Assembly (NCBI GenBank): GCA_040222015.1
Contig: JAVJWO010000206.1
Location: 1-21,126, forward strand
DNA length: 21,126 nt
Direction: 5' to 3'
DNA from: Coleofasciculus chthonoplastes F2-STO-03
Lineage (GTDB): Bacteria > Cyanobacteriota > Cyanobacteriia > Cyanobacteriales > Coleofasciculaceae
Part shown: positions 1-21,126 of the stretch, one piece after another
Numbering within the stretch: the first letter of the stretch is position 1
How the letters are laid out: the number at the start of each line of letters is the position of its first letter
Translations under genes and position numbers: made by a program
The notes under the pieces: generated by a model
Databases searched by the model: none
Seen by the model: the letters and a program-made list of their open reading frames with translations, nothing else
Told to the model about the DNA's origin: nothing

Positions 1-9
1 GGTTTCCTT

Positions 10-192
10 ACTTTTCACGGGATCTGGAAAACCTCTCTCCAAACCTCTCTCCTGAAGAGAGAGAAGGCTTTGAATTCTCCCCCTTCCGTGCAACAAAAGT
101 GAAGCATCCTCTGTCCTCCCCCCTCTTGTAGGGGGGAACGAGGGGGGTAGGGGAGAACGAGAGGGGTGGGAAGGGGGCTGGGGGGTTAGGTT
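10..192. repeat. Composite cyanobacterial dispersed palindromic repeat (ACTTTTCACGGGATCTGGAAAACCTCTCTCC... joined to CTCCCCCTTCC...GGGAAGGGGGCTGGGGGGTTAGG, with extra G/C-rich hairpins in the loop)
   Basis: 10-83 is a near-identical inverted copy of 16724-16795; the right part matches 3483-3521 and 18400-18434. Confidence 0.8.
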
Positions 193-210
193 TGATGTTG
201 ATTTTTCCAC

Positions 211-254
211 ATGACAAATAACAAATGACAAATGACAAATGACGAATGACAAAT
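211..254 (+). repeat. STRR-type heptamer tandem repeat (ATGACAA/ATGACGA), overlapping the kinase start codon
   Basis: About 6 tandem heptamers read directly. Confidence 0.9.
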
Positions 255-2075
255 TACTGTATTAATCCAAACTGCTCCAACCCTGAAAACTCAACCACTC
301 AAAACTTCTGCCCAACCTGTGGCACAAAACTTATCCTCGCAGAACGATATCGTCCGCTGCGACTTCTGGGTGCTGGAGGATTAGGTAGAACACTGTTAGC
401 CGAGGATACATCTCAACCCTCAATCCCTTACTGTGCCATCAAACAATTGTACCCCCAAGGACAAAACAATTCCCCAAAAGCTACCCAATTATTTCATCAA
501 GAAGCCGAACGATTACAAGAATTAGGCAACCATCCCCAAATCCCTGAATTCTTAGCCTATTTTGAGCATGATAATTGTCAGTACATTGTCCAGGAATTTA
601 TTGATGGACAGAATCTGAATCAAGAGTTAGCCCAACTCGGTGCATTTTCCGAAAAGCAGGTTCGCTCTCTGCTGAGTGACTTACTCCCCGTACTGCAATT
701 TATTCACCAAGGCAACGTCATTCATCGAGATATTAAACCGGAGAATATTATTCGGCGGCGTCGCGATAATAAATTAGTCCTCGTCGATTTCGGGGCGGCG
801 AAATATGCGACCTGGACAATATTAGCCAAAACGGGGACAACCATTGGTTCTGCTGGATATGCTGCACCTGAACAAACCTTTGGGAAAGCTGTCTTTGCTA
901 GCGATATCTATAGTTTGGGCGTTACCTGCATTCACTTGTTAACCCAAATACAGCCGTTTGATTTATATGAACCCCTAGAAAGTGGGTTTATCTGGCGACA
1001 GTATTTAGTTAATAATCCAATTAGTCAAGACTTGGCTGAACTGCTGGACAAAATGATTGATCCGGTGATGAAACAGCGCTATCAATCGGTTGAGCAAGTT
1101 CTCCAAGATTTCCATCACGGTGGAACAAGTCGGGTAACGATTCAACAAACTATTCCATCTCAACCCCTAAACGTTAATGCTTCGCTGGTCAATACAATTC
1201 AAGGTCATGGTGGGAGAATCTCCACTATCACCTTCAGCCCCGATAAAAAAAGTCTGGCTAGTGGTAGTGTTGATAAAACGATTAAACTGTGGCAAGTGAG
1301 TATGGCATGGGAAATTCGTACCTTTGGTGGCTGGTTTTCTGGGAAGCACAGTAAGGAGATCACCTGTCTGGCATTTAGCCCGGATGGAAAATATCTAGTC
1401 AGTGGAAGTCGGGATGAAACCCTAAAATTATGGCAGGTACAAACCGGAAAACAATTGGTTAGTGTCAAAAGCCATAAAGGTGGGGTTGATTCAGTCGCTT
1501 TTAACCCCAATAAACGTTTTGTGGCGAGTTGCGGTAGAGATAACAAAATTCGGATTTGCCAGAGTAACACGTTGAAAACGATACAGGTTTTATCGAGTCG
1601 TTCCAGTGGATTTAATTGTGTCGCCTTTAGTCCCGATAGGCAAATCTTGGCGAGTGGAAGTGGGTATCGAACCATTAAACTGTGGTACGTTCCCCACTGG
1701 CAAAGGTTAGGAACTCTAGCCGGACATATCAATTCCGTTGATGCGATCGCGTTTAGTCCTGATAGTATGATTCTAGCCAGTGGCAGTTCAGACGCGACGA
1801 TTCGGTTATGGGATATTCGCACTCTGACTCAAACCACCTTGATACAAGGGAATTTTCCCCAAGTGCGTTCCCTCGCCTTTAGTCCCGATGGGCGTCTCCT
1901 CGCCAGTTGCGGTGGTGATAACACGATTAGAATTTGGGATGTTGCAACTGGACAAGAATGTTGTACTCTCGAAGGACATACGGACATTGTTCAGGTTGTG
2001 GCATTTAGCCCCGATGGACAAACCTTGGCGAGTGGGAGTTTGGATAAAACGATTAAAATTTGGCGTGTTTGGTAA
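246..2075 (+). CDS. Hanks-type Ser/Thr protein kinase with N-terminal 4-Cys zinc-binding prefix and C-terminal WD40 propeller
   Basis: YCINPNC...FCPTCG; LGAGGLG, AIK, HRDIKPEN, DFG, GYAAPEQ, SDIYSLG; about 7 WD40 repeats (GH...FSPDG..LASGS.D.TIKLW). Confidence 0.95.
   Translation: MTNYCINPNCSNPENSTTQNFCPTCGTKLILAERYRPLRLLGAGGLGRTLLAEDTSQPSIPYCAIKQLYPQGQNNSPKATQLFHQEAERLQELGNHPQIPEFLAYFEHDNCQYIVQEFIDGQNLNQELAQLGAFSEKQVRSLLSDLLPVLQFIHQGNVIHRDIKPENIIRRRRDNKLVLVDFGAAKYATWTILAKTGTTIGSAGYAAPEQTFGKAVFASDIYSLGVTCIHLLTQIQPFDLYEPLESGFIWRQYLVNNPISQDLAELLDKMIDPVMKQRYQSVEQVLQDFHHGGTSRVTIQQTIPSQPLNVNASLVNTIQGHGGRISTITFSPDKKSLASGSVDKTIKLWQVSMAWEIRTFGGWFSGKHSKEITCLAFSPDGKYLVSGSRDETLKLWQVQTGKQLVSVKSHKGGVDSVAFNPNKRFVASCGRDNKIRICQSNTLKTIQVLSSRSSGFNCVAFSPDRQILASGSGYRTIKLWYVPHWQRLGTLAGHINSVDAIAFSPDSMILASGSSDATIRLWDIRTLTQTTLIQGNFPQVRSLAFSPDGRLLASCGGDNTIRIWDVATGQECCTLEGHTDIVQVVAFSPDGQTLASGSLDKTIKIWRVW
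1743..1750. repeat. HIP1 octamer GCGATCGC (representative; also at 2740, 3123, 3770, 5191, 6800, 8930, 11382, 11653, 14528, 14825, 15236, 16075, 16290, 19664, 20075, 20665)
   Basis: Many exact copies in 21 kb, a cyanobacterial genome signature. Confidence 0.9.
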
Positions 2076-2078
2076 GAA

Positions 2079-2164
2079 TTGTCATTTGTCATTTGTCATT
2101 TGTCATTCGTCATTTGTCATTCGTCATTTGTCATTCGTCATTTGTCATTCGTCATTTGTCATTT
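2079..2164 (+). repeat. STRR-type heptamer tandem repeat (TCATTTG/TCATTCG), about 12 units
   Basis: Read directly; inverse of the 211-254 array. Confidence 0.95.
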
Positions 2165-2165
2165 A

Positions 2166-2240
2166 GTCGGGGCGGGTGTAGGGTGCGTTAGCAAAGCGTA
2201 ACGCACCATTTCAAACGATAGTAGTGAAACCCGCCCCTAC
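2166..2240. repeat. GTAG-family REP doublet (GGGGCGGGT...ACCCGCCCCTAC) with a nested second REP at 2178-2207
   Basis: Inverted arms; inner GTAG+GGTGCGTTA-N8-TAACGCACC hairpin nearly identical to 7645-7674. Confidence 0.8.
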
Positions 2241-2242
2241 AT

Positions 2243-2285
2243 AATCTCCCCTATCTCCCCCATCTTCCCCATCTTCCCCATCTCC
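2243..2285 (+). repeat. 9-mer tandem repeat (CCCCATCTT/C)
   Basis: Read directly. Confidence 0.8.
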
Positions 2286-2309
2286 CTCATCTACCTGTTC
2301 CCTGATAGT

Positions 2310-3428
2310 ATGACTCAACCGATTAACCTTTTCGAGTACGAATCATTAGCCCATCAACAGTTATCTCGAATGGCGCTAGATTATTACGCCAGTGGCGCTT
2401 GGGATGAAGTAACGTTACGCGATAATCGGACTGCGTTTGAGAAATTCAAACTTCGTCCCCGCATGTTAGTTGATGTCAGTCAGCGAGATTTAAGTACAAC
2501 GGTTTTAGGACAATCTCTCTCCCTACCGATTCTAATTGCGCCGACGGCATTTCAATGTTTAGCACATCCAGAGGGGGAAATCGTGACGGCGAAGGTAGCG
2601 GCGAATGTGGGTTCAGCGATGGTATTGAGTACCATGTCTACTCAACCGTTAGAAGAGGTGGCATTGACATCCAAACAGGTGCAGTCAGACTCTCAGACAG
2701 ATAGTCATTCTCCATTATGGTTTCAACTCTATGTGCATCGCGATCGCGCTTTGACTCAAAACTTAGTTGAACGGGCGGAAGCGGCGGGGTATAGCGCCCT
2801 CTGTCTCACCGTCGATGCGCCTGTTTTAGGGTGTCGAGAAAAGGATAAACGCAATCAGTTTACCTTACCCCTGGGGATGCAGTTGGCGAATTTAACCCAT
2901 CGAGATATTCCGGAAATCGTCGGCGAATCGGGGTTATTTGCCTATTTTGTCCAACAGCTTGACCCCGGCTTAACGTGGCAAGATTTGGAATGGTTACAGT
3001 CCTTGACAAAATTACCAATTATTGTTAAAGGAGTTTTACGTGGCGATGATGCACTGCGGGCGGTGGAACATGGGGCAAAAGCCGTGATTGTCTCCAATCA
3101 TGGGGGTAGACAATTGGATAGTGCGATCGCGTCAATTGATGCTCTTTCGGAAGTGGTTACGGCTGTAGGTGATCAAGTCGATGTGCTTATGGATGGAGGG
3201 ATTCGCCGTGGCACAGATGTCCTTAAAGCCTTAGCATTAGGGGCGAAAGCGGTGTTAGTGGGGCGTCCGGTATTGTGGGGATTAGCGGTGGCGGGAGAAG
3301 CGGGCGTACAGCATGTCTTGGAATTGTTGCGGGATGAGTTGGATATAGCAATGGCGTTGAGTGGTTGTGCCAAAGTAGAGGATATTGATCAGAGTTTACT
3401 CACTCTAGCGTTTAAGGGGACAGATTAA
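2310..3428 (+). CDS. FMN-dependent alpha-hydroxy-acid oxidase/dehydrogenase (glycolate/lactate oxidase family)
   Basis: YYASGA, LRPRMLVDVS, WFQLY, TVDAP..G.RE, SNHGGRQLD, DGGIRRGTDVLKALALGA motifs. Confidence 0.95.
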   Translation: MTQPINLFEYESLAHQQLSRMALDYYASGAWDEVTLRDNRTAFEKFKLRPRMLVDVSQRDLSTTVLGQSLSLPILIAPTAFQCLAHPEGEIVTAKVAANVGSAMVLSTMSTQPLEEVALTSKQVQSDSQTDSHSPLWFQLYVHRDRALTQNLVERAEAAGYSALCLTVDAPVLGCREKDKRNQFTLPLGMQLANLTHRDIPEIVGESGLFAYFVQQLDPGLTWQDLEWLQSLTKLPIIVKGVLRGDDALRAVEHGAKAVIVSNHGGRQLDSAIASIDALSEVVTAVGDQVDVLMDGGIRRGTDVLKALALGAKAVLVGRPVLWGLAVAGEAGVQHVLELLRDELDIAMALSGCAKVEDIDQSLLTLAFKGTD

Positions 3429-3482
3429 TCAGAATTTAGGACAAAAAGATAAAAAAATAGGTTAACTCAATAGATACACTGA

Positions 3483-3521
3483 CTCCCCTTCCCTGGTAGG
3501 GAAGGGGTTGGGGGTTAGGTT
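3483..3521. repeat. Dispersed hairpin repeat CTCCCCTTCCCTGGTAGGGAAGGGGTTGGGGGTTAGG between convergent genes
   Basis: Hairpin; same family as about 66-192 and 18400-18434. Confidence 0.8.
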
Positions 3522-3541
3522 GGTAAGAGTCTTAAGCCAAC

Positions 3542-4297
3542 TTATCGAACTTTTTTGCGCTTATCAACGATAACGACTTCTGGATCTTTATCGCCTTCTA
3601 GATCATGAGCTTGAACAACTTCTCGATGATTTGTTCTTGGCTGCTTAGCCGTTGACACAGGCTTTTGTTCTACATGTGTTTCTACATGTTCTTCTTTCAG
3701 GTGAACGTCTTCTTCATGCTCATGTTCAACCTGCTCAGGCGCCTCAAAGATTTCTAATTCTTCCGCATGGCGATCGCGCATAATTGAGGCAGCATGTTCT
3801 ACTTTCTCTTCACTGCCGCTAACCATCAACAAATAGTCGCCAGCTTTGACGCGCTCATTGTACACCTTGGCTTTCTCTTCCGGAATACCCAGACCAATCA
3901 AAGCGCCAACAATACCGCCTGCTGCTGCACCAACTCCGGCTCCGGCTAAGGTTGATCCTAACGCCCCTATCTCGGCTCCGGCGGCGAGGATTGGACCAAC
4001 ACCAGGAATCGCCAGTACACCGACGCCAATCAAGAAGCCACCGACACCACCAAGAATAGTACCCGTAGTCGCACCTATACCGGCTCCTTCTTTGGCTTCA
4101 TTCCCCTGTCTTTCGGTAATTTCCTTGGCACCTTCCACATCTTCGATATTCCGTGCTAGGAGAGAGACTCTCTCCATATCAAAATTCGCATCCTTGAGCG
4201 CCTGAATCGTATCTTGCAGATCTTCGCGCTTGGGGAAAATACCAACAACACGTTTGTAGTCACGGGTTTCGGGTACAAACTTTTCTTTTTCTAACAT
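3542..4297 (-). CDS. General stress protein (YflT/17M-like N-terminus, Gly-zipper membrane hairpin)
   Basis: VVGIF...A.F....S....; GAGIGATTG...LAIPGVGPILAAG...GALIGLGIPEEKAKVYNERVKAGDYLL. Confidence 0.85.
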   Translation of the reverse strand: MLEKEKFVPETRDYKRVVGIFPKREDLQDTIQALKDANFDMERVSLLARNIEDVEGAKEITERQGNEAKEGAGIGATTGTILGGVGGFLIGVGVLAIPGVGPILAAGAEIGALGSTLAGAGVGAAAGGIVGALIGLGIPEEKAKVYNERVKAGDYLLMVSGSEEKVEHAASIMRDRHAEELEIFEAPEQVEHEHEEDVHLKEEHVETHVEQKPVSTAKQPRTNHREVVQAHDLEGDKDPEVVIVDKRKKVR

Positions 4298-4430
4298 TAC
4301 TGTTTCCTTTGAATAAATTAAACAACGTTAGGCTTGAGTCAGCCCTTTGTTTTGGTTTTGACTAAAGCTATCCGGATGAAGTCAGAAGTATAACAACTAA
4401 TGTCACACTTTATCCTTCTGGACAAACTTA

Positions 4431-5258
4431 TTATTTGTTATCGACAGCAGAAGGAAAAATATCTTCGGCTACAATAACGGGTCTGTCTATATATCTAGAC
4501 CCAAACTCCTTAATCTTTTCTGCGTCCCAACCGAGGTCAGAATCCTGCAACAGCTTCGGGTCAAACTGACGCGCTACACCCGTCACGGTGACTCTTTCTC
4601 CTTCTTGAACAACGCTATCCTCAGCTTTAAGATTGCGATTGACACCAATCACTAAAACTCCGATATCATCTACCCAACCATCTTCAAATAGAGAGAATGA
4701 ACCGGGAGAGTAAATATCTCTAACATCACCCTCGACAGCAATAACTTTGTCGAAATAGCCTGTAGGTGCTTCCGCTAAGTCTTCAGTAGTCGGAGCCAGG
4801 GCGAGGGATTCAGCGATAATAACAGGTTTGTCTTCATACTCTGCATATTCGTCACCTAACTCTAAACCATAGTCGCTTTCGATCTCAGCAATTACCAATT
4901 GCGCGACTTCACCCGTTACTTGAATCGGCATCTCTTGATCCTCTGGAAGCTGGAAGGAAGATTCTGTAACATCCAGGATTAGAATAGATTCACCGCCCAA
5001 CTCCTCCGCCTGCACGACATAGCCAAAGTCACCCACTTTTTGTTCGACTGTGTTTCTAATTGTGACCTGTTTCCCGATGATGTCTTCGGTATTTTCAGCA
5101 ACATCCTCGGTGGTAACGTTAGTTTTTCCTTCTTGAATTTCCTCGTTACCCGTCGTGCAGCCAGGAAGCAGCAAAGCGACTAGAGCGAATGCGATCGCGC
5201 CTAAGTAAGTCCCTGTTCGTTTAGTCCATAAGGGGACGGAGTCTCCTTGATTCAACAT
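4431..5258 (-). CDS. Acidic lipoprotein with two OB-fold-like repeats
   Basis: Lipobox LLPGC; duplicated TTEDxAE...VxV.G.V...PVIxAE units. Confidence 0.8.
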   Translation of the reverse strand: MLNQGDSVPLWTKRTGTYLGAIAFALVALLLPGCTTGNEEIQEGKTNVTTEDVAENTEDIIGKQVTIRNTVEQKVGDFGYVVQAEELGGESILILDVTESSFQLPEDQEMPIQVTGEVAQLVIAEIESDYGLELGDEYAEYEDKPVIIAESLALAPTTEDLAEAPTGYFDKVIAVEGDVRDIYSPGSFSLFEDGWVDDIGVLVIGVNRNLKAEDSVVQEGERVTVTGVARQFDPKLLQDSDLGWDAEKIKEFGSRYIDRPVIVAEDIFPSAVDNK

Positions 5259-5551
5259 GATTATTCCTATTGCTAGAACGAAAGTTGCTGCTGATTATCG
5301 TAGCCAACTCAACCATCGAACTTGTTGACGGTTAGATGGAGGTTGTCGTAAAACGTTCGTTAGTTGTGGCGTTTTACGTATTGCACTTAACCTAACATTC
5401 GCTCTAAAAAGTCCTTTGTGTATCTATCAGGAGAGTGACTTTCTCTCTATGACTAATTGCAGATTATTCCGGAAGCTTGAGCGGTTATTCCTTTTCAAGA
5501 TAGGCACAGGGGAGATTGAGGGTGTCATTAATTTCTGCAATAATAGTTGGA

Positions 5552-5902
5552 ATGCAAACACTCAACACCCTAGCTCTAACCCTCCTATTAGGCGTCACCC
5601 TAACGGTTTCACCCTTTGCCAAACCCGTTCAGGCACAACCCTGGCGTCCTGTACGTGGTAGTGTCCTGTTTGGGATTAGTGGTATGGTACTCCTCGAACA
5701 GCAAGAGGATTCCACTTCGTTTCTAATTGTTCATGACAATAAAGGGGTAGGGGAAGGGCGTCTGGCGATGATCAGGATTACAGGCGAACAAGCCCCTGAA
5801 TATTTCCCGATCAACTGGTCAAACCAACCTTTACCTGTAGATTTAGGGACAGATGATGAAAATAGGGGTTCATCGGTTTGGGGTTTTGACGGAATGTTTT
5901 AA
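5552..5902 (+). pseudogene. Probably 3'-truncated secreted beta-propeller-like protein; last ~18 codons look like foreign read-through
   Basis: Signal peptide (..PVQA), ISG..., FLIVHDNK, LPVDL then abrupt change at about 5845 into repeat/IS-end-like DNA; truncation is inferred. Confidence 0.55.
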
Positions 5903-5975
5903 TCCCTTACTTTTCAACGCATTGATAAGCTGTTCGGCATTTAAACTTAATGTCAAGAATTGCGAAATCGTTGGT

Positions 5976-6083
5976 GTGCGAGCATCTTGCTCGCTACTAT
6001 AGCAAAAGGCAGAGGGCAGAGGGCGGGTTTTGTTGAATATTTATTGGTAGATATCTGAATTGAGTCCCTAAACCCGCCCCTAC
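5976..6083. repeat. REP cluster: GTAGCGAGCAAGATGCTCGCAC (minus, 5976-5997) and a GGGCGGGTTT...AAACCCGCCCCTAC doublet (6021-6083)
   Basis: Hairpins with GTAG ends; doublet arms match 2166-2240. Confidence 0.75.
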
Positions 6084-6115
6084 AATTCACCAACGGCTCT
6101 GACTCAATCAACACT

Positions 6116-6574
6116 TTAGCTACTCCGCTCAATTTTTTTAAACAGTCTCAAAATCAGTAAAATAAATAGAGCAGAAATTAAACTCAAACCCCATAATCCA
6201 CACCCTGCCGCCACTCCCAACCCTGATGACACCCAAATCGCCGCCGCCGTAGTCAGTCCCCGAATTCTGTATCCTTGTCGCTGCGGCTGAGATTCTTGTA
6301 CGATCACTCCTGCACCTAAAAATCCTACGCCACCGATAATGCCTTGAATCACGCGAGGAAGTGCATCGGCGCTTTGTTCAGCAACACCAATTAATATGGG
6401 TATCAGCGTAAAAAACGCCGAACCAAAGCTAACTAAAATATGGGTTCTCAACCCGGCTGGTTTATCTTTGATTTCCCGTTCAAAGCCGATAATTCCTCCC
6501 ACCAGTAAAGCCATACCGAGTCGGAGTCCTATCCCTAACCAATCATTTGGCGCAAGTATATAAATGTTTGACAT
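6116..6574 (-). CDS. MgtC/SapB family membrane protein
   Basis: IGFERE..KPAGLRTH, GVGFLGAGVI, GLTTAAAIW signature motifs. Confidence 0.92.
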   Translation of the reverse strand: MSNIYILAPNDWLGIGLRLGMALLVGGIIGFEREIKDKPAGLRTHILVSFGSAFFTLIPILIGVAEQSADALPRVIQGIIGGVGFLGAGVIVQESQPQRQGYRIRGLTTAAAIWVSSGLGVAAGCGLWGLSLISALFILLILRLFKKIERSS

Positions 6575-6612
6575 CAATTGACATCCTTTCCAACTAACTC
6601 TTTTGAGTATAG

Positions 6613-6726
<114 letters not shown>

Positions 6727-6847
6727 ATGTGCTGAAACCATTACAGTGCCGTGACTTTGAGGAATGCTTTTTCCAAAACGGGATGCTCCCAATCAAATAG
6801 CGATCGCCTAGCCAGCAGAAAATTTGTCACACATTTGTGTAGGAATG

Positions 6848-7333
6848 CTATTTGCAATGGTTAGCATTCCTAGTTCGAGTAGTAGTCACTACTGTACCCG
6901 TTCCTCTACGGGCATTGAAACCACGGCTTTTAAGTTCCGCTACAAATTTATTTGCTTTTGAGCGGTTGTAGAACGAGGCGACTATAATTTGATTCGCAGC
7001 ATTAGCGTAAGCATCACAGCAGTAATACTTGCGAATTCTTCGCAAATTTGAGTCAGTATAATTGACATAAACGCGATACCATTTATTTGTTCCACCTGCA
7101 CTGATATCGCCACAAAAACTCATGGGAAAATCAAATGCAGAAGTCTTTTTAATCGTATGAGTTTTAATATTTTCTTGAGGAGTAAATAATTGAAATAGTC
7201 CATAGCCTGTCACAATCAGAAAACTAGCAACCGTTGAAACTATCAACCTTTTTTTGCTAAAAAACTTAGGTCGTTGGTGTTTTTGCAAGGCGATAAGGAT
7301 CTTTCGCTTAATTTCTTCTTCGTCATTCCTCAT
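6848..7333 (-). CDS. Cassette-2 single-pass membrane protein: basic N-terminal peptide, TM helix, Cys-containing SPOR-like outer domain
   Basis: MRNDEEEIKRKILIALQKHQRPKFFSKKRL + hydrophobic helix; IIVASF.NRSKA.KF..ELKSRGF resembles SPOR-like folds; start overlaps the stop of the ATPase-tail duplicate by 11 nt. Confidence 0.75.
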   Translation of the reverse strand: MRNDEEEIKRKILIALQKHQRPKFFSKKRLIVSTVASFLIVTGYGLFQLFTPQENIKTHTIKKTSAFDFPMSFCGDISAGGTNKWYRVYVNYTDSNLRRIRKYYCCDAYANAANQIIVASFYNRSKANKFVAELKSRGFNARRGTGTVVTTTRTRNANHCK

Positions 7334-7629
7334 CACAATTTCCTTCTCTGGCTATAGCTGCTTTAACTTTTTCCGTGATTTGCTTGTTTTCTTTTGGAGT
7401 CAAACTATTGGATTCTGAAGCAACATTAATCCGGGATTTTTTGATACCTTCGATAGATTTGCGTAAATCGGTTAATTCGATCTGGTTTTTTCTCTGGCGT
7501 GCAACTCTCATCGCCGCATCAATCACGGCATTTTTAATATCGCGACCGCAAATATCATCCTCTTTAGCTAGTTCTTCAACTAACACATCCTTGGCTTTTG
7601 GCATTTTGTCTGGGAGATGTTTTCCCCAG
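7323..7629 (-). pseudogene. Orphan duplicate of the AAA+ ATPase C-terminal ~100 codons (lid and tail), no true start
   Basis: WGKHLPDKMPKAKDVLVEELAKEDDICGRDIKNAVIDAAMR matches the 8260-9396 product; 7516-7629 vs 8465-8578 = 108/114 identical. Confidence 0.92.
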
Positions 7630-7644
7630 TCACGCCAGTAGGGT

Positions 7645-7674
7645 GTAGGGTGCGTTAGCGAAGCGTAACGCACC
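7645..7674 (+). repeat. GTAG-family REP GTAGGGTGCGTTAGCGAAGCGTAACGCACC at the cassette junction
   Basis: Perfect 9-bp stem; copies at 2178-2207 and 14140-14191. Confidence 0.85.
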
Positions 7675-7747
7675 ATTACTGAACTAAGGTTTAAATGCCG
7701 AACATTGATTCAAAATCAGCCTTTTTTATAAAAATTTTATGTGTACA

Positions 7748-8270
7748 TCACTTGTCTTTACCAATACTAAAGTTAAATGTTTTTTTGTTCGCCCACAAGT
7801 CACCACAGTAGGCTGTAACTTTTCCTTTGTAATTTCCTCGATTGAAATGTCTGTTAGGCATATATAAAGTACGATTTTTATATATGCTATATTGATAGGT
7901 TGGTCGAAACCTTCTGCCAACTGACAATTGATTATCTGTTGTTTGATAACCAGGAATAGTGCTTCTTACCTTGCGACCGTTCTTATGATAAAAGTACACA
8001 GTAGTATTACATTTATGACCTTTCAAGTGTGCCGTCTTCAATTCAAAATTAATTCTTATGTTTTTACCAGAAGATCTGGCTAAATTATGTTGAATGTCGA
8101 GTTTGCTTATATTTATTCTAGGCTGGCTTTCCCAAATAAAAAAACCTACGATTGCCAAAGCTAAAAAACCCGAAAAAAAACAATCGATTTTTATCAAAAA
8201 ATTTTGTTTTTTGTTTTCTTTTTAGAGCCTGAAGATTTTTTTTACTAATTTCTTTTTCGTCATGTCTCAT
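7748..8270 (-). pseudogene. Cassette-1 single-pass membrane protein with beta-rich basic outer domain; +1 frameshift in a homopolymer tract near 8163-8180
   Basis: ATG at 8270 gives MRHDEKEISKKNLQALKRKQKTKFFDKNRL (homologous to the cassette-2 N-terminus) but stops at 8118; removing one base from A8 (8173-8180) or A6 (8163-8168) joins it to ORF 7748-8197. Confidence 0.8.
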
Positions 8271-9396
8271 TTTTTTCTATCCTCTCCTCTTTTTCAATAG
8301 CAGCTTTTATTTTTTCTCCAATTAAATTTTTCTCTTGATGTGTCAGTTCCTCAGAGCTGTCATCAGAATAAATATTAATACGAGATTTTTTTATTCCTTT
8401 GATCGATCTGATAAGATCAGTTAATTCAATCAGGGTTTTGCCTTTACGAGCTGCTCGCATTGCTGCATCAATCACGGCATTTTTAATATCGCGACCGCAA
8501 ACATCATCCACTTTAGCGAGTTCTTCAACTAACACATCCTTTGCTTTTGGCATTTTGTCTGGAAGATGTTTTTCCCAGATTTTTTGACGACAGATTTCAT
8601 CTGGCATGGGAAAGTTTACATGGCGCACTCGCGTTTCAAATGCTTTATCATAATTTTGAACTAGATTAGTAGAAAAAATGACAACTCCGCGAAATCGTTC
8701 TAAGCAGATAAGTAACTGACTCCGCATGGAGTTAATGGCTTGTTCAGAACCTTGAGTGACGTTGGTTAGTCGTTTAGAAAGTAAGGAATCGGCTTCATCG
8801 ATAAACAGCAAGGCGTTTTCTCGCTCGGCTGCCATGAAAATTGCCTCAACATTTTTGGGTCCTTCGCCATGATACATACTCTCAATTTGAGCATAACTGG
8901 CAACTAAGATAGGACGGTTAATTTTAGAGGCGATCGCGTGTGCTGCCAGGGTTTTTCCGGTTCCCGGTTTACCATGAAAATTGAGTGCTGTACGAGGAAA
9001 AGGTTCAATTTGCCGCAATCCCCACTCATCGAAAACTTTGGACTCTAACTGAATTAAGTCAACAGCCAAAAGCAAGTCTTCTTCTACTTCGTTGGGAACG
9101 ACTAATTGCTCGAAGGTAAACAAAGGCTTGCTATATTTGTATTTTTTTGCGCGTTCTTCAGGGGACAGATTGTAGTCAGATTTTTTATCCGCAGAATCGC
9201 TAGATGCGGCAGATAGTTTCTGACTGTTTTTGGGGATTTCAGATTCAGTCCCTACGATAACCTGGATAGTTTCAAGATTAGTTTCTTTCAGTAGCCTAGT
9301 GACTGCATTTAAAAGTCTGGAACGACAAACCGCAGCGACAGTTTCAGGGACTTGATTGGGAATACCATTTACCAAAAGAGAAGGAACTTCATTCAT
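8260..9396 (-). CDS. Classical-clade AAA+ ATPase (single module) with short N-terminal domain
   Basis: Walker A GKPGTGKT, pore loop SMYHGEG, Walker B LLFIDEAD, SRH FSTNL..NYDKAFETR. Confidence 0.95.
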   Translation of the reverse strand: MNEVPSLLVNGIPNQVPETVAAVCRSRLLNAVTRLLKETNLETIQVIVGTESEIPKNSQKLSAASSDSADKKSDYNLSPEERAKKYKYSKPLFTFEQLVVPNEVEEDLLLAVDLIQLESKVFDEWGLRQIEPFPRTALNFHGKPGTGKTLAAHAIASKINRPILVASYAQIESMYHGEGPKNVEAIFMAAERENALLFIDEADSLLSKRLTNVTQGSEQAINSMRSQLLICLERFRGVVIFSTNLVQNYDKAFETRVRHVNFPMPDEICRQKIWEKHLPDKMPKAKDVLVEELAKVDDVCGRDIKNAVIDAAMRAARKGKTLIELTDLIRSIKGIKKSRINIYSDDSSEELTHQEKNLIGEKIKAAIEKEERIEKNET

Positions 9397-9528
9397 ATAC
9401 GGTAAAACCTGTAAATAGGTTAATAATTTGGAATTATATTTCCAACGTACAACTTATTTTATGCCGTAACTCTGAGCCTCTAGTATTGTTGTGTAAACAG
9501 AGCCTGATTTAATCACTCTGGCAGTTTA

Positions 9529-9870
9529 TTACCAAAATGCTACTTCATTGAAACGGTGTGCATTTCGTATTTTTGAATCTACCGAATCTGCCTCAATACC
9601 TCTTGCATTATGAACTTCTTCAGTTTTTGTATTGAAAATTCCCTGAGCGATTTTATAATTTCCATCGTAAATCGCTTGTTTTACGGTAAACGCAAGATAT
9701 TCTCTATCTTTTAGGCTTCTGCGATCGTTTTCAACTATCAAATAAGCGAACTTTTTAAACCAACTTGCTAGTATCTCTAGAGTTAGGCAGAAAAAGTGAA
9801 GACCTACATAAATTCCGGCGTTAACACCCGCCCATACAGCAGCCCATAATAACAGTGATAATGGTTCCAT
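9529..9870 (-). CDS. Hypothetical protein: N-terminal hydrophobic segment plus one copy of the operon's ~80-aa domain
   Basis: RBS AGGAG upstream; LTLEILASWF...QGIFN...RGIEADSVD aligns by eye with the repeats of 9880-10614. Confidence 0.8.
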   Translation of the reverse strand: MEPLSLLLWAAVWAGVNAGIYVGLHFFCLTLEILASWFKKFAYLIVENDRRSLKDREYLAFTVKQAIYDGNYKIAQGIFNTKTEEVHNARGIEADSVDSKIRNAHRFNEVAFW

Positions 9871-9879
9871 TTTGTCTCC

Positions 9880-10614
9880 TTATTGCAAAATAATTAAATC
9901 TTTTTCGCCAAAAAATTCCCACAATTCTTCGTCCAATTGCCTAGCCACTAACTGGCGACCATAGGGCTTACCCGCCGAATCACAAACTGGCTCATTATTT
10001 TTATCTATAAACATTTGGGTAAGATGATATCCTTGAGGATGAGGTTTACGCAGTAAAGCTACTCTTTTTATCCTTGGATCGTTTGGGCGAGCGCTGACAA
10101 AATACTTGATAGCTTCCTCATAGGTCATCACTGGTATAACTTGTGGTAATTTCAGAAGGTCACGCAACAATTCTCCAGATTGGGCGAATACATCCTGATT
10201 AAAGCCATCGCTAGGGAAATTTTTCTCTGTCAATTTAAAAACAATTAAATTCCGATCAGCGAAATGGTCTATCAGTTTTTTGTCTAAACTTTTCGCAACT
10301 AGCTGGCGACCATAGGGAGTACCATCTTTACGACAAACAATTCGATTATGTTGATCTAAAAATACCTGCCCTAAGATTTGAACTTCAACGTCTTCTTGAC
10401 GAATAATTACACCCTTGTGAACAGTAAAGTCGGCTGGGCGATCGGTCTCAAAAAAAGTTATCACCTGATCAAACGTTACGAGCGTCTGGACTTCAGGTAT
10501 TGCCAGAATTTGCGGTGACCATTTATTAAACTGAGCAACTATTCGCTGTTTATCCTCGTGAGTTATTTTTTTATCTCGATCAGAGGAGTCCTTTAAAAAC
10601 CAGTTCACAATCAT
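9880..10614 (-). CDS. Hypothetical protein with two tandem ~85-aa repeats
   Basis: TFDQVITFF...QVFLD..N..VC...G.PYGRQLVAKSLD..L...F....LI vs TYEEAIKYF...QMFID..N..VC...G.PYGRQLVARQLD..L...F....LI. Confidence 0.85.
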   Translation of the reverse strand: MIVNWFLKDSSDRDKKITHEDKQRIVAQFNKWSPQILAIPEVQTLVTFDQVITFFETDRPADFTVHKGVIIRQEDVEVQILGQVFLDQHNRIVCRKDGTPYGRQLVAKSLDKKLIDHFADRNLIVFKLTEKNFPSDGFNQDVFAQSGELLRDLLKLPQVIPVMTYEEAIKYFVSARPNDPRIKRVALLRKPHPQGYHLTQMFIDKNNEPVCDSAGKPYGRQLVARQLDEELWEFFGEKDLIILQ

Positions 10615-10687
10615 TGCCTAATTTCTATTATTTGCTAAAGTTGTTATTTCTAAGTTTGGCTATTTAGCAAAAAACTACAAATGATTC

Positions 10688-10701
10688 GTAAAATATTTTA
10701 C
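10688..10701. promoter_or_regulatory. Perfect palindrome GTAAAATATTTTAC (fits GTA-N8-TAC) in the divergent promoter region
   Basis: Read directly; no TAN3T at the canonical 22-nt NtcA spacing on either strand. Confidence 0.3.
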
Positions 10702-10930
10702 TTTACAAACTAAACTCTACCCTTAACCCAGGAATGGATACAGAGAGGTTGTTAGGTATTTTGCAGATTCAAAAAATAGCTATATAACTATCATTGTGGC
10801 ACGCATTTTTTGTAGCGGCAAGCTTAATTGGGTTAATTTAGTGTAGAATGATAACTTGATTCCAAATTTTATTTGGCGTAAAAAAGAAGAATTTAGTCGC
10901 TAAAAGTGAAAAAGAGTGTAATATAGTGTA

Positions 10931-12316
10931 ATGCTAGACTCAGATCCACTTTCAGCTATGGACGTTCAAGAAGTCTTAAACTGGACGGATAACTTGGTGT
11001 TCTCGAAAACGGGAAAACATCTCGACTCCCTGCAAAAGGCTGTAGTTGAGGGGACTTGGCAGCGGCAAAAGTATCCAGAAATTGCTAGGAATTGCCACCG
11101 TACTCATGATCGCATCAAACAAGTGGCAAGAGAATTATGGCAGTTAATATCGGCAGAGCTGGGAGAAGATGTTAGGCAATCTAATTTTCGAGCTATTTTA
11201 GAACAAGTAGAATTTTCCAATATCTCAAATTTTAGTTCTGACTATGTGCAAATCGTGGGTGATATTAATTTCTGTAACGAACATTGCCCTTATCCCAAAG
11301 CAAAAAAACACCGATCGCGCACCTCAAACGCCACCAGTACCAAACCCGAAAAACGCCACGATTTAACCGAAGCACCGGAGTGCGATCGCGTCTACAACTG
11401 CACCACAGAACTAACCACCCTTAAACAGTGGATACTCCAAGAAAAAATCCGCATCGTCACTATCTTTGGATTGCCTGGTATCGGCAAAACCACCCTCGCC
11501 AGAGAACTGGTAGAACAAATTAAAGATAACTTCGATTATATCCTCTGGCGCAACTGTACTGAAACTCTGACACTGAAATCTCTAAAAACCAACTTAATTC
11601 AGTTCTTTTATAAAGATAGAGAAACCCAACTCCCCTCCCTAATCGACTATCTGCGATCGCATCCCTGTCTGATCATCCTCGACGACTTCCAAGAACTATT
11701 TACCCCTGGAGAATTAGCAGGTACATATCTGCCAGACTGTGAAAATTACAGCAAATTCTGGCAACAAATGGCGCGAACACCTCACCACAGTTGCTTCCTC
11801 CTCATGAGTTGGGAAAAACCCACAGAAATTGCCATCTTAGAAGGAGAAAATCGCCACTGTCGCACGTTACAACTTGATGGTTTGGCAGAGTCTGCGTCGG
11901 AACTATTGACGAATAAAGGGTTAACCGATGAGGATAAATGGTTGGAACTTATCGAACGTTACAGTGGCAATCCCTCCTGGTTAACTATAATTGCCTCTAC
12001 TATCCAAGATTTATTTAACGGTAGCGTTGATCGCTTCTTATCCTATCCCAGTCTATTTCTGGGAGACTTAGAACCCAGATTGCAGGCACAATATCAACGG
12101 TTATCTGAATCTGAGAAAATGGTAACCCTGTGGTTGGCGAACCAAAACGCAGTAGACATTTCCGATAAACCTGCCGAGTTAGCGTTGTCTGATTCCGATT
12201 TTTTGAAGGCGGTACAGTCTTTGAGAAAACGGGGTTTAATTGAAAAAATAACCAATAACGGCTCATCGCTGTTCGCCGTTCAAGCTTTAGTTAAAGCCTA
12301 TGTGAAAGAGAGATAG
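10931..12316 (+). CDS. STAND NTPase (NB-ARC) with cyanobacterial N-terminal HTH domain and C-terminal winged helix, no WD40/TPR sensor (start may be 10958)
   Basis: KTGKHLDSLQKAVVEGTW...YPEIA HTH; GLPGIGKTTLA; LIILDD; LLMSWE; YSGNP (GxP); ends at SLRKRGLIE wHTH. Confidence 0.9.
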   Translation: MLDSDPLSAMDVQEVLNWTDNLVFSKTGKHLDSLQKAVVEGTWQRQKYPEIARNCHRTHDRIKQVARELWQLISAELGEDVRQSNFRAILEQVEFSNISNFSSDYVQIVGDINFCNEHCPYPKAKKHRSRTSNATSTKPEKRHDLTEAPECDRVYNCTTELTTLKQWILQEKIRIVTIFGLPGIGKTTLARELVEQIKDNFDYILWRNCTETLTLKSLKTNLIQFFYKDRETQLPSLIDYLRSHPCLIILDDFQELFTPGELAGTYLPDCENYSKFWQQMARTPHHSCFLLMSWEKPTEIAILEGENRHCRTLQLDGLAESASELLTNKGLTDEDKWLELIERYSGNPSWLTIIASTIQDLFNGSVDRFLSYPSLFLGDLEPRLQAQYQRLSESEKMVTLWLANQNAVDISDKPAELALSDSDFLKAVQSLRKRGLIEKITNNGSSLFAVQALVKAYVKER

Positions 12317-12363
12317 AATGCGCCCCGAAGGTTTCTAGCCCCCAGCCACATCTGAGAAACCAT

Positions 12364-12768
12364 CTAGGTCTGTCGCCAATTCTCAGTTTGAAGACCAACA
12401 ACGCGATTAAATTCTCGTTGGTTGGCAGTAATAATTATCAGTTGATGTTCCAGTGCGGTGGCAGCAATCAAGACATCATAAGCCCCAATTGGCTGTCCTT
12501 GAGATTTGAGTATGGCACGAATCTCAGCCGCTTTTTCAGCTTCGGCGGTTGTGAAAGGGAGAATCGTCACAGAAGACAGAAAACTGAGAATAATGGGTTT
12601 GATTTTTTCTGCCCGTTGTGGATTGAGGGTTAAACCATAGTTGAGTTCCATCACTGTAATTGAGGAAACAGCAATGTTGATTGGGTCGGTTTGCGTGATT
12701 CTGCTTTGAGTACCTGGTTCGCCTTTGATGAAGTCACTGATGACACAGGTATCGAGGAGGTATTGCAT
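12364..12768 (-). CDS. vapC: VapC PIN-domain toxin
   Basis: YLLDTCVISD, SSITVMEL.YG, G.PIGAYDVLIAATAL, T.N.REF.RV.GL..ENW. Confidence 0.95.
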   Translation of the reverse strand: MQYLLDTCVISDFIKGEPGTQSRITQTDPINIAVSSITVMELNYGLTLNPQRAEKIKPIILSFLSSVTILPFTTAEAEKAAEIRAILKSQGQPIGAYDVLIAATALEHQLIIITANQREFNRVVGLQTENWRQT

Positions 12769-13010
12769 TAGAAAATTTCCGGTTCGCGAGGGGGAAGCAG
12801 TTCATCCCGATAGGACTCGAAAGCGGGGAAATCAGGGATTCCTTGATAAGACAAAATCGCCTCTGGCCATTGGGACACTGAAATGGGTAGCGTTTGCATG
12901 GTGCGGCGTAACACTTGCACAATTAAAGTAGGCAGGGGAATATTAGATTGTGTGGCTTGATGGATAAGGTCTTGTTCGAGGTCTGGCGGTAGGTCGATGG
13001 TAATTTGCAT
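12768..13010 (-). CDS. Cognate antitoxin (VapB-like)
   Basis: 80 aa, MQITIDLPPDLE, 1-nt overlap (TAATG) with vapC. Confidence 0.8.
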   Translation of the reverse strand: MQITIDLPPDLEQDLIHQATQSNIPLPTLIVQVLRRTMQTLPISVSQWPEAILSYQGIPDFPAFESYRDELLPPREPEIF

Positions 13011-13099
13011 CGGTAATTTTCCTCAATTTATCCCGCTTCGAGATTTTATCACCCTCCATGATAAACTCAACGAGGATTGAATGTCTGCGGTGAGGATGA

Positions 13100-13260
13100 G
13101 CTTGCCAAACAAGGACTGTAGCTTTTAATCGCCTCAAAACTCTCTTGAGATTCGGGTAAAAATGGTTAAAGCTATTGCTGTCCAATGAATGAGTTCCGAA
13201 ATCACTTTGGTGTCGAGAATGATTTTCATGGTTCGCCAAACAGGGTTTCTGCCATAACCT
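13100..13260 (-). pseudogene. Internally deleted second vapBC/fitAB-type remnant
   Basis: ATG at 13229 gives MKIILDTKVISELI followed almost directly by LTIFTRISREF* (PIN N- and C-terminal motifs); upstream stub ends ..FGEP* with an ATGA overlap. Confidence 0.6.
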
Positions 13261-13349
13261 TTGCCTCCTCATGACGCCCCAGAGTGAATAAAGCATAACC
13301 GCGACTATTGGCTACTCTAAAATAGAGGCAGTTTTCGTGAGGTGACGAT

Positions 13350-13724
13350 ATGACTTTAGCGAAGAATCCACAACCAATAATCATCCGCACAGAACGTGGA
13401 TTGACCATTTCAGGCACACGCATTACACTCTACGACGTGATGGACTACCTCACGGCTCAATATCCACCAAAGTTTATCTGCTCTCTACTTCATCTGACAG
13501 ATGAGCAAATTAGCGCTGCCTTATCCTATATTGAAGCAAATTGCCCTGAGGTTGAAGCCGAGTATCAATTTGTCCTGAAACAGGCTGAAGAAAATCGGCA
13601 GTATTGGCAGGAGCGTAATCGTGAACATTCGGATCGTGTTGCCACAATGCAGCCCAAACCAGGTCGCGAAATTCTTTGGGCAAAACTCCAACAACAGAAA
13701 GCTAGACATCAACTAGAAGTATGA
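13350..13724 (+). CDS. DUF433 antitoxin
   Basis: IIRTERGLTISGTRITLYDVMDYL...LT.EQI.AALSYI. Confidence 0.9.
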   Translation: MTLAKNPQPIIIRTERGLTISGTRITLYDVMDYLTAQYPPKFICSLLHLTDEQISAALSYIEANCPEVEAEYQFVLKQAEENRQYWQERNREHSDRVATMQPKPGREILWAKLQQQKARHQLEV

Positions 13725-14116
13725 TTTTCCTTATTGATCACAATCTGGGGGGACATGCAGAGATTTTATTGGGAAATCTTGCCAGTCAAGGCTGGTTGGA
13801 GTTACTTCCAATTCGTTTTGTTAGCTTTAAGGAGATCAATCTATCGATTGACAGCAATGATCGAATTGTTTGGAGAACAGCTCAGGCAAATCAAATGATT
13901 CTGCTGACAGCCAATCGGAGCATGAAGGGTGAAAATTCACTCGAGCAAGTTCTGCGGGAGGAAAACACAGTAAATTCACTCCCTGTGATGACGATTGGAG
14001 ACACTGATCGATTTTTAGCAGATCGAGCCTATCGAAATCGTTGTGTTGACCGTATTCTGGAGATTGTGCTTGATATCGAAAACTGGATGGGAGTAGGTCG
14101 CATCTTTATTCCATGA
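13721..14116 (+). CDS. DUF5615/VapC45-like PIN toxin
   Basis: FLIDHNL, D..VW..AQ...MILLTANR; ATGA overlap with the DUF433 gene. Confidence 0.85.
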   Translation: MIFLIDHNLGGHAEILLGNLASQGWLELLPIRFVSFKEINLSIDSNDRIVWRTAQANQMILLTANRSMKGENSLEQVLREENTVNSLPVMTIGDTDRFLADRAYRNRCVDRILEIVLDIENWMGVGRIFIP

Positions 14117-14139
14117 CCACGCCTCTACAACCTAAATCT

Positions 14140-14191
14140 GGTGCGTTACGCTACCCTTCGGGAACGCTTCGCGAACGCTAACACACCCTAC
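14140..14191 (-). repeat. GTAG REP with a 22-bp extra mini-repeat inserted in its loop
   Basis: GGTGCGTTACGCT[ACCCTTCGGGAACGCTTCGCGAA]CGCTAACACACCCTAC versus the 30-bp copy at 7645. Confidence 0.8.
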
Positions 14192-14259
14192 AATTTTGAC
14201 AATTTTGCTCTGATTACCAGTCGCCAGGATTACTTGATCATCATTCATTGGAGGTTCCT

Positions 14260-15738
14260 TTAAAACTGACGAGACCAATCTTTAAACCAGCGTTCTACCA
14301 CCACTTTTGTTTGGGTAAAAAACTCAACGGCTTGTCGCCCTTGTCCATGTAAATCGCCATAAAAACTATTTTTCCAACCACTAAAGGGAAAGAATGCCAT
14401 CGGTGCGGCTACGCCAATATTAATGCCAATATTCCCCGCTTCGGCTTCATACCGAAACTGTCGCGCTGCGGCACCACTGCTGGTAAATAAACACGCCATA
14501 TTCCCCCATTGACCCCCGTTGACCAATGCGATCGCGTCTTCAATGGTGTCCAGATGCATTAGACTTAACACCGGACCAAATATTTCCGTTTGAGATAGAG
14601 AACTGTCGGGGTTGACATTTTGCAGGATTGTGGGTCGAATAAAATTCCCTTGCTCATACCCGGAAATCTTGACCTTGCGCCCATCGACTAATACCGTTGC
14701 GCCTTCATCAGCGCCCTGTTGAATCAATCCCTCAATCCGAGTTTGACTGTCACGGCTAATCACCGGTCCCATTTCCACCCCTTCATCCAACCCATAGCCG
14801 ACGACACGAGTTTGAGCCGCAGACGCGATCGCATCGGTAAAACTATGCCGTGCTTCCCCGACTGTAACCGCCACAGACGCCGCCAGACACCGTTGTCCCG
14901 CACAGCCAAAGGCACTATCGGCAGCAATTCGAGTCGTCATTTCCATATCCGCATCCGGGAGGACAATCAGGGGATTTTTTGCCCCTCCCTGACATTGCAC
15001 CCGCTTGCCGTGAGCGGCTCCTTTGCTGTATACATACTGTGCCACCGGGGATGATCCGACAAAACTAATGGCGCGAATTTTGGGATGTTCTAAAATCGCA
15101 TCCACCACCGCTTTTGCCCCATTCACCAGATTGACTACCCCTTTAGGTAATCCCGTCGCCTCTAACAACTCAAACACCTTTTGCATCGTCAACGGAACTT
15201 TTTCCGAAGGTTTAACGATACAGGTATTCCCGCAGGCGATCGCATAAGGTAGAAACCAAAAGGGAATCATACCCGGAAAATTGAACGGCGAAATAATCGC
15301 TGTTACTCCCACAGGTTGACGAATCATGATTTCATCAATCCCCCGGGCAACATCTTCCAGGTTATACCCCTGCATCAGCATCGGAATTCCACAGGCAACT
15401 TCCACGTTTTCAATTGCCCGTCGTAATTCAGCTTTTGACTCCTTTACGGTTTTACCGCATTCCAGGGTAATCGTCTGGGCTAAGTCGTCTAAATTTTCGT
15501 CTAATAAACCCTTGAGTTTAAACAGATATTGGACTCGGGTTGGTGGAGGAATTCGACGCCAATCGGAGAATGCAACCGCCGCCGCCGTCGCCGCCGTATC
15601 TACATCATCTTGAGGCGATAACGGAACTTGGGCTAAAACATCAACCGTAGCCGGATTAACCACATGAAGCGATTCAGTGGCGCTGGAGGGACACCATTTG
15701 CCATTGATATAGTTCGGTAACAGATTTTTGAGATGCAC
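14260..15738 (-). CDS. mmsA: CoA-acylating methylmalonate/malonate-semialdehyde dehydrogenase
   Basis: [71 protein letters not shown] start with GGAG RBS. Confidence 0.93.
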
Positions 15739-15754
15739 CGTTAGTTCTCCAAAA

Positions 15755-15910
15755 TGGGGGAGCTGGGGGAGCTGGGGAAGCTGGGGAAGCTGGGGAAGCT
15801 GGGGGAGATGAGTAAGTTAACTCAAAACTCTACCTTGCCTATTGCCTATTGCCTATTGCCTATTGCCTGTTCCCTGACGAATGACAAATGACGAATGACA
15901 AATGACAAAT
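15755..15910 (+). repeat. Three adjacent short tandem repeat arrays: GGGGAAGCT 9-mers, TTGCCTA heptamers, TGACAAA/TGACGAA heptamers
   Basis: Read directly (15755-15810, 15835-15874, 15875-15910). Confidence 0.9.
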
Positions 15911-16854
15911 TACCGATCAACAACATTCAAACGTCGAGTAATCATCGTCATCCCATCACCGCGAATCAAAACGGCTGAAATCCAGCGATCCTGGGGAGTT
16001 AAGGGCGCTCGCCCCACTTTAAAAATCCCGCCTGCGGAGAGTAAATCCAATTCAAAGTCACTGGGTTGGTTGTAGCGATCGCGACTAATCGGTTCTTCTA
16101 AGGCTGTTCCCAATAGTAGGTTATCTCCCAGGGGTTCTTGGACAATCGCATCAAAGTTAAACGACTGACCAATACGCACCTGTTCCGGTAAAATCACTTG
16201 CAGGTTGGGAGGATTGACGCCAGACGTCAGTTGGGAACGTTCTGCCAAAATTTCCGATGAGACGATTTTTTGATTTTCGTAACGTTGGCGCGATCGCAAC
16301 GTGGATTCGAGTTTGATCATTGTACCGTTGTTGGGCTGAGTTCCGGTTACAGTGGTGACTGTCTCCGCCACAATCCCATCACCTTGATTGTCCCAAGACT
16401 GTAACTCGGTGCGATACATCAATTGAGGATAGCGTTCCCACAGTTGCTTCAGGGCTTCCTCCATCTGAGCGTGAGTCAAACCGTCAGAATGTTTGAAATC
16501 CTGGCTATAGAACTGCATCACACCCTCCACATCCCGGCGATTTGCCGCTGCATCGATTTGCGCCAAGAGTTCTTTTAGCTGAGGTGGGGCGGTTGCGGGA
16601 TCTTCGGCTTTTGTCGCCGTTGCCCATCCCACAGTTAAACCCACCGCGAAGAACAAAATCATAGACCCATTCAGGGAATACGCCTTGGTTTTCGCACTCA
16701 AAGAACCTGACTTTTCACACCCTGGGGAGAAGTCAAAGCCTCTCTCCTTGAAGGATAGAGGTTTGGAGAGAGGTTTTCTATATCCCGTGAAAAGTACGCT
16801 CAAGGAACGGGAAACGCGACGAAATAAATTGACCGGATTGTGCATTAGGGGCAT
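15910..16854 (-). CDS. Secreted NTF2/SnoaL-like domain protein (start uncertain: 16854, 16845 or 16662)
   Basis: Signal-like MILFFAVGLTVGWATATKA; LLAQIDAAANRRDVEGVMQFYS.DF.H.DG NTF2-like helix; divergent from murG. Confidence 0.8.
   Translation of the reverse strand: MPLMHNPVNLFRRVSRSLSVLFTGYRKPLSKPLSFKERGFDFSPGCEKSGSLSAKTKAYSLNGSMILFFAVGLTVGWATATKAEDPATAPPQLKELLAQIDAAANRRDVEGVMQFYSQDFKHSDGLTHAQMEEALKQLWERYPQLMYRTELQSWDNQGDGIVAETVTTVTGTQPNNGTMIKLESTLRSRQRYENQKIVSSEILAERSQLTSGVNPPNLQVILPEQVRIGQSFNFDAIVQEPLGDNLLLGTALEEPISRDRYNQPSDFELDLLSAGGIFKVGRAPLTPQDRWISAVLIRGDGMTMITRRLNVVDR
16710..16795. mobile_element. 86-bp MITE-like palindromic element with TIRs ACTTTTCAC/GTGAAAAGT
   Basis: 9-bp terminal inverted repeats; body is a near-identical inverted copy of 10-83. 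Confidence 0.75.
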
Positions 16855-16982
16855 CGTAGGAAATAGTTTATATAAAGAAATTGGCTTCCAATTGGACAGA
16901 TAAGATGGTATATTCGCTTGCTTTACTACCAATTTTCGATTTTAACTCGACAGAATAGTCGCCTTTAGGAGGAACAACGACC

Positions 16983-18050
16983 TTGGCTGACACTCCAATT
17001 CGCTTATTGATTGCTGCCAGTGGCACAGGAGGACATTTATTTCCGGCGCTGGCGTTAGCTCAACAGTTACCAGAGTACCAAATTGAGTGGCTGGGCGTGC
17101 CGAACCGTGTGGAACAATCGCTGATTCCCCAACACTATCCCCTGCACACGATTTCGGTTGAAGGCTTTCAGAAACCCTTGGGACTAAATACGGTTCGCGT
17201 TTTTGGACGTCTCGTGGGTTCCATCCGACAGGTGCAGCGACTAATCCATACTAGGCAATTTGATGCTCTGTTTACCACAGGCGGTTATATTGCTGGACCT
17301 GCGATCGTCGCGGCACGGTTACAGGGATTGCCTGTCATTTTACATGAATCCAACGCCATTCCCGGAAAAGTCACCCGCTGGCTGAGTCCCTTCTGTGATC
17401 AGGTGGCGCTCGGATTTGACGCCGCCTCCAAGTATTTACCCAAAGCCCAAACCGTCACTGTTGGTACACCTGTTCGGGCTGATTTCTATAAGCCTCAGCC
17501 ATTAGACTTACCGATTCCTGATGATGTACCCTTAATTGTCGTGGTTGGCGGTTCCCAAGGGGCGGTGAGTGTGAATCAACTCGTGCGTCAATGCGCTAAG
17601 ACTTGGTTTGAAATGGGCGCGTGGATAGTCCATTTAACCGGAGAAAAAGACCCAGAGGCTTCCACCTTAGAGCATCCTCACTATATTGAACTGCCATTTT
17701 ACAACAACATGGCAGCGCTACTGCAACGGGCGAATTTAGCGATTAGTCGGGCGGGTGCGGGTTCGTTAACCGAATTGGCAACAACGGGAACCCCTGCTAT
17801 TTTAATTCCTTATCCTTACGCCGCAGAAGACCACCAAACTTTTAATGCCGCTAGTTTTGCCCAAAAAGGGGCGGCTCTGGTTTTTCCTCAATCTGAACTC
17901 AGTCCTGAGTTACTCGAAAGTAAGGTATCTTATTTGCTCAAATCTCCGGACATTCTCCAGCAAATGGCAGAAAAAGCGGCATCATTAGCAGTGACGGATA
18001 GTGCAGAACAATTAGCCACGTTGATGCATCGGCTTGTGGAGAAAAAATAA
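16983..18050 (+). CDS. murG: Undecaprenyldiphospho-muramoylpentapeptide beta-N-acetylglucosaminyltransferase
   Basis: SGTGGHLFPALA, GGY, HESNAIPG, GGSQGA, SRAGAG.L.E, P.P.AAEDHQ..NA; TTG start with AGGAGG RBS. Confidence 0.97.
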   Translation: MADTPIRLLIAASGTGGHLFPALALAQQLPEYQIEWLGVPNRVEQSLIPQHYPLHTISVEGFQKPLGLNTVRVFGRLVGSIRQVQRLIHTRQFDALFTTGGYIAGPAIVAARLQGLPVILHESNAIPGKVTRWLSPFCDQVALGFDAASKYLPKAQTVTVGTPVRADFYKPQPLDLPIPDDVPLIVVVGGSQGAVSVNQLVRQCAKTWFEMGAWIVHLTGEKDPEASTLEHPHYIELPFYNNMAALLQRANLAISRAGAGSLTELATTGTPAILIPYPYAAEDHQTFNAASFAQKGAALVFPQSELSPELLESKVSYLLKSPDILQQMAEKAASLAVTDSAEQLATLMHRLVEKK

Positions 18051-18053
18051 AGG

Positions 18054-18102
18054 CAATTTCAGACAATTGAATTTGCCAAAACATTCTCGTTGTCTGAAGT
18101 TG
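18054..18102 (+). terminator. Possible stem-loop after murG
   Basis: CAATTTCAGACAA / TTGTCTGAAGTTG inverted repeat; long loop and no U-tract. Confidence 0.3.
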
Positions 18103-18268
18103 ACGCTAAAGGAAAAACGACAAGGACACACCAGCAAATATTATGAAACTCAGACTGAGGATGCGCTCTTGGGGAATGTTTAGGAGTTTGGCAATTTGCC
18201 CAAGGGTGATGACAAAGGTTTTGGGGTTGATGCGATGACCTAAAGTCTATAAACTGAACGTTTTACTA

Positions 18269-18321
18269 GGTTTCATCCTACGGCTTAAAGCACGTAGGGT
18301 TTCACCTTCGTTTTACTGTAA
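18269..18321 (-). mobile_element. Isolated IS200/IS605-family left-end remnant
   Basis: Minus strand TTAC|AGTAAAACGAAGGTGAAACCCTACG-TGCTTTAAGC-CGTAGGATGAAA: TTAC target tetranucleotide plus subterminal hairpin. Confidence 0.65.
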
Positions 18322-18358
18322 AGTTTGCATAGCTGTAGGGTTGAGCGAAATTTAGAAG

Positions 18359-18434
18359 AACCTCTCCCCCAGCCCCTCTCCTAAAAGGCGAGGGGAGACT
18401 TGCTTCCCTTGCAGGTAAGGGGATTGGGGGGTTA
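18359..18434. repeat. Dispersed double-hairpin repeat (CCCCTCTCCT..AGGCGAGGGG / CCCTTGC..GTAAGGGGATTGGGGGGTTA)
   Basis: Same family as 10-192 and 3483-3521. Confidence 0.75.
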
Positions 18435-18444
18435 TGTCAACATC

Positions 18445-18513
18445 CCGGAAGATGTAAAACTCCGACTCCCTATGAAAGAAGAATCACCCGCGTTTTAACC
18501 GGGTGAGTGTCAA
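18445..18513 (+). mobile_element. IS200/IS605 tnpB 3' end / right-end (omegaRNA scaffold) remnant
   Basis: ...CTATGAAAGAAGAATCACCCG-CGTTTTAAC-CGGGTGAGTGTCAA: right-end hairpin ending in TCAA. Confidence 0.7.
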
Positions 18514-18548
18514 AAAAGTAAATCAGCGTACCGTTGACTTTTATCCGA

Positions 18549-18662
18549 CTACTGATCAACAAACAACAACTCCAAATCTCGATAGCCACTAACCACTCTG
18601 GCAACATCAATTCCATCCGTCCTGGGATAATATAAAATAATGTAATCCTTGACGATAAAACC
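18549..18662 (-). pseudogene. RelE/ParE toxin C-terminal fragment
   Basis: Manual translation GFIVKDYIILYYPRTDGIDVARVVSGYRDLELLFVDQ*. Confidence 0.8.
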
Positions 18663-18664
18663 CC

Positions 18665-18790
18665 CTATGAGACATTGATCGCCTCTGTTAGCACTGTTTC
18701 TCGGATCTGAGGTTTCAACATCTTCACACTCACCAAATCCACTGATCGCCCCAAACCATCCTCTAGAAAAAATTTCAAATCCATATAGCT
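18665..18790 (-). pseudogene. Minimal nucleotidyltransferase (MNT antitoxin) C-terminal fragment
   Basis: Manual translation SYMDLKFFLEDGLGRSVDLVSVKMLKPQIRETVLTEAINVS*. Confidence 0.8.
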
Positions 18791-18905
18791 GGCATTAATT
18801 TGTCACAGCTATTTAGGAGAAACTGTCCTGACAAGATATAAATCATCTCTATGACAGCAATCTGTTACCAATGACAAATAATTAGTTATTGTACAACTTG
18901 ACAAA

Positions 18906-18976
18906 AGCGGGCAGCGAGAATCGAACTCGCATCATCAGCTTGGAAGGCTGAGGTTTTACCACTAAACTATGCCCGC
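18906..18976 (-). tRNA. tRNA-Gly(TCC), CCA not encoded
   Basis: GCGGGCA acceptor stem pairs with TGCCCGC-T; D arm TAGTTTAGTGGTAAAAC; anticodon loop CT-TCC-AA; T arm GCGAG-TTCGATT-CTCGC. Confidence 0.97.
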
Positions 18977-19047
18977 AGGCACTCATAACTTTTCTAGTAT
19001 AAACCACGATCGCACAAGTTTGGCAAGTTTCCACCAAAATTATCGAC

Positions 19048-19995
19048 TCAATTCCCTAGGGGATCAATTTCTAGGGTCAGGGAGTACGATCCGTACACAG
19101 GGCTATATGCCATGTACGTTGGTGAAAACCTCCAATCAGCAATAATCTGGTTGGCAAGTTTCGTGGCTTGCTCTGGACTCAGGGTTCCTGGTTGCACTAG
19201 GGTCTCAGCAGATATAACCTCGGCTTTGCCCATATCCGTGATCAAAATGATCACCTTGATAACCACAGGTTGCTCCAGAGTAATGTCTAAAGACCTGAGT
19301 TTATCCACCGAGATGAATTGACTCTGTTTCTGGAGTTTGGCAAACTGGTCGCCTGGATTGCGTTGCGGATCGATATTAGAACTACCATTACTACTCACGA
19401 TCTTGAATCCATTAATAGAAGCAATGAAACCTCCACCCGACTGATTGTCCGGTGACGTGGGTTCTGTTGGTTCTTCTGGCGATGGGATAGGAGACGGACT
19501 AGGCGTAGTCGGATTTGGCGGTTCCTTTGATGGCTCAGGAGACGGCGTTTCTCCCATCCCTTCAGATGTGGTGGACGTTGGCGATGGGTTTGGGGTTGGG
19601 TTCGATGAGTTGGGCGAGGAAAGCTTTGTAGATGAAGGCTTAGGGGTTTTCTGAATGGTGTTTGCGATCGCCTGAGTCGGGCGATTTGTCTGTGGTGCTG
19701 ATTCGGGTTGACTCTCAGGACTCTGCGCTGGTGTTTTTTGGGATACTGAAGAAGGCGGAGATTGAGTCGCTGGAGTTGGCATGGTAGCATTTGAGGCGAT
19801 CACAATCATCTCAACGGGAATCAGTCGTTGACTCAAGTGCCAATCCTGAAAGCGTCCCAATAGCGCCAGACGCAGCAACCCCAAGCCAACCAGATGAATC
19901 GCCACAGAACTTAGAATAACGGTTTTCCATAGCGCTGGGGGGTCAGTATGAAGGCGTTGGGGTATCTGAGGTTGGTTTAGTGTTGGTTGTGTCAT
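19048..19995 (-). CDS. TonB-like protein: N-terminal TM anchor, Pro/Ser/Thr-rich linker, C-terminal TonB_C-like domain
   Basis: SSVAIHL anchor motif, long Pro-rich spacer, A....ADWRFSP near the C-terminus. Confidence 0.7.
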   Translation of the reverse strand: MTQPTLNQPQIPQRLHTDPPALWKTVILSSVAIHLVGLGLLRLALLGRFQDWHLSQRLIPVEMIVIASNATMPTPATQSPPSSVSQKTPAQSPESQPESAPQTNRPTQAIANTIQKTPKPSSTKLSSPNSSNPTPNPSPTSTTSEGMGETPSPEPSKEPPNPTTPSPSPIPSPEEPTEPTSPDNQSGGGFIASINGFKIVSSNGSSNIDPQRNPGDQFAKLQKQSQFISVDKLRSLDITLEQPVVIKVIILITDMGKAEVISAETLVQPGTLSPEQATKLANQIIADWRFSPTYMAYSPVYGSYSLTLEIDPLGN

Positions 19996-20101
19996 TACAA
20001 TCGGGTTGAGATGCTTTTATTCCATACTGCCAAATAGCCACTGAGCATCTGGATCAAGTCTTAGCTTTCTTTACGCGATCGCCCAATGACAGTCGTGACC
20101 G

Positions 20102-20872
20102 ATGAATACTTATCGCTTGTCTAGGTTCAAGATTATTATTATTGCCAGTGTTCTCCTAGTCGGACTAATCCTCAGTGGATGGAGAATGACCTTACCCACC
20201 GCCGCAGCCGAATCGGACACCATCTATCATTATCGACTGGTTCACAGCGCCGATGGGATTGGTAAATTTTATAGGGGTCGAGAGATTGCCAAAGTTATGG
20301 GACATACCGAAGCCCTTTGGTTAGAACGCCCCAGCCGTCAGACGACAGAACAGCCACAGCAGGTGATTGAGGCGTTGAACCTAAAACCCACGGATATTGT
20401 GGCAGATATTGGTGCCGGTACAGGTTATTTTAGTTTTCGCATCAGTCCTCTTGTCTCTCAGGGTAAGGTGTTGGCGGTGGATATTCAACCGGAGATGCTG
20501 GATATGATCGAATTCCTGAAAACCGAGAACAATGTGACCAATGTTGAGCCAATCTTGGGGAGTACCACTGACCCAAATTTACCGGAAGAAACCGTTGATT
20601 TAGCCTTGATGGTCGATGCTTATCACGAATTTGCCTATCCAAGAGAAATGATGAGTGGAATTGTGCGATCGCTAAAACCAGGTGGACGAGTTGTACTGGT
20701 GGAATATCGCCGGGAGAATCCCTTGATTCCGATTAAAGCGCTGCATAAAATGACTCAGAGACAAGCACGTAAAGAAATGAATGCGGTGGGGTTGCAATGG
20801 CTGGAAACTAAAGAGTTCTTACCCCAGCAGCATTTAATGATATTTCAGAAACCAATAGAATCTGTCAGTTAG
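20102..20872 (+). CDS. Class I SAM-dependent methyltransferase with signal/TM N-terminus
   Basis: VADIGAGTGYF, AVDIQPEM, MVDAYHEF, LKPGGRVVLVEYR. Confidence 0.92.
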   Translation: MNTYRLSRFKIIIIASVLLVGLILSGWRMTLPTAAAESDTIYHYRLVHSADGIGKFYRGREIAKVMGHTEALWLERPSRQTTEQPQQVIEALNLKPTDIVADIGAGTGYFSFRISPLVSQGKVLAVDIQPEMLDMIEFLKTENNVTNVEPILGSTTDPNLPEETVDLALMVDAYHEFAYPREMMSGIVRSLKPGGRVVLVEYRRENPLIPIKALHKMTQRQARKEMNAVGLQWLETKEFLPQQHLMIFQKPIESVS

Positions 20873-20986
20873 TCCGATTAAGGATGTGAGCCAGCGATGA
20901 ATCATTCACGAAGTGGAGGTAAGCCGTAGGGGGATAGCGGGAAATACGAGGGCTAAACGCCCGAAGTATTTCCAGTTATTTACATG

Positions 20987-20995
20987 TGGTATAAT
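20987..20995 (+). promoter_or_regulatory. Extended -10 promoter TGGTATAAT for tnpB
   Basis: Perfect TGn-TATAAT with 7 nt between it and the ATG at 21003. Confidence 0.7.
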
Positions 20996-21002
20996 GACAG
21001 CC

Positions 21003-21126
21003 ATGAAACAAGTCCTCACGATAGTCGTAAAGCTTCAACCCTCTCCTGAACAGGTGGCCTTCTTAGAGGCAACCCTTCAGGCGTTTGCGGATGCTTGCAA
21101 CTACGTGAACGAACATACAGATCCAA
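21003..21126 (+). CDS. tnpB: RNA-guided endonuclease TnpB, N-terminal part (truncated by the window edge)
   Basis: MKQVLTIVVKLQPSPEQVAFLEATLQAFADACNYVNEH, a typical TnpB N-terminus (KL.P..EQ...L..T...F..ACN). Confidence 0.85.
   Translation, partial: MKQVLTIVVKLQPSPEQVAFLEATLQAFADACNYVNEHTDP

Follow-up and report, generated by a model that had tools for sequence, protein, structure and literature searches.

The window, as we call the whole stretch of 21,126 nucleotides analysed from Coleofasciculus chthonoplastes F2-STO-03, contains an operon with tandem S-domain genes and a gene for a AAA+ ATPase, a divergent STAND gene on one side and, on the other, two genes for membrane proteins (partners 1 and 2) separated by a second ATPase end. 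The features, in order of position, are as follows.

6848-7333, reverse strand: partner 2, intact, a single-pass membrane protein of 161 aa with a Cys-containing SPOR-like outer domain
7323-7629, reverse strand: orphan ATPase end of 101 codons with no core, made up of a handle copy (7516-7629) and tail 2
7630-7674, forward strand: GTAG-type REP hairpin (7645-7674) with its 5' flank, a genome-wide palindromic repeat
7678-7747, no strand: spacer 3' of partner 1, 93% identical over 92 nt to positions 2327-2418 of locus L103
7748-8270, reverse strand: partner 1, a single-pass membrane protein gene, frameshifted here, with a predicted Ig/FnIII-like outer domain
8173-8180, forward strand: A8 run, which is A7 in X2, X3 and X5, where the frame is open, and A8 in X1
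8260-8464, reverse strand: tail 1, the variable ATPase C-terminus of about 67 codons
8465-8578, reverse strand: active copy of the putative recombination handle
8260-9396, reverse strand: AAA+ ATPase of 378 aa, classical AAA+ clade (Pfam AAA, E 7.6e-24; AAA_lid_3)
9529-9870, reverse strand: S-domain gene, 113 aa with a hydrophobic N-terminus (model pLDDT 84.5), absent (deleted) in X3
9880-10614, reverse strand: S-domain gene, 244 aa with two internal repeats detected by self-match, clustering with the 113-aa gene
10931-12316, forward strand: divergent STAND/NB-ARC NTPase gene, 461 aa (Pfam NB-ARC, E 9.8e-11)

The doubled ATPase end and its two partner genes

The ATPase displays weak similarity to the PAN, FtsH, CDC48 and IteA models, far under cut-off in all cases. 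Its last strongly conserved stretch is the lid block around CGRDIKNAVIDAA, which forms the handle and in which C300, G301, R302, I304, N306 and A312 are invariant among 45 homologues. As the preliminary description had reported, this block recurs in direct orientation, 7516-7629 and 8465-8578 being identical at 108 of 114 positions, and the complete direct repeat extends over 216 nt at 83% identity with an offset of 949 bp. In both copies, the ATG of the partner gene overlaps the stop codon of the ATPase end by 11 nt (8260-8270 and 7323-7333), and translation reproduced the N-terminal peptides quoted earlier for the two partners, the first four residues of which are dictated by this overlap. 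Tails 1 and 2 are both lid and helical ends, homologous to each other and 69-71% identical. Both cassettes and the orphan junction are spanned by contigs of X2, X3 and X5, three other metagenomes from different studies, so that the arrangement is not an assembly artefact; X1 may be the source sample and was left out of the count of independent support.

The duplication, the overlaps and the contrast between outer domains stand as first described, but the frameshift of partner 1 and the adjoining palindromic repeat had been passed over. The frame that opens at ATG 8270 halts after 50 aa, short of a full TM helix (best 19-residue hydropathy 0.54, versus 1.99 for the intact relative P0154), and the outer domain sits in a different frame (7748-8197). 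Partner 1 is broken in this strain because of one extra A within 8173-8180, and its intact relatives have 171-176 aa. An Ig/FnIII-like outer domain is predicted from a low-confidence model of P0154 (pLDDT 50), for which the best match among FnIII/Ig-like sandwiches had a Z of 8.6 and an rmsd of 2.6 over 93 residues.

For partner 2, the SPOR-like domain proposed earlier was recovered with Pfam PF05036 (E 3.4e-05; 24.5 bits against a cut-off of 21) as a partial match covering model positions 7-38 of 76, and a Pfam SPOR match with E up to 0.1 was obtained for 15 of 23 SPOR-type family members, while a PDB sequence search with this family gave no match. The TM helix lies at residues 31-49 and is preceded by 10 K/R; from this positive-inside charge, the N-terminal helix of the partners is predicted to be cytoplasmic and their outer domain periplasmic. 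Complex prediction for the ATPase and the first 50 residues of the partner gave a score of 0.00 and no answer either way. Only 0.12-0.16 of words were present in RNA runs, and a promoter/terminator scan was uninformative (9 promoter-like sites versus 12.3 expected, 0 terminators).

The first GTAG of the REP (7638) is 8 nt away from the orphan junction (7629/7630). With up to 4 mismatches allowed, the genome contains 155 members of this family, 142 of the copies that have complete flanks begin with GTAG, and the 5' flank in the window matches one repeat subfamily. Genome-wide, about 1,690 GTAG hairpins were counted, versus 479 in a reversed control. A Y1-transposase gene (G000:C207:2283-2834; PF01797 over cut-off) is flanked by 5 REPs of the same family. 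According to PMC3733652, GTAG REP and RAYT elements (REPtrons) unite GTAG with a hairpin, occur in high copy number and accompany a Y1 tyrosine transposase gene that has such repeats on its flanks; the element in the window resembles them in its GTAG and hairpin, in its high copy number and in the REP-flanked Y1 gene. REP/RAYT elements may have had a role in forming the cassette junctions. REPs cluster at operon ends anyway and could postdate the join. The REP copies beside the junctions of the window and of L103 differ from each other in their flanks, which speaks for the displacement model proposed below. Seven bases (7638-7644) are missing in X2, X3 and X5. A 117-aa open reading frame from ATG 7676, which begins within the REP, was treated as due to chance because its frame needs a 7-bp duplication lacking in X2, X3 and X5.

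Versions of the operon end among relatives

On sequence evidence, the last gene of the ATPase operon is present in three versions and in several gene orders in mat-forming cyanobacteria. The 37 partner proteins fall into two types, 23 SPOR-type and 14 Ig-type, and one further outer-domain type was found among 9 matches, this third-type partner being intact in 3/3 cluster members. As the preliminary description had anticipated, different outer domains, now of three types, stand behind one N-terminal peptide and TM helix, and orphans of both tail types were found. Core, tail 2 and SPOR partner occur alone in G002/L021. The mirror order is seen in L103, where an active tail 2 and SPOR partner are followed by a REP, by a 29-codon piece of tail 1 (95.6% over 90 nt) and by a decayed Ig-type partner behind which stands the same spacer that follows partner 1 in the window. 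In P0123, P0158 and P0159, the first 28 aa of the SPOR type (26/28) are joined to an Ig-type body (86-88%). In P0170, the REP-derived junction peptide of the window is followed by tail 1 (94/97), an order equally explicable by recombination within one genome, and in L028/L104 a second partner with the third outer domain lies behind a few codons resembling the ATPase end.

In total, orphan 3' modules with core homology were found in the window, L103, P0170, P0172 and P0173. The groupings P0123/P0005/P0173/P0189, P0158/P0004/P0195, P0160/P0172/P0185 and P0170/P0163 are putative linkages between proteins, drawn from longest contigs of equal length. P0005 and the orphan P0173, which agree in this length, have different tails, a mismatch that fits an outside donor.

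To judge from the trees, the ATPase of the window is a mosaic, its core standing near L021/L103 and its end being tail 1. Tail 1 clusters with L028 (96/93) and L023 and apart from L021/L103, whereas the orphan tail 2 groups with L021 and L103 (97/92) and has 91% DNA identity to the ATPase end of L021; P0003-P0010 all end in tail 2. The core tree and the tail tree thus disagree, and together with the dS profile they indicate that core and variable end are evolutionarily decoupled. For tail 1, dS amounts to 0.68 against L028 and is saturated against L021. The idea that cassette 1 was imported lately from the L028 organism was rejected since the alleles are old, tail 1 and partner 1 standing at dS 0.68-0.71 from their L028 counterparts.

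A partner is present in only 16 of the 161 related loci; the other 145 show none, some of their contigs ending too early to tell. Orphan tails were present in 2 of 141 downstream regions in a screen blind to remnants of a few codons, such as that of L028. L074 (ATPase interrupted by an insertion) and L147 (62-nt end duplication) were not counted as orphans, and L022, with a distant ATPase, was excluded from all counts. Multiple cassettes occur in 3 of the 12 partner-bearing related loci with at least 900 nt of downstream DNA, two of the three being the same locus, and no array of more than two partners was found among the relatives examined. An initial reading of the array as a one-off, from profile screens that returned the window and L074 only, was dropped, the 29-codon remnant of L103 having been missed. 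The AAA ATPases of viral contigs were all distant (23 loci, with a best-segment identity of 28-40%), and one plasmid record matches at E up to 1e-60.

Origin of the second cassette

We consider it fairly probable that the array arose by homology-anchored, Rhs-like 3' displacement between strains. The window would then hold one operon with two alternative ends, both consisting of an ATPase tail and a single-pass membrane protein; incoming DNA would have recombined into the conserved ATPase gene, and the resident end would have been shoved downstream. Each event would have its left end in the core or lid block of the ATPase, by homologous recombination with the conserved lid-coding block as anchor, and its right end in an illegitimate join, made a few bases from a GTAG REP in two loci and at microhomology inside the common N-terminal peptide in one lineage. 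Selection would likely act on the outer domain of the partner, be it SPOR-like, Ig-like or of the third type. Displaced partners need not be silent because they keep their own start codon; the array may be co-expressed, with single-base slips turning individual partners off. Displacement is supported by the varied orders and chimeras in which these two alleles occur, by the third partner type, by the disagreement between core and tail trees and by the REP-flanked Y1 gene. On the other side, none of the events was caught directly; multi-cassette loci are few, and the orphan tail lacks clear relaxation of selection (dN/dS 0.19-0.24, versus 0.28 between active copies).

The preliminary description had regarded the ATPase tail as a functional, possibly co-evolving part of the swapped module. 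Neither the scarcity of loci with a partner nor the lack of matching supports this, as SPOR-type partners stand behind two distant tail clades and one clade has both partner types; partners and tails do not pair one to one. The tail is probably a passenger between anchor and variable gene, given that most relatives have no partner, that similar tails accompany different outer domains and that orphan tails are so rare.

A programmed switch in one genome, in which a silent orphan is activated as tail 2 and its partner are put in place as a matched pair by a crossover in the 114-bp handle, appears distinctly unlikely. Such a crossover would indeed fuse in frame, as had been stated earlier: the computed product is an open frame of 374 aa with 0 internal stops, which has the length of P0003-P0010 and is 90% identical to P0010, and the single-cassette arrangement it predicts occurs naturally in G002/L021. 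The handle copies are 95% identical, P0170 has tail 1 behind the same REP junction, the L103 insert ends where the REP of the window starts, like a circular permutation of the 949-bp unit, and a switch could matter with partner 1 broken in this strain. However, the 949-bp joint was not found in the contigs of 4/4 runs, which drop rare variants, the layout is stable across strains differing by 2-6%, and the orphan tail is frameshifted in X2 (base at 7382 missing). Moreover, partner 2 keeps a start codon of its own, there is no matching between tails and outer domains, and 145 related loci showed no partner. A silent reservoir also fits poorly with displaced partners that are whole genes and with orphan tails in 2/141 regions.

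That the extra cassettes are neutral debris, decaying after a few insertions that happened by chance in a single genus whose genome is rich in repeats, and serving no repertoire function, we judge very improbable. The same rarity of orphan tails, the abundance of GTAG hairpins and the frameshifts in partner 1 (window and X1), in the SPOR-type partner P0165 and across the L103 remnant would agree with decay, but at least four distinct rearrangements affected one locus in two lineages, the displaced partner 2 is intact with a dN/dS of 0.17 to its L021 counterpart, both alleles are old (tail dS saturated) and yet persist on one core, and the third-type partner is uniformly intact. Had the ATPase end and partner been duplicated in tandem within the lineage and then diverged, this would explain the direct orientation and the common N-terminal peptide, but such an origin is largely refuted by the trees and has next to no probability, the orphan being nearer to L021/L103, and tail 1 nearer to L028/L023, than they are to each other, and the outer domains being unrelated folds.

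Known systems and the host operon

In PMC2935791, Rhs genes are described as having a variable 3' end uncoupled from their conserved core, and displacement was proposed. The locus in the window resembles Rhs/CDI/Maf systems in its conserved core, evolutionarily uncoupled from the variable end, and in orphan 3' modules retaining core homology. It differs in having a cytoplasmic AAA+ ATPase for its core where those systems have a secreted carrier (YD repeats, FHA, MafB N-domain), in a variable unit that forms a complete membrane-protein gene of its own in place of a fused C-terminal toxin domain, and in arrays two units long with three types only, not a large tip pool. No toxin-immunity pair was identified, the partners giving no consistent match to an immunity family. 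For Vibrio cholerae T6SS arrays, the relevant passages of PMC5361080 propose homology-facilitated illegitimate recombination anchored upstream, with a complete downstream gene kept and moved back; here, by difference, the retained gene is a predicted sensor/receptor, not a known immunity protein, and the junctions adjoin REPs.

The ATPase and the STAND, Hsp70-TPR and DUF87 neighbours found in some of its loci recall the NTP-dependent conflict systems of multicellular bacteria, for which the passages concerned in PMC7159879 and PMC8195603 describe variable paralog arrays and a AAA+ chaperone-type ATPase. Those passages do not describe this operon, and neither a MoxR-vWA pair nor an S8 protease was found among the conserved neighbours. 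IetAS differs, the ATPase scoring 80.1 bits against an IteA cut-off of 510, and the co-oriented neighbours had no PADLOC match. In 88 of 162 loci, which come from several phyla, the S-domain cluster precedes or flanks the ATPase, and the STAND cluster occurs in 37 of 162, mostly upstream and divergent. The 113-aa S-domain protein had no match in Pfam, NCBIfam or PADLOC; fold searches gave a best Z of 4.2 and no Foldseek match at E up to 0.001, which does not imply a new fold, and the ESM Atlas returned unnamed clusters only. The host operon as a whole (tandem S-domain genes, AAA+ ATPase, divergent STAND) had no match in the libraries searched, and a search of literature that includes few subscription journals found no description of the operon or the arrangement.

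It is possible, if somewhat doubtful, that the partners, to judge from gene neighbourhood, are exchangeable sensors of the envelope which pass signals to a protein-remodelling module of S-domain proteins and AAA+ ATPase, part of a system for conflict or envelope damage. We regard as rather unlikely the wider proposal of a widespread conflict/envelope-surveillance system, in which tandem novel-fold S proteins and a AAA+ unfoldase would act under a STAND regulator, the receptor repertoire being exchangeable in mat cyanobacteria, kept by balancing selection, shuffled via the lid handle with REP/RAYT-made junctions and switched by homopolymer slippage.

The larger prize is the host operon, whose S-domain family has no family in the libraries searched. 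Displacement of 3' ends in the Rhs style, which the cited papers tie to toxins and immunity, would extend to a cytoplasmic ATPase operon with a variable membrane protein, and since single, double, mirror-order and chimeric versions occur naturally, both the displacement model and the role of REPs at the junctions are testable.

Tandem cassettes in the window and in metagenomes

The locus comprises an ATPase gene with its partner, a gene for a single-pass membrane protein, and a second ATPase end with a partner of its own:

9396-8260, minus strand: AAA+ ATPase, 378 aa, ending in tail 1
from ATG 8270, minus strand: partner 1, with a spacer downstream
7628-7323, minus strand: orphan, the final 101 ATPase codons in a second copy, ending in tail 2
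7333-6848, minus strand: partner 2

The duplication of ATPase end and overlapping partner claimed in the preliminary description was confirmed: the copies of the handle, a conserved lid-coding block (8465-8578 and 7516-7629), are identical at 108 of 114 positions and offset by 949 bp, and stop and start overlap by 11 nt in both ATPase end/partner pairs. A crossover in the handle would leave a 374-aa open frame (computed). The 7.72-Mb genome holds no further copy of either partner. Contigs of metagenome runs X2, X3 and X5, from three separate studies, cover both cassettes, and the tandem arrangement is thus not an artefact. In X5, a single contig (6400-7666) spans the orphan's start into the adjoining REP and another spans 7683-9279. 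A joint skipping the 949 bp was not seen among any run's contigs, which drop rare variants.

Partner 1, in a point absent from the earlier account, is frameshifted in the window: the frame from 8270 breaks off at 50 aa, owing to an A run (8173-8180) that is one base longer here than in X2, X3 and X5. The extra A is common to the window and run X1, and 149-aa and 50-aa pieces matching the broken gene are present in the protein database. Judged from its altered end, the SPOR-type partner P0165 is also apparently broken by a single-base slip, and phase variation of partners by such slips is possible. Partner 2 is a complete gene, apparently kept by purifying selection (dN/dS 0.17), and may thus be expressed as it stands, with no rearrangement. 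The orphan tail gives mixed signs, its dN/dS not being raised, yet a frameshift is present in X2; the window's orphan lid block has a V-to-E change.

Between partner 2 and an MgtC-family gene (6116-6577), a remnant-like stretch (6625-6790) is 82% identical over 106 nt to a small gene 3' of the partners in locus L028. Intergenic short tandem repeats with 7-nt and 9-nt units lie at 207-257, 2079-2164, 15746-15816 and 15875-15913.

Partner types and exchange of tails among relatives

Among 40 related genomes, only G002 contained a close orthologue (86%), its locus L021 consisting of core, tail 2 and a SPOR-type partner with nothing behind. In 161 related loci (L021, L023-L182; the best 80 of 203 genome and best 80 of at least 435 metagenome matches), a partner was present in 16, 11 SPOR-type and 5 Ig-type (L104 repeats L028), all cyanobacterial where named. 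The nearest ATPase homologues with a named source belong to Coleofasciculus, Phormidium, Arthrospira and Okeania. A profile built on the N-terminal peptide and TM helix retrieved 37 proteins (23 SPOR-type, 14 Ig-type), and an exhaustive search (9 matches, 2 of them spurious repeat proteins) yielded a third outer-domain type, P0166, so that differing outer domains do stand behind one N-terminal peptide, as had been proposed. All partner types tested have one TM helix preceded by 7-13 K/R, from which a cytoplasmic N-terminus is predicted. The Ig-like outer domain is predicted from a poor model (pLDDT 50); in P0146 it is present twice. Six layouts, A to F, were found across the window and relatives (ARRANGEMENTS).

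Locus layouts
A: single tail 2 and SPOR-type partner (L021)
B: the window's order (window, X2, X3, X5)
C: mirror order, with active tail 2 and SPOR-type partner, REP, last 29 codons of tail 1, Ig-type partner (L103)
D: chimeric partners, 28 residues of SPOR-type start joined to Ig-type protein (P0123, P0158, P0159)
E: the window's junction peptide, then tail 1 (P0170)
F: Ig-type partner followed by the third type, with a few codons resembling the ATPase end between them (L028/L104)

In L103 a frameshift, an insertion and a deletion of about 300 bp have disrupted the Ig-type partner. Judged by contigs of equal length, the chimeras presumably accompany tail-2 ATPases, and P0123 presumably also an orphan tail 2 with SPOR-type partner. 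More than one orphan tail had been anticipated, and this was borne out by the window, by L103 (tail 1 remnant) and by P0170, with tail 1 behind the same junction peptide. Of the 12 related loci that have a partner and 900 nt or more of sequence behind it, 3 contain a second cassette; a sensitive screen detected orphan tails in just 2 of 141 downstream regions (window and L103), which counts against the generality of arrays. P0180, an S-protein N-terminus fused to an ATPase tail, is a likely deletion product, and in L074 (823-2059) an insertion of some 370 bp, accompanied by a 33-bp duplication, splits the ATPase.

In trees of 30-31 rows chosen from cyanobacterial loci, the orphan tail clusters with L021 and L103 (97/92) and tail 1 with L028 (96/93) and L023, and the window's ATPase core falls outside the clade of four Ig-type loci. 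The core shows dS of 0.14-0.16 to L021 and L103 versus 0.97 to L028, whereas for tail 1 dS is saturated to L021 and 0.68 to L028; two old alleles thus ride on one core. The orphan has no core and would thus be the copy that was displaced, namely tail 2 in the window and tail 1 in L103; displacement would have gone in both directions. The suggested co-evolution of tail and partner found no support: SPOR-type partners stand behind two distant tail clades, and the clade containing tails 1 and 2 holds both types. Tail/outer-domain pairing is thus loose, the more so as close SPOR-type homologues occur without such an ATPase nearby. These form the last gene of a sister operon (L236:2696-4761, L237:2690-4609, L238:2390-4462, L239:2562-5032). 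Its remaining genes contain a short motif with faint similarity to the ATPase N-domain (E about 0.001), and the L239 gene begins like the 244-aa S protein.

Junctions and origin of the array

The array was probably made by illegitimate recombination between strains, facilitated by homology, with the conserved ATPase block as homologous anchor; such recombination has been proposed for Vibrio T6SS arrays (PMC5361080). The handle falls on the final invariant block of the ATPase, the place where one would expect a homologous anchor for a variable gene downstream to stop. The mechanism would be akin to rhs C-terminal displacement (PMC2935791). In how it works the locus resembles a displacement array of the Rhs or T6SS kind, but it is not a polymorphic toxin locus, since it has no secreted carrier, no toxin tip and three types only.

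The start of the orphan and the GTAG end of a palindromic REP-type element (155 genome copies) are 8 nt apart, a feature missing from the preliminary description. In the window and in L103 the junctions are 4-8 nt away from the GTAG of REPs that belong to one family and differ in their flanks. For a point placed at random, the chance of having any GTAG hairpin within 20 nt is about 0.4%, the true odds being higher as REPs crowd operon ends. The same genome encodes a Y1 transposase with five flanking REPs of the junction-type family (C207:2283-2834). RAYTs are reported to cut at REPs (PMC3733652), and such cleavage may have contributed to the junctions. Further Y1 genes lie at C28:52250-52612, C134:44284-44541 and C157:25491-25742, and each of the four has a GTAG REP family of its own at its flanks, so the genome holds several REPtron-like units.

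The S-domain operon and possible function

The conserved core of the system is formed not by the partner but by a tandem of S-domain genes adjoining the ATPase: one to six stand beside it in 88 of 162 loci (best 80 of 203 genome and best 80 of at least 435 metagenome matches), and a divergent STAND gene often accompanies it (37 of these loci). Some loci encode Hsp70 or Hsp70-TPR fused to an S domain, and one plasmid combines the ATPase with five small genes and a DUF87 gene. Divergence of the S genes is rapid (dS 0.42-0.83; STAND gene, 0.21), and X3 has lost one of them: a 341-bp skip (9481-9823) removes most of the 113-aa S gene. Loci L053:4400-4567, L116:4351-4497 and L119:4578-4724 carry a second copy of the 50-residue domain at the ATPase N-terminus, a hint that it is a small module for interactions.

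It is established that classical AAA+ ATPases are protein remodellers and that SPOR domains bind peptidoglycan. The tandem S genes, their STAND, Hsp70 and DUF87 neighbours and their rapid divergence tentatively suggest a conflict or envelope-damage system, in which the partner would be an optional outer sensor whose cytoplasmic helix is read by the S/AAA+ module. The operon was not found in the literature searched, including the available parts of conflict-system papers PMC7159879 and PMC8195603, whose supplements may list it. That a widespread S-domain/AAA+/STAND conflict or envelope-surveillance system maintains exchangeable receptors under balancing selection, with handle shuffling, REP/RAYT junctions and slippage, seems rather unlikely at present. 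The S-domain family (window 9529-10614, minus strand) matched no Pfam, NCBIfam or PADLOC family, and its confident model (pLDDT 84.5) had no clear PDB match; this family may be more novel than the swappable partner array.

Follow-up and report, generated by a model that had tools for sequence, protein, structure and literature searches.

Gene content of the locus

The window, by which we mean the whole 21,126-nucleotide stretch of the Coleofasciculus chthonoplastes F2-STO-03 genome that was analysed, contains a minus-strand operon of two small genes, an AAA+ ATPase gene and two genes for single-pass membrane proteins, divergent from an HTH-NB-ARC gene (Table 1). The open reading frames were recovered where a preliminary description of this DNA had placed them, and its account of an AT-rich operon lying head-to-head with the HTH-NB-ARC gene was borne out: GC content is 37.9% across positions 6848–10614 against 46.4% in the remaining window and 45.4% in the genome, and 316 bp separate gene A from the divergent gene. 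The operon is real, and it is larger and more widespread than that description had it. A membrane partner is indeed present, but two such genes (C1 and C2) were found where one had been claimed, and the 113-aa product of gene B is itself membrane-anchored too. Contigs from RNA run X15 cover parts of the operon and intergenic DNA alike, and were not counted as expression.

Table 1 Features of the locus, numbered from the first nucleotide of the window
Feature	Positions	Strand	Description
Gene C2	6848–7336	−	Short N-terminal helix, one TM helix, SPOR-like domain, conserved Cys
ATPase 3'-end remnant (lid + tail)	7323–7629	−	Between C1 and C2
Dispersed genomic repeat	7641–7680		Cuts the ATPase remnant off at the remnant's 5' end
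Gene C1	7748–8270	−	Short N-terminal helix, one TM helix, beta-rich domain, two conserved Cys; frameshifted
AAA+ ATPase	8260–9396	−	378 aa, classical-clade single-ring, family-specific N-domain, recombinant 3' end
Gene B	9529–9870	−	113 aa, N-terminal TM helix and one D domain
Gene A	9880–10614	−	244 aa, soluble, two tandem D copies (~35–127, 152–244)
Divergent promoter region, candidate operator	10615–10930		Conserved repeated motif
HTH-NB-ARC (STAND)	10931–12316	+	461 aa, N-terminal HTH-like region and NB-ARC, without sensor repeats
TA flanks	12364–14116		Genes around the locus rather than part of the core: PIN toxin and its upstream partner, a remnant, the DUF433/DUF5615 pair

The TA modules and remnants reported at the flanks were identified by Pfam as PIN at 12364–12768 and DUF433/DUF5615 at 13350–14116; a DUF433 remnant lies at 6631–6720. 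Ten of 22 cyanobacterial-type loci have TA-type genes no more than 2.6 kb away, against ~12% expected, where the expectation is the density in this one genome and the 22 loci include related genomes.

The divergent gene encodes an NB-ARC protein (PF00931, E = 9.8e-11) with an N-terminus, presumably HTH, that gives a weak wHTH match (E = 0.14). Its promoter region carries a motif with the approximate consensus CTAWATNACAC, present as a single exact copy at 10916–10926; the motif was derived from sequences that also entered its shuffle test, which makes that test circular. The earlier placing of the STAND protein in the core of the system was unsupported: it is limited to cyanobacterial loci, and its closest paralogue within the genome stands at the head of an ATP-grasp peptide operon of an unrelated kind. 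It is likely a local regulator and a cyanobacterial accessory.

The ATPase and its D-domain partners

The ATPase falls into PF00004 (E = 7.6e-24) and carries Walker A (GKPGTGKT), Walker B (LLFIDEAD) and SRH (TNL..R256, Arg finger) motifs together with the aromatic pore loop MYHG, as had been noted of a classical AAA ATPase. Across 36 homologues these motifs are invariant or near-invariant except at pore-loop residues M174/Y175, where F/K variants occur; the N-domain is family-specific (GIP...CRSRL). VAT (E = 3e-56) and p97/Cdc48 are the nearest solved relatives of the ATPase profile, and a quick tree sets the family apart as a distinct clade within classical AAA+, with a topology that departs from taxonomy. 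Membership of this family would make it a hexameric ATP-driven unfoldase. Prediction of a complex of the ATPase with B and repeat 2 of A scored 0.01, which is no answer and speaks neither way. A candidate fusion of D with the ATPase N-domain at L033 was dropped, the extra domain resembling a neighbouring gene by eye.

The small proteins had been described as novel-domain proteins, and our searches agree. On sequence comparison, the products of A and B appear to have one domain in common, an unnamed alpha/beta domain of ~85 aa (D) that is common to the small proteins of the cassette. Homology of A and B is drawn from HMM iteration, on which gene B joins the gene A family, the direct profile comparison being weak (P = 0.011). 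Gene A has an internal repeat (33% identity, E = 1e-15), and its AF2 model (pLDDT 76) shows two similar domains. We collected 61 homologues of gene A and 70 of gene B, the latter including Myxococcota and Spirosoma. Look-alikes were also seen in Bacteroidota, Actinomycetota and Campylobacterota.

Neither gene A nor the D domain matched any Pfam, PADLOC or NCBIfam family, and 42 D proteins compared with Pfam and NCBIfam returned just scattered single weak matches. Among structure-based searches with D, Foldseek gave nothing at E ≤ 0.001 and VIA a best Z of 3.7 (rmsd 3.8, 61 aligned); the AF2 model of gene B matched helices only, and fold searches of PDB and BFVD yielded no match. The D profile reached a best E of 0.64 against PDB sequences, and the Atlas named clusters returned nothing usable for A repeat 2.

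Gene B is predicted to have an N-terminal TM helix, a trait found in 66 of 133 distinct D proteins; of the remaining 67, 30 have an amphipathic helix (p ≤ 0.05 against shuffles). D ends no more than six residues from the C-terminus in 118/139 proteins. Amphipathic helices occur in many D proteins, as does a hydrophobic C-terminus that is conserved. The broad D alignment contains zero invariant columns, as would be expected of an adaptor more than of an enzyme. D is fused to Hsp70 at L048, L078 and L132. In genome G780, where D was not found, the ATPase clade is represented by a ClpN-TM-AAA-AAA fusion, as if ClpN and TM stood in for D.

Distribution and exchange of the cassette

The core, an ATPase of this clade with 2–6 small D proteins, recurs in Cyanobacteriota, Spirochaetota, Chloroflexota, Myxococcota and Armatimonadota. 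The ATPase clade was found in 14 of 301 genomes of the order, a D gene adjoining it in 13 of the 14, and the cassette in 2/9 genomes of the genus; the genes do co-occur in other genomes, across the five phyla. A further 200 Spirochaetota genomes yielded D clusters in nine, all nine adjoining a related ATPase; the genes around them look like housekeeping genes rather than defence islands. There are 35 distinct A+B+ATPase triplets, leaving out the window and L132, and the minimal form comprises two ~110-aa proteins and the ATPase (e.g. L061, L062). D was found in 0/250 further Chloroflexota, 0/100 further genomes of the class of G303 and 0/5 further genomes in the phylum of G302. The viral contigs and phages searched held no homologue, and one of 72,556 plasmid records had D genes, another query giving none.

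The link is not a strict one: D occurs without a window-type ATPase in seven of the 301 genomes searched, and for 19 ATPases of the clade no D lies within 2.5 kb. These D-less ATPases form two nested clades in the quick tree, and the linkage thus looks ancestral. D genes also adjoin split ATPase genes at L043, L169 and L174, which could be assembly errors. Chance juxtaposition of unrelated island genes would suit the flanks, where TA genes, STAND and C differ between loci, but is scarcely credible as an account of the whole and is contradicted for the core: the A-B-ATPase order is conserved across phyla and the spirochaete version has the same parts. The co-occurrence of the core is not due to chance.

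The C genes are cyanobacterial accessories. C2 is SPOR-like (PF05036, E = 3.4e-5; 24.5 bits against a cut-off of 21) and 91% identical to C2 of the same-genus locus L023. C1 is frameshifted in this genome: a T run near 8173 is one base too long, though 3 of 4 sequencing runs lack the extra base, and intact homologues (172–176 aa) follow the ATPase at other loci; C1 reached a best E of 0.19 against PDB sequences. The idea that the N-terminal helix of the C proteins copies the C-terminal helix of the ATPase was unsupported (best ATPase match E = 2.1). With C genes limited to cyanobacterial loci, the proposal that a variable surface domain triggers the system likewise found no support.

Between C1 and C2 the 3' end of the ATPase gene occurs a second time (83% nucleotide identity over 216 nt). 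This remnant is 84–93% identical to the 3' end of the L023 ATPase gene, against 57–67% for the last 225 nt of the window ATPase, and identity switches within the ATPase gene near alignment column 915. The adjacent repeat recurs in near-identical form dozens of times across the genome and shows a depth spike. The remnant is the resident ATPase 3' end, pushed aside by an incoming cassette. The two surface cassettes in the window, one of them frameshifted, are the product of recombination inside the ATPase gene.

Exchange extends to the small proteins. Between the window and L023, dS reaches 0.83 in B and 0.61 in repeat 2 of A, against 0.12–0.22 in the ATPase core, STAND and C2, and run X1, otherwise near-identical, has part of A replaced. 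Alleles of A, B and C are swapped, and D genes are exchanged between close strains. A dN/dS of ~0.3 fits exchange, yet gives no signal of positive selection.

Proposed role and relation to known systems

The frequent swapping of small proteins between strains suggests a defence or recognition role, and a conflict role is plausible because of the patchy spread, allele swapping and TA-rich sites. The membrane-linked conflict system originally proposed thus keeps its membrane linkage, given the TM and amphipathic N-termini, and its conflict role as plausible only. The reading we tentatively favour is an accessory cassette in which D proteins act as membrane adaptors that recruit an unfoldase, in conflict or surveillance; we prefer adaptors to the substrates of the preliminary description. 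D proteins would bind one another to form an assembly at the membrane's inner face, and the assembly would bind and recruit the ATPase ring as an adaptor. The ring would then pull apart a client, or the D assembly, at the membrane, probably in defence or recognition. The likely contribution of the single-pass C protein in cyanobacteria, where its outer domain is exchangeable (SPOR-like, beta-rich or other), is an input that senses the envelope or sets the location; transcription is likely under the control of the divergent HTH-NB-ARC protein. The linkage, the membrane-affine N-termini, the Hsp70 and ClpN fusions and the pattern of spread and exchange speak for this reading. The cases of D or ATPase alone, the dN/dS, the housekeeping-looking spirochaete flanks, the weak direct comparison of A and B and the negative viral and phage searches speak against it.

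A bolder and rather doubtful extension makes D a new membrane-surface adaptor fold in a mixed inner-membrane assembly which, with its own p97-like motor, would be a ubiquitin-free bacterial counterpart of membrane extraction by p97 or Vps4; it would serve immune surveillance, its specificity reset by swaps of D alleles and surface-sensor cassettes via recombination inside the ATPase gene. Should the favoured reading hold, bacteria would possess a dedicated p97-like extractor, working at the membrane and guided by adaptors, and would exchange cassettes by a route in which the conserved ATPase gene is the crossover site. The cassette amounts to a compact machine of three parts, built on a widespread domain that lacks a family name and had no solved-fold match in the searches run, and its minimal form is small enough for expression, reconstitution and structure solution.

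A role in quality control of the envelope or of membrane proteins, with no part in conflict, PspA/ESCRT-III-Vps4-like or as a membrane extractase under stress, is possible if somewhat unlikely. The TM and amphipathic N-termini of D proteins, the Hsp70 and ClpN-TM-AAA fusions, the SPOR-like accessory and the presumably housekeeping spirochaete flanks would suit it, but the very patchy spread and the swapping of alleles and cassettes would not. By analogy, Vps4/CdvC with ESCRT-III/Snf7/PspA also sets a classical AAA+ beside paralogous small membrane-associated proteins, and PMC11237479 describes operons of PspA/Snf7 and classical AAA+. D, however, is modelled as alpha/beta and not as the PspA helical hairpin; Pfam found no MIT, Snf7 or PspA domain in the window ATPase or D proteins, and the CdvC NCBIfam model scores 62 bits against a cut-off of 650.

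No PADLOC match had been expected, but IetA matched the ATPase best (E = 1.7e-24). IetAS (Gao_Iet) likewise has a single-ring classical AAA+ of similar size, and its ATPase is the antitoxin according to PMC13069673. A TA-like logic, close to the view of the preliminary description, would have membrane-active D effectors kept harmless by ATPase extraction and freed by ATP loss or ATPase inhibition; the amphipathic helices agree with it, and the conserved hydrophobic C-terminus could serve as a grip. We consider it unlikely, given the seven genomes that keep D without a window-type ATPase, the D genes beside split (or misassembled) ATPase genes, and a score of 80.1 bits against the cut-off of 510 for the IetA NCBIfam model NF042959 (IteA). 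IetAS further differs in its serine protease partner, in whose place D proteins stand here; no IetS-type protease occurs in the window genes or in 89 + 28 + 27 Pfam-scanned neighbours. The PADLOC match looks like general AAA similarity.

Within this genome the next-closest ATPases (31–34% identity) are eCIS-type, of the Pvc15/Afp15 group; a WHD domain is present in the one at C23, whose neighbours are Pvc16_N and eCIS_core. An ATPase that serves loading or export in a secretion or injection apparatus with its genes elsewhere is nevertheless very improbable: the window ATPase lacks WHD (PF22977) at E ≤ 1 and sits in a separate clade across long branches, and the scanned flanks, including 89 proteins, hold no tail, tube, sheath, Pvc16 or eCIS_core gene. 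The eCIS alternative raised earlier thus falls away.

The NTP-dependent ternary conflict systems of multicellular bacteria (MoxR-vWA, GAP1/2), as far as the available text of PMC7159879 describes them, resemble the cassette in a chaperone/NTPase core, Hsp70 links, STAND neighbours, repeated adaptor domains and variable accessory parts. They differ in that the ATPase here is of the classical clade, not MoxR, with no VMAP and no enzymatic effector; vWA had no match among the Pfam-scanned neighbours, and the window cassette is not among the systems described in that text. The literature searched held no paper describing the cassette. The analysis supports a conserved, undescribed system that matches no named one, as first proposed, its ATPase being neither IetA nor eCIS type.

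Compared with p97/Cdc48/VAT and their membrane-bound adaptors, the window ATPase has one AAA ring in place of two (378 aa, one AAA domain, with TIGR01243 at 78 bits against 802, and so no tandem D1-D2 behind an N-domain) and a short, unrelated N-domain; its partners are D proteins, and the loci show no ubiquitin system. These are nonetheless its closest solved relatives, sharing the aromatic pore loop and SRH, and in both the partners are tethered to the membrane.

Operon layout and exchange of its parts

In the 7.7 Mb cyanobacterial genome whose contig C206 is the window, the minus-strand gene set and the divergent NB-ARC (STAND) gene agreed in position and content with the preliminary description, and the AT-rich block was borne out (GC 37.9% vs 46.4% in the remainder of the window); the HTH label of the NB-ARC protein is our assumption. 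Among named relatives of the 244-aa protein A, the nearest (75% identical) comes from Coleofasciculus chthonoplastes. A membrane gene had been proposed and was present, not as a single gene but in two copies, C1 and C2, between which a further copy of the ATPase 3' end (the remnant) lies. An extra base in a T run near 8173 shifts the C1 frame; it is absent from three of the four public runs covering the region and present in one, so the break is strain-specific, and these runs place the two-cassette layout in related strains too. At position 8236 the window base differs from all four runs, as a strain variant or an assembly error.

Features of the window
Feature	Position	Remark
Membrane gene C2	6848-7336	
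Dispersed repeat	7641-7680	~37 bp, dozens of copies across the genome
Membrane gene C1	7748-8270	
ATPase	8260-9396(-)	378 aa, AAA+
Gene B	9529-9870(-)	113 aa
Gene A	9880-10614(-)	244 aa
STAND gene	10931-12316(+)	NB-ARC
Toxin-antitoxin (TA) remnant	12674-13249	576 bp, 97% identity to contig C32
ORF start at contig end	20913-21126	presumably resembles IS200/IS605 TnpB

Compared with G300, a same-genus genome carrying a cassette with D (the domain common to A and B), the window ATPase is 93–100% identical over columns 300–900 and 56–77% beyond, lying nearer to locus L027 than to G300 past column 900; the remnant is 84–93% identical to the G300 ATPase 3' end. This pattern points to recombination, probably near conserved CGRDIKNAVIDAA codons, that brought in a 3' end together with C1 and displaced the resident 3' end and its C2. 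Relative to G300, B has a dS of 0.83 and the second repeat of A one of 0.61, against 0.12–0.22 for the ATPase core, STAND gene and C2, with dN/dS about 0.3; window B is 71% identical to a different-family locus vs 54% to G300. In public run X1, 3 of 1407 bases differ over ATPase and B, and part of A is replaced. Of the nine genomes of the genus, each of 96% completeness or more, two carry the cassette. In 10 of 22 cyanobacterial or cyanobacteria-like loci, a PIN, DUF433, Uma2, HicA or DUF4926 gene occurs at most 2.6 kb away (a hand tally; of the 89 proteins scanned, 88 were flanking ORFs picked from about 195); about 12% would be expected from the window genome's density, but related loci are not independent. 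No TA-type flanks were seen at spirochaete loci.

C genes occur 3' of the ATPase, for the most part within a single cyanobacterial clade; they encode an N-terminal helix, a TM segment and an exchangeable outer domain, which is SPOR-like, beta-rich or of a third kind. The STAND gene is cyanobacterial, and other STAND types replace it at some loci. Its closest paralogue in the window genome (60% identical) faces a short 97-aa ORF and an ATP-grasp gene of MvdD/RimK type, likely a graspetide-type peptide cluster (L185:2305-5382, or G000:C32:11304-14381), and occupies the site that corresponds by synteny to that of the D cassette in G300; the regulator thus accompanies cargo of different kinds. Within the intergenic DNA, a motif occurs repeatedly and is a candidate operator; the test for it is circular.

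Domain D

Gene A comprises two copies of an ~85-aa domain, modelled (AF2; pLDDT 76, pTM 0.50) as helix, three-stranded meander, helix and terminal strand. In the B model a TM helix precedes a domain with the same element order (pLDDT 61–71 there). Direct profile comparison of A with B was weak (P 0.011), seed HMMs of the two families cross-matched only 6 of 1407 locus ORFs (E<0.05), and window A and window B did not cross-match each other's seed HMMs at that threshold. After three HMM iterations the families merge (in the opposite model, E 1e-17 for window B and 1e-16 for window A), and we treat the domains as one, D, a merging that depends on iteration, which can drift. D had no consistent match in Pfam, NCBIfam or PADLOC, and none among solved structures, an absence that falls short of proving a new fold; in the ESM Atlas, unnamed structural look-alikes of B (TM 0.68–0.74) occur in clusters mainly from Bacteroidota, Campylobacterota and Actinomycetota. 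The broad alignment has zero invariant columns. In 118 of 139 proteins D reaches to within 6 residues of the C-terminus, the usual ending being four hydrophobic residues and one polar. An N-terminal TM is present in 66 of 133 distinct D proteins, and a significant amphipathic helix in 30 of the 67 without one.

Linkage of D and the ATPase

Across 301 genomes of the order, A matches occurred in 21 and the ATPase clade in 14, with both side by side in 13; the fourteenth ATPase-positive genome has a 5'-truncated copy without D. The eight A matches outside the 13 comprise six fusions of D to TM helices plus a helical domain, without an ATPase nearby and one of them truncated by a contig end, a D accompanied by a C2-type gene, and a copy riddled with stops. 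In such fusions (L032:4396-5805, L036:7726-9081, L038, L039, L040) D is joined to a long helical domain and two TM helices, and the gene is usually oriented divergently to one of the window's STAND type; at L061 and L062, similar helical proteins without D lie 3' of the ATPase.

A-B-ATPase sets also occur in records titled Spirochaetaceae, Myxococcota, Ktedonobacteraceae and Armatimonadota. In Spirochaetota, 9 of 200 further genomes have clusters of 2–5 D matches, adjoined by a related ATPase in all nine. A Planktothrix plasmid (L132:3077-12753) has six D-bearing genes (Hsp70-TPR-D and five others) with the ATPase; this cassette also holds a HerA-like DUF87 protein and unknowns, and adjoins an integrase. 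Hsp70-D fusions occur at L048, L078 and L132. Chance association of D and ATPase is extremely improbable, and we consider the cross-phylum system real, with a well-supported core and a putative function.

Genome G780, in which no D was found, carries the clade ATPase as ClpN-TM-AAA-AAA; the 1037-aa fusion of this type at L181:4923-8036, built from the window ATPase clade, is likely a membrane-anchored unfoldase. At L037:4105-6953 the ATPase is followed by a further B gene, a TPR protein and a small P-loop protein that looks GTPase-like by eye and has no Pfam match. The system is undescribed in the literature searched by accession and theme, and source-data tables of comparative-genomics papers could list such operons; related papers are PMC7159879, PMC11237479, PMC8195603, PMC13069673 and PMC11495950.

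The ATPase, its putative role and known systems

The window ATPase is a single-ring classical AAA+ protein with intact motifs and a family-specific N-domain. From an ATPase-centred metagenome scan the best 80 of 500 loci were taken. In a quick tree of 79 clade sequences and 8 outgroups, D lies within 2.5 kb of 52 of the 79, 19 have none within that distance and for 8 the contig is too short to judge; the D-less ATPases form two nested clades. Those on soil contigs (L067, L071-L094) carry an ~80-aa N-terminal extension, and a gene often adjoining them is, we presume, dehydrogenase-like. In two genomes (L137:3-2446, L138:6014-9327) a 5'-truncated clade ATPase follows an operon encoding helical, hydrophobic proteins rich in glycine; a small regulator gene is divergent from this operon.

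Gene content, linkage, motifs, membrane-type N-termini, Hsp70 and ClpN-TM fusions and swapping are directly supported. As to binding, client and role, the reading we tentatively infer and prefer to its rivals is that D proteins would come together at the inner membrane, acting as adaptors to recruit the ATPase, which would extract a client or reset the D assembly, in the service of conflict or recognition. Envelope quality control as the alternative is rather unlikely, and that the ATPase instead restrains toxic D proteins, as in IetAS, is unlikely. An IetA identity was dropped, the PADLOC match being far under its curated cut-off and no protease gene lying nearby.

The roles of p97, Vps4, ClpN and SPOR are general background here. 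The closest solved structures are VAT and p97. Loading of a secretion apparatus is highly improbable: the next-closest ATPases in the window genome include one with a WHD domain and with Pvc16_N and eCIS_core neighbours, but this eCIS-type group lies apart from the window ATPase by long branches in the tree.
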